A stretch of DNA of 64,000 bases. Source: an uncultured Thermotogae bacterium. Lineage in GTDB: Bacteria; Bipolaricaulota; Bipolaricaulia; RBG-16-55-9. Below, piece by piece: positions 1 to 64,000 of the stretch; the stretch's first letter is position 1; every line of letters begins with the position of its first letter. Made by a program: the position numbers and the translations under genes. Below the pieces are notes generated by a model, which saw only the letters and a program-made list of their open reading frames with translations, ran no database searches and had not been told where the DNA came from. Location of the stretch: assembly GCA_964567595.1 (NCBI GenBank), contig CAZMNF010000005.1, positions 305-64,304 of the forward strand. Reading direction: 5' to 3'.

Positions 1-90
1 GTGCGGGTGCAGCAGCGCCCCGACGGCGTAGATGGAGAGCGTCCCCGCGATCCAGCGCGCCAACCCGCGCAGAAGTCGATCTTGCGTCAT
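1..90 (-). CDS. 5' end of an unidentified ORF running off the window edge (partial)
   Basis: ATG at 88-90 (minus) opens MTQDRLLRGLARWIAGTLSIYAVGALLHPH with no stop before position 1. It is divergent from the rhomboid gene. Only 30 codons are visible. Confidence 0.2.
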   Translation of the reverse strand, partial: MTQDRLLRGLARWIAGTLSIYAVGALLHPH

Positions 91-199
91 GCCGAATCGA
101 TTGTAGGCTGTCGGGGCTTCCGCGTGCAATTTCCCGTGCCTTGCAGCTCCAGCGAGACGGATTTAGAGTGGCGCGGTCGGGCACGACGGGAGCGTCGCC

Positions 200-1006
200 A
201 TGTTTTTGCCGATTCGCGATTACCGCCGCAGTCGCACCACGCCCGTCCTGACGTTCGTCATCATCGGCATCAACGTCCTTGTCTTCCTCTTCCAGACGTT
301 TGTGGTGGGCGGCAGCGGCGGCGAGGCCGACTACGGCATCGTCCGCGGCTCCCAGTGCATCCCGCTGTCCGGGGGCGATCGCTTCATCTTCGCGAACGGC
401 GTCAAGCCGTGCGAGCTCTTCGGCAGCTGCGGCGACACCCAGGTCTGCGTTATCGAAAACCGCCGCGTCGTCGAGGTGACGACCGTCGAGGGGCCGTTTC
501 CGGAGTCCCGCTTGCCCGCGTGGCTGACGATCTTCTCGGCGATGTTCGTCCACGGCGGGCTGCTCCACATCGCCAGCAACATGTGGTTCCTCTGGATCTT
601 CGGCGACAACGTCGAAGACCGCATGGGCACGGGGCGATTTTTGGCCTTCTATCTCCTGACGGGGCTGGTCGCCGCGGCGGCCCAGATCCTGAGCAATCCC
701 GCGAGCACCACGCCTATGGTGGGGGCCAGCGGCGCCGTCGCCGGCGTATTGGGCGCCTACATGATGCTCTACCCGCGCGGCCGGGTGCTGACGCTCATGT
801 GGATCGTCTGGTTCATTCAGTTCATCGAGCTGCCGGCGGTCATCGTGCTCGGCATGTGGATCCTGCTCCAAGTCATCCAAGCGCTGATCGGGCAAGGCAT
901 GCTGTCGGGCGGCGGCGTGGCCTACCTCGCCCACATTGGCGGCTTTCTTGCAGGAGTGGTGCTCGTGAAGGTCTTCGCTCGGCCGGAGCAGCCGGATTAC
1001 TTATAG
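200..1006 (+). CDS. Rhomboid-family intramembrane serine protease
   Basis: Rhomboid hallmarks HIASNMWFLWIFG, GASGAVAGVLGAY (catalytic Ser) and AHIGGFLAG (His). Multiple hydrophobic helices. GGGAG lies 7 nt upstream of the ATG. Confidence 0.85.
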   Translation: MFLPIRDYRRSRTTPVLTFVIIGINVLVFLFQTFVVGGSGGEADYGIVRGSQCIPLSGGDRFIFANGVKPCELFGSCGDTQVCVIENRRVVEVTTVEGPFPESRLPAWLTIFSAMFVHGGLLHIASNMWFLWIFGDNVEDRMGTGRFLAFYLLTGLVAAAAQILSNPASTTPMVGASGAVAGVLGAYMMLYPRGRVLTLMWIVWFIQFIELPAVIVLGMWILLQVIQALIGQGMLSGGGVAYLAHIGGFLAGVVLVKVFARPEQPDYL

Positions 1007-1260
1007 TAGTTGGCGTTGATCTCGATGAATTCGCGCCACTGCTCCGGCAGATCCTCCTCGGGATAGATGGCCTCAACCGGACAGACGGCCGCGCACGCCG
1101 CGCAGTTGATGCAGGTCTCGGGGTCAATATAGAGCATGCGAACGTCGGCGAACTCAGCTTCATCGGGCCGGGGATGGATGCAGTCCACGGGGCAGACTTG
1201 CACGCATTCCGTCGACTTTTCGTCCACGCAAGGTTGGGCGATCACAAAGGCCATCGGCAA
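997..1260 (-). CDS. 7Fe-type (3Fe-4S/4Fe-4S) ferredoxin
   Basis: Cluster motifs CVQVCPVDC and CINCAACAAVCP in an 87-aa acidic protein. GAAGGGAG SD upstream. The start could also be the second Met (1254). Confidence 0.85.
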   Translation of the reverse strand: MPMAFVIAQPCVDEKSTECVQVCPVDCIHPRPDEAEFADVRMLYIDPETCINCAACAAVCPVEAIYPEEDLPEQWREFIEINANYYK

Positions 1261-1372
1261 TGCTCCCTTCTTGGATGATCCAGATCAAGTATAGCAACGC
1301 CGCAAAGAGCGCCGCAATGCCGACTAGGTCGCGGGACCGGCCTGTCGCCACGAGCGCTGTTACCATGGGCCC

Positions 1373-1966
1373 ATGAGCCCGGTGCTCGGCAGCCGTAAGC
1401 GATTCCTCTACCGTGTGCTCGTCTACGGCGCGACGCCGCTGTTGGGCCTGTTCGTCTTTCTTGACAACCCGAACGACCTGCGCGGCCGCGTCATCGGCGG
1501 TCTGGCCATTCTGGCCGGGGCCGTGTCGCTCGTGCTGCTCATCACGCGGATGCGCGATCCGTGGGGCGCGATCCGTTACGCCATCCGCCCCGTTCCGATG
1601 CTGAAATCCGTCTTGGCCAGTTGGCCACGCCATCAGGGCCATCAGGGCACGGATGATGGAGACCTCGTCTTCTCCCTTCAGGCCCATCTCAGCCAACAGT
1701 TGCCCGATCTGGCGATCGGCATCGGCGATCCCCAGGACGATGCCGTCCTGACGTTGGGCGATGACGTGACGGTGATCCCCACCGCGCCCCCCCAGACGAT
1801 CGCGGAACGGGATGGGCTGCTCGAGCGTTTGGAGGCACTGTCTTCGCCGCTGGAGAGCCGTGCGATGGTGCTCGTGCTTGCGGCTTCGGACGCAGCAGGA
1901 GCGACGGATGAAGCTGATCTATCGCATCTTGACCGGACTCGCGGCGTTTACGTCGTCCGTGTTTAG
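1373..1966 (+). CDS. Hypothetical membrane protein
   Basis: ATG ORF with GC3-rich codon usage and two hydrophobic helices (VLVYGATPLLGLFVFL, GGLAILAGAVSLVLLI). No recognisable domain. The antisense ORF 1160-1696 looks non-coding. Confidence 0.5.
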   Translation: MSPVLGSRKRFLYRVLVYGATPLLGLFVFLDNPNDLRGRVIGGLAILAGAVSLVLLITRMRDPWGAIRYAIRPVPMLKSVLASWPRHQGHQGTDDGDLVFSLQAHLSQQLPDLAIGIGDPQDDAVLTLGDDVTVIPTAPPQTIAERDGLLERLEALSSPLESRAMVLVLAASDAAGATDEADLSHLDRTRGVYVVRV

Positions 1967-4533
1967 CCGGCAAACAGTCGGTGCAGCGGCAGCTTCCGCA
2001 TGGCCAGGTCGAGCAGGAACAGCACGAGCGAGGCCAGCGCTAGCGAGGACCAGATGTCTTGGTACGCGTACGCCCGTCCCTCGAGGAGCGACGGCGCTTC
2101 GTTGATCGACTCAAGGTACCGGCCGCCGGTCGTCTCGGCCATCCGGCGCAGCGATTCGGAATTGAGCCCGATGCGGCGGTATTCCTCCGGGTACGGCACG
2201 CTGATTGTCTCCTGGACGCGGCCGAGCTGATCGCTGCCCACATTGAGCAGATGAACCCCTTCGGCGACGTCCTCCAGGGTCGCCCGGTAGCGCCCGGGCG
2301 CGATGCGCTCGAACGCGAGCGAGCGCGGCTCGGACCCGAGCGAGGCCACGCGGCCCTGCACGTCGGCGTCGTTGAGCCAGCGCCCGTCCTGTTGCGCATC
2401 CACGGTCACGGTGAGCCTGGAACCGTCCAGATCCCGACGGACGTCGAGACTGTCCGGGCGTAGCGCGCTCTTGCTGTAGACCTGGCCCAAAATATCCGAC
2501 ATCAAGTTGCTCAAGCCGGACCACTGCAGCCACTGTTCCGCGTCGGTCTCGCTGAGCGCGGTGTTCAAGACCGCCGCCTTGCCGAGGCCGTAGCGCCACG
2601 TGCTCACCAGCGGATCGTCCGGGCCATCTTCCGGCCCGACGAACAATTCCGTCTTGGCGCTCGGCTTCTCGAACGTCAGGACATACCCGCCCACGGGCGG
2701 AACCGCCGCCGGATCCACTTGGCGAAGCTCATCGGCGAACGGGCCCGAGCGGACCGGAATGGGGCCCTTGATCCAACGGGCCCGCTGGAGCCGGATCAGC
2801 TCCTCCAGCGTGATTTCGGGCAGATCGCGCGCGTCCGAGACGGGGTACTTCTTCCCCACGCCGACCTCGGCCAGGCGCCACATCAGCTCGCGATCGGCTT
2901 GATTGCCGATCGCGATCGACGACGCCGTGATCGGGCTCTGCTCGACGTTCCGGAACAGCGACGGAAAGTCGCGACGCTCACGGACGAACTTTCCGTCCGA
3001 AAAGACGAGGGTGTGTCGCACTCGAGCGTCAGCGCCTTGGAGGGCCTCCACGGCGTCCTCGAGCGCCGGATGGGCGTCCGTGCCGCCGCTGGGGCTGAGC
3101 TCCTCGATCGATTGCAGAATCTCCTCGCGACGGCCCTCGACGGGCCCGAGCTCGACGAGCCAGTCGTGCGTGGCGTCGAAGCCGATGATGCCCACGAGGT
3201 CCTCGCTGTTCAGCTTCTGCACGGCGCGCATTGCGGCCTGTTTCAACAGGTCAATCTTCTGACCCTGGCCGGCCAGCTCGCCCATTGAGCCCGACCGGTC
3301 CAGCACCATGACGAGCCCGAGCGCGGGCTTGCGCATCTCCTCCGGCCCCTCGTATGTGACGGGCAGGATCTTCTCGAACTTCGGATCCGCAAAGTTCTGC
3401 ACGGCATCGCGGCCCTGGATGAGCCAGAAACCGCCGCCCAGGTCGCGGACGTAGCGCTCCAGCACCCCTTGCTGGCGGTCCGTGAGCGAGCGCAACGGGA
3501 CGTTCTCAAAAATGACCGCCCGATACGGCAATAGCGCCGACAACGACGGAGCAAACTCGTTCAACGACACGCTCGTATGCGCCGAGCCCGTCTCGTTCAA
3601 AACGCGGCTCAACGTCGACGAGGGAGCGCTCTCGTCGGGGCCGCGCACGACGAGCACGCGCGGCTCGCCCGTCGCGCGCACCACCTGCTCGTAACGATTG
3701 TTCTCGCTCAGGACGTCGCCCTCGGCGACGAGCTCAACCCGATAGGCATGGGCGCCGGACTCGGCGAGTTCATCTTCGTGTTCCACGACGTTGAGCCCGG
3801 CGTGGAGCTCGAGCGACCGTTCGCGGATGAGCGACCCGTCGCGGTAGACGAGCAATTGGGCGTCGGCCGATTCGCCCGCATAGACCACTGTCCGCAGGCT
3901 GAACGGCAGATCGGTGGCGACCTCGTTCGGGGCCTGCAGCGCTTGGATCGCCAGCTCGTCCCGCGGGGCCGACAACGGGACCGGGGCAATGGCGATGCCC
4001 TCACGCCGAGCGCGCGCCAGCGAGGTCGCCATATCGCCGCCTGTCGGCTGACCGTCGGAGAGCAGCACGATCGTCCGGGTGGCGTCCTCGGGAAACGTCG
4101 CCATGGCGAGATCCAGCGCGGCCGATACGTTCGTCCCCTCGGGATCAACCTCCGTGTTCAGCTGCGCCATCTCGAGCGTCCCTTGGAACGGCCGCTCCAC
4201 GTAGGCCTCCTTGCCGAAGACGATGACCCCGTACTCGGTGTTGGGCTGCGGTTGCGACAGGCCGTTCAGTCGATCGATCAGCTCGGCCTCCGAGGTCGCC
4301 GCCTGCGCGCTGGCGGACCGATCCACGAGCACGTAAACGGCGTGCTCGTCCACGGCGCTGCGCAACTGCGGGCCGCCGAGCGCAAGGATGAGCGCGAGGA
4401 TGGCCAACAGCCGCAAGCCGATCGCGAGCTTATCCGCGAGCGACTTGCGGATCAGCCCGCGACGTTGGAGGCCGACGTACAGCGCGGGAATAACCAACAG
4501 CGCCAACGGCCACAGCTCGGTCAAGCGGATCAT
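1963..4533 (-). CDS. Large membrane vWA-domain protein (Bat-like, two vWA modules)
   Basis: Start chosen at ATG 4533 (MIRLTELWPLALLVIPAL), which overlaps the upstream stop as ATGA. vWA/MIDAS-like motifs VLVDRSASA and VMVLDRSGSMG, later SDGQ/FSDGK, and a C-terminal TM helix. Confidence 0.8.
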   Translation of the reverse strand: MIRLTELWPLALLVIPALYVGLQRRGLIRKSLADKLAIGLRLLAILALILALGGPQLRSAVDEHAVYVLVDRSASAQAATSEAELIDRLNGLSQPQPNTEYGVIVFGKEAYVERPFQGTLEMAQLNTEVDPEGTNVSAALDLAMATFPEDATRTIVLLSDGQPTGGDMATSLARARREGIAIAPVPLSAPRDELAIQALQAPNEVATDLPFSLRTVVYAGESADAQLLVYRDGSLIRERSLELHAGLNVVEHEDELAESGAHAYRVELVAEGDVLSENNRYEQVVRATGEPRVLVVRGPDESAPSSTLSRVLNETGSAHTSVSLNEFAPSLSALLPYRAVIFENVPLRSLTDRQQGVLERYVRDLGGGFWLIQGRDAVQNFADPKFEKILPVTYEGPEEMRKPALGLVMVLDRSGSMGELAGQGQKIDLLKQAAMRAVQKLNSEDLVGIIGFDATHDWLVELGPVEGRREEILQSIEELSPSGGTDAHPALEDAVEALQGADARVRHTLVFSDGKFVRERRDFPSLFRNVEQSPITASSIAIGNQADRELMWRLAEVGVGKKYPVSDARDLPEITLEELIRLQRARWIKGPIPVRSGPFADELRQVDPAAVPPVGGYVLTFEKPSAKTELFVGPEDGPDDPLVSTWRYGLGKAAVLNTALSETDAEQWLQWSGLSNLMSDILGQVYSKSALRPDSLDVRRDLDGSRLTVTVDAQQDGRWLNDADVQGRVASLGSEPRSLAFERIAPGRYRATLEDVAEGVHLLNVGSDQLGRVQETISVPYPEEYRRIGLNSESLRRMAETTGGRYLESINEAPSLLEGRAYAYQDIWSSLALASLVLFLLDLAMRKLPLHRLFAG

Positions 4534-6383
4534 TCGCCTCTCCTTCCGACAATACCTGCCCAACGGGGGCGATCATAGGTCCACAGCTCGACGACGAGCA
4601 GGCCGAGCCCCAGCGCCAAGGCCCAGGGCCACAGCGGCCGTTCCGACGCCAGGGCGCGATCGTCAGCAGCCGGGGACGGCGTCGGGGCAGCCGTCGTCGA
4701 GGCCGCGTTGTCGCTGGGCCGGCTCAACTTGGATTCGGACGCCGGCACGTTGGCCGCGAAGTCGTACGTGGTTGAGCCCTGCGTGACCCGATAGATGCCG
4801 GGCTGGTCAAGGCGCCCGCACGCGGCATCGTCCTGCCCCACCCGACACGAGCGGCCGTCGGGATCCGTGATCTGGGCTTCCCCTTCCAGGCGATCGAGCG
4901 GCAGCTCCTCCCCGGCGACGAACGCGGTCGTGCGGTCGACGCGCGGCGCGAGCCACTCCGTCAGGCGCGACAAGAGGATGGGAAAGTCGACGGACAGACC
5001 CAAGTTGGATTGGCTCAGGTCAACGCCGACGTAGGCCAGCCGAACGCTCCCACTGGCCACCACGTAGAGGACGGGGGACCCGTCGGCGGACAGGAGGACC
5101 TCGCCATCCGAGGCGACCTCCACCGCGGGCACCTCGCCCAGGCGCCAATCGCTCGGGTCTACCCCCTGTAGCGTCGGATGATCGCGCTCGATGACGACGT
5201 CACCGCCGGAGGTGCCCGGCGTCGCCTCGATCCACGGCGGCATGGCGCTGCCCACGAGCAGATAGCGACCGGGCTGGGGGGACTCGATCGTCGTGTTGTG
5301 GGCGAGCGTCAAGTCGGCGCCCTCGGGCGACGACGTCGCCGACTCCTCGCCTTGGCGGATGACTTCAGCACGCCCGGCCCGCTCAAAGAAACGGCTCAAA
5401 TAGAAGCTATCCTCGCCAACCCAGCGGATCCGCCGTGGGCGCTGCTGCGGCAGCGTCGCGTAGCGGGCGTTGTCGTCGGAGCGCGCGTCCGGCCCCTCCC
5501 CCGGATCGATCTCGGCGACGAACGGGCCCGCCGGCACTTCCGGGCGACTGACGTCCAGCTCGGCCGTGCCCTTGGCCGGCACGTCGACGGCCTGCTCCGC
5601 CACGGTCGCCTCGGACGAGCGGATCTCGACCGGCAAAGACCGTTCGGCATCGTCCCCGTTCCAAACCTGGAGCACGAAGGCGACGCCTCGACCGTTCGGC
5701 TGCGACCGAGCTTTGAACGAGGTCACCGCGACGTTCGCCGTCTCGGCCCCCGACCCGATCACCTCGATCTGCCAGCCGAGAGCCGCCACCTGGGCCGACG
5801 GCGGTTCGTCGGTCAGATAGACCACGCGATCGACGCCGTTCGGGAACTGGCTCTCCACCAGGCGCAGCAGGGCCGCCGGATCCGCATTGTTCTGATAGCT
5901 CGGCTCAAAGCCGTCAAGAACGCGCCGAACGGTCGCATGAGTCGTCGTCGGCGCGACCAATAGCTCGCTGTTGCGCTGAGCTTGGAACAGGGCCGCCTCA
6001 GCCGCGGCGTGGTTCGACAGCACCTCTCGGGCCCTTGCGATGGCCGCTTCGTAGCGAGGCTCGCCGTCGGGCGTCATGTCGGCGCGCATGCTGGCGCTGC
6101 CGTCCAGGACGATCGCGAGCGTCTGCGCCCCTCCAGCTGTGGTGGTCATGACGGGCTGGGCAAGCGCCAGCACGACGGCGATGAGCGCGAGCAGCTGGAG
6201 GATCAACCCGAGCAAGGGCATCCGTTCCAGGCGCAGCGCGCTTCGCGGCTGGCGCTCCACGCCGCGCCAGAACAAAAGCGACGACACGTAGCGCGGCTCC
6301 GCCTGGCGCTTGAGGAAATAGATCGCGGCGACGAGGCCGCCAAGGCCCAACAGCCAGAGCGCACCGCTCGCAAGCAGCGTCAT
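4530..6383 (-). CDS. BatA-N-terminal/vWA domain membrane protein
   Basis: N-terminal TM helix plus LLFWRGVERQP-type aerotolerance-regulator N-domain. vWA motif LAIVLDGSASM and a C-terminal TM. 4-nt overlaps with both neighbours. Confidence 0.8.
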   Translation of the reverse strand: MTLLASGALWLLGLGGLVAAIYFLKRQAEPRYVSSLLFWRGVERQPRSALRLERMPLLGLILQLLALIAVVLALAQPVMTTTAGGAQTLAIVLDGSASMRADMTPDGEPRYEAAIARAREVLSNHAAAEAALFQAQRNSELLVAPTTTHATVRRVLDGFEPSYQNNADPAALLRLVESQFPNGVDRVVYLTDEPPSAQVAALGWQIEVIGSGAETANVAVTSFKARSQPNGRGVAFVLQVWNGDDAERSLPVEIRSSEATVAEQAVDVPAKGTAELDVSRPEVPAGPFVAEIDPGEGPDARSDDNARYATLPQQRPRRIRWVGEDSFYLSRFFERAGRAEVIRQGEESATSSPEGADLTLAHNTTIESPQPGRYLLVGSAMPPWIEATPGTSGGDVVIERDHPTLQGVDPSDWRLGEVPAVEVASDGEVLLSADGSPVLYVVASGSVRLAYVGVDLSQSNLGLSVDFPILLSRLTEWLAPRVDRTTAFVAGEELPLDRLEGEAQITDPDGRSCRVGQDDAACGRLDQPGIYRVTQGSTTYDFAANVPASESKLSRPSDNAASTTAAPTPSPAADDRALASERPLWPWALALGLGLLVVELWTYDRPRWAGIVGRRGE

Positions 6384-7252
6384 TGCACAACCGCCCCTTC
6401 CTGCAACGCACCCGTGACCATTTCATCCAACGGGGTTGCCGAGGACAGACGCAGGTAGCGCATGCCCCGTGCCTCACAGAACCTTTCCAGGTCGTCCTGG
6501 AACTGGCGCACGCGCTGCCGATAGGCCCGTCGCGCCGACTCGTCGACGTACATGGGCAGCTCGGCGTCGCTTTCAATGTCCTGCAACCGCAGTTCGCCCG
6601 TAGCTTCGGGCTCAGTCTCCTCGGGCGCCAACAGATGCAGCACGATCACCTCGTAGCCGTGGTAGCGCAGTCGGGCCAGCCCGTCCTCGTAGCCGCCTTC
6701 GCTCAGCATATCGCTGATCACGACGGCGACGCCGCTTTCGCGGCGGACGCGGGTGAAGTGCGCCAAGGACTCGTCGATCGAGGTCTCGCCGGCGGGCTCG
6801 ACCGACTGGAGAAATTGGAAAATTTGAAAAATCTGGCCGTGGCCGCCGCGCGGCGGCACGCCCTGGGTCAGCGAGCTGGCGAAGGGGAAGATCCCAACCC
6901 GGTTGAGTTCCTTGAGGCTCAGATAGGCCAACGCGCCGGCCAGCTGCGCGGCCGCCGTCGACTTGCCGCCGACGCCCATGGACCGGCTCGTGTCGAGAAA
7001 GACATAGATCGGCACGTCCTCCTCGCGCGAGAAGACCTTGATGAAGAGCTTCCCGAGTCGCCCGTAGAGGTTCCAATCGACGTAGCGCAGGTCGTCGCCC
7101 GGATAGTATTCCTTGTACTCGGCAAACTCCAGGCTCATTCCCGCCCGCGAGGTCAGGTGGCCCCCGCCCAGGGTCCCGCGGAAGCGCCCGCGAATGACGA
7201 GCTCCAGACGCTCCAGGGTGGTCAAAAAATCCGGGTCAAGCAGCAGGGCCAT
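6380..7252 (-). CDS. DUF58 domain protein (MoxR partner)
   Basis: LEFAEYKEYYPGDDLRYVDWNLYGRLGKLFIKVF and VFLDTSRSMG are typical DUF58 signatures. It sits immediately downstream of the MoxR ATPase. Confidence 0.85.
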   Translation of the reverse strand: MALLLDPDFLTTLERLELVIRGRFRGTLGGGHLTSRAGMSLEFAEYKEYYPGDDLRYVDWNLYGRLGKLFIKVFSREEDVPIYVFLDTSRSMGVGGKSTAAAQLAGALAYLSLKELNRVGIFPFASSLTQGVPPRGGHGQIFQIFQFLQSVEPAGETSIDESLAHFTRVRRESGVAVVISDMLSEGGYEDGLARLRYHGYEVIVLHLLAPEETEPEATGELRLQDIESDAELPMYVDESARRAYRQRVRQFQDDLERFCEARGMRYLRLSSATPLDEMVTGALQEGAVVQ

Positions 7253-7255
7253 GCG

Positions 7256-8272
7256 CTACTCCTCGGGAATCGCGTCGCGGACCTGATGCAGGATTGCGTC
7301 GACCGTCACGCCCTCGGCCTCGCCACGGAAATTGCGGATAATGCGATGCCGCAGCGCCGGCTCGACGACGGCGTTGATGTCCCGCAACCGCGTGTTGGGC
7401 TCGCCGTCGAGGAACGCGTTCGCCTTGGCGCCCCACAACAGCGCAATCGCGGCTCGCGGACTGGCACCGTAGGAGACGTAGTCCTGGACCATTTGCGGCG
7501 CTTCCTCGGCCTGCGGGTGCGTCGCGTTGACCAGTCGGGTGATGTAGCGTCGCAAGGGGGCGGCCACCGGCATGTCCGCGACCAGGCGTCGGGCCTCCCG
7601 GATCGCGTCCTGGTCGACCATTTGCTCCAGGGAACGGGTCCCTTCCCGACTCGTCAGGTGACGCTCCAGGATCTCATCCAGCTCGTCCAGGTTGGGATAG
7701 TCGAGCACGAGCTTGAAGAAGAAGCGGTCGATCTGGGCCTCGGGGAGCGGGTACGTCCCTTCCATCTCGATGGGATTCTGCGTGGCGAGCACGATGAACG
7801 GCTCCTCCAGTTGATACGTTTCGCCGCCGACGGTGACGCCGCGCTCCTGCATGGCCTCCAAGAGCGCGGACTGCGTCTTCGGCGTCGCCCGGTTGATCTC
7901 GTCGGCAAGCACAATGTGGGCGAATATCGGCCCCGCGGAGAACTGGAAGTAGCGATGCCCGTGCTCGTCCTCGCTGATGATGTTGGTGCCCAAGATATCG
8001 GCCGGCATCAGATCCGGGGTAAACTGGATCCGTGAGAAGTCGAGCCCGAGGATGGTCCCGAGCGATTTGACGAGCATCGTCTTGCCCAAGCCAGGGACGC
8101 CTTCGAGCAGCACGTGGCCGTTGCAGATGAGCGCGATCAGCGTGCCCCGAATCGCTTCTCGATGGCCGACGATGACGGACTCGAGGCCCTCGCGCAGCCG
8201 CCCGAACGTCTCGGCGCCGCTGTCGAGGCGCTGGTCCAATGGCTGGGCACGGCTGGATGGGTTGGGGGCCAT
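7256..8272 (-). CDS. MoxR-family AAA+ ATPase
   Basis: Walker A GVPGLGKT and Walker B VLADEINRA. Length of 338 aa and overall similarity to the AAA_3/MoxR family. Confidence 0.9.
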   Translation of the reverse strand: MAPNPSSRAQPLDQRLDSGAETFGRLREGLESVIVGHREAIRGTLIALICNGHVLLEGVPGLGKTMLVKSLGTILGLDFSRIQFTPDLMPADILGTNIISEDEHGHRYFQFSAGPIFAHIVLADEINRATPKTQSALLEAMQERGVTVGGETYQLEEPFIVLATQNPIEMEGTYPLPEAQIDRFFFKLVLDYPNLDELDEILERHLTSREGTRSLEQMVDQDAIREARRLVADMPVAAPLRRYITRLVNATHPQAEEAPQMVQDYVSYGASPRAAIALLWGAKANAFLDGEPNTRLRDINAVVEPALRHRIIRNFRGEAEGVTVDAILHQVRDAIPEE

Positions 8273-8276
8273 GGCG

Positions 8277-10133
8277 TCACTCTCCCTCTGCCAATGACAG
8301 GAAATAGGCTCGCACGAGGTCTCGGACCTCGGGCGGCAGATCCCGGGAGCGCAGCAGCGTCTCCACGCGATCGGGATTCAGCTCCAGCTGCCGTGAACCG
8401 TCGCCGGCGGGGCTGCCGCTGACGTCGAAGGGAACGCCGCGCGTCATCTTGGATTGTAGGGTCTCCATGTCCTGCGGAAGCTCGGGCGACTCGATGCGCA
8501 CGTCGTTGGCGGGCTCGTTGTCGGTCGACTCGGAGGGTCCCGCTTGATCCTCACCAGGGCCCATGCCGGGAGCGGATCCGCCCGACTGGCCGGACCCGTT
8601 CTGTTCGCCCTGCGATTGGCCCTCGGCATTTCCGCCGTCGGCCCCCTCGATGTTCCCGTCGCCCGACGCCGAACTCTCGGACGATTCGGACGAGTCGCCG
8701 CTCCCCTCCGATTGGCCTTCGGACTGGCCCGTGCCGGACGTCTCGCCTTGCTGGTTGCCCGAGGAAGCCTGTTGGCCGTTCTCACCTTGGCCCGATTCGG
8801 CTTGGCCTTGTTGCCCCTGTGAGCTGGCCTGTTCGCCGGACTGGGACGACTCGTTCCCTTGGGAGGCTTCGGACTCGCCGCCCTCGCCCTCGTTCGGGCC
8901 GGACCCGCTCTCGGAGCGCTGCGGCCCATCGGCCTCCTGCGACTGGGGTTGGCCGTCGCCGTCACGCTGACTCTCCGGCGGGTTTTGGCTCTGCGAGGGC
9001 TCCTGCGATGAGGCCTGTTGGCCCTCAGCTTGCCCCTGTCGGGTTCCGTCGGCATTGCCGCTGGAGCGACGTTGACCGTCCGAACTGGGCGAGTCGTCGC
9101 GCCCGTTGTTGCTTTGTTGGGCCCGTTGCCGTCGGCGATCCAGCTCGTCCATGGCGTCCTGCATGCGCTGCTGCATCTCATTCCGACTGTCCGACTGTGA
9201 GGCCTGCTCCAGGAGTTCCTCTGTCGAGGGTGACCGTGCCTCCTGTGCAAGCTGGTCCAGTTCGCGCTGGGCGGTCTCCAACGACACGTTGCCCGCGGCC
9301 ATGCGCTGTTGGATGCTCTGCAGCTCGCGCCGGAGCTCCGCCGCGCTCATGCGCTCATTTTCGCTCGCATTCCCGGATGAAGCTTGCGATCCCCCTGACG
9401 GGTTGCCTTCGCCGGAGGACGCATTGGCGCAATCGCTGCGAGCATTGGGCCTCAACATCGTCGTGGAAGCCCCGCCGTCGTCGTCGCACGGCGAGGCGGT
9501 TTGAGCCTCAGATGGATCGGCAGCGTCCGAGTCGCCGGATGATGTTCCTGGCGAGCTCCCGGCATCCGACCTTTCGTCCGGCGATGCCACAACCGGCTGG
9601 TCTCCGCCCATCCCCGATGCCAGCAGGGACTGCATCGACAGCGGGGGCACGCCGACGACCCACATCGCCAACAACGCCGCGGCGGCCACCGCGACGCCGC
9701 CGAACGCGGCCCAACCACGGCGCTGGCGTCGGCTGGGCCGGAGCGCTCGTTTCGGGTCGGGGTCCGTGTGGCCGATTTGCTGGTAGAGCAGGGGCAAATA
9801 GGGGTTGCGATCGTCGCGCTGGCGAATCTCGTGGATCGTGGCCAGCTTTTCGCCAAGATCGTAGCTGCGGTCGAGCCGATACAGGTCCCGCTGCAGCTGG
9901 ATCGGCCGCCGTCGGCCCAGCAGGCTTCCGATCCACAGCCCGACTCCGTTGCCGAGGATCAGCAACCACCATGGCTGAATCAGCGACATCAAGCCGAGAA
10001 AGACGCCGATCAAGTGGGCCAGCGTCAGCGACATGGTGATCAGGCCGCCGACTTGCGCCCCCGCCCGAGCATTGAGCTGCCGACGGCGTTTGGTCACGGT
10101 CTTTTCCACGATCTTGAAGCTACGATCGTTCAT
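8277..10133 (-). CDS. Uncharacterised membrane protein with about 390-aa acidic S/G/Q/E low-complexity region
   Basis: Two or three N-terminal TM helices, a long disordered tract and a conserved-looking tail LPPEVRDLVRAYFLSLAEGE. Overlaps the upstream gene by 14 nt and lies 4 nt from MoxR. Confidence 0.7.
   Translation of the reverse strand: MNDRSFKIVEKTVTKRRRQLNARAGAQVGGLITMSLTLAHLIGVFLGLMSLIQPWWLLILGNGVGLWIGSLLGRRRPIQLQRDLYRLDRSYDLGEKLATIHEIRQRDDRNPYLPLLYQQIGHTDPDPKRALRPSRRQRRGWAAFGGVAVAAAALLAMWVVGVPPLSMQSLLASGMGGDQPVVASPDERSDAGSSPGTSSGDSDAADPSEAQTASPCDDDGGASTTMLRPNARSDCANASSGEGNPSGGSQASSGNASENERMSAAELRRELQSIQQRMAAGNVSLETAQRELDQLAQEARSPSTEELLEQASQSDSRNEMQQRMQDAMDELDRRRQRAQQSNNGRDDSPSSDGQRRSSGNADGTRQGQAEGQQASSQEPSQSQNPPESQRDGDGQPQSQEADGPQRSESGSGPNEGEGGESEASQGNESSQSGEQASSQGQQGQAESGQGENGQQASSGNQQGETSGTGQSEGQSEGSGDSSESSESSASGDGNIEGADGGNAEGQSQGEQNGSGQSGGSAPGMGPGEDQAGPSESTDNEPANDVRIESPELPQDMETLQSKMTRGVPFDVSGSPAGDGSRQLELNPDRVETLLRSRDLPPEVRDLVRAYFLSLAEGE
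8456..9626 (-). repeat. In-frame low-complexity coding tract (imperfect SGQE/GQSEG-type repeats)
   Basis: Translated tract such as ...ESSQSGEQASSQGQQGQAESGQGENGQQASSGNQQGETSGTGQSEGQSEGSGDSSESSESS... The repeats are irregular and there is no spacer periodicity. Confidence 0.7.
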
Positions 10134-10842
10134 AGGCCCTCCTAACGGAAATCGTCAGCGCGAGGCCGAGCGCGATCCAGACGAGCGCACCCTGCAAGAG
10201 CAGCCCCCACGCGTCGACACCTTGCGCCATGAGCCCGTCCAGCGTCCGGAACGGCCCGATGATGCCGACAACCGGCAGCTGTTGGCCGACGCCGGCCAGG
10301 ATGAGATACGCAACAACCCCCCCGTACTTGACGTTGAACCGCACGATGTCCGACCAAGGCGCCAGCTCGAGGCGCCACCCGGCCAGGCCGAGCATCAAGC
10401 CCCAGAGGCCCAAGTGCACAAGCACGAGCGCCAACACGGCCAACGATCGGACGTGGGCCATCATGTAGGCGGCCCAGTACGGCAGCGCCAGCGCCAGCGC
10501 AAACAGCACGCGCACAGCAAGGTGCCGGAGCTGACCGCCAAAACTGAGTCGCGCCCCCCAGCGGCGCTCGGCTTGGCCCATGGTCAGGGCCAACACCCCG
10601 AATAGCAGGCAGAACAGCGCCGTGTAGATCGCCAGCGTATTACCAACTGAGTCCCAGGCGATCTCGCCGATGCGCTGTTCCATGGGCAGGGCCAACAGCG
10701 CCACGATGCCGGTGAAAATGACGTACGTGATCGTTGCCGACCACGTGGCCCGCTCGATCAGATAATCGGGCTGAAGGCGGGGCATCCCCGCGCGAAACAG
10801 CCTCGCCACTCGACTGCGATTCGGCGTCACATCGTCCGTCAT
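10120..10842 (-). CDS. Polytopic integral membrane protein, unknown family
   Basis: About six hydrophobic helices in 240 aa. The ATG lies 1 nt after the upstream stop, consistent with operon membership. Confidence 0.65.
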   Translation of the reverse strand: MTDDVTPNRSRVARLFRAGMPRLQPDYLIERATWSATITYVIFTGIVALLALPMEQRIGEIAWDSVGNTLAIYTALFCLLFGVLALTMGQAERRWGARLSFGGQLRHLAVRVLFALALALPYWAAYMMAHVRSLAVLALVLVHLGLWGLMLGLAGWRLELAPWSDIVRFNVKYGGVVAYLILAGVGQQLPVVGIIGPFRTLDGLMAQGVDAWGLLLQGALVWIALGLALTISVRRAYERS

Positions 10843-10843
10843 G

Positions 10844-12748
10844 TTACCAAGGTGTCACCAGCAACAGTCGCCACGTCTCGCGATACTCCTCCGGTTGAAC
10901 GTCGAAGCCAGGCTCACGTATCCACGCCAACAGTGCCCAGGGGTCGCCCCGCTCGCGCAGTCGGCGATCGACGGCGTTGAAAAGCGTCCGCTTGGCTGCG
11001 GAAGCGAACCCACCAGGGGGGCGACCCTCGCTGGCGTCCCATGGCTTCGCGGTGGCCTCCGCGTCGTCCAGATTGATCACAGCCTGCGTGTCGGGAGCAA
11101 TCGACGTTGTCGAGCCGGTTGCGTAATCGCCCTGGTGCCATACCAGCGGCTGTCGAAGCTGAGATCCGCTCCCATTGTAGATGCGCACTCCGTCGGGTTC
11201 GACACTCGAATCCCCTGTCGGCTCCGCGCGCACATCCAGACGACGGACCGATTCCAGGGCCACGTCGTACACCTGCCGGGGCACAAGCGTTGCTGATCGG
11301 GGCTCGACGGCGGCTCCCGCGTCCGTGATGGCGATGTCGGTCCGTCGCAGCGGGAGGACGGCCGTGTCGGTCGGCAGCGTCCAACGCGGGGTGAGACGAC
11401 GCTTCGGCATGGCGCTGTGGCCGGTCGCCTCGTGCACCAGGCCTGATCTCGCGCTGCCCCACATGATGCTGGCTTCGAGGGCCTGGACTCGCTCGGAGAA
11501 GGCGGGCTGGCCACTATAGCCGACCACGAACGCTGCCGCCAGCCCGATCCAGATCACCATGCCCACCCAAAGCCGATGCCATTCCGCCTCGTCGGATGTG
11601 CCGTCGTCGCTGGACGCTGTCGATGCGTGGAACCGTCCACCGCTCCTCCACGGCGTCCGCCGCAGGGCCCAGAGCAGGAGCAGGCCGATGCCGAGCACGT
11701 AGGCCGTAAACGCGCCCGCGACGACGACCTTATCGGGATAGTACAACGGCATGCGACGGAACAGTTGCGCGCCCAATTCGAAGGGGCCCTCCAGCTCCGT
11801 TCGCCCCGGTTCCAGCCGGGACCAGATCTCGGCCTGAGCAGGGCCGGTCTCGGTGAGCGACAGCGCCGAAAATGACACTTCGCCCCGCCCGACACGCCAG
11901 CGCGTCAACAGCGGATGCCCGTCGTCGGCGTAGACAACTTGGCCTTTGGCTTCGCCTTGGGCCATGCGGGCGCCGAACGCCTCCGGTGACGCCACCGATT
12001 CGACGCGGAACGGGCTGAGCTCGTTCAGCCAGTCCGCATCCTGGCGATAGGCGTTGCCGCCCGAGAGAACAACGAGCTCGCCGCCGCTGGTGACCCATCG
12101 GCGAATCGCGGCCTGCTGGTCCTTGGAGATCTGGGTCACATCCAGACGGCCCAAGTAAAGTCGCTTGACGCCGCCGTACGCGCGCCAGTCTTGGGGCAGA
12201 TCAGCGGCGCTGAGTTGGATCGTCGTCTCGCCGGTGGGCAGCTCCTGGAGATAACCCGTATCGCTGGCCATGAGAACCAGCCCTCGGCGGCGTTTATCAT
12301 CAAGGGCCACATCGCGGCGGACAAGCGCCTGCCCCTTCGAGCGGAGGACAACTGACAATTCCGGAGAATCGCCGTTGGGCGGAGGATCGCCGTACAGCGG
12401 CTGATGGAACGTGTAGCGCAGCCGCGCCTTCGGCCCGAGCGTCACGGAGCGCTCCCCTTCGATCGTGCGGGACGCCTCCATCAGCGGACGCCACGTTTGG
12501 CGGACGATCAGCCGCCCGTCGATGGGCACCCCCTCGTGGTCGACCTCAACGGTAATGGGCGCGGTCTCACCGGGGACGAAGGCGCCCTTGAAGCCCACGC
12601 TGACCTCGAGCGAGGGCCCCGATTGGGCCAGGATGGACGGGCTTGGAGCGAGACCGATCACGATCCCGAGGAGAACGACGATGAGGCCTTCCGCCGTTCG
12701 TCGTTGTCGTCGAGCCCATCGCCATCTCAAGCCGTCGGACACGCTCAT
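10844..12748 (-). CDS. Uncharacterised secreted/membrane protein (first gene of the MoxR operon)
   Basis: ATG 12748 (MSVSDGLRW) preceded by a GAGGAGG SD. Signal/TM helix, extracytoplasmic domain (GGELVVLSGGNAY segment), two central TM helices and a second soluble domain. Confidence 0.7.
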   Translation of the reverse strand: MSVSDGLRWRWARRQRRTAEGLIVVLLGIVIGLAPSPSILAQSGPSLEVSVGFKGAFVPGETAPITVEVDHEGVPIDGRLIVRQTWRPLMEASRTIEGERSVTLGPKARLRYTFHQPLYGDPPPNGDSPELSVVLRSKGQALVRRDVALDDKRRRGLVLMASDTGYLQELPTGETTIQLSAADLPQDWRAYGGVKRLYLGRLDVTQISKDQQAAIRRWVTSGGELVVLSGGNAYRQDADWLNELSPFRVESVASPEAFGARMAQGEAKGQVVYADDGHPLLTRWRVGRGEVSFSALSLTETGPAQAEIWSRLEPGRTELEGPFELGAQLFRRMPLYYPDKVVVAGAFTAYVLGIGLLLLWALRRTPWRSGGRFHASTASSDDGTSDEAEWHRLWVGMVIWIGLAAAFVVGYSGQPAFSERVQALEASIMWGSARSGLVHEATGHSAMPKRRLTPRWTLPTDTAVLPLRRTDIAITDAGAAVEPRSATLVPRQVYDVALESVRRLDVRAEPTGDSSVEPDGVRIYNGSGSQLRQPLVWHQGDYATGSTTSIAPDTQAVINLDDAEATAKPWDASEGRPPGGFASAAKRTLFNAVDRRLRERGDPWALLAWIREPGFDVQPEEYRETWRLLLVTPW

Positions 12749-12785
12749 CGGTCCTCCTCGTCCGGATCGACACGGATGAAAGGTT

Positions 12786-12814
12786 AGATTAAGGCTCGCT
12801 CCGCGAAGCGTCAA
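12786..12814 (-). promoter_or_regulatory. Sigma-70-like promoter for the MoxR/vWA operon
   Basis: Minus strand reads TTGACG-17 nt-TAATCT, about 38 nt upstream of ATG 12748 with a GAGGAGG SD in between. Confidence 0.5.
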
Positions 12815-12908
12815 CCGCTTTCCGGAGCCTCTCGTCCCCTCGCATATCGGCTCTTCCCAACGGCTCAGGCCGAATCGGTTCCCGCGCTGCTCGCCCCTCG
12901 GAGATCGA

Positions 12909-12939
12909 TTGACAGGGAGGCCCCTCGACCCCGTATGCT
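12909..12939 (+). promoter_or_regulatory. Candidate promoter for rtcA (near-leaderless)
   Basis: TTGACA-19 nt-TATGCT, with the -10 ending 9 nt before ATG 12949 and no SD. The 19-nt spacer is suboptimal. Confidence 0.35.
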
Positions 12940-12948
12940 GGATGCCCC

Positions 12949-13986
12949 ATGACCAGCGATATCATCGAGATCGACGGGTCGAGCGGGGGCGGATCCATTG
13001 TCCGGCTGGGCGTCGGCTTGGCCACCGCTTGCGGCCAGCCGATCCGGATCGTCAACGTCCGGGAGGCTCGCAAGAACCCGGGCCTCAAGGCCCAACATCT
13101 GGCCGGCGTCCAGGCCGTCGCCGATCTGTGCAACGCCGAACTCAATGGGGCCGAGATCCACTCACGCGAGTTGACGTTCGCCCCCGGATCGACGTGGACA
13201 TCGAAGGTCAGCGTCAACATTCCGACGGCGGGCTCGGTGGGGCTAGCCTTGCAACCCATCCAGCTCGCCATGCTGGGTGCTGATCGGGACGTGACTGTGG
13301 AGGTGCAAGGGGGTGGGACCATTGCCAAGTGGGCCCCACCGTTGCCCTATCTCGCCCACGTCACGCATCGCGTCCTGGCCGAGTGGGGCCAACCGATCGA
13401 AGTGTGGACGGACCGCCACGGCTTCTTTCCCAAGGGCGGAGCTCGTGTCCGGGCCCAACTTTCCCCGCCCACGACGGGCGATCCGCTGGAGGTGACCGAC
13501 CGAGGCCGTCTCAAGCGGATCGAAGGTCGATCGCTGGCGAGCGAGGCACTGCGCGAGCGCGAGGTTGCCGAGCGCCAAGCGCAAGCCGCCGAAGCCGAAC
13601 TCCGCGAAGTACTGTCGGAGACGCCCGTCTACGTCGAACCGGGCTACGTCGACACGGCCTCCATCGGGACGGGTATCGTGCTCTGGGCGGTCTTCGAGCA
13701 CACCGTGCTCGGCGCAGACGCGCTGGGCAAGAAGGGCAAACTGGCCGAACAGGTCGGCGGCGAGGCGGCCCGGCATCTCATCCGGGAGATCGCGTCCGAC
13801 GCCACCGTCGACGTCCACCTGGCCGATCAGTTGATCCCCTACATGGCCCTCTACGGAGGGACGTTGCGCTGTCGAACGTGGACGGATCATCTTGAGATCG
13901 CTGTCGAGGTGGTCGAGCGGATGACGGGGGCGACGCCGGACACCCCCGTCGAGAACGGACTGCACACGATCTCGTTTGGGCGTTGA
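12949..13986 (+). CDS. rtcA: RNA 3'-terminal phosphate cyclase
   Basis: N-terminus IEIDGSSGGGSIVRLGVGLATACGQPIRIVNVREARKNPGLKAQHL matches the RtcA family. 345 aa. Confidence 0.85.
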   Translation: MTSDIIEIDGSSGGGSIVRLGVGLATACGQPIRIVNVREARKNPGLKAQHLAGVQAVADLCNAELNGAEIHSRELTFAPGSTWTSKVSVNIPTAGSVGLALQPIQLAMLGADRDVTVEVQGGGTIAKWAPPLPYLAHVTHRVLAEWGQPIEVWTDRHGFFPKGGARVRAQLSPPTTGDPLEVTDRGRLKRIEGRSLASEALREREVAERQAQAAEAELREVLSETPVYVEPGYVDTASIGTGIVLWAVFEHTVLGADALGKKGKLAEQVGGEAARHLIREIASDATVDVHLADQLIPYMALYGGTLRCRTWTDHLEIAVEVVERMTGATPDTPVENGLHTISFGR

Positions 13987-14007
13987 GACGGGCGATCCCG
14001 GGGTCGT

Positions 14008-14553
14008 CTAATACGGCCCGCCATCGTCGTCATCGCCGTCATCGGAGGCGGAGTCGGACGGCACGACCTCGAGGAGGGCGTTCATGCCCCGCTTGAAGTG
14101 ATCGCCGGAGGTGCCATGGCCCACGTGGCAGCTCAGGTTGAACGTGAGGCTCTGGCCGTCCGCGACCGTGAGCAGCTCGGGCGTGAGCTCGATCTCCAAC
14201 GACTCGCCCGGCGCCACCGACCGAACCGTGTCCTTCCCCAATGTACCGTCCTCGAGCGCCTGATCGTTGAAGAGCGGACTGACCACCTGATGCCCAATGT
14301 TGGCGGTGTTCTCGAAGACCAGGGTGGTCGTCTGATTGTTGTTCAACTTGGCCACGACCGTCGGGGTCTCCGTCGAGTCGGATCGACCCTCCGGCCCTTC
14401 GAAATAGAAGCTGCCCAGCTCGATCGTGATCCGGTCGTCCGCGCCTTGGGCCTGGGCTTCGGGGCCCAACGAGGGACCCAACACCCAATAGCCGGCTGCG
14501 ACGGCCGCCAGCGCGACGACAAGTCCTATCCCCGTCCAACGACGGATGTTCAT
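14008..14553 (-). CDS. Secreted cupredoxin-like protein (candidate type-1 Cu site)
   Basis: Start at ATG 14553 (MNIRRWTGIGLVVALAAVAA signal anchor) with a GGAGG SD. Candidate Cu ligands in NIGHQVV and SCHVGHGTSGDHFKRGM. Acidic D-rich tail. Confidence 0.6.
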   Translation of the reverse strand: MNIRRWTGIGLVVALAAVAAGYWVLGPSLGPEAQAQGADDRITIELGSFYFEGPEGRSDSTETPTVVAKLNNNQTTTLVFENTANIGHQVVSPLFNDQALEDGTLGKDTVRSVAPGESLEIELTPELLTVADGQSLTFNLSCHVGHGTSGDHFKRGMNALLEVVPSDSASDDGDDDDGGPY

Positions 14554-14602
14554 GGCATCGACCTCCAAATTCCTTGCTGCTTGGCCAGAATGAACGCGGA
14601 TC

Positions 14603-14645
14603 GCGGGGTCAAATCTCAACCAACCGCCGGTCAACCCGAGGTCAA
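14603..14645 (-). promoter_or_regulatory. Four phased direct repeats (11-bp register) upstream of the cupredoxin gene
   Basis: Minus strand reads TTGACCtcggg TTGACCggcgg TTGGTTgagat TTGACCccgc. The proximal repeat ends 53 nt before ATG 14553. Confidence 0.55.
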
Positions 14646-14664
14646 CGAAGCGCCCTGCGGGGCC

Positions 14665-15324
14665 CTACTGGAGATTGTCAATCCACGCCAGAATGGCCCG
14701 TGCGCTGCCCTGGGTGGGCTGATCGACTTCCTCGCGGGAGCCGAGTGCGGCGATAAGCATCGCTTGGGCCTGTCGAACGTGCTGGGCCGCGCTCTCCGGG
14801 TCGTCTTCGGCTCCATCGAGGGCCTTTGCCAAGTTCCCGACGGCCCACTGGAGGAAGAGGTCCACGTTTTCCGCGGCGATCTTATAGTCCGTTCCCTGCG
14901 ACATGTCGTCGATGATGGCGCGCATCCGCTCGGCATGGACGAGCGCGCCGACGCCATCGCCGACGCCGTCGTCGGAATCGCCGTAGGATGGGTCGTAGTG
15001 CTCGCCGTCTGGGCCCTCGAGAACGTTGAGCGCGCGATGGGCGTTGGTCATCCCGCCTTCGATGTCCTCGCGTTGAAGGGCATCCCAGGCAAACAGAACG
15101 TAGGTCAGTGCCTCCGAGGTCTGGGCAATCGTGTCGTTGGTTTGGGTCTTCAAATTTTGCAGCGTCTCGTCCGTTGCGCCATCCCATTGCGACACGGACA
15201 TGGCGCCCAGGCCGCTCAGCGACAGCGCGAGCAAGAGCCCAACAACGATCCCACGATGGGGCCAGCGGCGTCGTGACATGGCAATCTCCGCCTCCTTGTC
15301 CAGGTATCGAGTCTCTGCGGTCAT
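14665..15324 (-). CDS. Hypothetical exported all-alpha protein
   Basis: ATG 15324 overlaps the regulator stop as ATGA (translational coupling). TM/signal segment IVVGLLLALSLSGLGA. No recognisable domain. Confidence 0.6.
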   Translation of the reverse strand: MTAETRYLDKEAEIAMSRRRWPHRGIVVGLLLALSLSGLGAMSVSQWDGATDETLQNLKTQTNDTIAQTSEALTYVLFAWDALQREDIEGGMTNAHRALNVLEGPDGEHYDPSYGDSDDGVGDGVGALVHAERMRAIIDDMSQGTDYKIAAENVDLFLQWAVGNLAKALDGAEDDPESAAQHVRQAQAMLIAALGSREEVDQPTQGSARAILAWIDNLQ

Positions 15325-16322
15325 GGGGCATCTTCTTCGCCGTTGGTTGAGGACGAGCCTTGTAGGGCGAGCTTGTAGCCGAACCCGCGCACGGTGACGA
15401 TCAGCTCGGGACGGCCGGCGTCGCGTTCCAACTTCTGACGCAGGAGATAGACGTATTGCTTGACGTCCTTTGACGTGGGCGCATTCGCGTTCTGCGACGC
15501 CCAGACTTCCTCCAGGATCTCGCGGTTGGAGAAGACGCGGCCGGGCTCGGAGGCCAAGAGCCGAACCAAGTCGTATTCCGTCGGCGTCAACTCCACGACA
15601 TGGTCGTCAACGTAGACCTCCTTGCCGCGCGGATCGATCTGGAGGGTGCCGAGGCGGATCCAGTCGTTGTGACTGGCCGTGCTTGCTCCATTCGCTTGGG
15701 TCGGCTCGATGGCTCGGCCCGAATCGGACGCGGGGACCGCATCGGCCGCGCGCGGACGGGTCCGAACCAGATAGAGCCCAGCGGCCAGGCTGACCGCCAG
15801 AACCAACGCGAGCCCGACGCCGATCGTCAACAACGCTTCGGACTGGAGCGCACTGTTCACGCGCTCCAAGGAAAAGCCGATGCGGACGTAGCTCGGTTCG
15901 CTCGACCCGCTCGAGCCGTTCTGCCCGTCGAGCGGCCGAACCAGTTCGAAGTAGGTCAGTCCACGCTGGAGCGTGCGTTGGCGGCGCTGGCGTTGGCCCG
16001 GATTGTCGGTGACCTCGAGGTCGGCATCGAGGACGGACTCCGTGCGATCTTCGGCGATGACGACGCCGTTCTGAACGACCTGAGCAAAGAGAACGTCGCC
16101 ACGCACGAACGCCTGGGTCAACGTTTGCAAGCGGGTCTCGTCCGAGGCTTGGCCGACCGACTCGGTGAAGATCTGCGCGGACAGCGCCGCTCGTGACTCG
16201 AACTGGGCACGGAAGCTTTCATGGAACCGAGAGAGGTGGAGTGCGCCCAACACCGTGGTCAGCACGAGCGTGAGCCCCACCAACAGTGTCGCCCAGATGG
16301 CGGACCGACGCCATCGCTTCAT
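15321..16322 (-). CDS. Transmembrane one-component regulator with C-terminal OmpR/PhoB-type winged-helix domain
   Basis: ATG 16322 (MKRWRRSAIW) after a GAGGGGG SD. TM1, then about 165 aa extracytoplasmic, then TM2 (LLTIGVGLALVLAVSLAAGLYLV). C-terminus LTPTEYDLVRLLASEPGRVFSNREILEEVW...VRGFGYKL is Trans_reg_C. No kinase or receiver domain. Confidence 0.8.
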   Translation of the reverse strand: MKRWRRSAIWATLLVGLTLVLTTVLGALHLSRFHESFRAQFESRAALSAQIFTESVGQASDETRLQTLTQAFVRGDVLFAQVVQNGVVIAEDRTESVLDADLEVTDNPGQRQRRQRTLQRGLTYFELVRPLDGQNGSSGSSEPSYVRIGFSLERVNSALQSEALLTIGVGLALVLAVSLAAGLYLVRTRPRAADAVPASDSGRAIEPTQANGASTASHNDWIRLGTLQIDPRGKEVYVDDHVVELTPTEYDLVRLLASEPGRVFSNREILEEVWASQNANAPTSKDVKQYVYLLRQKLERDAGRPELIVTVRGFGYKLALQGSSSTNGEEDAP

Positions 16323-16420
16323 GGCCCTTTTCCCCCTCTTGGCTTGCGAAACACCGAATATGCTACCGGCTCTTGCAGATCCGGACAATGGAAAGCTTGG
16401 GGAGCGCATCTCGGGGGAAG

Positions 16421-16460
16421 CGGGACGCGGTCGACGGGCTATGCGGCCGACCGCGTCCCG
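16421..16460 (-). terminator. Strong 13-bp GC hairpin between the CHRD gene and the regulator gene
   Basis: cgggacgcggtcg-(14 nt loop)-cgaccgcgtcccg, a perfect 13-bp stem starting 24 nt downstream of the CHRD stop. No U-tract follows. Confidence 0.45.
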
Positions 16461-16483
16461 GGGTCTAAGGGGTGGTCACCTCG

Positions 16484-16990
16484 TTACTGAGGCGTAATCT
16501 GGCCACGGAGCTCGCCGGGTTCGTTCAGCGGCGTGTGAATGTTGAAGTAGAGGTCCCCGGCCATCAGTGCTTGGACCATGTCCTCCGGGATCTCCCACGT
16601 TCCCTGGAGGAACCCGCTCGCGCCTGGACACTCGCCGACGATGGCCGGCTCCGGACCGCCGCAGATGGTCTGCACCACGGGGCCCGCGGTGCCGGGCGCG
16701 CCGTTGTGGAAGTGCGCCGCCACGGCCGCCTCGCTCAAGCCTCGATACGAGAAGGCAAATTGGAGCGTCCCCTCGTCGGGGTTGTACAAGAGCGTTCCCG
16801 AGCCGACTGCCGTCGCGGGCGTCTCGGCCGCGGGCGTGGGCACCTCTTGGGTTGCTGTGATCGTCGTGGAGAAGACGATGGTGTTGCTGGGCGTTTCGTC
16901 CTCCATCTGACCGACGGAGCTCACCGACGCCATTAGAAGGACCCCGAGGCTCAACACCCCGATCGTCTTCAGCGAACGTGTCACGTTCAT
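16484..16990 (-). CDS. Secreted CHRD domain protein
   Basis: Signal peptide MNVTRSLKTIGVLSLGVLLMASV. CHRD-like motifs AAHFHNGAPGTAGPVV and GDLYFNIHTPLNEPGELRGQI. Confidence 0.75.
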   Translation of the reverse strand: MNVTRSLKTIGVLSLGVLLMASVSSVGQMEDETPSNTIVFSTTITATQEVPTPAAETPATAVGSGTLLYNPDEGTLQFAFSYRGLSEAAVAAHFHNGAPGTAGPVVQTICGGPEPAIVGECPGASGFLQGTWEIPEDMVQALMAGDLYFNIHTPLNEPGELRGQITPQ

Positions 16991-17040
16991 GGAACGACCC
17001 CCTCTGTCTTGTAGGTTAAGGCTTGCTCAACCTAAGCCGA

Positions 17041-17083
17041 GCGGGGTCAAGATGGAACCATCAGCGGGTCAAATCATTGTCAA
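17041..17083 (-). promoter_or_regulatory. Four phased direct repeats (11-bp register) upstream of the CHRD gene
   Basis: Minus strand reads TTGACAatgat TTGACCcgctg ATGGTTccatc TTGACCccgc. The proximal repeat ends 54 nt before ATG 16990. The architecture matches 14603-14645. Confidence 0.55.
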
Positions 17084-17114
17084 TTCGCTAGGTCTGCCTG
17101 CCCAGAGCGGCCGA

Positions 17115-18731
17115 TTATGCCGACGTGGCGTTGACGCGAACCCGATCGTAGCCCGTCGAGCCATCGGGATAGGAGGCGCTGCTGTCGGCCGTCTGCATGC
17201 GTCCCTCTCCGTCGATAACGCGCGCTCGCAGGGCGTACGCTCCGGTTTGGGACGGCTCCCAAACCACGGCCCAGCGGCGCCAACTGTAGGGGGCATCGTC
17301 CTGGGCTTCGACTTGGGCCTCTCGCCACGTCTCGCCGTTGTCCGTGCTGACCTCAACGGCCGACACCCCATGGACGCCAGCGAAGGCCACCCCGGCGATG
17401 AACTGCGGCTCGCCCGCTTTGACCCGCGCATCCAGGTCGGGCGTTTCGATCTTGGCAAAGGGATGGATGTCGGCCTCGTCGCTCCAGCCGCGGTTCTGCC
17501 AGTAGCCTTGATAGTCGGCTTCGGTCGCGACGATCCGGTCGAGGTGCTTGACGTTTTTGACGCCATAGTAGCCGGGAATGACGACCCGGAGCGGATAACC
17601 GTGCTTCGGCGTCAATTCCTTGCCGTTCATCGCCCACGCGAGCATGATCTCCTCATTGTTCATGATGAGCTCAACCGGAAGGCTGTCGGAATAGCCGTCG
17701 GCGGCGTGCAGCTCCAGGTCCTTGGCGCCGTCCTGAATGCCGGCCTGCTCCAAGAGCGTCCGGAACGACGTGCCGGTCCAGCGAGCATTGCTCATGAGGT
17801 CGCGCGTGGCCGGCTTCGTGGCCTTATAGTCGATGCAGACCAGCGTGACGTGTTGGTCAAATTGGGGGAGCTGTTTGATATCGTCCAAAGACAACTCCAG
17901 TGGCGAGTCGACTAGCCCCTCGACCTTGAGCGGCTCCCATGTCGCCACCCCCGTGCGGTACACCTGGATGTTTTTGGAGACATAGTAGAAGTCCTCCTGC
18001 GGCGTCAGCCACGGCGACAGATCGGGGACCGCCTCAAAGTCGATATCGCCGGGCGTTGCCAATTCAGCGGCCTCGGACGTCCCGCCCGAGGACGCGGCTC
18101 GCGAGGCGCTATCCGCCGTGGAGGGCCGCAGGTTGGCGCGCACCCAGGGCCACAGCGCGGCGGCTCCGGCCACGGTGCCCACGCGCACCAGCATTCGGCG
18201 CCGCGTCAACTGGGCTTTGGCTCGGGGCAAGGTTTCGGCGCCTTCGCTCGTCTCGCCAGCGCTTGGGCGGGTCGAGCCCGCGCTCAACCACCGGCGGAGG
18301 CTTGGGGTCAGCCATCCGAAGAGCACCGCTGCCGTCAGACCGCCGGCCAAGGCGTTCGTGACGTTCACGACTTGGACGGCCGACACGCTGAGGGCAAAGC
18401 CGGCGCTCGTGATCGCCAGGGTCGCCGCCACAACGCTGCCGAGCACCCAGCTGCCGGCGCTGCGCAGCGCAACGCCGATCAGACCGCCGGCAACGACCTG
18501 GGCGAGGATCGCCGCATAAAAGCCGAGAATCTTGGCGTCGAACCCGAGCGTCCCGATCATCTCAGCTTGCACGGGACCGGGCACGACAGCGAAGACCCAT
18601 TGGGCAAACAGATCGGGCCAGAAGAACCAACCGGTCGTCTGATAGGCCGCGTACCCGGCGACGGTCGCCATCAGAGCCGCGAGGGCTCCGCTCCAGAGTC
18701 CAGCGCTTCGGTCCGGGCTATCGTATTCCAT
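17115..18731 (-). CDS. Sulfite-oxidase-family molybdopterin oxidoreductase fused to an N-terminal polytopic membrane domain
   Basis: HGYPLRVVIPGYYGVKNVKHLDRI (Moco-binding fold) plus a C-terminal Mo-co dimerisation-like Ig domain. About five N-terminal TM helices, then LTRRRMLVRVGTVAGAAAL. ATG 18731 chosen; a TTG at 18761 is an alternative. Confidence 0.8.
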   Translation of the reverse strand: MEYDSPDRSAGLWSGALAALMATVAGYAAYQTTGWFFWPDLFAQWVFAVVPGPVQAEMIGTLGFDAKILGFYAAILAQVVAGGLIGVALRSAGSWVLGSVVAATLAITSAGFALSVSAVQVVNVTNALAGGLTAAVLFGWLTPSLRRWLSAGSTRPSAGETSEGAETLPRAKAQLTRRRMLVRVGTVAGAAALWPWVRANLRPSTADSASRAASSGGTSEAAELATPGDIDFEAVPDLSPWLTPQEDFYYVSKNIQVYRTGVATWEPLKVEGLVDSPLELSLDDIKQLPQFDQHVTLVCIDYKATKPATRDLMSNARWTGTSFRTLLEQAGIQDGAKDLELHAADGYSDSLPVELIMNNEEIMLAWAMNGKELTPKHGYPLRVVIPGYYGVKNVKHLDRIVATEADYQGYWQNRGWSDEADIHPFAKIETPDLDARVKAGEPQFIAGVAFAGVHGVSAVEVSTDNGETWREAQVEAQDDAPYSWRRWAVVWEPSQTGAYALRARVIDGEGRMQTADSSASYPDGSTGYDRVRVNATSA

Positions 18732-18777
18732 GGCTTCACAGGATAACGACTCGATCGCCAAACGCGAATCGTTGCCC

Positions 18778-18794
18778 GGTCAAAGGGAAGTCAA
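18778..18794 (-). promoter_or_regulatory. Two phased direct repeats upstream of the Moco oxidoreductase gene
   Basis: Minus strand reads TTGACTtccct TTGACC, 46 nt upstream of ATG 18731. Same hexamer and 11-bp register as the other two sites. Confidence 0.4.
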
Positions 18795-18869
18795 AGTTCC
18801 CATCTATCCGGCCAAGTCGCCCAGGCAACAGCCGTTTGACAGCCGAAGCAGCAGGCAAGTGCCAGCGAG

Positions 18870-19640
18870 TCAGATCTCGTAGTTGCTGAGGATCTTCTTC
18901 TCCTCGCCGCGGATGTCGACGCGGATCTCGAAGTGGTCCTTGATGCCCGAGGATTGGAGCTTGCGTTTGAGCAGGTTGTCGATCTGGAAAATGCCGGCGG
19001 AATTGGACATGCGAATTTCAATGCAGACGGGATTGCTCTCGCCTTCGTGGACGATTACCTTTTCGATCGCCTTCGCGCTGACGGCATGGATCGTTGGCGA
19101 TCCCTGTCGAAACGGAATCCGAGCGCGACCTTCTTCCATGTCAAGCGCATCGGCGACCTTCAATACGCCCGCTTCGACCGTCAACGGGTCGATGTCGGTG
19201 CGATGGGCATAGATCGCGTGCAGCGTCTCCGAGGTGATGATGGCCTTTTCGCGGCCCTCATAGAGCCCCTCGATGAGCTCTCGGATGAGCGGCGGCGCCA
19301 GGCTGACGGAGAAGTCCTCGTGGTTCTGCCGATGCACGACGTGACCAATGTCATGCAGACAGGAGGCCAAGACGACCACACATTCGGCGTCTTCCGCGGT
19401 CAGCCCATGATCCGCCACGATGCTCGGCGTGATCTCCTGATCCACCAGAATCCGGAACATCTTGAGCGCCATGTTGGTGACGACCTTGATGTGGATGGGG
19501 CCATGGTCGTTGATGCCCATGCGGTTGATGGCGATGACGTTGGAGCACTGCCAGTACGTGCGCAGCGTGTCGTGATGTTCGACGCGATCAACAAGCGTCT
19601 GCAGTTTCTCGTTATCTTGCGCAGGCACGTTCAACGCCAT
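18870..19640 (-). CDS. HD-domain metal-dependent phosphohydrolase (archaeal-like)
   Basis: HD motif region ASCLHDIGHVVHRQNHEDF and an upstream HGPIH. 256 aa. Visibly lower GC than its neighbours. Overlaps nadM by 10 nt. Confidence 0.75.
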   Translation of the reverse strand: MALNVPAQDNEKLQTLVDRVEHHDTLRTYWQCSNVIAINRMGINDHGPIHIKVVTNMALKMFRILVDQEITPSIVADHGLTAEDAECVVVLASCLHDIGHVVHRQNHEDFSVSLAPPLIRELIEGLYEGREKAIITSETLHAIYAHRTDIDPLTVEAGVLKVADALDMEEGRARIPFRQGSPTIHAVSAKAIEKVIVHEGESNPVCIEIRMSNSAGIFQIDNLLKRKLQSSGIKDHFEIRVDIRGEEKKILSNYEI

Positions 19641-20188
19641 GCGGGACGATCCTCCTCGGCGGGCTCCTCATCGTCGGCCGCGACCTGGTCGTTCTCGTAG
19701 ATCGTGCGGAGCCGCTCGATCCCCTTGATCTCGTCGATCACGTCGACGACCGGGTCGGGCACGTCCTCGCGCCACCTCTCGCCTTCGATCATCAGTTGGC
19801 GGATCCGCGTTCCCCAGAGATGGCGGCGGTCGATGTGGGGCATCTCGTTGACGGGGATGTCGACTTCCTCGAAGAGCCGAATGACGAGCGGGTTGTTGGA
19901 GTAGACGACGTCGAAATCGGGGGTCAGTCGTTTGATGTGGGGGACGTAGAGCGAGTTCTGCTCGATGTCCTCGATGGGAAGCACGTAGCGGAAGACGGGA
20001 TCGTCCCTCAGCATCTGGGTGATCATCAGGATGCGCTCGCCGGCGGTGAACGGATCGCGGATCGTGTGGCTGTACTGGGCGGAACCGATGGCGATGATCA
20101 GCTCGTCCACCTCGGCGGCAATGCGCCGAACCACCGCCTCGTGGCCGTTGTGATACGGCTGGAACCGTCCCAAGAACAGCGCGCGCAC
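19631..20188 (-). CDS. nadM: Archaeal-type nicotinamide-nucleotide adenylyltransferase
   Basis: ALFLGRFQPYHNGHEAVVRRI (HxGH nucleotidyltransferase motif) and IAIGSAQYSHTIRDPFTAGER. GTG start 20188 chosen because the track's N-terminal extension overlaps the upstream gene. Confidence 0.75.
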   Translation of the reverse strand: MRALFLGRFQPYHNGHEAVVRRIAAEVDELIIAIGSAQYSHTIRDPFTAGERILMITQMLRDDPVFRYVLPIEDIEQNSLYVPHIKRLTPDFDVVYSNNPLVIRLFEEVDIPVNEMPHIDRRHLWGTRIRQLMIEGERWREDVPDPVVDVIDEIKGIERLRTIYENDQVAADDEEPAEEDRPAWR

Positions 20189-20195
20189 TCGTCCG

Positions 20196-20444
20196 TCAGG
20201 CAAGGGCGCTCGCCACCTTGGCTTGCACGTCCGCCACGGCTGGCGGCAACTCGCCGGGCTCAATTTCACGCACGGGCTCGCCGTCGAGCCTGACGGCGAA
20301 GACGCCGCGCGTGCCAGGCACAAGCGTCAACCCGTGGATACGCTCCGGGAATTCGGTCAACAGCGCCTCGGCCACTTCAAGCGCCCGCTCGAGGTACATG
20401 CACTCGACGCAATACTCGATCTGAACGTCAGCCATGCTGGCCAT
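20196..20444 (-). CDS. SelW/Rdx-family small redox protein (Cys form)
   Basis: 82 aa with IEYCVECMY (CxxC) near the N-terminus, followed by the FPERI...LVPGTRGVFAVRLDGEPV pattern typical of Rdx proteins. Confidence 0.7.
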   Translation of the reverse strand: MASMADVQIEYCVECMYLERALEVAEALLTEFPERIHGLTLVPGTRGVFAVRLDGEPVREIEPGELPPAVADVQAKVASALA

Positions 20445-20471
20445 GTGCTCCCTTCATTGCGAGAGGGAGCT

Positions 20472-20500
20472 ATTGTACCGGACGGATCCGCAACATCCAA
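20472..20500 (-). promoter_or_regulatory. Sigma-70-like promoter for the Rdx-nadM-HD operon
   Basis: Minus strand reads TTGGAT-17 nt-TACAAT, immediately downstream of the hisS stop and about 28 nt upstream of ATG 20444. Confidence 0.45.
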
Positions 20501-20506
20501 GGGGGA

Positions 20507-21799
20507 TCACGGGGTTTGTGCCTCGAGCCGCTCGATGGCGTCCTCGAGCGCGATGAGCGTCTCCTCGCCGGAGTTCATGTCGCGCAGCGTCACCTTGCCC
20601 TGTTCCAGTTCCTTGGGGCCGACGATGACGACGTAGGGAATGCCGTACGCATTGGCAAACTTCAGATTGTCACTGACGCCCCGTCCCATGAGATCGAGGT
20701 CGGCGTTCAGTCCCGCTTGACGGAGCTTCTGGGTGATGTCCAATCCCTCGTGCTGCAGCGCGATCGGGACGACGTAGACGTCGACGACGGTCTCGCGTTG
20801 CGACGCCGACGCTCGGCGCTGGGCCTTGATCAGCTCCGTGATCGGTTCCAGGCCGAACGAGATGCCCGAGGCGGGATAGAGCTCCTCGCTTTCTAGGAAA
20901 TCGCCGATCATTTCGTCCCAACGACCGCCGGCAGCCACGGCGCCGTCGAAGGCGGGCTCGTGGCTGAAGGCCTCAAAGATCGTGCCCGTGTAATAGCCCA
21001 AGCCGCGCGCAAGCGATGGCGATAGCCGGACTCGGCCGTCGTCGGGCAAAAAGCTCAGGACATTCGAGATTTCCCCATGGGCCGCGCTGTCGGGGATCGT
21101 CGCCTCGAGCTTCTCCAATATCTCGGCGTTCGTGCCGCTTGCGCCCAGGGCGTCAAGCCAGCGACGGGCCTGCTCGGCCGTCACCCCCTTGTCGACCAGT
21201 TCCTTCTGGACGCCTTCTTGCCCGATCTTTTCCAGTTTGTCGATGGACAGAATGCCCGTGTCGGTAAGCTCCTCCGGCACCTCGGCCGCCCGCGCCAAGT
21301 CCTTCAACAGTTCCCGGTGGTTGACGCGGACCTCCACGTCGAAATCCAGCTGTTGAAAGACGTCGAGCGCGATCCAGATGAGCTCAGCATCGGCCAGGGC
21401 GGAATGGACGCCGACCGTGTCGACGTCGCATTGGTAGAATTCCCGGTAGCGCCCGTGTTTGATCGGGCCGTCGCGATAGACGGGTCCGATGTGGTAGCGC
21501 TTGAACGGCCGTTTCACGTCCGGATTCATGCCGATGAACCGAGCCAGGGGGGTCGTCAGATCGTAGCGCAGCCCCAGTACGCGCCCGCCCTGGTCGCTCA
21601 GCTTGTACGTCTCCTCCAAGATCTCCTCGCCGCCAGCGTATTTCGCAGCCAAAATCTCCCAACGCTCCAGGATGGGGGTCTCCAGCGGATTGAACCCGTA
21701 GCGCTCGAAGACCTCGACCATCGTCTGGATGATCTCATCGCGCAGGATCGCGTCGCTGGGCGGAAAGTCGCGGGTGCCGCGCGGAAGCTGCAGTTCCAT
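20507..21799 (-). CDS. hisS: Histidine--tRNA ligase
   Basis: LPRGTRDFPPSDAILRDEIIQTMVEVFERYGFNPLETPILE and class II motifs (YHIGPVYRDGPIKHGRYREFYQCD, GGRWDEM, GISFGLE). 430 aa. Confidence 0.92.
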   Translation of the reverse strand: MELQLPRGTRDFPPSDAILRDEIIQTMVEVFERYGFNPLETPILERWEILAAKYAGGEEILEETYKLSDQGGRVLGLRYDLTTPLARFIGMNPDVKRPFKRYHIGPVYRDGPIKHGRYREFYQCDVDTVGVHSALADAELIWIALDVFQQLDFDVEVRVNHRELLKDLARAAEVPEELTDTGILSIDKLEKIGQEGVQKELVDKGVTAEQARRWLDALGASGTNAEILEKLEATIPDSAAHGEISNVLSFLPDDGRVRLSPSLARGLGYYTGTIFEAFSHEPAFDGAVAAGGRWDEMIGDFLESEELYPASGISFGLEPITELIKAQRRASASQRETVVDVYVVPIALQHEGLDITQKLRQAGLNADLDLMGRGVSDNLKFANAYGIPYVVIVGPKELEQGKVTLRDMNSGEETLIALEDAIERLEAQTP

Positions 21800-21807
21800 G
21801 GCAAGTC

Positions 21808-21836
21808 AGGATAGACGGCGTTTGTCGGCGATGCAA
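21808..21836 (-). promoter_or_regulatory. Sigma-70-like promoter for hisS (leaderless geometry)
   Basis: Minus strand reads TTGCAT-17 nt-TATCCT. Only 8 nt separate the -10 from ATG 21799, and there is no SD. Confidence 0.45.
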
Positions 21837-21841
21837 GCGTC

Positions 21842-21870
21842 TTGACAGGCAGAGCGTTGCCCTCTAGGAT
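21842..21870 (+). promoter_or_regulatory. Sigma-70-like promoter for the NHL-repeat gene
   Basis: TTGACA-17 nt-TAGGAT. GGAGG SD at 21891-21895, 5 nt before ATG 21901. Confidence 0.55.
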
Positions 21871-21900
21871 GCGGCGAAAACCGTTCTATTGGAGGTCATC

Positions 21901-22968
21901 ATGCGCGTGCTCGCCTGGCTCGGCCTCGTCGGATTGGGTCTTTTCTTCGTGGCCGCGCCTCCACAGGTGTCGGCCCAAGCCGGCCCCTCTTCCGTCCCGG
22001 CGTTCCAACAGCCGGAGCTGTTGCAAGTCTGGGGAAGTGTCGGCGACGAGCCCGGCAAGTTTCAGAGTCCTTGGGGTATTGACGTAGGCCCCGACGGACG
22101 CATCTACATCAGCGACCACAAGAACAATCGCGTTCAAGTCTTCACGAGCGACGGCGAGTTTGTCCGAGAGTGGGGCACCCCCGGTTGGGGCGACGGCCAG
22201 TTCGGCGGGCCCGTTGGGCTCGAAGTGGGCCCAGAGGGGGACGTCTACGTCGCAGATTCCGGGAATAACCGTATTCAGGTCTTCTCCCGCGAAGGAGAGT
22301 TCCAACGCGCCTGGCGCGGTCCGAACGCCGGCTTCCAGAGCGACGGCCCACGCATGACACCCTGGGGCATTTCCGTCGGACCGGAGGGGCACGTCTTTGT
22401 CTCGGACCTGGATCTCCACACGATCTACAAGTTCTCGACCCAGGGCGAGCTCGTCGCGCGCTGGGGCGAACGAGGCACAGCCGAAGGCGAATTCACGCAC
22501 CCGACGGGCATGGAGGTCTCCACCGACAATCGGCTCTACGTGGTGGACTCGCTCAACCATCGCGTTCAAGTTTTCGACCTGAGTGGCAACTTCCAGTTCG
22601 CCTGGGGCGATCAGTGCAGCATCTATCTCCATCCCGATCGTGGCTGTGAGGACCCCGACGGCGATGGGCCCCTAGGGGAGACCGACGCCCAGTTCGACTC
22701 GCCGTGGGGCGTGACGTTCGATGCCCAAGGTCGCGTCTACGTGGCGGATTCGGCCAACAAGCGGATCCAGGTGTTTACGCCCGAGGGCGAGTTCTTGGCG
22801 AAATGGGGCGAGTTCGGGCGCGAGCCCGGGACGTTCGACAACAGCGTCGACGTTGCCGTCAACGGCCAGGGCCAGATTTACGTCGTCGATCTCAACAACC
22901 AACGCATCCAAATGTTTTCGGCCTTGGAGCCGGTTGCTGGGGATGCCGCGTCGTCGCCCCCCGAGTAA
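21901..22968 (+). CDS. Secreted NHL-repeat beta-propeller protein
   Basis: ATG 21901 gives the signal peptide MRVLAWLGLVGLGLFFVAAPPQVSAQA. Six repeats of the type GxFxxPxGxxVxxxGxxYVxDxxNxRxQVF. Confidence 0.85.
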   Translation: MRVLAWLGLVGLGLFFVAAPPQVSAQAGPSSVPAFQQPELLQVWGSVGDEPGKFQSPWGIDVGPDGRIYISDHKNNRVQVFTSDGEFVREWGTPGWGDGQFGGPVGLEVGPEGDVYVADSGNNRIQVFSREGEFQRAWRGPNAGFQSDGPRMTPWGISVGPEGHVFVSDLDLHTIYKFSTQGELVARWGERGTAEGEFTHPTGMEVSTDNRLYVVDSLNHRVQVFDLSGNFQFAWGDQCSIYLHPDRGCEDPDGDGPLGETDAQFDSPWGVTFDAQGRVYVADSANKRIQVFTPEGEFLAKWGEFGREPGTFDNSVDVAVNGQGQIYVVDLNNQRIQMFSALEPVAGDAASSPPE

Positions 22969-23130
22969 CGCCTTCCATCGTCAGTGATCCCCGGACGACA
23001 GCCCCTAACGTCACGCTGCCCACCATCGGGCAGCCGACCTGCCGCGGTTATCGCCCGACGGCGTGGCTGCGCTCAGTTGGCCATGATACAAGGGGGCGGG
23101 GACGTCTATGGGGGTGAGCCGGTAGGTACT

Positions 23131-23159
23131 CAGCCTTCGCGCTCGTCCGCGGAGGGCTG
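23131..23159 (-). terminator. Hairpin downstream of acpP (candidate terminator, no U-tract)
   Basis: cagccttcgcg-ctcgtc-cgcggagggctg, about 11 bp with one bulge, located 37 nt after the acpP stop in a convergent gap. Confidence 0.3.
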
Positions 23160-23195
23160 GCCAACCATGGTGGTACGGTGAGGCGGGACCCGGGC

Positions 23196-23450
23196 TCAGC
23201 TGGTGGTCTCGGCTGCGTTGATCTTCTCCTTGACGTAGGCCAGGGCTTCGCCCACCGTCTGTAGGCTTTCGGCGTCTTCGTCCGGGATCTCGATCCCGAA
23301 CTCGTCCTCGATCTCCATGATCATCTCGACGGTATCGAGCGAGTCGGCGCCGAGCGTCTCGACGAACGAGGCGTCCTCGGTGATCTCGGACTCCTCGACC
23401 ATGAGCTGTTCGGTGATGATTTTCGTCAGTCGGTTCTCGATATCGGCCAC
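23196..23450 (-). CDS. acpP: Acyl carrier protein
   Basis: [26 protein letters not shown] (phosphopantetheine Ser in DSL). GTG 23450 lies 8 nt after GGGAGG. The track start at 23483 is an alternative. Confidence 0.9.
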
Positions 23451-23532
23451 GATGGCCACCTCCCTATCGGGTGTTTGCCACACGATGATGCGAAACCCTA
23501 ACGCATCTGCCCAGCCTCGACAACCCTACATC

Positions 23533-24270
23533 TCACCGCATCATCAGACCGCCGTCCACGTTGAAGACCTGACCTGTCACGTAGGACGCCCGATCGGATA
23601 GGAGAAATTCGACCAATGGGGCAACTTCCTCAGGCCGGCCGAAGCGGGACAGCGGAATGTGTTCCAAGTAGCTCGACTTGACCCCCTCGTCGAGATCGAC
23701 GGTTAGACCCGCATCGATAAAGCCGGGGGCCACGGCATTGACCCGAATCCCCCGCGACGCCAACTCACGCGCCAGGCTGCGCGTGAGGCCGTCGAGGCCC
23801 GCCTTGGCCGTGGAATAATTCGCCTGACCGGGCACACCCAGTTGACCGGAGATGGAACTGACGTTGACGATCGCCCCCGAGCGTGACTTGAGCATGTGCC
23901 GCGCGACGGCTCTGGAACAGTAGAACGCCCCTTTGAGGTTGGTGTCGAGAACGGCATCCCACTCGTCGTCGCCCATGCGCACGAACAGATTGTCCCGCAG
24001 TGCCCCGGCATTGTTGATCAAGTAGTCAAGCCGACCCCGCTGCTGGGCAATCGATTTGACGACCGACTTGACCTCATCCGCTCGGGTGACGTCCGCTTGG
24101 AAGAACTGCGCTCGTTCGCCGAGCGCGTCCACGGCTGTCTGTCCATGCGATTCGTTCCGCCCAATGAGCGCAACGTGCGCCCCGCAATCGATGAGCTCGC
24201 GCGCGATGGCTCGCCCAATGGCCCCTGTTCCGCCGGTAATGACGGCGACTCGGTCGGCATGGGATGTCAT
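23533..24270 (-). CDS. fabG: 3-oxoacyl-ACP reductase
   Basis: SDR motifs [14 protein letters not shown] and YSTAKAG. Start at ATG 24270 ([10 protein letters not shown]). Context is fabD-fabG-acpP. Confidence 0.9.
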
Positions 24271-24312
24271 GACAGCCCACTTTGTAGCAGGTGGCCTACG
24301 GCTCGACAACGC

Positions 24313-25212
24313 TCAGGCGGAAGACTCGCCAAAGGCATCGCTGAAGGTCAGCGTCTGGAGGTCCGGGTCGACACGGCGGATCAACCGCGTGAGCACCTCG
24401 CCATGGCCCACCTCAACCCATCGCGTGGCCCCACGGGCTTTCAGCGTCTCGACGTAGTCCATCCAGCGGACTTGCGCCGTGATCTGCTCGCTGAGCAGCG
24501 CCTGGAGTCGCTCAGGGTCGCTCTCCGGTTCGCCGCTCACGGTGGATACCACCGGAAACGACGGTTGATGGAAATCAACACGCTCAATCTCCGGTTTCAA
24601 TTGGTCCTGCGCGGGTTGCATCATGGTGGAGTGGAACGGGCCCGACACATCCAGTTGAATCGCCCGCGCGCGCTGCTCAGCGGCCAATTCCTTCGCCTGC
24701 ATCACGGCGTCGTAGCGTCCGGAAATCGCCATCTGTCCCGGCCCATTGATGTTGGCGATCTCGGCGCCAGTCTGCTCACAGATCGCTTCAACGCGATCGC
24801 GATCCAGCTTCATGATCGCGACCATTGCCCCCTCACCCACGGGCACGGCCTCCTGCATCAGCTTCCCCCGTTTGTGCACCAGCTGCAGCGCATCCTCCAG
24901 CCCCAAGACGCCAGCGCAGACGAGCGCGGAGTATTCGCCGAGGCTGTGCCCCGCCCCCACATCAGGCTGCATCCGATCGGTAAGCAGCTCGTGCTTGACG
25001 ACGCTGTCGAGCAGAATGGCCGGCTGGGCGTTCTGCGTGAGCGTCAGTTGGTCCTCCGGTCCCTCGAACATGAGCGCCTGGATATCGAAGCCGAGCGCCT
25101 CGTTCGCTCGGCGGTAGAGGGGCTCGACGGTGGACTGGAACGCTCGAAAGAGGTCGCGTCCCATGCCGACGCCTTGGGAGCCTTGGCCCGGATACACAAA
25201 TGCGAGGTCCAT
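24313..25212 (-). CDS. fabD: Malonyl CoA-ACP transacylase
   Basis: FVYPGQGSQGVGMG, the GHSLGEYSALV active-site Ser motif and HSTMM. Confidence 0.92.
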   Translation of the reverse strand: MDLAFVYPGQGSQGVGMGRDLFRAFQSTVEPLYRRANEALGFDIQALMFEGPEDQLTLTQNAQPAILLDSVVKHELLTDRMQPDVGAGHSLGEYSALVCAGVLGLEDALQLVHKRGKLMQEAVPVGEGAMVAIMKLDRDRVEAICEQTGAEIANINGPGQMAISGRYDAVMQAKELAAEQRARAIQLDVSGPFHSTMMQPAQDQLKPEIERVDFHQPSFPVVSTVSGEPESDPERLQALLSEQITAQVRWMDYVETLKARGATRWVEVGHGEVLTRLIRRVDPDLQTLTFSDAFGESSA

Positions 25213-25289
25213 GCGAATCGCTCCTCCATTGGGATTGGTCGCATCAACGGCCGGCCGGTTTGTCGAGGGTCATGGCCCAGATGATGGCG

Positions 25290-25778
25290 TCACGTTCGTG
25301 GCTGCGTTTGGATCCATTCGGTCACTTGGGCCAAATGGTAATGGTCGTGCCCCAACGCGGTCACCGCAAGGTCGGCGACGGTGAAGGGGCCTCGCACCTC
25401 GTGTTGGCCCACGCGCTGCCAATCGTCGAACGCCAGGCTCTGGAGTTGATCGACCCATGCTGCCCGCTGAGCCTGAAACTGCTTCAGCGACGTTGCCGGA
25501 TCCGCGCTGGCGTAGTCACGCTCGCGCGCTCGTTGCCCGGGATCATGGTCCGGGATGGCGGCATCGCCCGCGTCCCCGGCGAGCATGATCTCCAGTCGCT
25601 GCCGCCAAATCCCGTCCCAATCCGCCATGTGGGCGAAGATTTCCCGAAGGGTGAAACGGTCCGCGACGGGCCGACGGTCCCAGATGGTCGGGTCCACGTC
25701 GTCCATCAGGTGCTCGAGCACGCCCGGGGACGCCCGCAGGCCGTCCAGCAAGTAGCGGCGAGTAAAGTCGCTAAGCAT
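25290..25778 (-). CDS. DinB-family protein
   Basis: 162 aa with DinB-like helices and His pattern (REIFAHMADWD...ALGHDHYHLAQV). AGGGAGG SD upstream. Confidence 0.65.
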   Translation of the reverse strand: MLSDFTRRYLLDGLRASPGVLEHLMDDVDPTIWDRRPVADRFTLREIFAHMADWDGIWRQRLEIMLAGDAGDAAIPDHDPGQRARERDYASADPATSLKQFQAQRAAWVDQLQSLAFDDWQRVGQHEVRGPFTVADLAVTALGHDHYHLAQVTEWIQTQPRT

Positions 25779-25891
25779 GGCTTCCTCCCTGATCAGCCGA
25801 GCTTATCCATGTTGGGACCTGCTGTGCCGACTAAGCAACAAATGGCTCGTCGGATGAAGGCGTCGATGGGTTCAGAAGGGAGCTGCCCGCG

Positions 25892-26884
25892 TTACCAGCG
25901 CAGCACGAGAGCCCCGTACGTCACGCCTGCCCCGAACGCGTTCAGAACCACGACGTCGCCCTCCTGGATTCGGCCGTCTTGGGTGGCTTCGGTAAGGGCA
26001 ATCGGAATGGACGCGGTCGAGGTGTTGCCGTAGCGGTCGACGTTGACGATCACGTTGTCGATGGGGATCTCGTAGCGCTCGGCGAAGGCTTTGAGAATAC
26101 GATAGTTGGCCTGATGGGGCACGACCCAGTCGACGTCGTCTCGGCAGAGCCCGGCGTCTTCTAGGGCTTGATGGGTTGTCTCCGCCATCATGGTGACGGC
26201 GCTTTTGAAGACGCCACCGCCCTCCATCTTCAGATAATGCTGGCGTTCCCCGAGGCTCTTCGATGTGGCAGGGATCTTGATCCCGCCGCCCGGCATGTGC
26301 AGCAGGTTCCATTTGGAGCTGTCCGCAGCCAGCGACGACGCCAAAATACCGCGCTCGTTCGGCATTGGGCGCACCACCGCCGCACCACAGCCGTCGCCGA
26401 ACAGCACGCACGTGGAGCGATCCTCCCAGTCGGTGAATCGGGAGAGCGCCTCGTGGCCGATGACGAGGATGTTCTCGTGGCGTCCGGAGTTGATCAGGTC
26501 ATGGGCGATGGTCGTGGCGTAGACGAAGCCAGTGCAGCCGGCGATCATGTCGAAGAACGGCACGTCGCTGTCAATGCCGAGCCCCTCGCAAACGAAGGGG
26601 GACGTTCCGGGAATCGGCATTTCGGGAAGATTGGTCGCGGTGATGACGAAGTCAATGTCGTTCGGCGTCAGTTCGACCGCGTCGATCGCCCGTTGGGCCG
26701 CTTGGATGCCGATGTCGATGGGGTCTTCGTTCTTGTCGAGAATGTGGCGTTCTTGGATCCCCGTGCGCGAGGTGATCCACTCATCCGACGTCTCGACCAT
26801 CTGCTCCAGATCCTGGTTCGTCAGGACGTGCTCGGGCACGGCGGAGCCAATGCCGGCGATGCCGGGGCGCAAGGCCGAGCTCAT
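25892..26884 (-). CDS. fabH: 3-oxoacyl-ACP synthase III
   Basis: TSDEWITSRTGIQERH, active-site AGCTGFVYA, and HQANYRI and GNTSTASIP motifs. Confidence 0.92.
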   Translation of the reverse strand: MSSALRPGIAGIGSAVPEHVLTNQDLEQMVETSDEWITSRTGIQERHILDKNEDPIDIGIQAAQRAIDAVELTPNDIDFVITATNLPEMPIPGTSPFVCEGLGIDSDVPFFDMIAGCTGFVYATTIAHDLINSGRHENILVIGHEALSRFTDWEDRSTCVLFGDGCGAAVVRPMPNERGILASSLAADSSKWNLLHMPGGGIKIPATSKSLGERQHYLKMEGGGVFKSAVTMMAETTHQALEDAGLCRDDVDWVVPHQANYRILKAFAERYEIPIDNVIVNVDRYGNTSTASIPIALTEATQDGRIQEGDVVVLNAFGAGVTYGALVLRW

Positions 26885-27921
26885 GAGTTCACCCCCGTCG
26901 GCTCGCGGTCCATGGGATCCGAGGTCGGCGCGTCCTCGAGGCCGCGCCCGATCTTGTCGATCAACTGGTGGCTGACCGACTCGCCCGCGGTGCGCACGGC
27001 GTTCTTGATGGCCTCCGCGTCGGAGTTGCCGTGGGCGACGATGACCGATCCCTGGACGCCCAACAGCGGCGCTCCGCCGTAGCGGGCGGCGCTCAGGCTC
27101 CGCTTGAACTTCTTCAGGGCGGGCATGATGATGAAGGATCCGAGTCGGGCCAGGATGTCGCGGGCGATTGCCCGACGCAGGAACTCCACGGTCGAGGCCG
27201 TGCCGCCCTCGTAGGACTTCAAGAGCACGTTGCCCACGAAGCCGTCGCAGACGACGACGTCGACATCGCCATTCAAGATACGGTTCCCCTCGATGTTGCC
27301 GATAAACCCTTCCAGCTGTTCCAGCAGGAAGAACGTCTTCAGCGAGAGCGAGTTCCCTTTGCTCCGCTCCGAGCCGATGTTGATCAGCCCGAGGCGAGGC
27401 TCATCCATGCCAAGGATCTCCCGGGCGTAGACGCGGCCCATGATGGCAAACTCCTTCAGGTTCTGCGGCGAGCAGTCCGCGTTGGCGCCGACGTCGATCA
27501 GCAGCACATTGTGCCCGCTAACCGTCGGAATGACGGCCGCAATGCCCGGGCGATCGATGCCCTCAATCCGCTTGAGCTTGAACAGCGATGTTGCCATGAC
27601 CGCCCCCGTGTTGGCCGGGCTGACGAACGCGTCCGCGAGCCCGTCGCGCACGGCCTCGACGCCGCGCACAAGCGAACTCTCCGGTTTGTTCCGGATGACG
27701 TCCTTCGGGGAGTCTTCCATGGAGACGACGTCCGGCGCGTCGAGCACGGTCATGTGCTTTCGGGCGCGGCGGCTCAGTTCGCTTTCGATGCGCTGGCGGT
27801 CACCGGCCAGGATGACGTTCAGGTCGTAATCGGATGCTGCCTTCTCGCCGCCGCTGACGACCTCGCCAAGGTCGCGGTCGCCTCCTTGGGTGTCAAGCAC
27901 GATGCGTGGCTGTCGTTCCAT
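26881..27921 (-). CDS. plsX: Phosphate acyltransferase
   Basis: [35 protein letters not shown] and [18 protein letters not shown]. 4-nt overlap with fabH. Confidence 0.92.
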
Positions 27922-27951
27922 CGAGGGTCCTTTCCGACTGGAGGGTCAACG

Positions 27952-28039
27952 TGGTGCCGAGGGGGGGATTCGAACCCCCACGGGGATTGCCCCCACACGC
28001 CCCTCAAGCGTGCGCGTCTGCCGATTCCGCCACCTCGGC
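27952..28039 (-). tRNA. tRNA-Leu (anticodon GAG), CCA encoded
   Basis: Folded by hand. Acceptor GCCGAGG/CCTCGGC; D stem GCG/CGC; anticodon stem CACGC/GCGTG with loop TTGAGGG; long variable arm GGGG-CAAT-CCCC; T arm GGGGG-TTCGAAT-CCCCC; 3' ACCA. Confidence 0.85.
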
Positions 28040-28063
28040 ATTGCCGCCTTCACAGACTGTTGA

Positions 28064-28092
28064 ATCATAGCGGACCCTCCCAACCCATGCAA
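28064..28092 (-). promoter_or_regulatory. Sigma-70-like promoter for tRNA-Leu (and possibly plsX operon)
   Basis: Minus strand reads TTGCAT-17 nt-TATGAT. The -10 ends 24 nt upstream of the mature tRNA 5' end. Confidence 0.5.
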
Positions 28093-28121
28093 GCAATTGC
28101 GGCAAAGGGCCTTCGATGCGC

Positions 28122-29870
28122 TCAGGTTCGCCCGCGGATGAGGTCGCCTCTGGTAAGGTAGCCGACCAGGCGCCGACGATCCCCGCGGTCGACCACGGGG
28201 AGATGGCCCACCCCATTGACTCGCATGCGCTCCCAGACCGTGTCCAACGTCTCATCGGGATAGCCGACCACCAGATCCTGATGCGCGACTTCTTTGACGG
28301 GCAGATCGCGCCCGTTCCGTCGGGTCCGAATGGCGTGATTGATGTCCTGGCCCGTGACAATGCCGACCAGGCTGTTGTTGTCGCTCACCACGGGGAAGCC
28401 GTGATGGCCGGATTCGAGGATGCGTCGTCTCACGTGGCGCAGCGTCATCCACGGCGGCACGGTCTGCACGTCCGTGACCATAACATCGCGGACGAATCGG
28501 GTGCGCATCACGTTGACTTCGAGGTCGTGCTCGACGTGGACACCGCGCCGTTCCAATTTCTTCGTGTAGATCGTGTCGCTGTACAGGTGCCAGGCAACGA
28601 CGTCGGCCACGACGCAGGCGAACATCAAGGGAAGGATAATGTTGTAGTCGCCCGTCATCTCAAACAGCATCAGAATCGAAGTGAACGTTGCGCGGGACGC
28701 GGCGGAGAACAGCGCTGCCATGCCGACAAGGGCATAGGCCGGGTACGGAGCCGTGACGCCGGGAAACAACAAATTGACGAGCACGCCGAACGCCCCACCG
28801 AGCGCGGCCCCGATGAACAACGACGGGGCAAAGACGCCGCCGGATCCCCCCGAGCCAAGCGTCAACGATAGCGCTAGGGTCTTGACGCCCGCCAGCACGA
28901 CGAGGAAGACGACCAGTCCCAATCCAGCCTCGCCGATGTTACGGCTCAGGATGGCGTCGACGGACTCGTAACCCACTCCGAAGACCTGCGGAAAAGCCAA
29001 GCCGATCACCCCGAGAGCCAGCCCGCCCACAATTGGCTTAATCACGGGATGGGCCTTCCAGCGGTCGAAGATATCTTCCATGCCGTAGAGCGTCTCGATT
29101 AACAGTACGCCGACCCCGGACGCCATCAACCCCAGAACGAGATAGAAGACCAGTTCAACGGGGTGGGCGAACGCGTAGGCCGGAATAGCAAAGGCGGGCT
29201 CGCTGCCGAACACGAGCCGAGAAATCACGGTGGCGACGACGCTCGCGATCACGAGGGGAACGAACGACTTGGTGCGGAACTCCAGCAAGATCAGCTCGAT
29301 CGCGAACACGACCCCAGCCAGCGGCGTGTTGAAGGTCGCCGTGATCCCAGCAGCTGCGCCACAGCCGACGAGGACTTTGACGTCACGACTTCTCAGACCG
29401 AACAGTTGCCCCAACGCCGAGCCAGAGGCTGAGCCCATCTGGACGATCGGGCCCTCTCGGCCGGAGGATCCGCCGGTGCCGATGCAAAATGCTGAGGCCA
29501 AAGCCTTGGCCAGCACGACGATAGGCCGAATGCGCCCGCCGTGCATGGCGATGGCCTCCATGGCCTCTGGAACACCGTGCCCTTTGGTCTCCGGCGCCAA
29601 GTACGTGGTGATCACCCCGACCAGCAGGCCGCCGGCAGCCGGGATCAGGACGACAAGCCAACCCAGCCCGTGATCGATCGGGGGGATGAACCCCAGGGCA
29701 ACCTCCTGATGGAAAAAGAGGTTGTTGACGCTGAAAAGGAACCATCGGAAAAGGATTGCAGCTAGGCCGGCCGCAATGCCAATTAGGACAGCTAATCCGT
29801 TGAGTGGCAGGCTCTGTCGTAGGAGCTGGCCGACTTGATAGGCGAAATGCCTCGAGGGCTTGCCACGCAT
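28122..29870 (-). CDS. ClC-family chloride channel/antiporter with C-terminal CBS pair
   Basis: GSSGREGPIVQMG, GITATFNTPLAGVVFAIE and GGVFAPSLFIGA selectivity motifs. C-terminal tandem CBS (HHGFPVV..., GHLPVVD...). ATG 29870 follows an AAGGGGA SD. Confidence 0.88.
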   Translation of the reverse strand: MRGKPSRHFAYQVGQLLRQSLPLNGLAVLIGIAAGLAAILFRWFLFSVNNLFFHQEVALGFIPPIDHGLGWLVVLIPAAGGLLVGVITTYLAPETKGHGVPEAMEAIAMHGGRIRPIVVLAKALASAFCIGTGGSSGREGPIVQMGSASGSALGQLFGLRSRDVKVLVGCGAAAGITATFNTPLAGVVFAIELILLEFRTKSFVPLVIASVVATVISRLVFGSEPAFAIPAYAFAHPVELVFYLVLGLMASGVGVLLIETLYGMEDIFDRWKAHPVIKPIVGGLALGVIGLAFPQVFGVGYESVDAILSRNIGEAGLGLVVFLVVLAGVKTLALSLTLGSGGSGGVFAPSLFIGAALGGAFGVLVNLLFPGVTAPYPAYALVGMAALFSAASRATFTSILMLFEMTGDYNIILPLMFACVVADVVAWHLYSDTIYTKKLERRGVHVEHDLEVNVMRTRFVRDVMVTDVQTVPPWMTLRHVRRRILESGHHGFPVVSDNNSLVGIVTGQDINHAIRTRRNGRDLPVKEVAHQDLVVGYPDETLDTVWERMRVNGVGHLPVVDRGDRRRLVGYLTRGDLIRGRT

Positions 29871-29889
29871 AGCTGTGAATGATCCCCTT

Positions 29890-29918
29890 AATGTAGCTTC
29901 TCTCCGTCGGCAAAACAA
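29890..29918 (-). promoter_or_regulatory. Candidate promoter for the ClC gene
   Basis: Minus strand reads TTGTTT-17 nt-TACATT, 19 nt upstream of ATG 29870. Confidence 0.35.
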
Positions 29919-29948
29919 GTTTCAAGGGGACCCATCCGGGATCGACGG

Positions 29949-29977
29949 TTGCAGCCAAGGGATTGCCCAAGTATCAT
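29949..29977 (+). promoter_or_regulatory. Candidate promoter for the PIN-ATPase-KH gene
   Basis: TTGCAG-17 nt-TATCAT, 52 nt upstream of ATG 30030. Confidence 0.4.
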
Positions 29978-30029
29978 GACAAGGTTCAAGCGACGGCTTC
30001 ATAAACAACTCGAATGACCACAACCCGAC

Positions 30030-31880
30030 ATGGCTCAGCCTACAAATCGCCCCACCGGCCAGTCCTTCGTGCTCGACACGAGCGTCATCTCCGACGGTCG
30101 CGTCACGGAGGAGTTGCGCGAGGGCCGGTTCCGCGGCGCGACGTTCATCATTCCCGAAGCCGCCGTGGCCGAGCTCGAAACCCAAGCTGAAAGCGGCCAG
30201 GAAGCCGGCTACGCCGGGCTCAACGAGCTTAAGCAGCTCCAGAGCGCCAGCTGGGAGGGGACCATCGACGTGGCCTACAGTGGCGAACGCCCCTCTCAGA
30301 TGACGCTGCGCAACTTCGACAAGGCCCACATCGACGCCATGATCCGCCAGCTGGCCGAGGCCAAGGGGGCGACGCTGCTCACCAGCGATCGCGTCCAGTC
30401 GTTGGTCTGCGAGGCGCGTGGCGTGCCCGTCTACAGCTTTGAGACGTCGGGGGTCAGCGCGGATCGCATTGACTCCCTATCGTTGATGGCGTTTTTCGAC
30501 GAGACCACCATGTCGGTCCACCTGCGGGCCCACACCCGTCCGCGCGCCAAGCGGGGCGAGCCCGGTGAAATGGAGATCGTCCCCATTCGCGAGGAGGTCC
30601 TCACCGAGCGCGAGGTCACCTCGATATCGCGCGAGATCGTCGAGGCGGCCAAACAGCATCCCGACGGCTTCATTGAGATGGACTCCGGCGGGTCCACTGT
30701 GCTGCAGCTCGGCAAGCTGCGGGTCTCCATCGCCCGCCCGCCGTTTTCCGACGCCGTGGAGATCACGGCCGTGCGGCCCGTGGCCCATACCGAGCTCATT
30801 GACTATGCCTACTCCGACCTGCTGAAGGAACGCATGCGCCAGCGCTATCGCGGCGTGCTCGTGGCCGGCTCGCCCGGAGCGGGCAAGTCGACGTTCGTGC
30901 AGGCGACGGCGGACTATCTGGAGTCGGCGGGGTGGGTCATCAAGACGATGGAGAAGCCGCGCGACTTGGTCGTTAGCGACGAGATTACCCAATACACGGC
31001 CCTCGAGGGCGACATGGCCAACACGGCCGACGTGCTGCTGTTGGTGCGGCCCGACTACACGATCTTTGACGAAATGCGCCGCACGGCGGACTTCCAGGTC
31101 TTTGCCGACATGCGATTGGCCGGCGTCGGCATGGTCGGCGTCGTCCATGCCACGCGCGGCATTGACGCGCTCCAGCGCCTGATCGGCCGCGTCGAACTGG
31201 GCATGATTCCCCAGGTCGTCGACACGGTGGTGTTCATCGACGAGGGCGACATTCGCCAAGTCTACGAGCTCGAGTTCAACGTCAAGGTGCCCACGGGGAT
31301 GGGCGACTCCGACTTGGCTCGGCCCGTGATCCAGGTCAGCGACCACGAGTCCAAGCAGTTGGCCTACGAGATCTACACCTTCGGCGAGCAGGTCGTCGTC
31401 ATGCCCATCGGCGACGTCGCGTCGGCGAAGCCCATCTGGCAACTGGCGGAGAAGTCGCTCGAGTACGAGATCGGCAAGATCTTCCGCGACCACATCGTCG
31501 TCGAAGTGACCTCCGACGAGCGGGCCAAGCTCTACGTCGAGGACAACCGGATTCCGCAAGTGTTGGGCAAGGGCGGGGAACGTATCCGCCAGCTGGAAGA
31601 GCAGTTCGGCATGAGCTTCGACGTCCGCTCCATGGACGACATGGACCTGTCCGCGGGCCAAGAGCTCAACGTCGACATCAATGACAAGCAGGTCGTTCTC
31701 GACCTCGACCCCGACCTGCGCGGCAAGACGATCGAACTGACGGTCGATGGCGAGGCCGTTTTCATCGGCTCGGTCTCGAAGTCGGGCAGCATCAAGCTGC
31801 GCCGCGGCAGCGATCCGGCCGAGGAGGTCGTTGACGCGGTCGAGCGTGGCCGACCCGTCCGGGCACGGCGGGCCGGTTGA
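30030..31880 (+). CDS. PIN domain - PilT-like P-loop ATPase - KH domain protein (COG1855-like)
   Basis: N-terminal PIN acidic residues (FVLDTSV, IIPEAAVAELE, LLTSD). Walker A GSPGAGKST and Walker B-like TIFDEMR. C-terminal KH GxxG motif VLGKGGERIRQLEEQFG. Confidence 0.8.
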   Translation: MAQPTNRPTGQSFVLDTSVISDGRVTEELREGRFRGATFIIPEAAVAELETQAESGQEAGYAGLNELKQLQSASWEGTIDVAYSGERPSQMTLRNFDKAHIDAMIRQLAEAKGATLLTSDRVQSLVCEARGVPVYSFETSGVSADRIDSLSLMAFFDETTMSVHLRAHTRPRAKRGEPGEMEIVPIREEVLTEREVTSISREIVEAAKQHPDGFIEMDSGGSTVLQLGKLRVSIARPPFSDAVEITAVRPVAHTELIDYAYSDLLKERMRQRYRGVLVAGSPGAGKSTFVQATADYLESAGWVIKTMEKPRDLVVSDEITQYTALEGDMANTADVLLLVRPDYTIFDEMRRTADFQVFADMRLAGVGMVGVVHATRGIDALQRLIGRVELGMIPQVVDTVVFIDEGDIRQVYELEFNVKVPTGMGDSDLARPVIQVSDHESKQLAYEIYTFGEQVVVMPIGDVASAKPIWQLAEKSLEYEIGKIFRDHIVVEVTSDERAKLYVEDNRIPQVLGKGGERIRQLEEQFGMSFDVRSMDDMDLSAGQELNVDINDKQVVLDLDPDLRGKTIELTVDGEAVFIGSVSKSGSIKLRRGSDPAEEVVDAVERGRPVRARRAG

Positions 31881-31906
31881 TCCATCCTCTGGAGGGCTGA
31901 CGCCAC

Positions 31907-32269
31907 ATGACGCTCATTGACGTCCACCAATGGCTCGGTTACGCCATCTTCCTCGTCGGGGTTATCGTCACGATCTGGAGCTTTGTTGCCGCTCGAGGGG
32001 GAGAGCCCGGCGCGCTGCGCGGCCTCGCCGGCAGCTTTGCGGGGCTCATGCACCTCCAAGTTCTGCTCGGATTGGCCGTCTGGTTCGGGGTGTTCGGCAT
32101 CCAAGGCCAGCGCAACATTCTCCACTTGATTGCCGCTGTTCTCGCCGCTGTCATTGGCCAATTGGCTGCCCGCCAGCTACGCTCCTCCGAGAGCGTGCCC
32201 AACGCCCGTTGGTTCCATCTGGGAACGCTTGCTCTCCTGGTCGCGGCGATCGGCATCGCCTCGATGTAG
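31907..32269 (+). CDS. Small four-helix integral membrane protein
   Basis: 120 aa with four hydrophobic helices. ATG lies 26 nt after the upstream stop. No recognised family. Confidence 0.6.
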
Positions 32270-32358
32270 GCATCGCGAGCTCATTCGTCTTGTGGCCCGT
32301 TTTGAACTTAGGTATCCTGAGCGGCGCGGTTACAATCCCGAAGGAGGAAGGACATTCG

Positions 32359-33279
32359 ATGGCTCAGCGGCCCGACACAGAGTGGGATGAGACGCTGGAC
32401 GAGGACAGCGACGCCGAAGCGGGAAGCGACGATCCCGTCCAGACCTATCTCAAGGAAATCGGCCGCGTCAACCTCCTCACCCCCGAGGGCGAAAAGGGCC
32501 TCGCCCGTCGCGTCCAAGAAGGCAACGAGGAGGCCAAGGCCGAGTTGGCGGCGGCCAACCTCCGCCTCGTCGTCTCCATCGCCAAGCGCTACACCGGGCT
32601 CGGCCTGCCGTTGTTGGACCTCATCCAAGAGGGCAACGTTGGGCTGATGCGGGCGATCGAAAAGTTCGACCCGGAGCGCGGGTTCAAGTTCAGCACTTAC
32701 GCCACCTGGTGGATCCGCCAAGCGATCACCCGAGCGATCACGCAGACGTCGCGCTCCATTCGGCTCCCGGAGTCGCTGATCCAGCGACTGCGGCAGATCC
32801 ACCAGGCCGAGTCATCGTGGATCGACAGGTACGGCGAGCCGCCCACCGACGAGGACCTCGCCGAGGAGCTGGACATCCCGGTGGAGCAAGTCCACGAAGC
32901 CCGCCAGGCGCCGCAGTTTACGACCTCGCTGGACAAGCCCTTGGACGAAGAGGACGAGGGCGACGAGCTGCAGCAGCTCATCGGCAACGGCAGCCTGCCC
33001 GCGCCGCTGCGCACGGCCCTGAAGGAGCTCCGTCGCGAGGAGCTGCGCAAGGCGCTCGACGTTCTGACCGAACGTGAGCGCATGGTCCTCAGCCTGCGCT
33101 ACGGCCTGGACGACGACGAACCCCGCACTCTGGAGGACACGGGCCAAGAGCTCGGCATCAGCCGCGAACGGGTCCGCCAGATCCAGAACGAGGCGTTGGA
33201 AAAAATGCGCCATCCCCGGGTCAAGGAGCGGCTGGAGCAGTTCCTGCATCTGTCGTCGTCCGAGGAAACTGAGGGCTAA
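32359..33279 (+). CDS. RNA polymerase sigma-70 family factor (RpoD/SigA-like, short N-terminus)
   Basis: ATG 32359 follows an AAGGAGG SD. Region 2 [56 protein letters not shown] and region 4 [23 protein letters not shown]. The track's upstream extension (31930) is rejected. Confidence 0.9.
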
Positions 33280-34880
33280 AACCCGCCCCGTGCGATCACA
33301 ATCCCGACTTGCAGGAGCCCGATCAGGAAGCCGAGCAGCGCCCCAAACCACGTGATCGCTTGCAATTGGCGGCTCGTGATGGACAGGATCAGCTTTTCAA
33401 CCTCGGCAATGGGAAGCGCATCCACCTGTTCGCGCACGAGGCGGCGCACGTCGATCGCCTGGACCATTCTCGGCGTCTCATGCTTGAGGAGATCGATCGT
33501 CCGATCGGCCAGCCACTGTTGGCCCGCCTGGATATCGTCCCCGGGCACCAGATCGGCGAGCCGCCCAATGGGACGCTTAGACCAGGTGTCGACGCGCTTG
33601 CCCAGGAAGTCGGCGATGGCGCTCGACGTTCGTTCGTTGCGAAGCGAGGTCATGATGAGCTCGGTCATGCGGTTGGTGAGCCATTCGCTGGAGAGAGACG
33701 GGATGATCTCCTGCAGCGATCGGTCGCGATGCTCGGCCAGTTGAGCGCGCACCAGCTCGGTCAGCTGATCCCGCAAGCGATCGCTGCGAGCTGTGCCGAC
33801 GGTCATGTCCGTGATTCGGGCCTTGAGCGATGCGACCGTCGCTTCGGACAGGCCCAGCTCGGCCGGGCGTCGTTGCAGAAAACGCTCGATGGCCCCTTTC
33901 AGGGCGCCGTGGGCCTGCTCCTGCATCTCCGGCTCCTGCAGCAGCTCGGCCAAGCGCGGGGCGGCCTCGTCCACGGCCTGGTCGATGCGGTTCTTGATGT
34001 CGTCCGTGCTGAGGAAAAACGTCTCCATGAGCCCGAACTTGAACTGGTCCCACATGGAGTCCTCGCGGAACGTCTCCGAGATCATCCGGTCGGCCAGCTC
34101 GTAGAGGTGGACCTTGAGCCGCTTCTTGATGGCCTCGTCCTCCAAGAGCACGGCGATCTTGTCCAACAGCACGGGCATCCACTCGTCCAGCTTGTCGTAG
34201 GCGATCTCCCGGAGGTCGTCCGGAACGTAGGTGCCAATTGGCTGGTCAGTCGCCAAGACGGCGTCGACTTTGGCATCGACGAGCTCGCGCACTCGACGCT
34301 CAAAGGCGCGGCTCTCCGAGAAACGGACGGCGGCATGGCTCAGTCGGTCGGGCAGCTCGTCCAAGAACGACTCGGGCACGACATTGTCGATGGGCTCGGT
34401 CAGCCACGTGGACGCGTGTTCCTCGACGAGGTCGCGGATCCAGACCTCGGTGCGCGGATCGTCCAGAATCGCCTGGATTTCGCTGCGGACCCGACGCTGC
34501 AGCGCCGCCATCCAGTCGTCCCAGCGGTCGGCGAACTCATCCGGCAGCAGCGTCTGGAGCGAACCGAGTTCGCGGTGGACCCACCCGTCCAGGTGTTCGG
34601 CCACGCTGGACTCGATGGCGTTGCGAACGTCCGGCGTTTCCAACCGCGCGGCGACCGTGTCCTCGTTAACCAAATGGATGGCGATCGTGGCGCCCAGTCG
34701 CTCCGCCATCTCGCCGCGACGGCTCGGGATGAGCCCGGGCGTAAACGGCAACCGTCGCCCGAAGAGCCGTTTCTCCCCGTAGGGCTTGAACAGCATCCAG
34801 ATGGCAATGCGGTTGGTGGTGTAGCCGATGACGGCGGCGACCAGCGGAACCCCGATAAACAGCAGCCAATCCCATGTCAT
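33276..34880 (-). CDS. DUF445-family membrane protein
   Basis: ATG 34880 ([34 protein letters not shown]...[19 protein letters not shown]) and a C-terminal helix [17 protein letters not shown]. Confidence 0.75.
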
Positions 34881-34917
34881 AAGCGTCGGCAGATTAGCAG
34901 ATCGGGGGCAAAGGCGC

Positions 34918-34931
34918 CACAGCGCGCTGTG
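34918..34931. promoter_or_regulatory. Perfect 14-bp palindrome abutting a -10-like box
   Basis: CACAGCGCGCTGTG lies 3 nt upstream of TAGCAT (34935-34940), which ends 6 nt before ATG 34947. It sits in the divergent DUF445/glutaredoxin-like gap. Confidence 0.35.
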
Positions 34932-34946
34932 CGATAGCATACGACA

Positions 34947-35195
34947 ATGGCGCGAACCGTGACCCTGTATAGCAAGCCCGAGTGCCCCCTCTGCGACAAG
35001 GCTGAAGCCCAACTGCGCACGCTTCTCGCCTCGACATGGACGCTCGAGGTCGTCGACATCACCCAGGACGACAACTTGTACGCTCGCTATTGGGCCCAGA
35101 TCCCGGTCATCGCGTTCGCGGATGGCCCGACGCTCTACGCGCCGATCGAGGAGGCCGAGCTACGACGGGTGCTCCGCCGTCAGCAGGCTGCCTGA
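34947..35195 (+). CDS. Glutaredoxin-like small thioredoxin-fold protein
   Basis: 82 aa with VTLYSKPECPLCDKA (CxxC) and a later IPVI motif. Confidence 0.75.
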   Translation: MARTVTLYSKPECPLCDKAEAQLRTLLASTWTLEVVDITQDDNLYARYWAQIPVIAFADGPTLYAPIEEAELRRVLRRQQAA

Positions 35196-35657
35196 CTACC
35201 AGCGCTGATACGCCGGGTGGCCCGGTGGAACGACGATGAACGTGCCGCGGAACGTGGCGCAGAGTTCCCCTTGGGCGAGCAGCTCGGACTCGACCGTGAC
35301 TCGGTCCGACTGGATCTCAACGGCCCGGCCGCGCAGCTCAATGGGGGCCTCCGTCGGGGTGGGGCGCCGAAATTTGACTTCGTACTTGCCGGTCACGGTG
35401 GCCGGCGGGTGATCGAGATCATGCTGTTGCATCATGTGCCACAAGCCGGTCCAGTTGGAGTGGCAGTCGAAGAGCGTCCCGATGACCCCGCCGTTCAAGA
35501 TATTGGGGGCCGCCTCGTATCGGGTTTCCGGCTGCCAGCGCGTGAGAACGTCGTCGCCCGTCGGAAAACTCTTGATTTGGAGTCCGTCCGGATTGGCCGG
35601 GCCGCAGCCGAAGCAGACGTTGGCCGGTGCGTAGATCTGTTGCAGACTATTCGCCAT
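35196..35657 (-). CDS. Hotdog-fold (PaaI-like) thioesterase
   Basis: N-terminal CFGCGPANPDGLQI and the hotdog core LNGGVIGTLFDCHSNW. 153 aa. Confidence 0.7.
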   Translation of the reverse strand: MANSLQQIYAPANVCFGCGPANPDGLQIKSFPTGDDVLTRWQPETRYEAAPNILNGGVIGTLFDCHSNWTGLWHMMQQHDLDHPPATVTGKYEVKFRRPTPTEAPIELRGRAVEIQSDRVTVESELLAQGELCATFRGTFIVVPPGHPAYQRW

Positions 35658-35692
35658 GACGCCGTATTATAGGTGCCAAGGGGATACGGGCG

Positions 35693-37885
35693 CTACAGCG
35701 TCAAGCTCTGCGGATCGACGTCGACCTTGATCGACGCCGGGAAGCGGCCCTCGCGCAATTGCGGCTCGAGCTGCGCAAGCGTCCCTTGGAGGTTTTTCGT
35801 CTTGACGATCAACTGCCAGCGATAGATTCCCCGCAGCCGATAGGGCAACGCCCGGAACGGGCCGAGCATCTCCGTTCCCTTGCCGAGCGCAACGTCCAGA
35901 GCTGCGTGGAGAGCGTCGGCCCCGTTGCGGGCTTGGGCCTCGGTCTTGTCCTCGCTCGTCAGTTTGACGAGCCGGGTGAAGGGCGGATAGCCGAGCGCCT
36001 CGCGGTACGTCCGTTCCTCGTGGAAAAACGCGGCGTAGTCCCCACGGACGGCACGGGCGATGGCGTAGTGCTCGGGGTGATTGGTCTGGATGAGAACCTG
36101 CCCTTGCCGACCGCCCCGACCCGCGCGACCCATCGCCTGGCTGATCAATTGGAAGGTCCGTTCGCCCGAGCGGAAGTCCGGCACGTCGAGCAGCGTGTCG
36201 GCCGAGAGGATGCCGACGAGCGTCGCATTGGGAAAGTCCAGTCCCAAGCCGATCATCTGGGTGCCCAAGAGGATGTCGATCTCGCCGCGTCGGAAGCTCT
36301 CCAAGCGTTGCCCGTGTTCACCTCGGCCGACCGTGTCGGCATCCATGCGGGCCACGCGAGCGCTCGGAAACGTGGCTCGCAGCTCATGCTCGGCCTGTTC
36401 CGTGCCGCGCCCCAGAAAGACCACGTCGCTCGAGCCGCACGCCCGACAGGCGGCGCTCGCCGGGACATGGCGCCCGCAGGTATGGCAGACCAAGCGCTGG
36501 CCGCGCGCGTGATAGACGAGCGCGACCTCGCACTGGGGACAGGTCTGGGTCGCGCGGCAGTCGCGACAGAGGACGCACGTGGCGAAGCCGCGGCGGTTGA
36601 GCAAGAGCATGGCCTGCTCCCCGCGCGCCATCCGATGCGCGAGCGCCGCCTCGAGGCGGGGACTCAAGACTTGATCTTGGCCACCCAGGTCGACAACTTC
36701 CCCAAGGGGCGGCGTGCCGCCGACGGCCCGTTCGCTCAGCGTGAGCTTCTGCAGGCTGCCCCGTCGGGCGCGCTCGTAGGTCTCGATCGCCGGGGTGGCG
36801 GTGCCCAGCACCACGGTCGCCCCTTCGAGCTCGCCCCGCTTGAGTGCCACCTCGCGCGCGTGATAGCGCGGCTGTGGATCCTCCTGTTTGTAGGTCCCCT
36901 CGTGCTCCTCGTCGACGACGATCAGCCCCAAATTCTCAACAGGCGCCAAAATCGCCGACCGCACGCCGACGGCGATCCGCACGTCGCCGTCGACCAGGCG
37001 CGTCCACTCGCGGTCCCGTTGCGCGTCGGTCAGGCCGCTATGATAGAGCGCGATAGCGTCGCCGAACCGCGCCCGCAGCCGGGCGATCAGTTGTGGCGTG
37101 AGCGAGATCTCGGGCACGATGACGATGGCGCCCCGACCGAGCTCAAGCCCGTGCTGGAGAGCCTGGAGATAGACTTCGGTCTTGCCGCTCGCGTTGACCC
37201 CGTGCATGAGGAACCGCCCGCGCCGTCGATCCATGGCCCCCCGAATGGCTTGCAACGCCTCCAGTTGTTCCGCTGTGAGCGAGATGTCAGATGGAGGTTC
37301 GCCCAAGCCCGACGCCACGCGGCGCGGACGGGAGCTCGTCTCCACAGCGACGATCCCCTTGGCCTCCAGGGACTTGAGCGGGCCCGACGTGCAGCCGACC
37401 GCCCGCAAGAGGTCGGATACCTCGGGCGCGGCTTCGCAGGCGATCAACGTCTCCAACAATGCCGCCTGCTGAGGAGCGCGACGCCGCAACGTCTCGATCA
37501 ACTCGAGGGTGTCGGCAAGCGATGGAACCAGGCGGACGTGACGACGCACTTGGGGGTCGCGCCGCAGCAGTCGCTTCGGCCCCATGGCCGCCAACGCCAG
37601 CCCGAGCGGCGCGAGATAGCGCTCGCTGATCCAGCGGGCGAGCGCCAGTTGGGCCTCGTTGAGGATGGGCTCGGCGTCGACCGCGCCCGCGATCGATTTC
37701 AGCTCGCCGGGAAAGTCGCTCTCGGCTTTGCGAGCGACAACCGTCGCGATGAGCGTTTCGTGGCGGAAGGGGACTCGGACCCGCATCCCGGCGTCAAGCG
37801 TCGCTCGGAGCTCGGCCGGAACCGCGTAGTCGAACGTCCGGCGGACGTCGCGCGGCACGGCCACCTCGGCAATAGGGGCAGGCAT
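35693..37885 (-). CDS. priA: Primosomal protein N' (replication restart helicase)
   Basis: Walker A GVNASGKTEV and DEAH-like VVDEEHE. Zn-binding Cys cluster CRDCRATQTCPQCEVALVYHARGQRLVCHTCG...CRACGS. Confidence 0.92.
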   Translation of the reverse strand: MPAPIAEVAVPRDVRRTFDYAVPAELRATLDAGMRVRVPFRHETLIATVVARKAESDFPGELKSIAGAVDAEPILNEAQLALARWISERYLAPLGLALAAMGPKRLLRRDPQVRRHVRLVPSLADTLELIETLRRRAPQQAALLETLIACEAAPEVSDLLRAVGCTSGPLKSLEAKGIVAVETSSRPRRVASGLGEPPSDISLTAEQLEALQAIRGAMDRRRGRFLMHGVNASGKTEVYLQALQHGLELGRGAIVIVPEISLTPQLIARLRARFGDAIALYHSGLTDAQRDREWTRLVDGDVRIAVGVRSAILAPVENLGLIVVDEEHEGTYKQEDPQPRYHAREVALKRGELEGATVVLGTATPAIETYERARRGSLQKLTLSERAVGGTPPLGEVVDLGGQDQVLSPRLEAALAHRMARGEQAMLLLNRRGFATCVLCRDCRATQTCPQCEVALVYHARGQRLVCHTCGRHVPASAACRACGSSDVVFLGRGTEQAEHELRATFPSARVARMDADTVGRGEHGQRLESFRRGEIDILLGTQMIGLGLDFPNATLVGILSADTLLDVPDFRSGERTFQLISQAMGRAGRGGRQGQVLIQTNHPEHYAIARAVRGDYAAFFHEERTYREALGYPPFTRLVKLTSEDKTEAQARNGADALHAALDVALGKGTEMLGPFRALPYRLRGIYRWQLIVKTKNLQGTLAQLEPQLREGRFPASIKVDVDPQSLTL

Positions 37886-37916
37886 GCGGTCAGGCTATCA
37901 GATCATCGAGCAGGGC

Positions 37917-38597
37917 TCACGCGTCGGACTGGATTTGGCCGTCATGAAGGCGGATCGCGCGCTCGGCGCACCCGGCCGCCCGGGCGTCGTGGGTCGCGAG
38001 CACGATGGCGAGCCCTTCGTGGTGGAGCTCGCCCAAAAGATCAAGAATGTTGGCGCCGGTAGCGGCATCGAGGTTGCCCGTCGGCTCATCGGCCAAGAGC
38101 ATCTCGGGCTCGCCCACCAGCGCCCGCGCCAGCGCGACGCGCTGTTGCTCGCCGCCGGAGAGCTCCTCGGGCCGGTGGTGGCTCCGCTCGGCCAACCCCA
38201 CGCGATCGAGCAGGGCCAGCGCGCGCTCGCGCCGAGGCCCCGGCGCCACGCCGCGAAACAGGAGCGGGACGGCGGCGTTTTCCAATGCCGTCAGCGTCGG
38301 CACCAGTTGGAACGTCTGGAAGACGAAGCCGACGTGTTGGGCCCGCCAGTCGGCCAGTTGCGTTGGGTTGCGTTGCGCGAGATCCTGCCCCCGGTGGCGA
38401 ACGCGGCCGTCGCTCGGGAGATCGAGCCCCCCTAACAGATGGAGCAACGTCGACTTGCCCGATCCCGATGGACCGACGAGCGCGAGAAACTCGCCTTCCG
38501 CCACCGTCAGATCGACGCCTTGCAAGGCCCTGACTGTGGAACGTCCGAGCCGATAGAGCTTGGAGACGCGTTCACACGCGAGCAACGGCGCCGTCAT
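37917..38597 (-). CDS. ABC transporter ATP-binding protein (LolD/MacB/FtsE-like)
   Basis: Start at ATG 38597 (MTAPLLACERVSKLY). Walker A GPSGSGKST, signature LSGGEQQRVALARAL and Walker B LLADEPTGNLD. Confidence 0.88.
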   Translation of the reverse strand: MTAPLLACERVSKLYRLGRSTVRALQGVDLTVAEGEFLALVGPSGSGKSTLLHLLGGLDLPSDGRVRHRGQDLAQRNPTQLADWRAQHVGFVFQTFQLVPTLTALENAAVPLLFRGVAPGPRRERALALLDRVGLAERSHHRPEELSGGEQQRVALARALVGEPEMLLADEPTGNLDAATGANILDLLGELHHEGLAIVLATHDARAAGCAERAIRLHDGQIQSDA

Positions 38598-40056
38598 GCC
38601 ACGCTCCAACGGCGTCGATGACGCCCAAGCGGACCAGATGCTCGCGATCGTTGAAGGGAACAAGGCGGTCCTTGTACGTGAGTGTCCGCTCGTGGCCCTT
38701 GCCCGCGATCAACACGACGTCCCCTGGCCGAGCCAACTCAACCGCCCGCTCGATGGCCGCGGCGCGGTCGGAGATGCGCTCGTAACGGGCGCCGGCCGGA
38801 ATGCCGCTTTCGATCTCGTCGAGGATCGTCTCGGGATTCTCGCCCTTCGGGTTGTCGCCGGTCACGACCGTGATGTCGGCCAGTCGGGCACTCAGCGCGC
38901 CCATCATGGGCCGCTTGTCGCGGTCGGCATCCCCGCCACAGCCGAAAACGGCGATCAGCCGTCCCGCGTCGGGGCGGAGCGTCCGCAGCGCCTGCTCGAG
39001 GGAGTCGGGCGAGTGGGCGAAGTCGATGACGACGCCGAACCCGCGCGAACTCTCGTAGCGCTCCATGCGCCCCTCAATGCGGTCGATGCCCTCCAGACGC
39101 GTGGCGATCGTTTCCAACGGGATTCCATTGGCAATCCCCACGCTGAGGGCCGCCAATGCGTTGCGCACGTAGATGTGCCCGGGCCAGCCGACCTCGATGG
39201 GGACGGAACCCGACGGCGTGTGCGCGACCACGGACGTCCCGGCGCCGCGCTTGTCGCGAACCTCGGCCCACACGTCAGCCTCGCGGGTCAAACCGAACGT
39301 TAAGACGGGGGCATCGCTGGCTTGGACGACCCGGTCCGCGCGCGGATCGTCGCGGTTCACGACGGCCGTTGCGCTCGGCTTCAGATCCCGGAACAAGGTC
39401 AGCTTTGCGTCCAGGTATCGCTCCATGGATCCGAAATAGTCGAGGTGGTCGTGGCTCAAATTGGTGAAGACGGCCACGTCGACGTCCGTGGCATGGAGTC
39501 GGTCCTGGACGAGGCCGTGCGCGGACGCTTCGACGACGAGATGCTCTCGCTCGGCGTCCAACGCCCCTCGAGCGATGGCCTGAATGTCGCGCGCGCTCGG
39601 CGTCGTCTCCTCGCGGTCCCGTTGGAGCGCGTTGGTGATCGTGCTGATGAGCGCCGTCCGTTCGGGGTGGAGCGCTGCGGAGCTCAGATGGGCCACGGAG
39701 GTTTTGCCCTTGGTACCCGTCGTGGCAACCACATGGAGCGGTTCGGTGGGGCGGCCATGGAACGCGGCGGCCAGATCGCCCAGGGCGCGCCGGGCGTCGG
39801 GGACGCGGATGTAGGGGACATCCAAGGTCAGCGACAGGCTCGACGGCGGACGCTCGCCGACCAGGGCCACCGCGCCCCGCTCGAGCGCGTGCGCGAGGAA
39901 TCGATGGCCGTCCACGTCGTGGCCCGGAATGGCCACAAAGAGCGCGCTCGGCGTCACTGAACGCGAGTCGTGCTCGAGGTGGTCAATCAACGGGTCGTGG
40001 GGCAGCTCCGCCGCGTCGAGCGACGCGCGTTGCAACAGCGTCGACAGCCGCATCAT
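38572..40056 (-). CDS. murE: UDP-N-acetylmuramoyl-L-alanyl-D-glutamate--2,6-diaminopimelate ligase
   Basis: TGTKGKTS P-loop, Mur ligase central and C-terminal domains, and a DNPR-like motif (GDNPKGENPE). Confidence 0.9.
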   Translation of the reverse strand: MMRLSTLLQRASLDAAELPHDPLIDHLEHDSRSVTPSALFVAIPGHDVDGHRFLAHALERGAVALVGERPPSSLSLTLDVPYIRVPDARRALGDLAAAFHGRPTEPLHVVATTGTKGKTSVAHLSSAALHPERTALISTITNALQRDREETTPSARDIQAIARGALDAEREHLVVEASAHGLVQDRLHATDVDVAVFTNLSHDHLDYFGSMERYLDAKLTLFRDLKPSATAVVNRDDPRADRVVQASDAPVLTFGLTREADVWAEVRDKRGAGTSVVAHTPSGSVPIEVGWPGHIYVRNALAALSVGIANGIPLETIATRLEGIDRIEGRMERYESSRGFGVVIDFAHSPDSLEQALRTLRPDAGRLIAVFGCGGDADRDKRPMMGALSARLADITVVTGDNPKGENPETILDEIESGIPAGARYERISDRAAAIERAVELARPGDVVLIAGKGHERTLTYKDRLVPFNDREHLVRLGVIDAVGAWHDGAVARV

Positions 40057-40073
40057 GGGGAGAGCGTAACGCC

Positions 40074-40092
40074 GACGGGGCCCAGCCGTCGT
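40074..40092 (-). terminator. Short hairpin between gyrB stop and murE start
   Basis: cgacgg-ggcccag-ccgtcg (6-bp stem) with no U-tract. A weak candidate. Confidence 0.2.
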
Positions 40093-40094
40093 GC

Positions 40095-42074
40095 TCAGAT
40101 GTCCAGGTTCGTCGTCATGTCCGCGTTGTCCATGATGAACTGGCGCCGCGGTCCGACGTCGCTGCCCATCAAAATCGTGAAGAGCTCTTCGGCCTCGAGA
40201 GCGTCCTCGATCTGGACCTGTTTGAGCACGCGGTTCTCCGGATTGAGCGTCGTGTTCCAGAGCTCGTTCGGGTTCATCTCGCCGAGCCCCTTGAAGCGCT
40301 TCATGTCCAGCTTGCCCGTGTGCTCGGCCCGGAAGTTGGTCAGTTCCTCCTCATCGTGGAGGTGATGGAGCTGTCGCCCCTCTTTGATCTGATACAAGGG
40401 GGGCTTGGCGATGTAGATGTGCCCGCCTTCGATGAGCGGGCGGAAGTTGCGGAAGAAGAACGTCAACAACAACGTCCGGATGTGGGCGCCGTCAACGTCG
40501 GCATCGGCCAGGATGATGATCTTGTGATAGCGGAGGTTCTCAATGTTGAAGTCTTCGCGGATGCCGGTGCCGAGCACGGTGATGATCGAGTTCAGCTCCT
40601 TGTTGTCCAGGAGCTTGTTGAGCGGGGCCTTTTCGACATTCAGCACCTTCCCCCGCAGCGGGAGAATGGCTTGGAACTCGCGACTGCGGCCCTGCTTGGC
40701 GCTGCCGCCGGCGGAATCGCCTTCGACGATGAACAGCTCGCACTGTTCGGGATCCTTCTCCGAGCAGTCCGCCAGTTTGCCCGGCAGCGACGAGGCATTG
40801 AGCACGCCCTTGCGCCGCACCAGCTGACGGGCCTTCTTGGCCGCGATGCGGGCATGGGCCGCCTGGACCGCCTTCTCCAGAATCGGCCGCGCTACCCCGG
40901 CGTTGTTGTTCAGATACATCATCAGATGCTCGCGCGTCACGCTGAGCATCTTCTCGTGGACCTCGGGATTGCCGAGCTTGGTCTTGGTCTGTCCCTCGAA
41001 CTGCGGATCGCTCAGCTTGACCGAGATGATTGCCGTCAGCCCCTCGCGGACGTCCCGGCCCTCCAGGTTATCCTCGTCCTGGGTGATGATGCGCTTTTCC
41101 CGGCCGTATTCGTTGAACGTTCGGGTTAGCGCCGACTTGAACCCCGTGAGGTGCGTGCCGCCCTCCTTGGTGTTGATGTTGTTGGCGAACGCGAAGACGT
41201 GCTCGTCGAAGCCATGCGTGAACTGCATGGCGACTTCCATGACGAGGTCGTCCGTCTCGGCGCTGAAGTAGATCGGCTCGTCGTGGAGCGCGTCCTTGCC
41301 CTCGTTCAGTTTCTGCACGAACTCCGCAATGCCGCCGTCGAATTGGAATTCCTTGTGCGTGCCAGCGTCCTCGTTGATGAAGTTGATCTTGAGGCTCGGG
41401 TTGAGATACGCCAGCTCGCGCAGCCGCATGGAGACCCGGCTAACGTCGTACTGAATCTCCTCAAAAATCGCCTCATCGGGCTTGAAGGTGATGGTCGTTC
41501 CGCGCCCGTCGGTCGGGCCGACCGTCTCAAGATCGCCGGCCTTGAAGCCGCGGGAGAAGCGCTGGCGATAGTGAGTTCCGTCGCGCTGGACCTCGACGAG
41601 CACGTCCTCGGACAGCGCGGTGACGACCGATACGCCGACGCCGTGCAGCCCGCCGCTGACCTGATAGCTCTTGTGATCGAACTTGCCACCCGCGTGGAGC
41701 TTGGTCATGACCAGCTCCAGCGCCGTTAGGCCCTCTTCGTGCATGTCCACAGGGATGCCACGGCCGTTGTCGCTGACCGTCACCCGATGGTCCGGATGGA
41801 TGGTGACGGTGATCTCGTCACAGTAGCCGCCGAGCGCCTCGTCGATGGCGTTGTCCAGGACCTCCCAAATCAGGTGCATCAGCCCGTCGGGGCCCGTGCC
41901 GCCGATGTACATGCCCGGACGCTTGCGGACCGCTTCCAGGTCCTTGAGGACCTGAATGCTTTCGGCGCCATAACCGTCGCCGACGGGCGTATGGGCGTCG
42001 GCACCGTTCTCAGCATGTTGGGCCTGTTCGGCGTTGCTCAACTGCTCGTCCGTGGATGGATCGTTCGTGGACAT
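40095..42074 (-). CDS. gyrB: DNA gyrase subunit B
   Basis: LEAVRKRPGMYIGGT, GLHGVGVSVVTALS, the EGDSAGGSAKQGR Toprim motif and a C-terminal ...DMTTNLDI. Confidence 0.95.
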   Translation of the reverse strand: MSTNDPSTDEQLSNAEQAQHAENGADAHTPVGDGYGAESIQVLKDLEAVRKRPGMYIGGTGPDGLMHLIWEVLDNAIDEALGGYCDEITVTIHPDHRVTVSDNGRGIPVDMHEEGLTALELVMTKLHAGGKFDHKSYQVSGGLHGVGVSVVTALSEDVLVEVQRDGTHYRQRFSRGFKAGDLETVGPTDGRGTTITFKPDEAIFEEIQYDVSRVSMRLRELAYLNPSLKINFINEDAGTHKEFQFDGGIAEFVQKLNEGKDALHDEPIYFSAETDDLVMEVAMQFTHGFDEHVFAFANNINTKEGGTHLTGFKSALTRTFNEYGREKRIITQDEDNLEGRDVREGLTAIISVKLSDPQFEGQTKTKLGNPEVHEKMLSVTREHLMMYLNNNAGVARPILEKAVQAAHARIAAKKARQLVRRKGVLNASSLPGKLADCSEKDPEQCELFIVEGDSAGGSAKQGRSREFQAILPLRGKVLNVEKAPLNKLLDNKELNSIITVLGTGIREDFNIENLRYHKIIILADADVDGAHIRTLLLTFFFRNFRPLIEGGHIYIAKPPLYQIKEGRQLHHLHDEEELTNFRAEHTGKLDMKRFKGLGEMNPNELWNTTLNPENRVLKQVQIEDALEAEELFTILMGSDVGPRRQFIMDNADMTTNLDI

Positions 42075-42151
42075 GGCTCACCCCCGCAAGGTTCGATCCT
42101 TCGTCGCCAACGCGTGATAAGCCGCGCTCGTAACCTGTCTGCGGCTCGGTG

Positions 42152-42179
42152 TTGACGGTTGCCAACAGATGGTTAATTG
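42152..42179 (+). promoter_or_regulatory. Candidate promoter for coaX (its -10 overlaps the gyrB -10 on the other strand)
   Basis: TTGACG-16 nt-TAATTG, about 90 nt upstream of ATG 42270. Confidence 0.35.
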
Positions 42180-42204
42180 TACCGAATTTCGCATCAGAAG
42201 GCAA
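42176..42204 (-). promoter_or_regulatory. Sigma-70-like promoter for gyrB
   Basis: Minus strand reads TTGCCT-17 nt-TACAAT in a locally AT-richer stretch, about 100 nt upstream of ATG 42074. Confidence 0.5.
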
Positions 42205-42269
42205 AAGACATACGTCCAGATCGAATCCGCGTTTGCCGTCGCCGCCCACCTCGCCTACGATGAGACGCC

Positions 42270-43043
42270 ATGCTCCTTACGGTCAAAGTCGGCAACACGA
42301 CCATCGCCGTCGGCGTGTTCCGCGGAACCGAGCTGTGCGCCGAGTGGCATGTGGCGACGCGCTACGACGCGACGCCTGACGAATTGGGCATGGCGTTCGT
42401 CCACTATTTGGATGCGCATGGAGTCGACAGGGACGCGCTGGACGACGTCATGATCAGCTCGGTGGTCCCGCCGCTCAACTGGGCCCTCTCGCTGGCCTGT
42501 CAGCGTTACCTGAAGCTGGATCCGACGTACCTGTCCGCCGATTGGAACCTGATGCCGCTCGAGGTGCGCGAGCCGGAGCGAGTCGGCTCCGACCGGCTGG
42601 CGGACTGCCTGGCGGCCTATGATCAGTACGGCGGTCCCCTTCTAGTGATCGACTTCGGCACGGCGACGACGTTCAACCTGATCGGGGAGGACGGGACCTT
42701 TCTCGGGGGGGCCATCGGGCCGACCATGGAGCTGGCCTCCGAGACGCTGACCCGTCGCACGGCACAGCTGTTCAAGATCGAGCTGCTGCCGCCCCCGAGC
42801 GTCATCGGCAAGGACACCGCCGAGCACCTACAGTCGGGCATCGTCTTGGGCTTTCTCGACATGGTTCAGGGCATGATCCAGCGCTTCCACCGGGAACATC
42901 CGGCGTCGTTGCGCGTGATCGCCACCGGGGGATGGGGGCGGTTCTTCGCGGCTCAGCTGGATGACATTGAACTCTACGATCCGCAACTGGCCCTCGACGG
43001 GCTGCGCATCGCTTGGGAGCGTCAGATGGGGCGTTCGGCCTAA
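42270..43043 (+). CDS. coaX: Type III pantothenate kinase
   Basis: MLLTVKVGNTTIAVGVF, VIDFGTATTF, and the GGAIGPT and ATGG motifs of the CoaX/ASKHA fold. Confidence 0.88.
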   Translation: MLLTVKVGNTTIAVGVFRGTELCAEWHVATRYDATPDELGMAFVHYLDAHGVDRDALDDVMISSVVPPLNWALSLACQRYLKLDPTYLSADWNLMPLEVREPERVGSDRLADCLAAYDQYGGPLLVIDFGTATTFNLIGEDGTFLGGAIGPTMELASETLTRRTAQLFKIELLPPPSVIGKDTAEHLQSGIVLGFLDMVQGMIQRFHREHPASLRVIATGGWGRFFAAQLDDIELYDPQLALDGLRIAWERQMGRSA

Positions 43044-43384
43044 CGCCGCCGGACGTGCAAGCGACGCTTGGCCCGCTCGTAGGTCCGAGCCCGACATGCC
43101 CGCGGCGTCCACGTCGTCCCGACGCCCGTCCACACCTCGCAGTCCACGATGCGCTCGAGCTTATCCGGCGGAATGCGGGGCTCGTCGACGATCGTCCCGT
43201 TGCCGTCGAGCATCTCGACGGGAATGCCGTCGGCGATCTTCACATACAGGAGCCGGATCCGGCTGCCCTTGGTCCGTTGGATGCGAATCCGTCGGTATTG
43301 GACCTCGGCAATTTCGTCGACGACGTCGGCCCGACGAACGTCCCGGAAGGGCAGCTCACGCATGCGGAGTCCACGGCGGCCCAT
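43040..43384 (-). CDS. Hypothetical basic 114-aa protein
   Basis: GC3-rich codon usage typical of this genome. Arg-rich termini flank a central LLYVKIADGIPVEMLDGNGTIVDEP segment. No recognised domain. The stop overlaps the coaX stop by 4 nt. Confidence 0.5.
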   Translation of the reverse strand: MGRRGLRMRELPFRDVRRADVVDEIAEVQYRRIRIQRTKGSRIRLLYVKIADGIPVEMLDGNGTIVDEPRIPPDKLERIVDCEVWTGVGTTWTPRACRARTYERAKRRLHVRRR

Positions 43385-43392
43385 TACGTCTC

Positions 43393-43421
43393 ATGAAACC
43401 CGATAGGCCCCCTGAGGTCAA
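43393..43421 (-). promoter_or_regulatory. Candidate leaderless-type promoter for the 114-aa ORF
   Basis: Minus strand reads TTGACC-17 nt-TTTCAT. The -10 ends 8 nt before ATG 43384. Confidence 0.3.
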
Positions 43422-43537
43422 TATCAGTCGTCCCTGGCGGGCCCATACGCCCCAAAGCGCGCAACGACAGGCGATAGTGGCTTTGCTTCGGCGCCCCCTG
43501 TCTGCTACCGTAGGGATCATAGATTGGAGGGACCACC

Positions 43538-43849
43538 ATGCTCGGAGGCATTGGCGCACCGGAACTGATTGTGATCTTCGCCATCGTGCTGCTGCTCTTC
43601 GGCGGCAAGAAGCTGCCGGAAGTGGCCAAGTCCATGGGCAGTGCGATGCGGGCTTTCCGCGACGAAGCCAACTCGCTCAAGCGCGAGATCGACCTGGAAG
43701 CCGAGTCGGAAACGTCGGGCTCGTCGTCGCAGGGCACGCAGGCGTCGGCGGCCGACGCAAACGATTCGGAAACGGACAGCGAGACGACTCAGCCAACGTC
43801 GGAGACATCGACGACCGAGACAGAGGACGACAAGTCCCCATACAGCTGA
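43538..43849 (+). CDS. tatA: Twin-arginine translocase subunit TatA/E
   Basis: MLGGIGAPELIVIFAIVLLLFGGKKLPEVAKSMGSAMRAFRDE, followed by an acidic S/T/E tail. GGAGGG SD. Confidence 0.9.
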   Translation: MLGGIGAPELIVIFAIVLLLFGGKKLPEVAKSMGSAMRAFRDEANSLKREIDLEAESETSGSSSQGTQASAADANDSETDSETTQPTSETSTTETEDDKSPYS

Positions 43850-43861
43850 GCGGGCGATACT

Positions 43862-44989
43862 GTGAACCTTCTCGAATACCAAGGCAAGGAACTGTTTGAA
43901 CGAGCCGGGCTGCCGGTTCCCGACAGCGAACTGGCCGATTCTGCCAGCGACGCCCGGGCCGCCGCGGAACGGCTCGGCCCACCCGTCGTTGTCAAAGCCC
44001 AAGTGGCCACGGGCGGCCGTGGCAAGGCCGGAGGTGTCAAGGTTGCCAAGTCGGCTGAGGAGGCCGAGTCGGCGGCCCACGAGCTGCTGGAGATGACCAT
44101 CCAAGGCGAGCCGGTCAAACGGCTCATGGTTGCGGACGCCGTTGACATCGCCAACGAGTATTACCTGGGCATCACGCTGGATCGGGCGAAGCGATCGCCC
44201 GTGCTGATCTTCTCCACCCAAGGCGGCGTGGACATCGAGGAGGTTGCCGAGACCTCGCCGGACGAGATTCATCGCGTCCATGTGTCTCCCTTGGAGGGCC
44301 TACAGGCTTATCAGTTGCGCAAGGTCTTCTTCGAGGCCCAGGTCCCGACGGAGCAGTTGAAGGAGCTCGTCAAGACGGCCCAGGCGCTCTACCGGGCGTT
44401 TGAGGCCTATCGGGCCCAGCTCGTGGAGATCAACCCGCTGGTCGTCCTGACCGACGGGTCGCTGTCGGCCATCGATTCCAAATTCATCCTCGACGACAGC
44501 GATCTGCCGGACGACGTGCCGGAGGGCCACGGCGAGGGCGTCGACCCGCTGGAACAGCAAGCCAATGACGCCGGGCTCCAGTACGTCAAACTCGACGGCC
44601 ACGTCGGGATTATCGGCAACGGTGCCGGCCTCGTGATGTCCACGCTCGACGTCGTCCAGCTCAAGGGCGGCGCGCCCGCCAACTTCCTCGACATCGGCGG
44701 CGGCGCCTCGGCCGAGCAGATGGAGACCGCGCTCCGTCTGGTGCTGAGCGACGGCGAGGTCACGGGCGTGTTGATCAACATCTTCGGCGGCATCACGCGC
44801 TGCGATCTCGTCGCGCAGGGCATCGCGCAGGCGGCCGAATCCCTCGACATCCAAGTGCCCGTCGTCGTGCGGCTTGTCGGCACGAACGAGGCCGAGGGCC
44901 GCGAGATCTTGGAGAGCGTCGAGGGGCTGCATGCCGTATCCGCCATGGAGGCCGGTGCGGAGCAGATCGCCGAGCTGACCCGTTCCTGA
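43862..44989 (+). CDS. sucC: Succinate--CoA ligase (ADP-forming) beta subunit
   Basis: GTG start. MNLLEYQGKELFERAGLPVP, VVVKAQVATGGRGKAGGVK, GIIGNGAGLVMSTLD and NIFGGITRCD. Confidence 0.9.
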   Translation: MNLLEYQGKELFERAGLPVPDSELADSASDARAAAERLGPPVVVKAQVATGGRGKAGGVKVAKSAEEAESAAHELLEMTIQGEPVKRLMVADAVDIANEYYLGITLDRAKRSPVLIFSTQGGVDIEEVAETSPDEIHRVHVSPLEGLQAYQLRKVFFEAQVPTEQLKELVKTAQALYRAFEAYRAQLVEINPLVVLTDGSLSAIDSKFILDDSDLPDDVPEGHGEGVDPLEQQANDAGLQYVKLDGHVGIIGNGAGLVMSTLDVVQLKGGAPANFLDIGGGASAEQMETALRLVLSDGEVTGVLINIFGGITRCDLVAQGIAQAAESLDIQVPVVVRLVGTNEAEGREILESVEGLHAVSAMEAGAEQIAELTRS

Positions 44990-45069
44990 TCCGTTGCTGA
45001 GCCGGGCGTGCACAACCGACGGCTGGACGGTATCGTAAATCCAATCTGTACAAAGCGAGGGAGCATCCG

Positions 45070-47130
45070 ATGAGCATTGCCCGTACGGTCGCGTTCAGCG
45101 CGCTGGTGTTGGCGCTCGGCGTTATGACCTGGTCGGCGAGCGGCCAAGACTCGTCGCCGTCGTTCCTGTTCATGGACGAGCTCGAGGCCGGCATGGAAGG
45201 GATCGGGAAGACGACGGTCCGCGGCAACGAGATGGCGACGTTCAACGTCGAAGTCGTCGGGACGGTGGACAATCCGGGCGACACCAACGACTACATCATG
45301 GTCCGATCCCACGGCGAGGCGATTGAGGCGGCCGGCGGCTACGCACAGGGCATGAGCGGCAGCCCCATCTACATCGACGACAAGCTGATTGGCGCATTCT
45401 ACGGCGCGTTTGCGTTCAACGACAGCGCCGATCCGATCGGGTTTGTCCGGCCGATCGAGACGATGCTGCCCCTCGCCGAAAGCGTCGCCCAACAAGCCGC
45501 CGACGAGGACGAGCAGCAGGGCATGTTCGACCCGCAGACCCCGGCTCATCCGGCCCTGGCCAGTGCGCTCTCCGAAGCCCTGCCCAATGACATCGACGAG
45601 GTCCAATACGCGTCCACGTCTCCCTCGCTGGCCGAACGACAAGCCCACCCGGAGACCGCTTACGCCGTTCCCATGAGCACGTCGCTGTGGGTCGGCGGAT
45701 TGAGCGGCCGGGCGCTCGAGGCCCTCAAGTCCGGCGTGTCATCTGAGGCCTTGGCCACGGGTGGACACGGGCTCCCAAACCTCGGTGGGGCCGTCACCGA
45801 TCGACTGCGTGACACCTTGACCACGGGCGTGCAAGACCGATTTGATAAGCGCGTGCTGCCCATGGCGTCCGCGCAAGAGGGCGCCGAATCGGAGAACGGA
45901 TTTGCCGAGCTGGAGGCCGGTCGCCCCATGTCGGCACAGCTCGCCCAGGGCGACGTCTCCTTCGGCAGCGTCTGCACGACGAGCTACGTCGACCCAGCGT
46001 CCAGCGTCCTGCTCGCGTGCGGGCACCAGATCTTCATGACCGGCGAGTCGAGCATGTTCCTGAGCAAGGCGCGCGTCGTGGACACGGTCAATAGCGCCCA
46101 AATTTCCTTCGTATTGCCGCAGGTGAGCCGAGAGACCATCCACGGCACCGTTCGTCAAGATCGCACGCAGGCCATCGGCGCCTCGCTCGGCGACGAGCCC
46201 CGCTCCATCGATCTGAACGCCAAGGTCGTCGACAGAACCCGGAGCAAGGAGCGCGAATTCCAAGTCCGCATGGCCGAAAGCGGCAACTTGCTGGGATCGC
46301 TCGTCTACTCCAGCCTGTTGCAGGCCGTGGACGAGACCATCAATCGCATCGGTCAGGGAACCATGCGCATCAGCTATTCGATCGACGGCGAGAATTTGCC
46401 CCAGTCCCTGGAGCGGAACGACGTGTTCGCCAGCCAGAGCGACGTCGCCGTCCAAGGCCCCCTCCAAGTGGCCCAAGCGGTTCTGCTGCTCAAGCAGAAC
46501 GAGTTCCAGGAACCGAAGGTTTCCAACGTGGACGTCGAGATCGAGGTCAAGGAGCCGCTGCAACAGTTCCGGGTCGTGGAGATCAGCACGGGCAATGAGA
46601 GCTACCAACCCGGCGACACGATCCAGTACACGGCCACGCTGCGGGCGTTCCGCGGCGAGGAGCAAACCGTTGAGGGCGAGGTCGAGCTGCCGGACGACGT
46701 CCGACCGCGCCAGGTGACATTGAGGATCTCCGGCGGCGCGCAGCAGCAACAGCAATCGAACAACAGCGGGTCGGAGACGCCGCAATTTTCCGATCTGGAA
46801 GGGCTCATCAGAGCCGTCGAAGACTCAGAGACGAACGATCAGCTCACGGTCGAGTTGCTCGGCTTGCCCAACTCGCCAACCAACGGGGACGCCGACGAGC
46901 GCCAGACCGCCTCAGCTTCCTTCGGCGACGTCAAACGGCTCGGCAACGGCATCGTCACGGGCGAGGACCGGACGTCGCTCAAAATCAACCGGGCGAGCGA
47001 CGACGGCGATCGGGGCGAGTCCGAGGCCGGCGAGGACTCGGACGACTCAACCGACGACCCCGACACTGACGATGAAGAGTCTTCGGACGACGAGGCCGAC
47101 GATGGCTGTTCGTCGAACTACTACTGCTAA
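45070..47130 (+). CDS. Secreted SpoIVB-like (peptidase S55) domain protein with acidic Cys-terminated tail
   Basis: Signal peptide MSIARTVAFSALVLALGVMTWSASG. The N-terminal region with GMSGSPIYIDDKLIGA resembles the S55 catalytic Ser motif. Tail ends DDEADDGCSSNYYC. Confidence 0.55.
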   Translation: MSIARTVAFSALVLALGVMTWSASGQDSSPSFLFMDELEAGMEGIGKTTVRGNEMATFNVEVVGTVDNPGDTNDYIMVRSHGEAIEAAGGYAQGMSGSPIYIDDKLIGAFYGAFAFNDSADPIGFVRPIETMLPLAESVAQQAADEDEQQGMFDPQTPAHPALASALSEALPNDIDEVQYASTSPSLAERQAHPETAYAVPMSTSLWVGGLSGRALEALKSGVSSEALATGGHGLPNLGGAVTDRLRDTLTTGVQDRFDKRVLPMASAQEGAESENGFAELEAGRPMSAQLAQGDVSFGSVCTTSYVDPASSVLLACGHQIFMTGESSMFLSKARVVDTVNSAQISFVLPQVSRETIHGTVRQDRTQAIGASLGDEPRSIDLNAKVVDRTRSKEREFQVRMAESGNLLGSLVYSSLLQAVDETINRIGQGTMRISYSIDGENLPQSLERNDVFASQSDVAVQGPLQVAQAVLLLKQNEFQEPKVSNVDVEIEVKEPLQQFRVVEISTGNESYQPGDTIQYTATLRAFRGEEQTVEGEVELPDDVRPRQVTLRISGGAQQQQQSNNSGSETPQFSDLEGLIRAVEDSETNDQLTVELLGLPNSPTNGDADERQTASASFGDVKRLGNGIVTGEDRTSLKINRASDDGDRGESEAGEDSDDSTDDPDTDDEESSDDEADDGCSSNYYC

Positions 47131-47145
47131 CCGTCGACTGACGAC

Positions 47146-48537
47146 ATGCGATCAATCGGGTGGGTCGCCGAGGTCCTGGATGCCCCGATCCATTTTCCAA
47201 ATCGGGCGCAACCCCTGACCGGCGCTTCCATCGACAGTCGGGCGATCCAGCCCGGCCAGCTGTTCGTCGCGCTCCCGGGCGAGCGCACGGACGGCCATCG
47301 GTTTCTGGAGGACGCGTTCCGCCGAGGGGCGGGCGGCGCGATCGTTCGCAACCTCCCCACGGGCGGTCGGGAACACCTGACCAACTGCATCCAAGTCCCC
47401 CACCCACTCGAAGCTCTCCAGGAGCTGGCCGCCCAGCGCCGGGCTGAGTTGTCCATCCCGATCCTCGGGATCACCGGCAGCGCCGGCAAGACGACGACGA
47501 AGGAATTGATCCATGCCGTCCTCAGCGAGCAGTATCGCGCGTATCGCGCCCCGGGCAACTTCAACACCGAGATCGGGCTTCCGCTGGCGCTGCTCAACAT
47601 GCCGGACGATATTGACGTCGCTGTCGTCGAGATGGGCCTACAGCGCCCGGGCGACATCCGAGAGCTTGCCGACATTGGCCGGCCCACTCACGGCGTGTTG
47701 ACAAGCATCGGCGACGCGCACATCGGCCATTTCCGCGATCAAGCTGAGCTGGCTCGCGAAAAGTGGACGCTCATGGCGGCCGTGCCCGCGGAGGGAACGG
47801 CGGTGCTCAACGTCGACACGCCCTTCGCCGCCGAATGGAGTCAGCATCTGGCCTGCGAGACGTGGACGCTCGGCCTCGAGCGCGCGGACGTCGACACGGG
47901 CGCCATCGACATCAACGACAGGCGGCTCGACGGCTTGGCCCTGGACGCGTCGGTCAAGGGCCGAGCGGTTCCGCTCGAGACCCAACTGCTCGGTCGTCAG
48001 AACGCGTACGCCGTGCTGGCAGCACTCGCGACGGGCCGAAGCTTTGAGGTCCCCATCGAGGCCATCCAGCGGGCAATCGCGTCATTCTCCCCCATACCGC
48101 ACCGCATGGAACTTAAGCGAGCGCCTCGGCACGGCCTCATCGTGGACGACACCTACAACGCCAGTCCGACCGCCGTCCGCGCGGCGCTACGGACGCTGGC
48201 TCGCCTCGAGGAGGACATCCCAAAGCTCGCCATTCTTGGCGACATGCGGGAGCTGGGCGAGCGGGCCGACGCCGAGCACGCATCGCTGGCAGATGACCTC
48301 ACCGCGCTCGGCATCGACACGGTCCTGACGATCGGCAACCGCGCCAAGCGCATCACGGATCGTTTGCGCCAGCGGCACGGATGGTCGACGGATCGTGCGA
48401 GCCATGCAGCCGACGTTGAGGATTTGGAGCGCCAGCTGGCCAAGCGTACGCGCGAAGACGACACGCTGATCCTCGTGAAAGGCTCTCGTGCCATGGAATT
48501 GGACGGGTTCGTCGATCGCCTGGTGACGCGGACTTGA
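47146..48537 (+). CDS. murF: UDP-N-acetylmuramoyl-tripeptide--D-alanyl-D-alanine ligase
   Basis: DSRAIQPGQLFVALPGERTDGHRF, the GITGSAGKTTTKE P-loop and DDTYNASP. Confidence 0.92.
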   Translation: MRSIGWVAEVLDAPIHFPNRAQPLTGASIDSRAIQPGQLFVALPGERTDGHRFLEDAFRRGAGGAIVRNLPTGGREHLTNCIQVPHPLEALQELAAQRRAELSIPILGITGSAGKTTTKELIHAVLSEQYRAYRAPGNFNTEIGLPLALLNMPDDIDVAVVEMGLQRPGDIRELADIGRPTHGVLTSIGDAHIGHFRDQAELAREKWTLMAAVPAEGTAVLNVDTPFAAEWSQHLACETWTLGLERADVDTGAIDINDRRLDGLALDASVKGRAVPLETQLLGRQNAYAVLAALATGRSFEVPIEAIQRAIASFSPIPHRMELKRAPRHGLIVDDTYNASPTAVRAALRTLARLEEDIPKLAILGDMRELGERADAEHASLADDLTALGIDTVLTIGNRAKRITDRLRQRHGWSTDRASHAADVEDLERQLAKRTREDDTLILVKGSRAMELDGFVDRLVTRT

Positions 48538-48724
48538 GCGCCGGAACCCTCTCAGCAGGGATGAGAGCGTTCTCGACCGGTGCCGTCCAACGCGACGAAG
48601 CCAACCCATAAACCGCTCCAGAAGCGCCCGTTTAGGCGTCGACGTGCAGTGGCCTTAGCGGGTCGGATGATCCATGAGACGCGGTCGCCCGAAAGCACCC
48701 GGGATCCAACGATCCCCTCTGTCT

Positions 48725-48753
48725 TTGCGTTGTTTGCGCAAATCGGTTATATA
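48725..48753 (+). promoter_or_regulatory. Sigma-70-like promoter for lspA-tmk-dnaN (leaderless geometry)
   Basis: TTGCGT-17 nt-TATATA. The -10 ends 8 nt before ATG 48762, and there is no SD. Confidence 0.45.
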
Positions 48754-48761
48754 CGAGGCAT

Positions 48762-49247
48762 ATGGTGACCACTGTCCGTCGCATAACGTGGCCCTCGCTC
48801 AGCGGCGCTGCCGCCATTGCGGCTGCTGATCAGGCCAGCAAGGCCGTGGTCGTACGTTCCATACCGCGCCCATTGAGGGTGTGGGACGGAGGTCTCGGCT
48901 ACGTCGAGATCGACTTGGCGCGGAACAGCGGCGGCGCGTTCAGCCTCTTCGCCGACTACGGGACGGCACTCACGGTGGTCACCGGAATGGTGATTGTCGC
49001 GATCGTCGCCGTGCTGCTCTCAGGGCGGGTTACCCACCCCCTGGCCTCAGTCGGGCTCACGGGGATCGTTGGCGGGGCGCTGGGGAACTTCATCGATCGA
49101 GCGCGACTCGGCTACGTCGTCGACTTCATCGAGATCGGGGCCTCGTCGACGCTGCGCTGGCCCACGTTCAACGTGGCCGACACGTCGATTGTGGTCGGGA
49201 CGGGGCTTTTGGTGTTCTATCTCTTGCGCAGCGAGGTGCAAGCGTGA
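48762..49247 (+). CDS. lspA: Lipoprotein signal peptidase (signal peptidase II)
   Basis: DQASKAVV, NSGGAFSLF, GGALGNFIDR, VVDFIE and FNVADTSIVVG motifs. Confidence 0.9.
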   Translation: MVTTVRRITWPSLSGAAAIAAADQASKAVVVRSIPRPLRVWDGGLGYVEIDLARNSGGAFSLFADYGTALTVVTGMVIVAIVAVLLSGRVTHPLASVGLTGIVGGALGNFIDRARLGYVVDFIEIGASSTLRWPTFNVADTSIVVGTGLLVFYLLRSEVQA

Positions 49248-49906
49248 TCAACGGAACGTTCATCGCGTTGGAAGGGATCGACGGCAGCGGCAAGACGACC
49301 CATTTGGCCCGCCTCGCTGATCACATGCGCGGCCTTGGCCACGACGTCGTCACCGTGGAGGAGCCGGGCGGCACGGACGTCGGCGAGCGGCTGCGGGAGC
49401 TGCTTCTGCACGCCCGCGGCACATTGGCTCCGTTGAGCGAGCTGCTCATGCTCGAAGCATCCCGCCATGAACTCGTCCGCCAGGAGATTCGCCCGGCGTT
49501 GGGGCGAGGCGCCGTCGTCCTCTCCCATCGCTACGATTACTCCAGCGTTGCCTACCAGGGCTACGGGCGCCAGCTGGACCCGAACCTGATCCGTCATCTG
49601 AACGCGGAAGCGACTCAGGGCGTCCGTCCGTCGGTGGTGCTCTGGCTGGATATTCCGACGGAGGTGGCATGGCAGCGCCTGCAGGAGGCACGCCGACCCG
49701 ATCGATTGGAGGCGGAAGGATCGGCGTTTCTCGAGCGCGTGGCCGAGGGCTATCACGCCCTGGCTCAGGAATGCCCCGAGATGGTTCGCATTGACGCCAA
49801 TCAAGCCGCCGATGAGCTCTTCGAGGCTCTGTTGAGAGCCATCGAGCGCGAGACCGCTTTGCCGATGGCGTCAGGGGAAGGAGGATTCAATGGAATTTCA
49901 GTGTGA
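49244..49906 (+). CDS. tmk: Thymidylate kinase
   Basis: GTG 49244 overlaps the lspA stop as GTGA. FIALEGIDGSGKTT P-loop, EPGGT and DRYDYSSVAYQG. Confidence 0.88.
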   Translation: MINGTFIALEGIDGSGKTTHLARLADHMRGLGHDVVTVEEPGGTDVGERLRELLLHARGTLAPLSELLMLEASRHELVRQEIRPALGRGAVVLSHRYDYSSVAYQGYGRQLDPNLIRHLNAEATQGVRPSVVLWLDIPTEVAWQRLQEARRPDRLEAEGSAFLERVAEGYHALAQECPEMVRIDANQAADELFEALLRAIERETALPMASGEGGFNGISV

Positions 49907-51014
49907 TAAAGCTGCGATGGCGTTCGGCGTGAAAACGGCCAGTCGGGCCCTGGGCTCGGGGAGCACGTTGCCCATCCTCGCCGGGTTGAAGCTGTCCGTG
50001 CAGGGAGCCGAGCTCAAGCTCGTCGCGACCGACCTCGAACGCGCGATCACGACCACGATCCCGATCGAGAACGAGGGCGGCGATGGCGAATGCGTGCTGA
50101 GCGGCCAGCTGCTCAACAAGATTACGGGTCGCCTCCCGGCCGACACGGTCAGGGTTCAGATGGACGAGGCGGGCGACAAGCTCGTCATCAGCTCGGGCGA
50201 CGCCACATTCGAGCTGCTGCTGTTGCCCTTGGAGGACTTTCCGGACATTCCCGAGGTGCCGGAGGGGTCGCTCTGTCCCATTGAGCGCGAGCGCCTGGTG
50301 CGGGCGTTGGAGCGCACGACGTTTGCGGCGATGAGCGCGCGCGAGACATCGCGGCTCAACCTCACGGGCGTCGACATCCTGACCGAGGGCCAGTCGATGA
50401 AGCTGGTGGCCACCAACGGCTACCGACTGGCGCTCAAGGAGGAACAGCTCCCGTCCGAGCCGCCCGAGGGCGAGTACCTCGTCGACGCCGATGCCCTGAA
50501 GGACCTGCAGAGCATCCTGAGCAGCCTCGACGACGAGACCGTCACGCTGGCCCATGGCAGCGACCATCTGTTCGCCCAGACCGAGGGGGTTACCTTTGCG
50601 GCGCGCTTGATCCAGGAGGAGTATCCGGACTTTGAGCGGGTCATCCCCTCGGACAACTCGGTCGGCCTGCGTCTCAATCGCGACGCGTTTCTCGACGCGC
50701 TCGGCCGCGCGGAGATCACCACGGCGACCGAATCCGGCGCCGTCATTCTCGAATCGCGGGACGGCTCGCTCGTGGTGCGCTCCTCGTCCGCGGAGAAGGG
50801 ACAGGCCGAGGAGCGCGTCCCGCTGCTCAAGGACGCCGAGTCCCTGTCCGTCTCCTTCCGCGGCGAGTACCTCATCGACGCGCTGAGGCGCATGACGTCC
50901 TCGGAAGTCGTTCTGTGGCTCAAGGACGGCGAGAGCGCGGGGCTATTGGAGCCGAGCGACGGCGAGGACGACCAGGGATTCCTCTACGTCTGCATGCCGA
51001 TCCGCATGGATTGA
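49890..51014 (+). CDS. dnaN: DNA polymerase III beta subunit (sliding clamp)
   Basis: LPILAGLKLSV, KLVATDLERA, LVATNGYRLAL, EYPDFERVIP and a C-terminal YVCMPIRMD. Overlaps tmk by 17 nt. Confidence 0.9.
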   Translation: MEFQCDKAAMAFGVKTASRALGSGSTLPILAGLKLSVQGAELKLVATDLERAITTTIPIENEGGDGECVLSGQLLNKITGRLPADTVRVQMDEAGDKLVISSGDATFELLLLPLEDFPDIPEVPEGSLCPIERERLVRALERTTFAAMSARETSRLNLTGVDILTEGQSMKLVATNGYRLALKEEQLPSEPPEGEYLVDADALKDLQSILSSLDDETVTLAHGSDHLFAQTEGVTFAARLIQEEYPDFERVIPSDNSVGLRLNRDAFLDALGRAEITTATESGAVILESRDGSLVVRSSSAEKGQAEERVPLLKDAESLSVSFRGEYLIDALRRMTSSEVVLWLKDGESAGLLEPSDGEDDQGFLYVCMPIRMD

Positions 51015-51139
51015 GGCCCAGCCACGAACGGCGGATCGATGGCTCGAGGGACACACTTTGCTCGATAGGACAGCTTCGATGAACGAACGCCGGCTGAGCT
51101 CGCTGGGCGAGGACTCCATCCGGCGGGAACTCCATCCAA

Positions 51140-51179
51140 GCGGCAGCCTTTGCAGAGAGGGGGGGCAAGCGACTGCCGC
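51140..51179. terminator. Imperfect long hairpin in the convergent dnaN/ftsZ gap (candidate bidirectional terminator)
   Basis: gcggcag...ctgccgc outer 7-bp stem with inner cttgc/gcaag pairing. It lies 11 nt from the ftsZ stop, and TT follows on the minus strand. Confidence 0.4.
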
Positions 51180-51189
51180 TCCCTATTAA

Positions 51190-52356
51190 TCAGTCCTCGT
51201 CGTCGCCCCCATCGTCGCCGCGTCGGCGTATGAAGGTAGGGATGTCCCAATCGCCGGGGCGTTCGCGTTTCTCTCTCGCGGGCGGGTCGTCGCTGTGGTT
51301 GTTGCGGTCGTGGTTGAACTGCGCCTCGTACTCCTTGAACTCGTCCTCGGATTCCAGCTCCTCGAATTCCTCGTCCTCGATCGGCTTGAACCCGGTGGCG
51401 ATCAGGGTGATCTTCAATCCGTCGAAGTCGTTTTTGACCGTCGTGCCAAAGAAGATGTCGGCGGACTCGCTGACGGCTTCTCGGATCAGCTGGGCGGCTT
51501 CCGTCACCTCTTCCAGCGTCAGATCCATGCCGCCGGTGATGTTCATGATGACGCGCTGGGCACCCTCGACTGAGCCTTCCAGCAACGGACTCGTGATCGC
51601 GCTGCGGGCGGCCTCGCGGGTGCGCCCCTCGCCTTCGCCTTCGCCGATGCCCATGAGCGCCGTGCCGGCCTTGCGCATGGTCGTCTCCACGTCGGCGAAG
51701 TCCATGTTGATCATGCCGGGGGTCGTGATCAGGTCAGTGATGCCCTGCACGCCCTGGCGCAGAATGTCGTCCACGAGGTCAAACGCTTGCATCAAGGGAA
51801 GATCGGCGGGCGCGACTTTCAGAAGCCGGTCGTTCGGGATCGTGATGAGCGTGTCCACGTACTGGCGCAGCTCCTCGATGCCCTTCTTGCAGCGTTCGGC
51901 CCGTTGATGACCCTCAAAGGCGAACGGCCGCGTCACGATCCCGACGTTGAGCACGCCGGCTTCCTGGGCCAATCGGGCGATCACGGGCGCCGCGCCCGTG
52001 CCGGTGCCGCCGCCCATGCCCGACGTGATAAAGAGCATGTCGATATCTTCCAGGATGTCGTGGAGGTCGCCCTCGGACTCCTCGGCCGCGCGGCGCCCCA
52101 CGTCGGGGTCGCCGCCAGCTCCCAAGCCCCCGGTCAGCTTGGAGCCGATCTGGACGTGTTGGTGCGCTTCAATCACTTCGAGCACCTGCGCGTCGGTGTT
52201 GACGGCCACGAGGTCCACGTCCTTGACCTTGTCCTGCACCATCCGACTGACGGCATTGCACCCGCCGCCACCGACCCCGACGACTCGAATGCGGGCGAGT
52301 CCGTTGTTGCTGCGTGCCCGTTCCATGACTCGCTCCTCCCTCATCTCTTGTCCCAC
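51190..52356 (-). CDS. ftsZ: Cell division protein FtsZ
   Basis: GVGGGGCNAV, the GGGTGTGAAPV tubulin signature and a C-terminal DIPTFIRRR peptide. The exact start is uncertain among several N-terminal Met codons. Confidence 0.95.
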   Translation of the reverse strand: MGQEMREERVMERARSNNGLARIRVVGVGGGGCNAVSRMVQDKVKDVDLVAVNTDAQVLEVIEAHQHVQIGSKLTGGLGAGGDPDVGRRAAEESEGDLHDILEDIDMLFITSGMGGGTGTGAAPVIARLAQEAGVLNVGIVTRPFAFEGHQRAERCKKGIEELRQYVDTLITIPNDRLLKVAPADLPLMQAFDLVDDILRQGVQGITDLITTPGMINMDFADVETTMRKAGTALMGIGEGEGEGRTREAARSAITSPLLEGSVEGAQRVIMNITGGMDLTLEEVTEAAQLIREAVSESADIFFGTTVKNDFDGLKITLIATGFKPIEDEEFEELESEDEFKEYEAQFNHDRNNHSDDPPAREKRERPGDWDIPTFIRRRGDDGGDDED

Positions 52357-52359
52357 ACG

Positions 52360-53643
52360 CTAGCTGGCCGATCCGCGAAAGACCTGGTTGAGCCAGCGGA
52401 GGACCTTGGTGAAGACCGTGTCGTCGCCGCGACCGTTGCGTCGGGGACTGCCGACTTCGTCGTGGCGGCCTTCGCCGTAGCGGAAGTCGAACTCGCGCGA
52501 GTCCATGGCGTATTTCAACAAGCCGATCGCCGTTGCGTAGACGGGGCTCTCCACGATATCGCGCAGTCCATGGATCCCTTGGGGCGTCTTCCCCCGGCGA
52601 ACGGCGACGTTGTAGCGCTCCTGGACGAACTCCGGAATCCCTTTCAACAGCGCCGTCCCCCCGGTCAGCACGATGCCGGCCGGGACCAGGTCGCGGTATC
52701 CCGCGTCCTCGATTTCGCCCATCGCCAAGTCGAAGAGCTCTTCCAGCCGCGGCTCGATGATCTTGGCCAACTTCCGCTTGCTGATGCTCTTCTTCTCGCC
52801 GCTGATCGTGGTAATCTCGAAGCGCTCTTCCCCGCTGACCTCGTCCACCCGCGGAAGCCCCTCAGTCCGTTTGATCCGCTCGGCCTCCTGGTATTCGACC
52901 TTCAGGCCGACCGTGATGTCGTTGGTGATGTGCTCGCCCGCGATGGGCAAAATTTTGGAAAACCAGATGTCGCCGCGTCGGAAGATCGCGATGTCGGTCG
53001 TGCCGCCGCCGATGTCCATGAGCACGACACCGAGCTCTTTCTCGGCCTCGGAGAGCACGGCGTAGCTGCTGGCCAGCGGCTGGAGCACGATCTTTTCGAT
53101 GTCGATGCCGACGTTGGTCACGCAGCGGTAAATGTTGTGCACGGCCGTCATGGAGCCCGTCACGATGTGGACGTCGACTTCCAGTCGGGTGCCGGTCATG
53201 CCGACCGGGTCCGTGATCCCCTCCTGGCCGTCCACGATGTACTGGCGCGGGATCACGTGGATCAGTTCGGCGTCGGGGGCGATCTGAATCGCCTGCGCCG
53301 TGTCGATGACGCGTCGCACATCGTCGGTCGTGATCGTGCGATTGTCGCGGGAGATGCTGACCGTGCCGGAGTTGTTGATGGAGGTGATATGCTTGCCGGC
53401 AATGCCGGCAAAGACGTGGTCGATCTCCATGTCGGCCATGTTTTCGGCTTCGTCGATCGACCGTCGAATGGAATTGGTCGTCTCGCCGATGTCGACGACG
53501 ACGCCCTTCTCTAGGCCACGAGATGGAGCCTTGCCCATGCCGATGATCTCAATGACCCCGTTCTCGACACTCCCGACGAGGGTCACGACCTTCGTCGTGC
53601 CGATGTCGAGCCCGATGAGCAAGCCCCCGTTCCCTCTCACCAT
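52360..53643 (-). CDS. ftsA: Cell division protein FtsA
   Basis: LIGLDIGTTKV, LMDIGGGTTDIAIF and the actin-like ASKHA fold. Located immediately upstream of ftsZ. Confidence 0.93.
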   Translation of the reverse strand: MVRGNGGLLIGLDIGTTKVVTLVGSVENGVIEIIGMGKAPSRGLEKGVVVDIGETTNSIRRSIDEAENMADMEIDHVFAGIAGKHITSINNSGTVSISRDNRTITTDDVRRVIDTAQAIQIAPDAELIHVIPRQYIVDGQEGITDPVGMTGTRLEVDVHIVTGSMTAVHNIYRCVTNVGIDIEKIVLQPLASSYAVLSEAEKELGVVLMDIGGGTTDIAIFRRGDIWFSKILPIAGEHITNDITVGLKVEYQEAERIKRTEGLPRVDEVSGEERFEITTISGEKKSISKRKLAKIIEPRLEELFDLAMGEIEDAGYRDLVPAGIVLTGGTALLKGIPEFVQERYNVAVRRGKTPQGIHGLRDIVESPVYATAIGLLKYAMDSREFDFRYGEGRHDEVGSPRRNGRGDDTVFTKVLRWLNQVFRGSAS

Positions 53644-53725
53644 GGTTTCATCCCTCTCACCGCCTCAAGAGCGGGGGTGATCTCTTCATCTTGGGGGAGA
53701 GTCCAGAGCCTTGTCAAGCCTGGTC

Positions 53726-54460
53726 TCATCGTCCAATGACCACCTCGCCCGGAATCCTCAAGTCGAGGGTGCGCCAGCCTCGCTTATCCGCCGCGCGAAG
53801 CGTTTCGACGACGCGCTCCAACCGCGCAACCTGCTCCGACAATTCCCTCGGCGGCAGCAGAGCACGCCGCCCGTCCCGGGTGCGCAGTATCCAGTCGTAG
53901 CCCCGGACCCGCAGCGAGACGTACTGGCGCAGTCTCTCGCCGCCGAGCGCGTACAACGAACGGAGCGCGCGGAGAGCGGCTTCCGACTTCAGTTGAGGAC
54001 CTTGGGGAGAGGACGTCGTCTCGACACTCGCAACAATGGGCAGCGACGGCGGCGGCCGATCTGCGCGTTCCAATAGAACGCCATCGCGGTCGGCCCAGTG
54101 GCGTTGGCCATTGGCAAGCTCAACGATCCCATGCGGGCGCCGCTCCGTTACTTCAATCCGGACGACCACATGGTCCGACGAGGCACGTTCGGACGTGGCA
54201 TCGACGTGAGCTTGACGGACTTTCGGGAGCTGTTCGAGTGCGTCAAGGGCACGGGCTTCGGCCTGAGGCGTCCATGACGCCCCAACCTCTAGACCGCTTT
54301 CGCCTCGGATCGTCCCTGGATCCAAGTGCTCCACGCCGGTGACGTTCACACGCGTCACTGTGGGCGGGGCCGTCGGTCGAGGCACCAAGTGCCAGGCGAC
54401 GAGGCCTAACCCGCCGAGAGCCACCGCCAGGAGAATCCCCCCTCTCACCAGAGGCCTCAA
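53726..54460 (-). CDS. ftsQ: Cell division protein FtsQ (POTRA domain)
   Basis: N-terminal TM helix GILLAVALGGLGLVAW, then the POTRA-like VTRVNVTGVEHLDPGTIRGESGL. Position is between murB and ftsA. Confidence 0.75.
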   Translation of the reverse strand: MRPLVRGGILLAVALGGLGLVAWHLVPRPTAPPTVTRVNVTGVEHLDPGTIRGESGLEVGASWTPQAEARALDALEQLPKVRQAHVDATSERASSDHVVVRIEVTERRPHGIVELANGQRHWADRDGVLLERADRPPPSLPIVASVETTSSPQGPQLKSEAALRALRSLYALGGERLRQYVSLRVRGYDWILRTRDGRRALLPPRELSEQVARLERVVETLRAADKRGWRTLDLRIPGEVVIGR

Positions 54461-55347
54461 GTGGGGACGACGACGAGTTCGAGTCGCAGTTCCACCCCAA
54501 ACACTTTGTACACCCTCTCTATGGCGATGTCAATCAGATTTTGCAGATCAGCAGCGGTGGCTCGCCGTTCGTTAACCATAAAGTTGGCATGAACTGGGGA
54601 GATTCTCGCGCCGCCCCGACGTAGGCCCTTCAGGCCAGCCCGTTCGAGCATCTGGCCGGCGCTGAGGCCTCCTGGGGGGTTGGCGAACACGCAGCCCGGG
54701 CTCGGCTGTCGCAGGGGTTGGACCGACCGTCGATGGGCCATCAACGCCTGCGGGTCGACGCGTTGAGGCTCCCCAATGCGGAATTGGCCTTCCAGAATCA
54801 CGTACTCGTTCCGCCGAAACAGGCTGTCGCGATAGCCGAACGCGCATTCGTCAGGCGTCAGCGTCGCCAGTTGGCCATCCGGTCGCAGGGCGGTCACCCG
54901 TTCGAGCCTGTCCGAGATCGTCGCGTCGCGGCCGCCGGCGTTCATCGTCAGCGCTCCGCCGATGGATCCCGGGATGCCGATCAGGCCATCAAAGTCGTAA
55001 TAGCCGTGGGCACGGAGGTGTCCCATCGTGGCGCCGAGGCCAGCTCCCGCCTGGACGGTCAACCGATCGGTCTCGATCCGGGTCCGACCGAACGCGCGAC
55101 CGAGATGGATGACCAATCCCGGGAAGCCGGAATCGGGAACCAGCACGTTCGTGCCGTTGCCAAGCACCATCCAAGGCAGCGCGTGGTCCTCCGCGTAATG
55201 CACCAAGTCGGCCACTTGATCAACGTCGGTGGGTTGGGCAAACAGCCGGGCCGGTCCCCCGATGCCGAGCGACGTCAACGGCGCCAGGGGCACGTTCGAT
55301 TGAACGACGGTCTCAATCGAGCTCGGTGGGGCAGCCAGCGTCGTCAT
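54457..55347 (-). CDS. murB: UDP-N-acetylenolpyruvoylglucosamine reductase
   Basis: ATG 55347 (MTTLAAPP...PLAPLTSLGIGGPARLF) overlaps the murC stop as ATGA. GNGTNVLV, the FAD-binding fold and the GCVFANP motif. The track's 112-codon N-terminal extension is rejected. Confidence 0.9.
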   Translation of the reverse strand: MTTLAAPPSSIETVVQSNVPLAPLTSLGIGGPARLFAQPTDVDQVADLVHYAEDHALPWMVLGNGTNVLVPDSGFPGLVIHLGRAFGRTRIETDRLTVQAGAGLGATMGHLRAHGYYDFDGLIGIPGSIGGALTMNAGGRDATISDRLERVTALRPDGQLATLTPDECAFGYRDSLFRRNEYVILEGQFRIGEPQRVDPQALMAHRRSVQPLRQPSPGCVFANPPGGLSAGQMLERAGLKGLRRGGARISPVHANFMVNERRATAADLQNLIDIAIERVYKVFGVELRLELVVVPT

Positions 55348-56720
55348 CGCGCCCTCCCTTCCCGGGCGACCTGGTGGAGCACGTCGCCGATATCGCCGGG
55401 CCCGAACCCGATGATGAAGTCGCCCGGCTCGGAGCGACGGCGCAGGAAGCCATACACGTCGTCGAGCGTGGGCAGGTAGTGGACCTCGGGATGCTCGCGA
55501 CGGATCGTCTCCACGATGCGCTGCGAGCTGACGCCGGGAATGGGCGACTCGTACGCCGGATAGATATCCGAGACGATGACCTTGTCGGCGCCACGGAACG
55601 CCCGCGCGAAGTGTCTGTGCAGATAGCTCATGCGCGAGTAGCGATGGGGTTGGAACACGGCGATGACTCGCCGCGGCTGCCAACCGCGGCGGACGGCGTC
55701 CAGATTGACGTCTATCTGCGTCGGAAGATGGGCGTAGTCGTCGACGACGACTCGCCCGTTTTCTTCCAACACCTGGAAGCGACGTTCGGGCAACTGGAAC
55801 GTGGCCAGCGTCTCGATCATGGTCGTGAAATCCAAGCCGGAGAGATGGCCCGCCAACAGCGCCGCCAACGCGTTGGCGACGTTATGGCGACCGGGAGCGG
55901 GCAGCGCCAACTGGCCGACCTTTTCGCCTTGGAACCAGATGTCCGCGGTGGTCGCCCGCCGGCGTTGGCGAACGTGTCGCGCCTCAAGATCGGCGGCGTG
56001 ATTCAGCCCGAACGTCCAGGCCTCTGAGCTAGCTGCCTTGAGCAGCTCCGTGTGCGGATCGTCCGCCGACAGAATCGCCTTCTGGCTCTGGCCCACGAAC
56101 TCGCGGAATGCGGAGACCAGGCACGCCTCACTGCCGTAGGTGTTGAGATGGTCCCGACCCACGTTGCAGACGATGCCGATCTCCGAGGCGAACTGACGGA
56201 AGCGCCCGTCGCTTTCGTCGATCTCCGCGACGAGCCAGGGACTGGCCCCTAAGCGCGCGTGCCCGCCCAACGAGGGCGAGGGGGCTCCCACCAGATAGGA
56301 CGGATCACGCCCCGTCGCCTTAAGCAGCGCAGCCGTCATGGCGCTCGTCGTCGTCTTGCCGTGGGTTCCGGCGATCGCCAGCGTTCGGTGACTGGCGATG
56401 AGCTGGCCGAGAACTTCTTGACGGTGATAGACGGGCAACGACTGGCGGGTCGCCGCCTTCAGCTCCAGATTGTTCGTCTGGATCGCTGAGGAATAGACGA
56501 CCGAGCGGTCGCCCCCCAGTCGGGTGTCGTCGTGGCCGAGATGGATCGGCACGCCGGCAGCTTGGAGCGCGCGGGTGTGAGCGTTATCGCGAAGATCCGA
56601 TCCGCTCACCGAGTGCCCGCGCTCGTGAAGCAACCAAGCCAAGGCGCTCATGCCATCTCCGCCGATGCCGATAAAGTGGTAGGACTCGCGCAGGGGCATC
56701 ATGGCGTAGATACCGGTCAA
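55344..56720 (-). CDS. murC: UDP-N-acetylmuramate--L-alanine ligase
   Basis: HFIGIGGDGMSALAWLL and the GTHGKTTTSAM P-loop. The start could be Met7/8 (56702/56699). Confidence 0.92.
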   Translation of the reverse strand: MTGIYAMMPLRESYHFIGIGGDGMSALAWLLHERGHSVSGSDLRDNAHTRALQAAGVPIHLGHDDTRLGGDRSVVYSSAIQTNNLELKAATRQSLPVYHRQEVLGQLIASHRTLAIAGTHGKTTTSAMTAALLKATGRDPSYLVGAPSPSLGGHARLGASPWLVAEIDESDGRFRQFASEIGIVCNVGRDHLNTYGSEACLVSAFREFVGQSQKAILSADDPHTELLKAASSEAWTFGLNHAADLEARHVRQRRRATTADIWFQGEKVGQLALPAPGRHNVANALAALLAGHLSGLDFTTMIETLATFQLPERRFQVLEENGRVVVDDYAHLPTQIDVNLDAVRRGWQPRRVIAVFQPHRYSRMSYLHRHFARAFRGADKVIVSDIYPAYESPIPGVSSQRIVETIRREHPEVHYLPTLDDVYGFLRRRSEPGDFIIGFGPGDIGDVLHQVAREGRAR

Positions 56721-57792
56721 CCTCCCTCATCAGGTGATCATGGGCCTCCGTGTGGGCCAAGCGGTTGCAGGCCGCTCGCAGCGCAGCGCGATCGGCCGCG
56801 CCGTCGAGCAGCGCGATCGTCTCGTCGAGCAATCTCGTCTCGTCCAGATTCCGCTCGCTCAGCCAGCGGCACGCGCCGCGCTCGGCAAACCAGCGGGCAT
56901 TGGCGGTCTGATGGTCATCGGCTGCGTCGGGCCAGGGCACGGCAATCGTCGGGACAGCAAGCGCGACCAGCTCGCTCAGCGTGGACCCGCCCGCTCGTGA
57001 GATCGCCACGTCCGCCGCGCGCATCCACAAGCCGATGTTGGCCGTGTGACGGATCACGGTACAGTCGGCATCGCGAGCGCTGTGCTGGAGCCGGGTGGCG
57101 TCTCGCCCGGCGACGATCGCGAGCTGGGCATGTCGAGTTTGCAGCTCAGGCCATCCCCGCAGCAGTGCGTCATTGACGGCACGCGCGCCGTTGGAACCTC
57201 CCATGGCAAGAACGAGCGGCCGTTCCGGGTCGATCCCCAGTGCGGCTTTGGCATCCTGCGGGGAGCGGTGGCGCAACTGGCGGATGCCGTCGCGCAGCGG
57301 CACGCCCACGACCGACGGCGCCGGGGCATCCAACCAATGGGCCGTGTCGGGGAAGCTCAGAAAGACACGGTCGACTCGCGGGGCCAGCAGCCGCGTCACG
57401 AGGCCGGGACGAACGTTCTGTTCGTGAATGAGCGTCGGTATGCCCAACAGCGATGCCCCCAATACGGGGGCGAACGCCGCGTATCCGCCCGTGCCAACGA
57501 CGACCTCCGGACGCAGTCGACGCAGAATCGCTAACGCTTGCGCGAACCCGAGCGCGTTCACGCTGAGGGCTCGCAAGGCTGCCCCGGAAAACTCTCGCAG
57601 GACGCCGCGCGCCTGAATGAGATGACGCTGAACGTCGGGTCGATCGGCGAGGACACGAGCTTCCAGCCCGCGCGCGGTGCCGACGTGGCCGACGGTCAAG
57701 GCGTCACCGTAGCGTCGATGGAGCGTCTCGATAAGGGCCAGCGCGGGATAGAGGTGCCCTCCGGTCCCGCCGCCGGCGACCAAGACGGTCAT
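56584..57792 (-). CDS. murG: UDP-N-acetylglucosamine--N-acetylmuramyl-(pentapeptide) pyrophosphoryl-undecaprenol GlcNAc transferase
   Basis: MTVLVAGGGTGGHLYPALAL and the GT28 fold. The reading frame continues about 40 codons past the usual MurG end, into murC. Confidence 0.9.
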   Translation of the reverse strand: MTVLVAGGGTGGHLYPALALIETLHRRYGDALTVGHVGTARGLEARVLADRPDVQRHLIQARGVLREFSGAALRALSVNALGFAQALAILRRLRPEVVVGTGGYAAFAPVLGASLLGIPTLIHEQNVRPGLVTRLLAPRVDRVFLSFPDTAHWLDAPAPSVVGVPLRDGIRQLRHRSPQDAKAALGIDPERPLVLAMGGSNGARAVNDALLRGWPELQTRHAQLAIVAGRDATRLQHSARDADCTVIRHTANIGLWMRAADVAISRAGGSTLSELVALAVPTIAVPWPDAADDHQTANARWFAERGACRWLSERNLDETRLLDETIALLDGAADRAALRAACNRLAHTEAHDHLMREVDRYLRHDAPARVLPLYRHRRRWHERLGLVASRARALGERIGSSR

Positions 57793-58948
57793 CGGAAACT
57801 CCTTCCTCGGTCCTCGTTTGTCGAGCGATGCTGAGCAGGATGCCGACCATGGCCATGGAGACGATCAACGAGGATCCGCCGTAGCTCACAAACGGCAACG
57901 TCAAGCCCGTCACGGGAAGCGCGCCGACGGCGACGCCCACGTTGACCGCCGCCTGGAGCCCGATCGCGAACGTCAACCCCGAAGCCAAGAGAAACCCGTA
58001 AACGTCGGGTGCGCGGAGGGCAATGCGGACGCCGCAGCCCACGACGACCCCGATCAGGCCGATGATGACGAGCATGCCGAGAAACCCCAGTTCCTCGCCG
58101 ACAATCGCGACAATGAAGTCGTTGTAGGCCTCGGGGAGATAGAACCACTTTTCGCGGCTTGCGCCGAGGCCTCGTCCCGTCAGGCCGCCCGAGCCGAGCG
58201 CGATGAACGATTGCAGAAGGTGATAGCCCTCGTCCTGCGGACTCGCCAGCGGATTGACGAACGTCAGCAGCCGCTCGCGGCGGTACGGGGCCGACCAGAG
58301 CAGCGCGAAGATGACCGGCAGAGCCGCCAGGACCGGCCCCATCAGATGGCGCAAGCGGGCCCCGGCCATCCAGAGCATGAACCCGGCGATGGCCCCGTAG
58401 AGGACCACCAGGGCAAAATCCGGCTGCAGTAGGGCAACGAGCGCAAACGGGGCCGCAAGCGCGATGGTCGGCAACACGCCCGTGGTGAGGGACTGCAGGT
58501 CGCCGTTGTCGCGCTTGCGGACCAGCACGGCGGCCAGGGCCACAATGAGCGCCAACTTGGCCAACTCAGTGGGTTGGAACGAGGCCGGGCCAAGGCGCAG
58601 CCACAGGCCGTTCGGGGCCAGCTCCGGAACGAGCGTCAACACGGACAAGCCGAGCGCTCCCAATAACAGTCCGGCGTCGTAGCGCATCCAGCGCCGGTAG
58701 TCGAGGCGCATCAGGACGCTGATGGCCCCCAGCCCGACGACGGCCGCCACGGCTTGTTTCAGGAAAAGATAGCCGGGTTGGCGGTAGACGGTCTCGGAGA
58801 TGGGGATGCTCGCGGACGCCACCATCAGGAGGCCGAGCAGAACCAGGGCAGTTGTGGCGACCCAGAGCGTGGCCTCGGTGGAGGCCAGCGGATGCCCGGC
58901 GCGGTCCAGCGCGGGCGAGCCCGGTACGGTCCCAGAAATGCCCCTCAT
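57704..58948 (-). CDS. ftsW: SEDS-family peptidoglycan glycosyltransferase FtsW
   Basis: Ten hydrophobic helices. QPTELAKL, NDFIVAIVGEELGFLG and GLTLPFVSYGGSS motifs. dcw context. Confidence 0.9.
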   Translation of the reverse strand: MRGISGTVPGSPALDRAGHPLASTEATLWVATTALVLLGLLMVASASIPISETVYRQPGYLFLKQAVAAVVGLGAISVLMRLDYRRWMRYDAGLLLGALGLSVLTLVPELAPNGLWLRLGPASFQPTELAKLALIVALAAVLVRKRDNGDLQSLTTGVLPTIALAAPFALVALLQPDFALVVLYGAIAGFMLWMAGARLRHLMGPVLAALPVIFALLWSAPYRRERLLTFVNPLASPQDEGYHLLQSFIALGSGGLTGRGLGASREKWFYLPEAYNDFIVAIVGEELGFLGMLVIIGLIGVVVGCGVRIALRAPDVYGFLLASGLTFAIGLQAAVNVGVAVGALPVTGLTLPFVSYGGSSLIVSMAMVGILLSIARQTRTEEGVSDDRLGRRRRDRRAPLSRAGPYRDAPSTLR

Positions 58949-59017
58949 ACGTCACCCCCGAATGGTGGAATCGGCCAACGAACGGACACGATCTCTTATA
59001 GGGTTTTAGCGAACGTC

Positions 59018-60346
59018 TCAGAAGGACCGACGCTCAAGCATCGGGCCCGCTTGATCACCCCAGGCGGTGACCTGTGTCTGGGCATGCGTTGCCACGGCCG
59101 CCTTGAAGGCGTCGCCGCGCTCGACGTAGCTCGAGAACTGATCAAAGCTGGCCGCGCCCGGGGAGAAGAGACAGACATCGGGACGGTATCGGCCGACGCT
59201 GCGCATCAATTGATCGAACGAGGCAATCGGCCGAATGTGGCGGCACCCGGCCGCGCGGAGCGGCCGCATCCACCGCTCTCGAGCGTTGCCCATGAGATAG
59301 ACGACCTCGGGTCGTCGCCGCGCGATCTCGTCGGTCAGCTCTTGGAGATCCTCGCCTTGGGATCGACCGCCGAGCACCAGGGCCACGGACTCGCCGGGAA
59401 ACGCCCGCAGCGCTGCTGCAGTTGCGGTGGGCGTGGTCGACTTGGCGTCGTTGACAAACCGCGTCCCCGCCAACGTGGCGACCGGTTCGAGGCGATGCGG
59501 AAGCTCGATCGTCGGGCCGAGCGCGCTCCCATGGAGCGAAACGTGCGGATCCAGCCGACGGGCGGCCGCCATGGCCGCTGCCAAGTTCTCGCGCTGATGG
59601 AACGGCCAACGGATCCCACTCACATCATCGGCGGCAAACCGCTGGCAGGCCGCTCGAAGGCGCGGAAGCGGCGGCGCTTCGTGGTGAACGATCGCCGCGT
59701 CGCTGTCGCGCTGGTGGCGGAACAGTTGCGCTTTGGCTTGGAAGTAGCGCTCGGTGGTGCCGTGACGATCCAAATGATGGGGCGAGAACCGCGTGAGGAC
59801 GCCGACGCGCGGGCGAAAGGTGTCGACATGCTCCAGCTGGAAGCTGCTGACTTCGAGCACCACAACCGTATGTGAGTCGATGCTCTCCAGCGCTTCGATG
59901 AAGGGCGTGCCGATGTTGCCGGCCGTGACCACGGAGTGGCCATGTTGGCCCAGCAAGTTGGCGATCAAGTGCGTCGTCGTCGTCTTGCCGACGGTGCCGG
60001 TGACGGCGATGATCCGGTCGCTGGGGCATTTGCGGTAGGCCAGTTCCAACTCGCCGATCACGGGCATGCCGCAGGCTCGGGCTCGTTGGAGAATGGGGGC
60101 CCCTGTCGGAATCCCCGGCGACGGCACGACGGCATCCACCGACAGGACGCGCTCGGAATGGCCGCATTCTTCCCAGGGCACGCCCAATCGTGCCAGGTCG
60201 GCCTTGGCGTCATTCGGAATCGGTTGAGCGTCGCTGAGCAGGACGTCGGCGCCGCGCGCGGTCAGATATCGCACCGTCGCCAGTCCCGTCCGACCGGCTC
60301 CCAACACGGCCACGCGCTGTCGGCCAATCGGCTCTGCCTGGGTCAT
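59018..60346 (-). CDS. murD: UDP-N-acetylmuramoylalanine--D-glutamate ligase
   Basis: VAVLGAGRTGLA Rossmann N-domain and the VTGTVGKTTTTHL P-loop. GAGGGGGG SD upstream. Confidence 0.9.
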   Translation of the reverse strand: MTQAEPIGRQRVAVLGAGRTGLATVRYLTARGADVLLSDAQPIPNDAKADLARLGVPWEECGHSERVLSVDAVVPSPGIPTGAPILQRARACGMPVIGELELAYRKCPSDRIIAVTGTVGKTTTTHLIANLLGQHGHSVVTAGNIGTPFIEALESIDSHTVVVLEVSSFQLEHVDTFRPRVGVLTRFSPHHLDRHGTTERYFQAKAQLFRHQRDSDAAIVHHEAPPLPRLRAACQRFAADDVSGIRWPFHQRENLAAAMAAARRLDPHVSLHGSALGPTIELPHRLEPVATLAGTRFVNDAKSTTPTATAAALRAFPGESVALVLGGRSQGEDLQELTDEIARRRPEVVYLMGNARERWMRPLRAAGCRHIRPIASFDQLMRSVGRYRPDVCLFSPGAASFDQFSSYVERGDAFKAAVATHAQTQVTAWGDQAGPMLERRSF

Positions 60347-60537
60347 CCCATCCCCCCTCGTTGTGCGTCACATCGTAGGGAGAGGGGTCGATCGACCGAA
60401 GCGCAGACGTGGCGCGTGGAATGGACGCTCAGAACAGCTCCGGGAGACGCAGGCGGTCCACCAAGTGGACAGACGACCTTCCGTTTTGCGCTGTCGCGCT
60501 TATGGGCTTTGCTGGATACGAATAGAGCGGACGATCA

Positions 60538-61026
60538 TCAGGTTTCGTTGGCCGATGCGTCCTCGTCTTCGGGGGTCTCTGCCATAAGCGAGATGGTCGC
60601 CTCGGCCACCGACTCGCCGTCGACACGTGCTTGCGCGTCAAAGCGGAACATCGCTCGTCGGGCGCGCAGGAGGTTCACCTCGTAGATGACCTGATCGCCG
60701 GGCCCGACTTGATGACGGAAACGGGCGTTGTCGGCCCCGACGAGATAGCCGAGGGCTTGGTCGTGACCCGTCAACGGCGCGATGAGGAGGCCGGAGGTCT
60801 GGGCCATCCCTTCGACGAGCAGCGTCCCCGGCAGCACGGGACGTCCGGGAAAATGGCCCTGGAGCATCCATTCGTTCTGGCTGACGTTCTTGAGAGCCAC
60901 CGCCCGATCGTCCGTGCGCTCCAGCACCCGATCGATCATCAGGTAGGGGAACCGCAGCGGCAGCAGATCCAAGACGGAGGACTCGCTCGCGCCGGGCTCA
61001 CTGTTCGTCGGCGTCGGATTCGTCAT
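60538..61026 (-). CDS. fabZ: 3-hydroxyacyl-ACP dehydratase
   Basis: ATG 61026 chosen. LPLRFPYLMIDRV and the HFPGRPVLPGTLLVEGMAQ hotdog active-site motif. Confidence 0.9.
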   Translation of the reverse strand: MTNPTPTNSEPGASESSVLDLLPLRFPYLMIDRVLERTDDRAVALKNVSQNEWMLQGHFPGRPVLPGTLLVEGMAQTSGLLIAPLTGHDQALGYLVGADNARFRHQVGPGDQVIYEVNLLRARRAMFRFDAQARVDGESVAEATISLMAETPEDEDASANET

Positions 61027-61837
61027 CCCCAGAACCGCTCCCGTCGTTTCCGTCAGCGGCGCCCTCGCCCTCGTCAGAGGTGCCGTCGGATGACTCGCCC
61101 TGCTCGTTCTGTTGCTCACGCAGCCGCTGCTTGAGCTGTTCCACAACCGCGGTGGTGATGTCGTCCACTTGGGCCGATTGGGAGTAGAGCACGATCGCGT
61201 CGTACTGGCTTGCCGGGTTGTCGATCACGAGGTCGTAGCCTTGATCTTCGCCGATTTGGCGGATGACTTCGACCATGTTCTGTTGAATGGGCGCGGACAA
61301 CTGGAGGTTGAGCTGCTGAAGCTGGGAATCAAGCTCGCTCAGTCGCTGGTCGCGTTCGCTGGCCGTGATCTCGCCCGCCTCGAATCGTTGGCGGACCTCC
61401 TCCTTCTGCTGCTCGATGCGTTGCTGCTCCTCGCGATATTCTTGCAAGGGTTCAGCAACGATGGGGCTATCCTGCAAGTCTTGGAGGACTTGGAACATGT
61501 CCACGTAGGCGAACCTGAAGGCATCGTTCGGGGCGTTTGCCTCGGACGTGTCCGAGCTGGGGCCGCCGGCTTGGGCCTCAACGTTGGCCATCCGATCGCG
61601 CAACTCCCCAACGCTCGCAGACAGGTCGTCCAACTGGGACGCCATTTGTCCGGTCCGTTCGCTCAGCTCGTTCACGCGGTTGGGCGAAGCCGTCTGCCCT
61701 TGCTGTTGGCTCAACTCGGCGACCTGGTCCTCCAGCATGCTGAGTCGCTGCTGCATTCCCTGCCAAGCGACAACGCCGAGGGCCAGGCCGACCACGAGCA
61801 CAACCCCAATCGTGGCCGTCCATATCCCGCTTCTCAT
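60998..61837 (-). CDS. OmpH/Skp-like periplasmic chaperone with N-terminal anchor, coiled coil and acidic tail (paralog 1)
   Basis: TM helix ATIGVVLVVGLALGVVAW, then a heptad-rich segment. The OmpH-like core starts at FAYVDMFQVLQD. Position is between bamA and fabZ. Confidence 0.7.
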   Translation of the reverse strand: MRSGIWTATIGVVLVVGLALGVVAWQGMQQRLSMLEDQVAELSQQQGQTASPNRVNELSERTGQMASQLDDLSASVGELRDRMANVEAQAGGPSSDTSEANAPNDAFRFAYVDMFQVLQDLQDSPIVAEPLQEYREEQQRIEQQKEEVRQRFEAGEITASERDQRLSELDSQLQQLNLQLSAPIQQNMVEVIRQIGEDQGYDLVIDNPASQYDAIVLYSQSAQVDDITTAVVEQLKQRLREQQNEQGESSDGTSDEGEGAADGNDGSGSGDDESDADEQ

Positions 61838-61864
61838 GCTCTCACCACCGCTCCTGTCACGCCC

Positions 61865-62623
61865 TTATTGGTTCCCGCTGCCGTCGTTGCTGCTCGAGGC
61901 GGCTTGCAGACGATCCCAAACAGATGGGGTGATGTTGTCCATGAGGCCCTCTTGGCGATAGATGATCGTGTCTTGGACGTTGAAGACGGCCGTGTAGCCG
62001 CGCTCTTGTGCTAGCGCCCGAACGGCAGCCTGAATCGGTTCGGCCACCACGTTCAGGGTCACTTCTTGGAGCTGTTGTTGTAACTGGGTCGCTTGGAGTT
62101 GGGCTTCCGATTGGGACAACTCGCCGCTTTGCACCTGCTGTTGCAGCGACTGCATCTCGCCCTGGAGGCGCTGGACTTCCTCCTGCAGCCGCTGCTTGAC
62201 CTCGGGGTTCTCCTCCTGATAGCGCGTGGCCAGCTCGTCAACCCGGACCACGGCGACATTCGCCCAGGGGGAAGCCCCGTCGCTGGTGGATGCCGTCGTG
62301 TCCCCCGTGGAGGCGTCCGAGTCGATCGTCTGGATTCGGGTCTCAAGCTCGGAGATCCGATCGGCGAGCGCCTGGCTATCGCCGCTCTGGATTTCCTGGA
62401 TCCGTTGCTCCAACTCGTCCATGCGCTCTTGGAGCGTCGTGACCTCCTCTTGGCCGGCAAATTCGCCTTCCAGGTCCCCGATGCGGTCGTCGAGGATGCT
62501 GATCTGCTCTTGGAGATCCTCCGTGTTCTGAGCGCCCGATCCGCCAAGCACTTGGGCCCCGATCACCAATCCGATGGCCAAGGCGATGACGCCGACAATT
62601 GCGATTGTGACGGTCTGCTTCAT
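61865..62623 (-). CDS. OmpH/Skp-like periplasmic chaperone with N-terminal anchor and coiled coil (paralog 2)
   Basis: ATG 62623 (MKQTVTIAIVGVIALAIGLVIGA) follows a GAGGAGG SD. Coiled coil, then an OmpH-like core starting at VAVVRVDELATRYQE. Confidence 0.7.
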   Translation of the reverse strand: MKQTVTIAIVGVIALAIGLVIGAQVLGGSGAQNTEDLQEQISILDDRIGDLEGEFAGQEEVTTLQERMDELEQRIQEIQSGDSQALADRISELETRIQTIDSDASTGDTTASTSDGASPWANVAVVRVDELATRYQEENPEVKQRLQEEVQRLQGEMQSLQQQVQSGELSQSEAQLQATQLQQQLQEVTLNVVAEPIQAAVRALAQERGYTAVFNVQDTIIYRQEGLMDNITPSVWDRLQAASSSNDGSGNQ

Positions 62624-62642
62624 GACTTGAACGCCTCCTCGT

Positions 62643-64000
62643 TTAAAAGAACGTGCCGAAGCCGAAGACGCCCTGGACGGTCTGCACGCGATCGGTGATC
62701 GGCCAAGCCATCGCCACACGGACCGGCCCGACATAGGGGGCCGTCACCCGGCCCTCAACGCCGACCGACTTGCGCCAGACGTCGCCGTCGGTGCCGATGT
62801 CGGCGAAGAACGCCACCGACACGTTGGCCTGCGGCTCCAGCAGAATCCGGTATTCCAGGTTGGCGTAGCCAAGGGATGGCCCTCGAACCGTCTCCACGCT
62901 GCGCACGGTCGTCGAACTGCCCAGGGTGAACTCTTCCTGGGCCGGCAGCTGCGAGCCGGCGTTGCCAACCAACCGTAGGGCGAACGTCTGATCCTCAATG
63001 GTGGGCCAGTGCTGGACAATCGTCCCCTCGACCTTGGTGAAGGGGGTTCCGACGCCGAAGAGGCCGGCCCGCTCCATGGAGACCTGGCGCCGGCCGCCGC
63101 GCGTGGCGAACCGCGGGTTATTGCGGTCGTCTTGATTGAAGGACAGCGAGGCCACGGAGACGCGGCTGTGTTCGGGAGAAAGGTCTTCCTGATCCACAAA
63201 TTCCTTGGTGACCCACTCTTGGCGCATGCCAACTTCCGTCTGAGCATCTCCGCTGATCGGGACCGTCAACGAGGCCTCGCCGCCGCGGCGCTGCAGCCAG
63301 TACTGGCCCTGGTCGCTAGCGGACTCCTGGCTCGTCTCGTTGTAGACGTTGAGGTTCAGCGAATCGGTGCCCGGCACAAGCAGGCGGCCCTGATACTCGA
63401 GGTTGAAGTTGGTTGAAGCTTGGCCGACGACGCCGCGATCAACGCTGATCGATACGTCCTGGCCGAGGCCGTAGAGGTTCTTGCCGCTCAAGCTGAGCTG
63501 ACCGACCAGGCCTTCGCCCGACACGGAGAACCCGCCGTTGAGGCTGCCAGTCTTCCGCTTCTCCTCGGCCGTGATAATCACGCGGACGCCTCCAGCTTCG
63601 AGTCGCTCAAAGTTGTAGTTGACACTGTCAAAGTACTCCATCTGAAGGAGCCTCCGATACGACTCCTGGAGGCGGAACTGATTGGCGAGGTCGCCAGCCC
63701 CGAACGTCAATTGGGTTCGGATGATCTCCGGCTCGGTGCGCGGCAAGTCGCTGGTGGCGGAGGTTCCGAAGAACTGGCCGAGCAGCGTGCCGAACTCATT
63801 CACCATCTGGCGGAGCCCTTCGTTGTCCGCCGACTCCGAGGCCGGCTGTTCCGTCTGCTGAGCGGATCCATTGTCGGTTTGTTCGGACGCGTCGATCTCG
63901 AGCTCCTGCAGGCCGTCCTCGGGCGTGATCCGAGCGGTCTGATAGCCGTTCTGCTCGATCAGGATCTCCTCGATCCGGCCCTCTAAGATCTCGAGCGTCA
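62643..64000 (-). CDS. bamA: Outer membrane protein assembly factor BamA (C-terminal part; continues beyond the window)
   Basis: Beta-barrel alternating pattern ending in the OMP signature GVFGFGTFF. My hand translation of 63807-64000 stays open in frame with a POTRA-like segment (LEILEGRIEEILIEQNGYQTARITPEDG). Confidence 0.85.
   Translation of the reverse strand, partial: TLEILEGRIEEILIEQNGYQTARITPEDGLQELEIDASEQTDNGSAQQTEQPASESADNEGLRQMVNEFGTLLGQFFGTSATSDLPRTEPEIIRTQLTFGAGDLANQFRLQESYRRLLQMEYFDSVNYNFERLEAGGVRVIITAEEKRKTGSLNGGFSVSGEGLVGQLSLSGKNLYGLGQDVSISVDRGVVGQASTNFNLEYQGRLLVPGTDSLNLNVYNETSQESASDQGQYWLQRRGGEASLTVPISGDAQTEVGMRQEWVTKEFVDQEDLSPEHSRVSVASLSFNQDDRNNPRFATRGGRRQVSMERAGLFGVGTPFTKVEGTIVQHWPTIEDQTFALRLVGNAGSQLPAQEEFTLGSSTTVRSVETVRGPSLGYANLEYRILLEPQANVSVAFFADIGTDGDVWRKSVGVEGRVTAPYVGPVRVAMAWPITDRVQTVQGVFGFGTFF

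Follow-up and report, generated by a model that had tools for sequence, protein, structure and literature searches.

The window, i.e., the whole stretch of 64,000 nucleotides that was analysed, carries on its minus strand three genes that are each preceded by an array of short direct repeats, together with the gene of a membrane-anchored regulator. The first of the three (17115..18731) codes for a membrane-anchored molybdopterin (Moco) oxidoreductase of 538 aa, which Pfam places in the sulfite-oxidase fold (Oxidored_molyb, 1.5e-43, plus Mo-co_dimer); it has hydrophobic segments at aa 66-122, and its closest NCBIfam models are the SorA and SoxC sulfite dehydrogenases, both under their cut-offs. 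The second (16484..16990) encodes a secreted CHRD-domain protein of 168 aa (Pfam CHRD, 3.9e-26) with a hydrophobic segment at the N-terminus. Past its stop codon, a G+C-rich, terminator-like hairpin without a T run can be read from the sequence (16422..16459, minus strand), which is kept in the related loci L009, L033, and L034, and stands between the CHRD unit and the regulator unit.

The third gene (14008..14553) encodes a small secreted protein that the initial annotation named a cupredoxin, a label whose one basis, the ligand motif H...SCHVGH...H...GM, is conserved in five orthologues, but which found no match in the Pfam, NCBIfam, or PDB sequence searches, and the protein is referred to here as cupredoxin-like. 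An array also stands in front of the CHRD gene of L059 (regulator identity 50%), and a genuine PF00127 Copper-bind gene comes after that CHRD gene.

The regulator (15321..16322, minus strand; 333 aa; Pfam Trans_reg_C, 7.6e-21; AlphaFold2 model with a pLDDT of 87.6) provides the window's sole OmpR-type domain. Hydropathy and the model indicate a first transmembrane helix (TM1, aa 7-31), a PDC/PAS-like extracytoplasmic sensor, and a second transmembrane helix (TM2, aa 161-187), which are followed by a disordered linker (aa 188-221) and an OmpR/PhoB winged helix (aa 222-318), while a receiver domain is absent. Foldseek matches the model to the effector domains of VicR, YycF, MtrA, PhoP, and PhoB, as well as to the N-terminal portion of WalK, and the N-terminal 200 residues share 24-32% identity with the homologous input module of HAMP-HisKA-HATPase_c kinases. 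The protein is thus predicted, from sequence and model, to be a one-component transducer without a phosphorelay, in which a histidine-kinase-type sensor is joined through the linker of about 35 residues to a cytoplasmic winged helix. The recognition helix of the protein, SKDVKQYVYL(L/V)Rx(K/R)L, does not vary within the regulator family; at the positions taken by His, Gln, and Arg in MtrA, the closest homologue of solved structure, it carries Tyr, Tyr, and Leu.

The regulator gene has its own sigma-70-type promoter, TTGTCC-N17-TAGCAT (16360..16388, minus strand), which is free of arrays and conserved in relatives, given that TTGTCC or TTGCCC is found 17 nt from TAGCAT in the window, L009, L033, and L034, and an analogous TTGTnn-N17-TAnnnT in the distant loci. 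The adjacent partner gene, unk219 (a 219-aa ORF; 14665..15279, minus strand, 204 aa from the ATG at 15279), is predicted to be co-transcribed with it in the window, and encodes a secreted or membrane-anchored helical bundle, modelled as all-helical by AlphaFold2 (pLDDT 84), with no match in the Pfam, NCBIfam, or PDB searches. Homologues of unk219 also follow the regulator gene in L009, L010, L011, L013, L015, L022, L024, L026, and L058-L060, and a gene belonging to no family takes this place in L033 and L034.

The three arrays follow the general pattern TTGACn-N5-TTGACC-N7-GGTT-N7-GACC on the minus strand, and the coordinates and sequences given for them in the initial annotation are all correct. 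Array C, 5' of the CHRD gene (17045..17083; 51.7 bits in a weight matrix of 51 columns derived from 20 arrays), comprises TTGACA, TTGACC, ATGGTT, and TTGACC in an 11-bp phase, and array P, 5' of the cupredoxin-like gene (14607..14645; 43.2 bits), comprises TTGACC, TTGACC, TTGGTT, and TTGACC. Array M, 5' of the Moco gene (18756..18794; 41.9 bits), had been described as two units, but is in fact a four-unit array, TTGACTtccctTTGACCgggcaACGATTcgcgtTTGGCG, formed by TTGACT (18794-18789), TTGACC (18783-18778), ACGATT (18772-18767), and TTGGCG (18761-18756), of which the third and fourth are degenerate, whereas its orthologues in L009, L033, and L034 are full, with intact GGTT and GAC units. The distances of 53 and 54 nt from arrays P and C to their start codons are correct if the count starts after the TTGACC hexamer, but become 49 and 50 nt once the CCGC tail is included in the array.

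The restriction of the phased pattern to these three sites in the window, as originally noted, is borne out. TTGAC-N6-TTGAC occurs three times, only at 18794, 17083, and 14645 of the minus strand, where 100 shuffled sequences give 0.05 on average, and the 43-bp four-unit pattern matches twice against an expected 0.00. In the histogram of same-strand TTGAC-to-TTGAC spacings in the window, only 11, 22, and 33 nt are seen more than once, and beyond the three arrays the weight matrix gives no window match above 8 bits.

With respect to the promoters, the initial annotation correctly reported that there is no good -10 hexamer at 17 nt from the proximal repeat. At 10 nt, a conserved TAnnnT is found at the Moco and CHRD sites. 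A hexamer of this type lies 10-11 nt past unit 4 in all 24 of the arrays of Moco, CHRD, and divergent genes, against a background of 0.46%. The candidate -10 of the Moco gene, TATCCT (18740..18745, minus strand), is 10 nt past unit 4, and TATCCT or TACCCT has the identical offset in 4/4 orthologous loci. As the ATG at 18731 falls 8 nt after this hexamer, the Moco mRNA is probably leaderless; the corresponding distance is 7-8 nt in the four orthologous loci, in all of which a Shine-Dalgarno sequence is absent from the Moco-gene start. In several class-B genes (see below), the ATG is likewise 6-10 nt past the hexamer, and these short distances are an independent pointer to the start of transcription there. 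The candidate -10 of the CHRD gene, TAGGTT (17029..17034, minus strand), also lies 10 nt past unit 4, and TAGGTT or TAGGGT keeps this offset in 4/4 orthologous loci. This TAGGTT doubles as the left arm of a palindrome, TAGGTT...AACCTA, the right arm of which is at 17017-17012. Only one of the five cupredoxin-type arrays has a clear -10 hexamer, and a scan of positions 13900-19000 found no consensus sigma-70 promoter.

At the pho box of the Escherichia coli pstS promoter, the proximal repeat stops 10 bp short of the -10 hexamer and takes the place of a -35 element, and the PhoP repeats of Firmicutes span about -60 to -20. As TAnnnT sits 10-11 nt past unit 4, the four units of the present arrays are put at about -61 to -23, i.e., in the geometry of the E. 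coli pho box and the Bacillus subtilis PhoP site, if the candidate -10 is used. The gap of 10 between the proximal repeat and the -10 hexamer is shared with the pho box, of which several may also stand in tandem, as are the 11-bp direct repeats and the OmpR/PhoB winged helix of the regulator, although the unit here is TTGACC rather than CTGTCAT, the targets are not phosphate genes, and the regulator, unlike PhoB, is membrane-anchored and has neither a receiver domain nor phosphorylation. Similarly, four hexamers in an 11-bp phase are common to these arrays and the PhoP sites, whereas unit 3 here is consistently GGTT and not a copy of the other units, the putative binder is a transmembrane one-component protein, and no known site is more than about 3 kb away from the regulator gene. 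The pho box has two 11-nt head-to-tail units, at which sigma is recruited (PMC4415409, PMC4447250), while the B. subtilis PHO box has four TT(A/T/C)ACA-like repeats with an 11-bp periodicity (PMC11870197), and cryo-EM has resolved activation complexes with two, four, or six PhoP molecules (PMC11825685).

Among the loci found through regulator homologues (29-80% identity), an array is present at the regulator gene or in its block in 26 of 28; no convincing array was found in L035 (regulator identity 44%), and the array is absent from the truncated contig of L030. All three array positions are kept in the syntenic loci with regulators 80%, 71%, and 69% identical, and the position of array P is also filled in L009, L010, L033, L034, and L058. 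The arrays are retained in L034 too, even though the sequence that precedes the five-gene block differs there. Down to an identity of 29%, a TTGAy-N6-TTGACC array persists at the ends of regulator genes amid otherwise different neighbours, and in the class B loci it begins exactly 25 nt ahead of the regulator stop codon (19/19). Throughout approximately 392 kb of related DNA, all the matrix matches above 11 bits are at the regulator gene or inside its gene block.

The reverse test, in which the strict array pattern was scanned over 185,579 genomes, returned 27 stretches, four of them in this lineage and all four beside a regulator homologue, including the lone match in the complete 1.73-Mb chromosome CP070725.1; by these scans, the motif is not generic among promoters. 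The other 23 had no regulator homologue in the 8-kb loci fetched, and by estimate their number is about that expected by chance. In other loci, the predicted targets that form the conserved core belong to two secreted, helical protein families, one of which, that of unk219, is predicted to be array-controlled in the distant relatives. The candidate private regulon of the initial annotation is better described as a family-wide module of array and regulator than as something confined to this genome, and the Moco, CHRD, and cupredoxin-like genes appear to be clade-specific additions to it.

Co-occurrence and geometry make it very probable that the three arrays are operators of the membrane-anchored regulator, given that the array stays beside the regulator gene even where the homologues are no more than about 30% identical, as would be expected of the regulator's own operator. 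The initial annotation had proposed this protein as a candidate for control of the flanking genes, a suggestion that is now supported by synteny, co-occurrence, specificity, the recognition helix, and the presence of a single OmpR-type domain. An extracytoplasmic signal would bring four winged-helix domains, probably contributed by two membrane dimers, onto the units head-to-tail, centred at about -58, -47, -36, and -25 in an 11-bp phase. The two distal TTGACC units may act as high-affinity anchors, while the proximal pair, GGTT and GACC, ending 10 nt before TAnnnT, would substitute for the absent -35 element, and RNA polymerase would then be brought in as it is at PhoB and PhoP promoters. Three transcription units of this genome, separate from one another and each coding for an envelope protein, would be controlled in this way, with the regulator and its helical partner expressed from the ordinary sigma-70-type promoter. 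In distant relatives, the regulator-operator pair would control only the two flanking secreted helical proteins, the likely ancestral core of the module, an arrangement suggestive of feedback via an accessory or co-sensor protein. The best guess for the signal is envelope redox or metal stress, because all the products are extracytoplasmic and redox- or copper-related. With the arrays as the operators of this regulator, the module would be a phosphate-box-like switch operating without a two-component phosphorelay.

The arrays might instead be owned by a canonical cytoplasmic response regulator of the OmpR/PhoB family encoded elsewhere, with the membrane protein being merely nearby or a competitor. 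The TTGAC(C/A) unit is similar to two known elements, the -35 hexamer of sigma-70 promoters and the PhoP half-site of Firmicutes, so it could be bound by a different OmpR-family protein with its gene elsewhere in the genome, and the four units, 11-bp phase, and -60 to -20 span match PhoP boxes, which read TT(A/T/C)ACA in B. subtilis and (T/A)T(T/G)ACA in Lacticaseibacillus (PMC11870197). Several distant loci also encode a classical two-component pair, kinase and response regulator, at a distance of up to 1-3 kb, but these response regulators have a different, ordinary recognition helix (PRTIDSHIKNLRHKIE), and the clade of the window keeps all the arrays without such a pair nearby. Given that the window has no second OmpR-type domain, that the membrane regulator is the sole constant neighbour of the array over 26 loci and adjoins every motif-ascertained match in the lineage, and that no phosphate-uptake gene is among those controlled, this origin is unlikely.

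Activation is the putative direction of control, as read from the absence of a -35 element and from a spacing like that of the pho box. The regulator could bind the arrays and repress, or do both, with the occupied -28 to -23 stretch and the -35 zone blocking the polymerase until the protein is released by a signal, given that unit 4 lies inside the -35/-10 spacer, unit 3 overlaps the -35 position, and PhoP, PhoB, and other OmpR-family proteins can repress from overlapping sites (PMC11825685, PMC4447250). However, there is no usable -35 hexamer 17 nt from the -10, so the array promoters should be weak unaided, whereas the array-free promoter of the regulator does have a recognisable one (TTGTCC), and the 10-nt spacing and same-strand orientation are typical of activated pho promoters, which makes repression quite improbable. 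A generic promoter feature (tandem -35-like hexamers, a UP-like element, or an alternative sigma site), conserved with the promoters and not through the regulator, is highly implausible, since, although TTGACC is one base off the consensus TTGACA and the ordinary promoters of the lineage are TTGACA-N17/18-TAnnnT, the four units are 10, 21, 32, and 43 nt from the -10 hexamer, none at 16-18 nt, and the array, missing from the other intergenic regions of the window and, outside the regulator blocks, from about 392 kb of related DNA, is found with the regulator gene among unrelated neighbours and even lies within its 3' coding end.

The proposed control by the membrane regulator also has parallels outside the PhoB and PhoP systems, and direct repeats are recognised by ToxR too. 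Membrane-anchored OmpR-type winged helices that regulate promoters directly, with no phosphorelay, are found in ToxR/ToxS, TcpP/TcpH, VtrA/VtrC, and CadC, and in the co-component systems of this type the adjacent gene encodes an extracytoplasmic partner, as may be the case here (PMC10269533, PMC9214523). As in cadC/cadBA, the targets neighbour the regulator gene. The order of the domains is reversed, however, in that ToxR-like proteins begin with the DNA-binding domain, followed by one transmembrane helix and a C-terminal periplasmic domain, whereas here the N-terminal sensor, between two transmembrane helices, comes first and the C-terminal DNA-binding domain last, after the disordered linker; the helical-bundle partner also differs from ToxS and VtrC in having no detectable relation to either. 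WalK, for its part, has the extracytoplasmic accessory proteins YycH and YycI. The TM-PDC-TM sensor kinases (WalK-like and BaeS-like) share a homologous input module with the regulator, the model of which superposes on the N-terminal part of WalK, but they differ from it in their HAMP, HisKA, and ATPase domains, in place of which the sensor here is wired directly to an output domain of the response-regulator type.

Three arrays of direct repeats, each with hexamer units in an 11-bp phase, are found on the minus strand of the window: array P (TTGACCtcgggTTGACCggcggTTGGTTgagatTTGACC, 14645-14607) lies before the cupredoxin-like gene (14008-14553), array C (TTGACAatgatTTGACCcgctgATGGTTccatcTTGACC, 17083-17045) before the CHRD gene (16484-16990), and array M (TTGACTtccctTTGACC, from 18794) before the Moco oxidoreductase gene (17115-18731). 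The initial annotation, which regarded these arrays as a candidate regulon of the 333-aa winged-helix protein encoded between them (15321-16322, minus strand; the regulator), quoted their sequences as they read on this strand. The pattern TTGAC-N6-TTGAC occurs three times in the 64 kb, solely at the three array sites, against a mean of 0.05 in shuffled sequences, and the full 43-bp pattern occurs twice in the window, where 0.00 are expected. Same-strand TTGAC pairs recur in the window at distances of 11, 22 and 33 nt only. The arrays therefore occur far above chance, and the claim that the phased pattern is not present elsewhere in the window holds, as the pattern search and a weight matrix (51 columns, built from 20 arrays) both return the three known sites only. 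The Moco site had been described as a two-unit array, which does not survive comparison with its orthologues, all of them four-unit arrays; units 3 and 4 of the window copy are degenerate, having decayed to ACGATT and TTGGCG, respectively. Among the gene labels of that reading, Pfam agrees with Trans_reg_C, CHRD and Oxidored_molyb/Mo-co_dimer, but the “cupredoxin” label is recognised by neither Pfam, NCBIfam nor a PDB sequence search, its only basis being the conserved motif H...SCHVGH...H...GM.

The gene order Moco, CHRD, regulator, a 204-222-aa ORF and cupredoxin-like gene is kept in three relatives (L009, L033 and L034), whose regulators are 80%, 71% and 69% identical to that of the window, and conservation at these syntenic loci, which had been proposed as a check, is seen at all three array positions in each of them. 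The Moco-gene array of L034 retains its full four units (TTGACCttccaTTGACCctgcaACGGTTcgcctTTGACG), and, given that the DNA upstream of the block differs in this genome, the five genes travel as a unit. All of the relatives of the regulator belong to Candidatus Bipolaricaulota (Acetothermia) or to MAGs labelled Thermotogae, Caldisericota or Neomarinimicrobiota, and none of the 423 database hits to the family is named beyond “winged helix-turn-helix protein”.

Homologues at 29-80% identity were covered through 22 loci (236 kb), which were searched for TTGAC-N6-TTGACC with one mismatch allowed. A match lies inside the conserved block, or no more than ~60 bp from an end of the regulator gene, in 20 of these loci, and just three matches are found elsewhere in the 236 kb. 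When the weight matrix was run on both strands of 392 kb, no match above 11 bits fell outside a regulator gene or its block, and eleven loci yielded additional sites, located at the 3' end of the regulator gene and degenerate in their first unit. Arrays are present in all three of the loci reached via intermediate homologues (44-50% identity), that is, before a cupredoxin-like gene in L058, before an operon of CHRD, Copper-bind (PF00127) and Glu_cyclase genes divergent from the regulator in L059, and twice in L060, at the regulator stop codon and past the partner gene. CHRD and copper-protein genes are thus found behind an array even in L059, where the regulator is 50% identical. Overall, 26 of the 28 loci ascertained through the protein contain an array; the other two are L030, where the contig is truncated, and L035 (44% identity), where, apart from an ordinary promoter (TTGACA-N17-TATCGT), all that is seen is a doubtful, degenerate remnant of an array. 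This co-occurrence, observed at the level of sequence, supports the proposal that the winged-helix protein controls the flanking genes.

In the reverse direction, a scan of one genome per species (185,579 species) with the strict pattern TTGAC-N6-TTGACC-N7-GGTT-N7-GAC yielded 27 stretches. Four of these are from the lineage (L002, with three sites, L038, L039 and L046), and a regulator homologue adjoins all four, that of L038 being the sole match in a complete chromosome of 1.73 Mb (CP070725.1). No regulator homologue is present within the 8-kb loci fetched around the remaining 23 stretches, which are at about the level estimated by chance for 18 fixed bases (roughly 17 matches). As far as can be tested in these 185,579 genomes, the motif is not spread over many unrelated promoters, a distribution that the initial annotation had singled out as contrary to its proposal. 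A looser three-unit pattern (16 fixed bases) was uninformative, with chance matches among the matches listed. Seven of the 23 off-lineage loci, with two related types of site, are from Streptomyces (L004-L006, L008, L049, L055 and L056), and these look-alikes were treated as unrelated, given the absence of a regulator homologue nearby. A 38-bp site of this kind, TTGACCttcggTTGACCaatcgTTGGTTtcgccTTGACG, is conserved in several Streptomyces species (L004, L005, L006 at 2183-2220, L008 and L055; L049 and L056); in L006, a small ORF and then the genes of a beta-carbonic anhydrase and a SulP transporter lie downstream of the site, within which the palindrome ACCAAnnnTTGGT is found.

By its sequence and its predicted fold, the regulator is a member of the OmpR/PhoB-family DNA-binding (effector) domain proteins, and its domain is the only one of the OmpR type in the window. 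The Pfam family Trans_reg_C (PF00486) matches aa 242-318 of 333 with 74.4 bits, against a cut-off of 26.2, and the nearest solved domains by sequence are those of MtrA (2.9e-13 in phmmer against the PDB), HP1043-like proteins, KdpE, ArlR and PhoB. The AlphaFold2 model (66 homologues, pLDDT 87.6) consists of a long helix (aa 2-58) followed by a short one, a five-stranded sheet (aa 77-151), a further helix (aa 153-187), a disordered stretch (aa 188-221) and the winged helix (aa 222-318). In Foldseek, the C-terminal portion matches the effector domains of VicR, YycF, MtrA, PhoP and PhoB (TM-scores normalised to the target of 0.83-0.93 for VicR, YycF, PhoB and PhoP), and the N-terminal 209 columns match the N-terminus of WalK. 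Transmembrane segments are predicted from hydropathy at aa 7-31 and 161-187, on either side of a PDC-fold sensor, with a predicted in-out-in topology that would leave the DNA-binding domain in the cytoplasm, which the N-terminal KRWRR and the RTRPR following the second segment fit.

Two-component response regulators have an N-terminal receiver domain with a phospho-acceptor Asp; Pfam finds no Response_reg domain in the regulator, which is thus not one of them, and the NCBIfam response-regulator models align to aa 207-318 only, far below their cut-offs. Similarly, no HisKA/HATPase_c transmitter domain is found by Pfam, so that the protein is not a sensor histidine kinase either, and it shares with these kinases the input module alone. 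A search of residues 1-200 against 1.84 billion representative proteins returned 57 relatives, most of which have 290-340 aa and represent the regulator family, and seven of which are HAMP-HisKA-HATPase_c kinases of 473-509 aa with the input module in common; one further such kinase is encoded 6 kb from the regulator in L058. Given this input module, common to kinases, and the winged-helix output, the regulator is a kinase-type sensor fused directly to the output domain of a response regulator. Pairs of a kinase and an OmpR-type response regulator also adjoin the module in L058 (8145-10297) and L013 (9508-11549), and similarly in L016, L017, L018 and L024, with the L058 kinase having a sensor module in common with the regulator at 29% identity. 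These are hints that the one-component regulator may have arisen from, or may work beside, a paralogous two-component system. No change is seen in the recognition helix, SKDVKQYVYL(L/V)Rx(K/R)L, as overall identity falls from 80% to 30%, and the canonical response regulators adjoining some family members have an ordinary helix (PRTIDSHIKNLRHKIE). An invariant unusual helix, together with an invariant DNA unit, would be as expected of a cognate pair.

The Pho regulon, which comprises phosphate-acquisition genes (pst, pho and ugp), responds to phosphate through PhoR and PhoB/PhoP. The present module is set apart from it and is not a Pho regulon, given that the regulator has no receiver domain and that the putatively controlled genes are those of the Moco oxidoreductase, the CHRD protein, the cupredoxin-like protein and secreted helical proteins, with no pst/pho gene beside any array. 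Regulators of the ToxR type have an N-terminal cytoplasmic DNA-binding domain, a single transmembrane helix and a C-terminal periplasmic domain. The regulator resembles them in carrying an OmpR-type winged helix on a predicted membrane protein without phosphorelay domains, but its DNA-binding domain is C-terminal (aa 222-318) and two transmembrane helices flank the sensor, and with this reversed topology it is not ToxR-like in the strict sense. In common with ToxR/ToxS, VtrA/VtrC and CadC (PMC10269533, PMC9214523), it has a predicted membrane tether, lacks a phosphorelay, and is encoded next to its putative targets and a putative partner. The co-operonic secreted partner of the regulator is conserved and all-helical, without detectable similarity to the ToxS, TcpH or VtrC-type partners. 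Repeats at 11 bp could also be bound by a regulator of the SARP type, in which an OmpR-type domain is followed by a BTAD domain and the heptamer repeats at 11 bp overlap the -35. Such a binder was rejected, as Pfam finds no BTAD domain in the regulator, and genes for BTAD-TPR proteins lie close to the locus in L033 and L059 alone, with none in the window. The proteins in question are large SARP/AfsR-like regulators (Trans_reg_C, BTAD and TPR, with or without NB-ARC), located a few genes from the module (L033, 14362-16677; L059, 2394-5591), and are unusual outside the actinomycetes.

Across the family, the constant neighbours of the regulator are two secreted or anchored all-helical proteins with no Pfam or NCBIfam family. 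The gene of one of these proteins is divergent from the regulator and lies behind an array (class A), and that of the other, of the unk219 family, is directly downstream of the regulator (class B). In all 19 class-B loci, the array begins exactly 25 nt before the regulator stop, with the TGA inside unit 3, so that the C-terminal tail of the protein (P-V-D-x-E-L-T-D or G-L-T-E-R) is encoded by its own putative operator. These class-B sites span L011-L029 (for example, L021 at 8833-8858, L027 at 2701-2726 and L013 at 8866-8891). In the window clade, unk219 (14665-15279) lies inside the operon of the regulator, and the arrays precede the Moco, CHRD and cupredoxin-like genes instead. AlphaFold2 models unk219 as a helical bundle with good confidence (pLDDT 84), and no significant structural neighbour in the PDB points to a function; its comparison with the divergent helical family gives an hhalign probability of only 18%. 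An N-terminal hydrophobic signal or anchor is present in each of the putatively controlled products, which points to an envelope regulon, and the gene content allows a guess that the signal might be redox or metal stress.

The consensus of 36 aligned arrays is TTGACn-N5-TTGACC-N7-GGTT (or GGTG/GATT)-N7-GACC, with four hexamer positions in an 11-bp phase. Conservation is highest in units 1 and 2, unit 3 differs consistently, and one subgroup has an extra unit in the form of a 12-nt insertion. It had been correctly noted that no -10 hexamer is found 17 nt from the proximal repeat, yet a TAnnnT hexamer follows unit 4 at a distance of 10 nt, or in some cases 11, in 4/4 Moco arrays (TATCCT or TACCCT), 4/4 CHRD arrays (TAGGTT or TAGGGT) and 16/16 arrays of the divergent secreted-protein gene (TAGGGT, TAGCCT, TACGGT and others), giving 24/24 for these three classes; at two adjacent offsets, such a hexamer has a background frequency of 0.46%. 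The exception is the cupredoxin-type arrays, only one of five having TAnnnT at that offset. If the -10 hexamer is set at -12 to -7, the units fall at -61/-56, -50/-45, -39/-34 and -28/-23. The position of the start codon is an independent pointer to this assignment, with the ATG 7-8 nt past the hexamer and no Shine-Dalgarno in the four Moco genes (window 18729-18745), and 6-10 nt past it in several class-B partner genes (L013, L016, L017, L018 and L024). Nor is there a Shine-Dalgarno in these partner genes or in the regulator genes of distant loci, where the start codon is similarly close to the -10, which suggests that leaderless mRNAs may be frequent in the lineage.

A reading of the repeats as generic -35 elements or tandem promoters was rejected, as a distance of 16-18 nt to the -10 is kept by none of the units and the motif does not recur elsewhere in the DNA scanned; a generic promoter scan of the window from 13900 to 19000 found no consensus sigma-70 promoter. 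A structured RNA or riboswitch downstream of the repeats can be dismissed, given that Rfam has no match in the region and that units 3 and 4, together with the -10, explain the conservation. The repeats are direct, 11-bp periodic and on the strand of the gene, as in a pho-box-like operator. Activation of the OmpR/PhoB type is defined by 11-bp direct repeats on the gene strand, a 10-bp spacing to the -10 and the absence of a -35. The pho box has two 11-nt units, with head-to-tail binding and sigma recruitment (PMC4415409, PMC4447250), the PHO box of B. subtilis has four TT(A/T/C)ACA-like repeats with an 11-bp periodicity, and that of Lacticaseibacillus four (T/A)T(T/G)ACA repeats (PMC11870197). 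Activation complexes seen by cryo-EM contain two, four or six PhoP molecules in tandem (PMC11825685). As the 11-bp direct repeats, the 10-bp spacing to the -10 and the lack of a -35 match these known cases, it is concluded by analogy that the array site would work like a four-unit PhoP-type core binding region.

The analysis shows that the arrays exist and are conserved, that they go exclusively with the regulator gene, and what the promoter geometry and the domain architecture are; these results are consistent with a mechanism in which the regulator would bind the arrays with a stoichiometry of four and would activate, rather than repress, transcription, which would start leaderless, with a role for the partner protein and a signal acting on the system. 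Both the sequences and the models support the use of a PhoP-like operator by a transmembrane fusion of a kinase sensor to an OmpR output, in a compact module found across an uncultured phylum. More tentatively, and with somewhat less than even confidence, the module may be a self-contained, cis-restricted cassette, in which the tethered regulator serves only promoters a few kb from its own gene. Such a restriction would explain why the operators are all at the regulator gene or its block, at most ~2.5 kb away, and why the class-B operator lies in the last 25 nt of the regulator coding sequence in 19/19 loci. How membrane-tethered regulators reach promoters is poorly understood (PMC10269533), and, if the cis-restricted reading is true, a two-component pathway has collapsed into one protein that kept the PhoP-type promoter architecture, providing a natural system for how membrane-bound transcription factors find DNA.

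An uncharacterised transmembrane one-component family gains here a putative cognate operator, promoter architecture and regulon, in a phylum (Bipolaricaulota/Acetothermia) without cultured representatives. The wiring of a kinase sensor to an OmpR/PhoB output, with the four-repeat PhoP geometry from -60 to -20 kept, would bear on the evolution of two-component systems and membrane-bound regulators into one another, and offers a compact case for promoter access by membrane-tethered regulators. The finding is unsurprising in principle and unusually clean, and the 43-bp site and the C-terminal domain of ~110 residues are small and readily testable. CHRD, cupredoxin-like and sulfite-oxidase-fold proteins, the bacterial roles of which are poorly known, would be tied to one envelope signal.

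The regulator itself is preceded in the window clade by an array-free promoter, TTGTCC-N17-TAGCAT (16388-16360, minus strand), before which there is a conserved hairpin following the CHRD stop, both being kept in four genomes. The first 22 nt after this stop (cgaggtgaccaccccttagacc, window 16452-16483 region) are identical in the window, L009, L033 and L034, with only 70-90% identity between their proteins. Over the 10 nt that come next, one genome departs at a single base, and the G+C-rich hairpin then follows; this stretch is far more conserved than the adjoining coding DNA. The unk219 ORF (204 aa) starts 42 nt past the regulator stop, with its own ribosome-binding site, and an alternative upstream ATG would make it overlap that stop (ATGA); whichever start is used, it appears to be co-transcribed with the regulator.

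The proposed -10 of the CHRD promoter, TAGGTT/TAGGGT, is also the left arm of a palindrome, TAGGTT-N6..12-AACCTA (window 17012-17034), which is kept in three of the four relatives (also L009 at ~7284-7306 and L034 at ~4926-4943; absent in L033). This palindrome could serve as a further operator, or form a DNA hairpin spanning the transcription start. An array-free conserved trio adjoins the module in the window (18870-20444), L009, L033 and L059, and is composed of an Rdx-family small protein, an NMN-adenylyltransferase-like cytidylyltransferase and an HD-domain protein, with overlapping reading frames. Finally, in the distant loci, the regulator is preceded by an analogous TTGTnn-N17-TAnnnT, with the ATG 6-7 nt later, and a single inverted TTGACC lies 9 nt upstream of its -35, back to back with the divergent array and 6 nt from unit 1 of the latter (L012, L018, L020, L021, L024, L026 and L027), where it may be an autoregulatory half-site.
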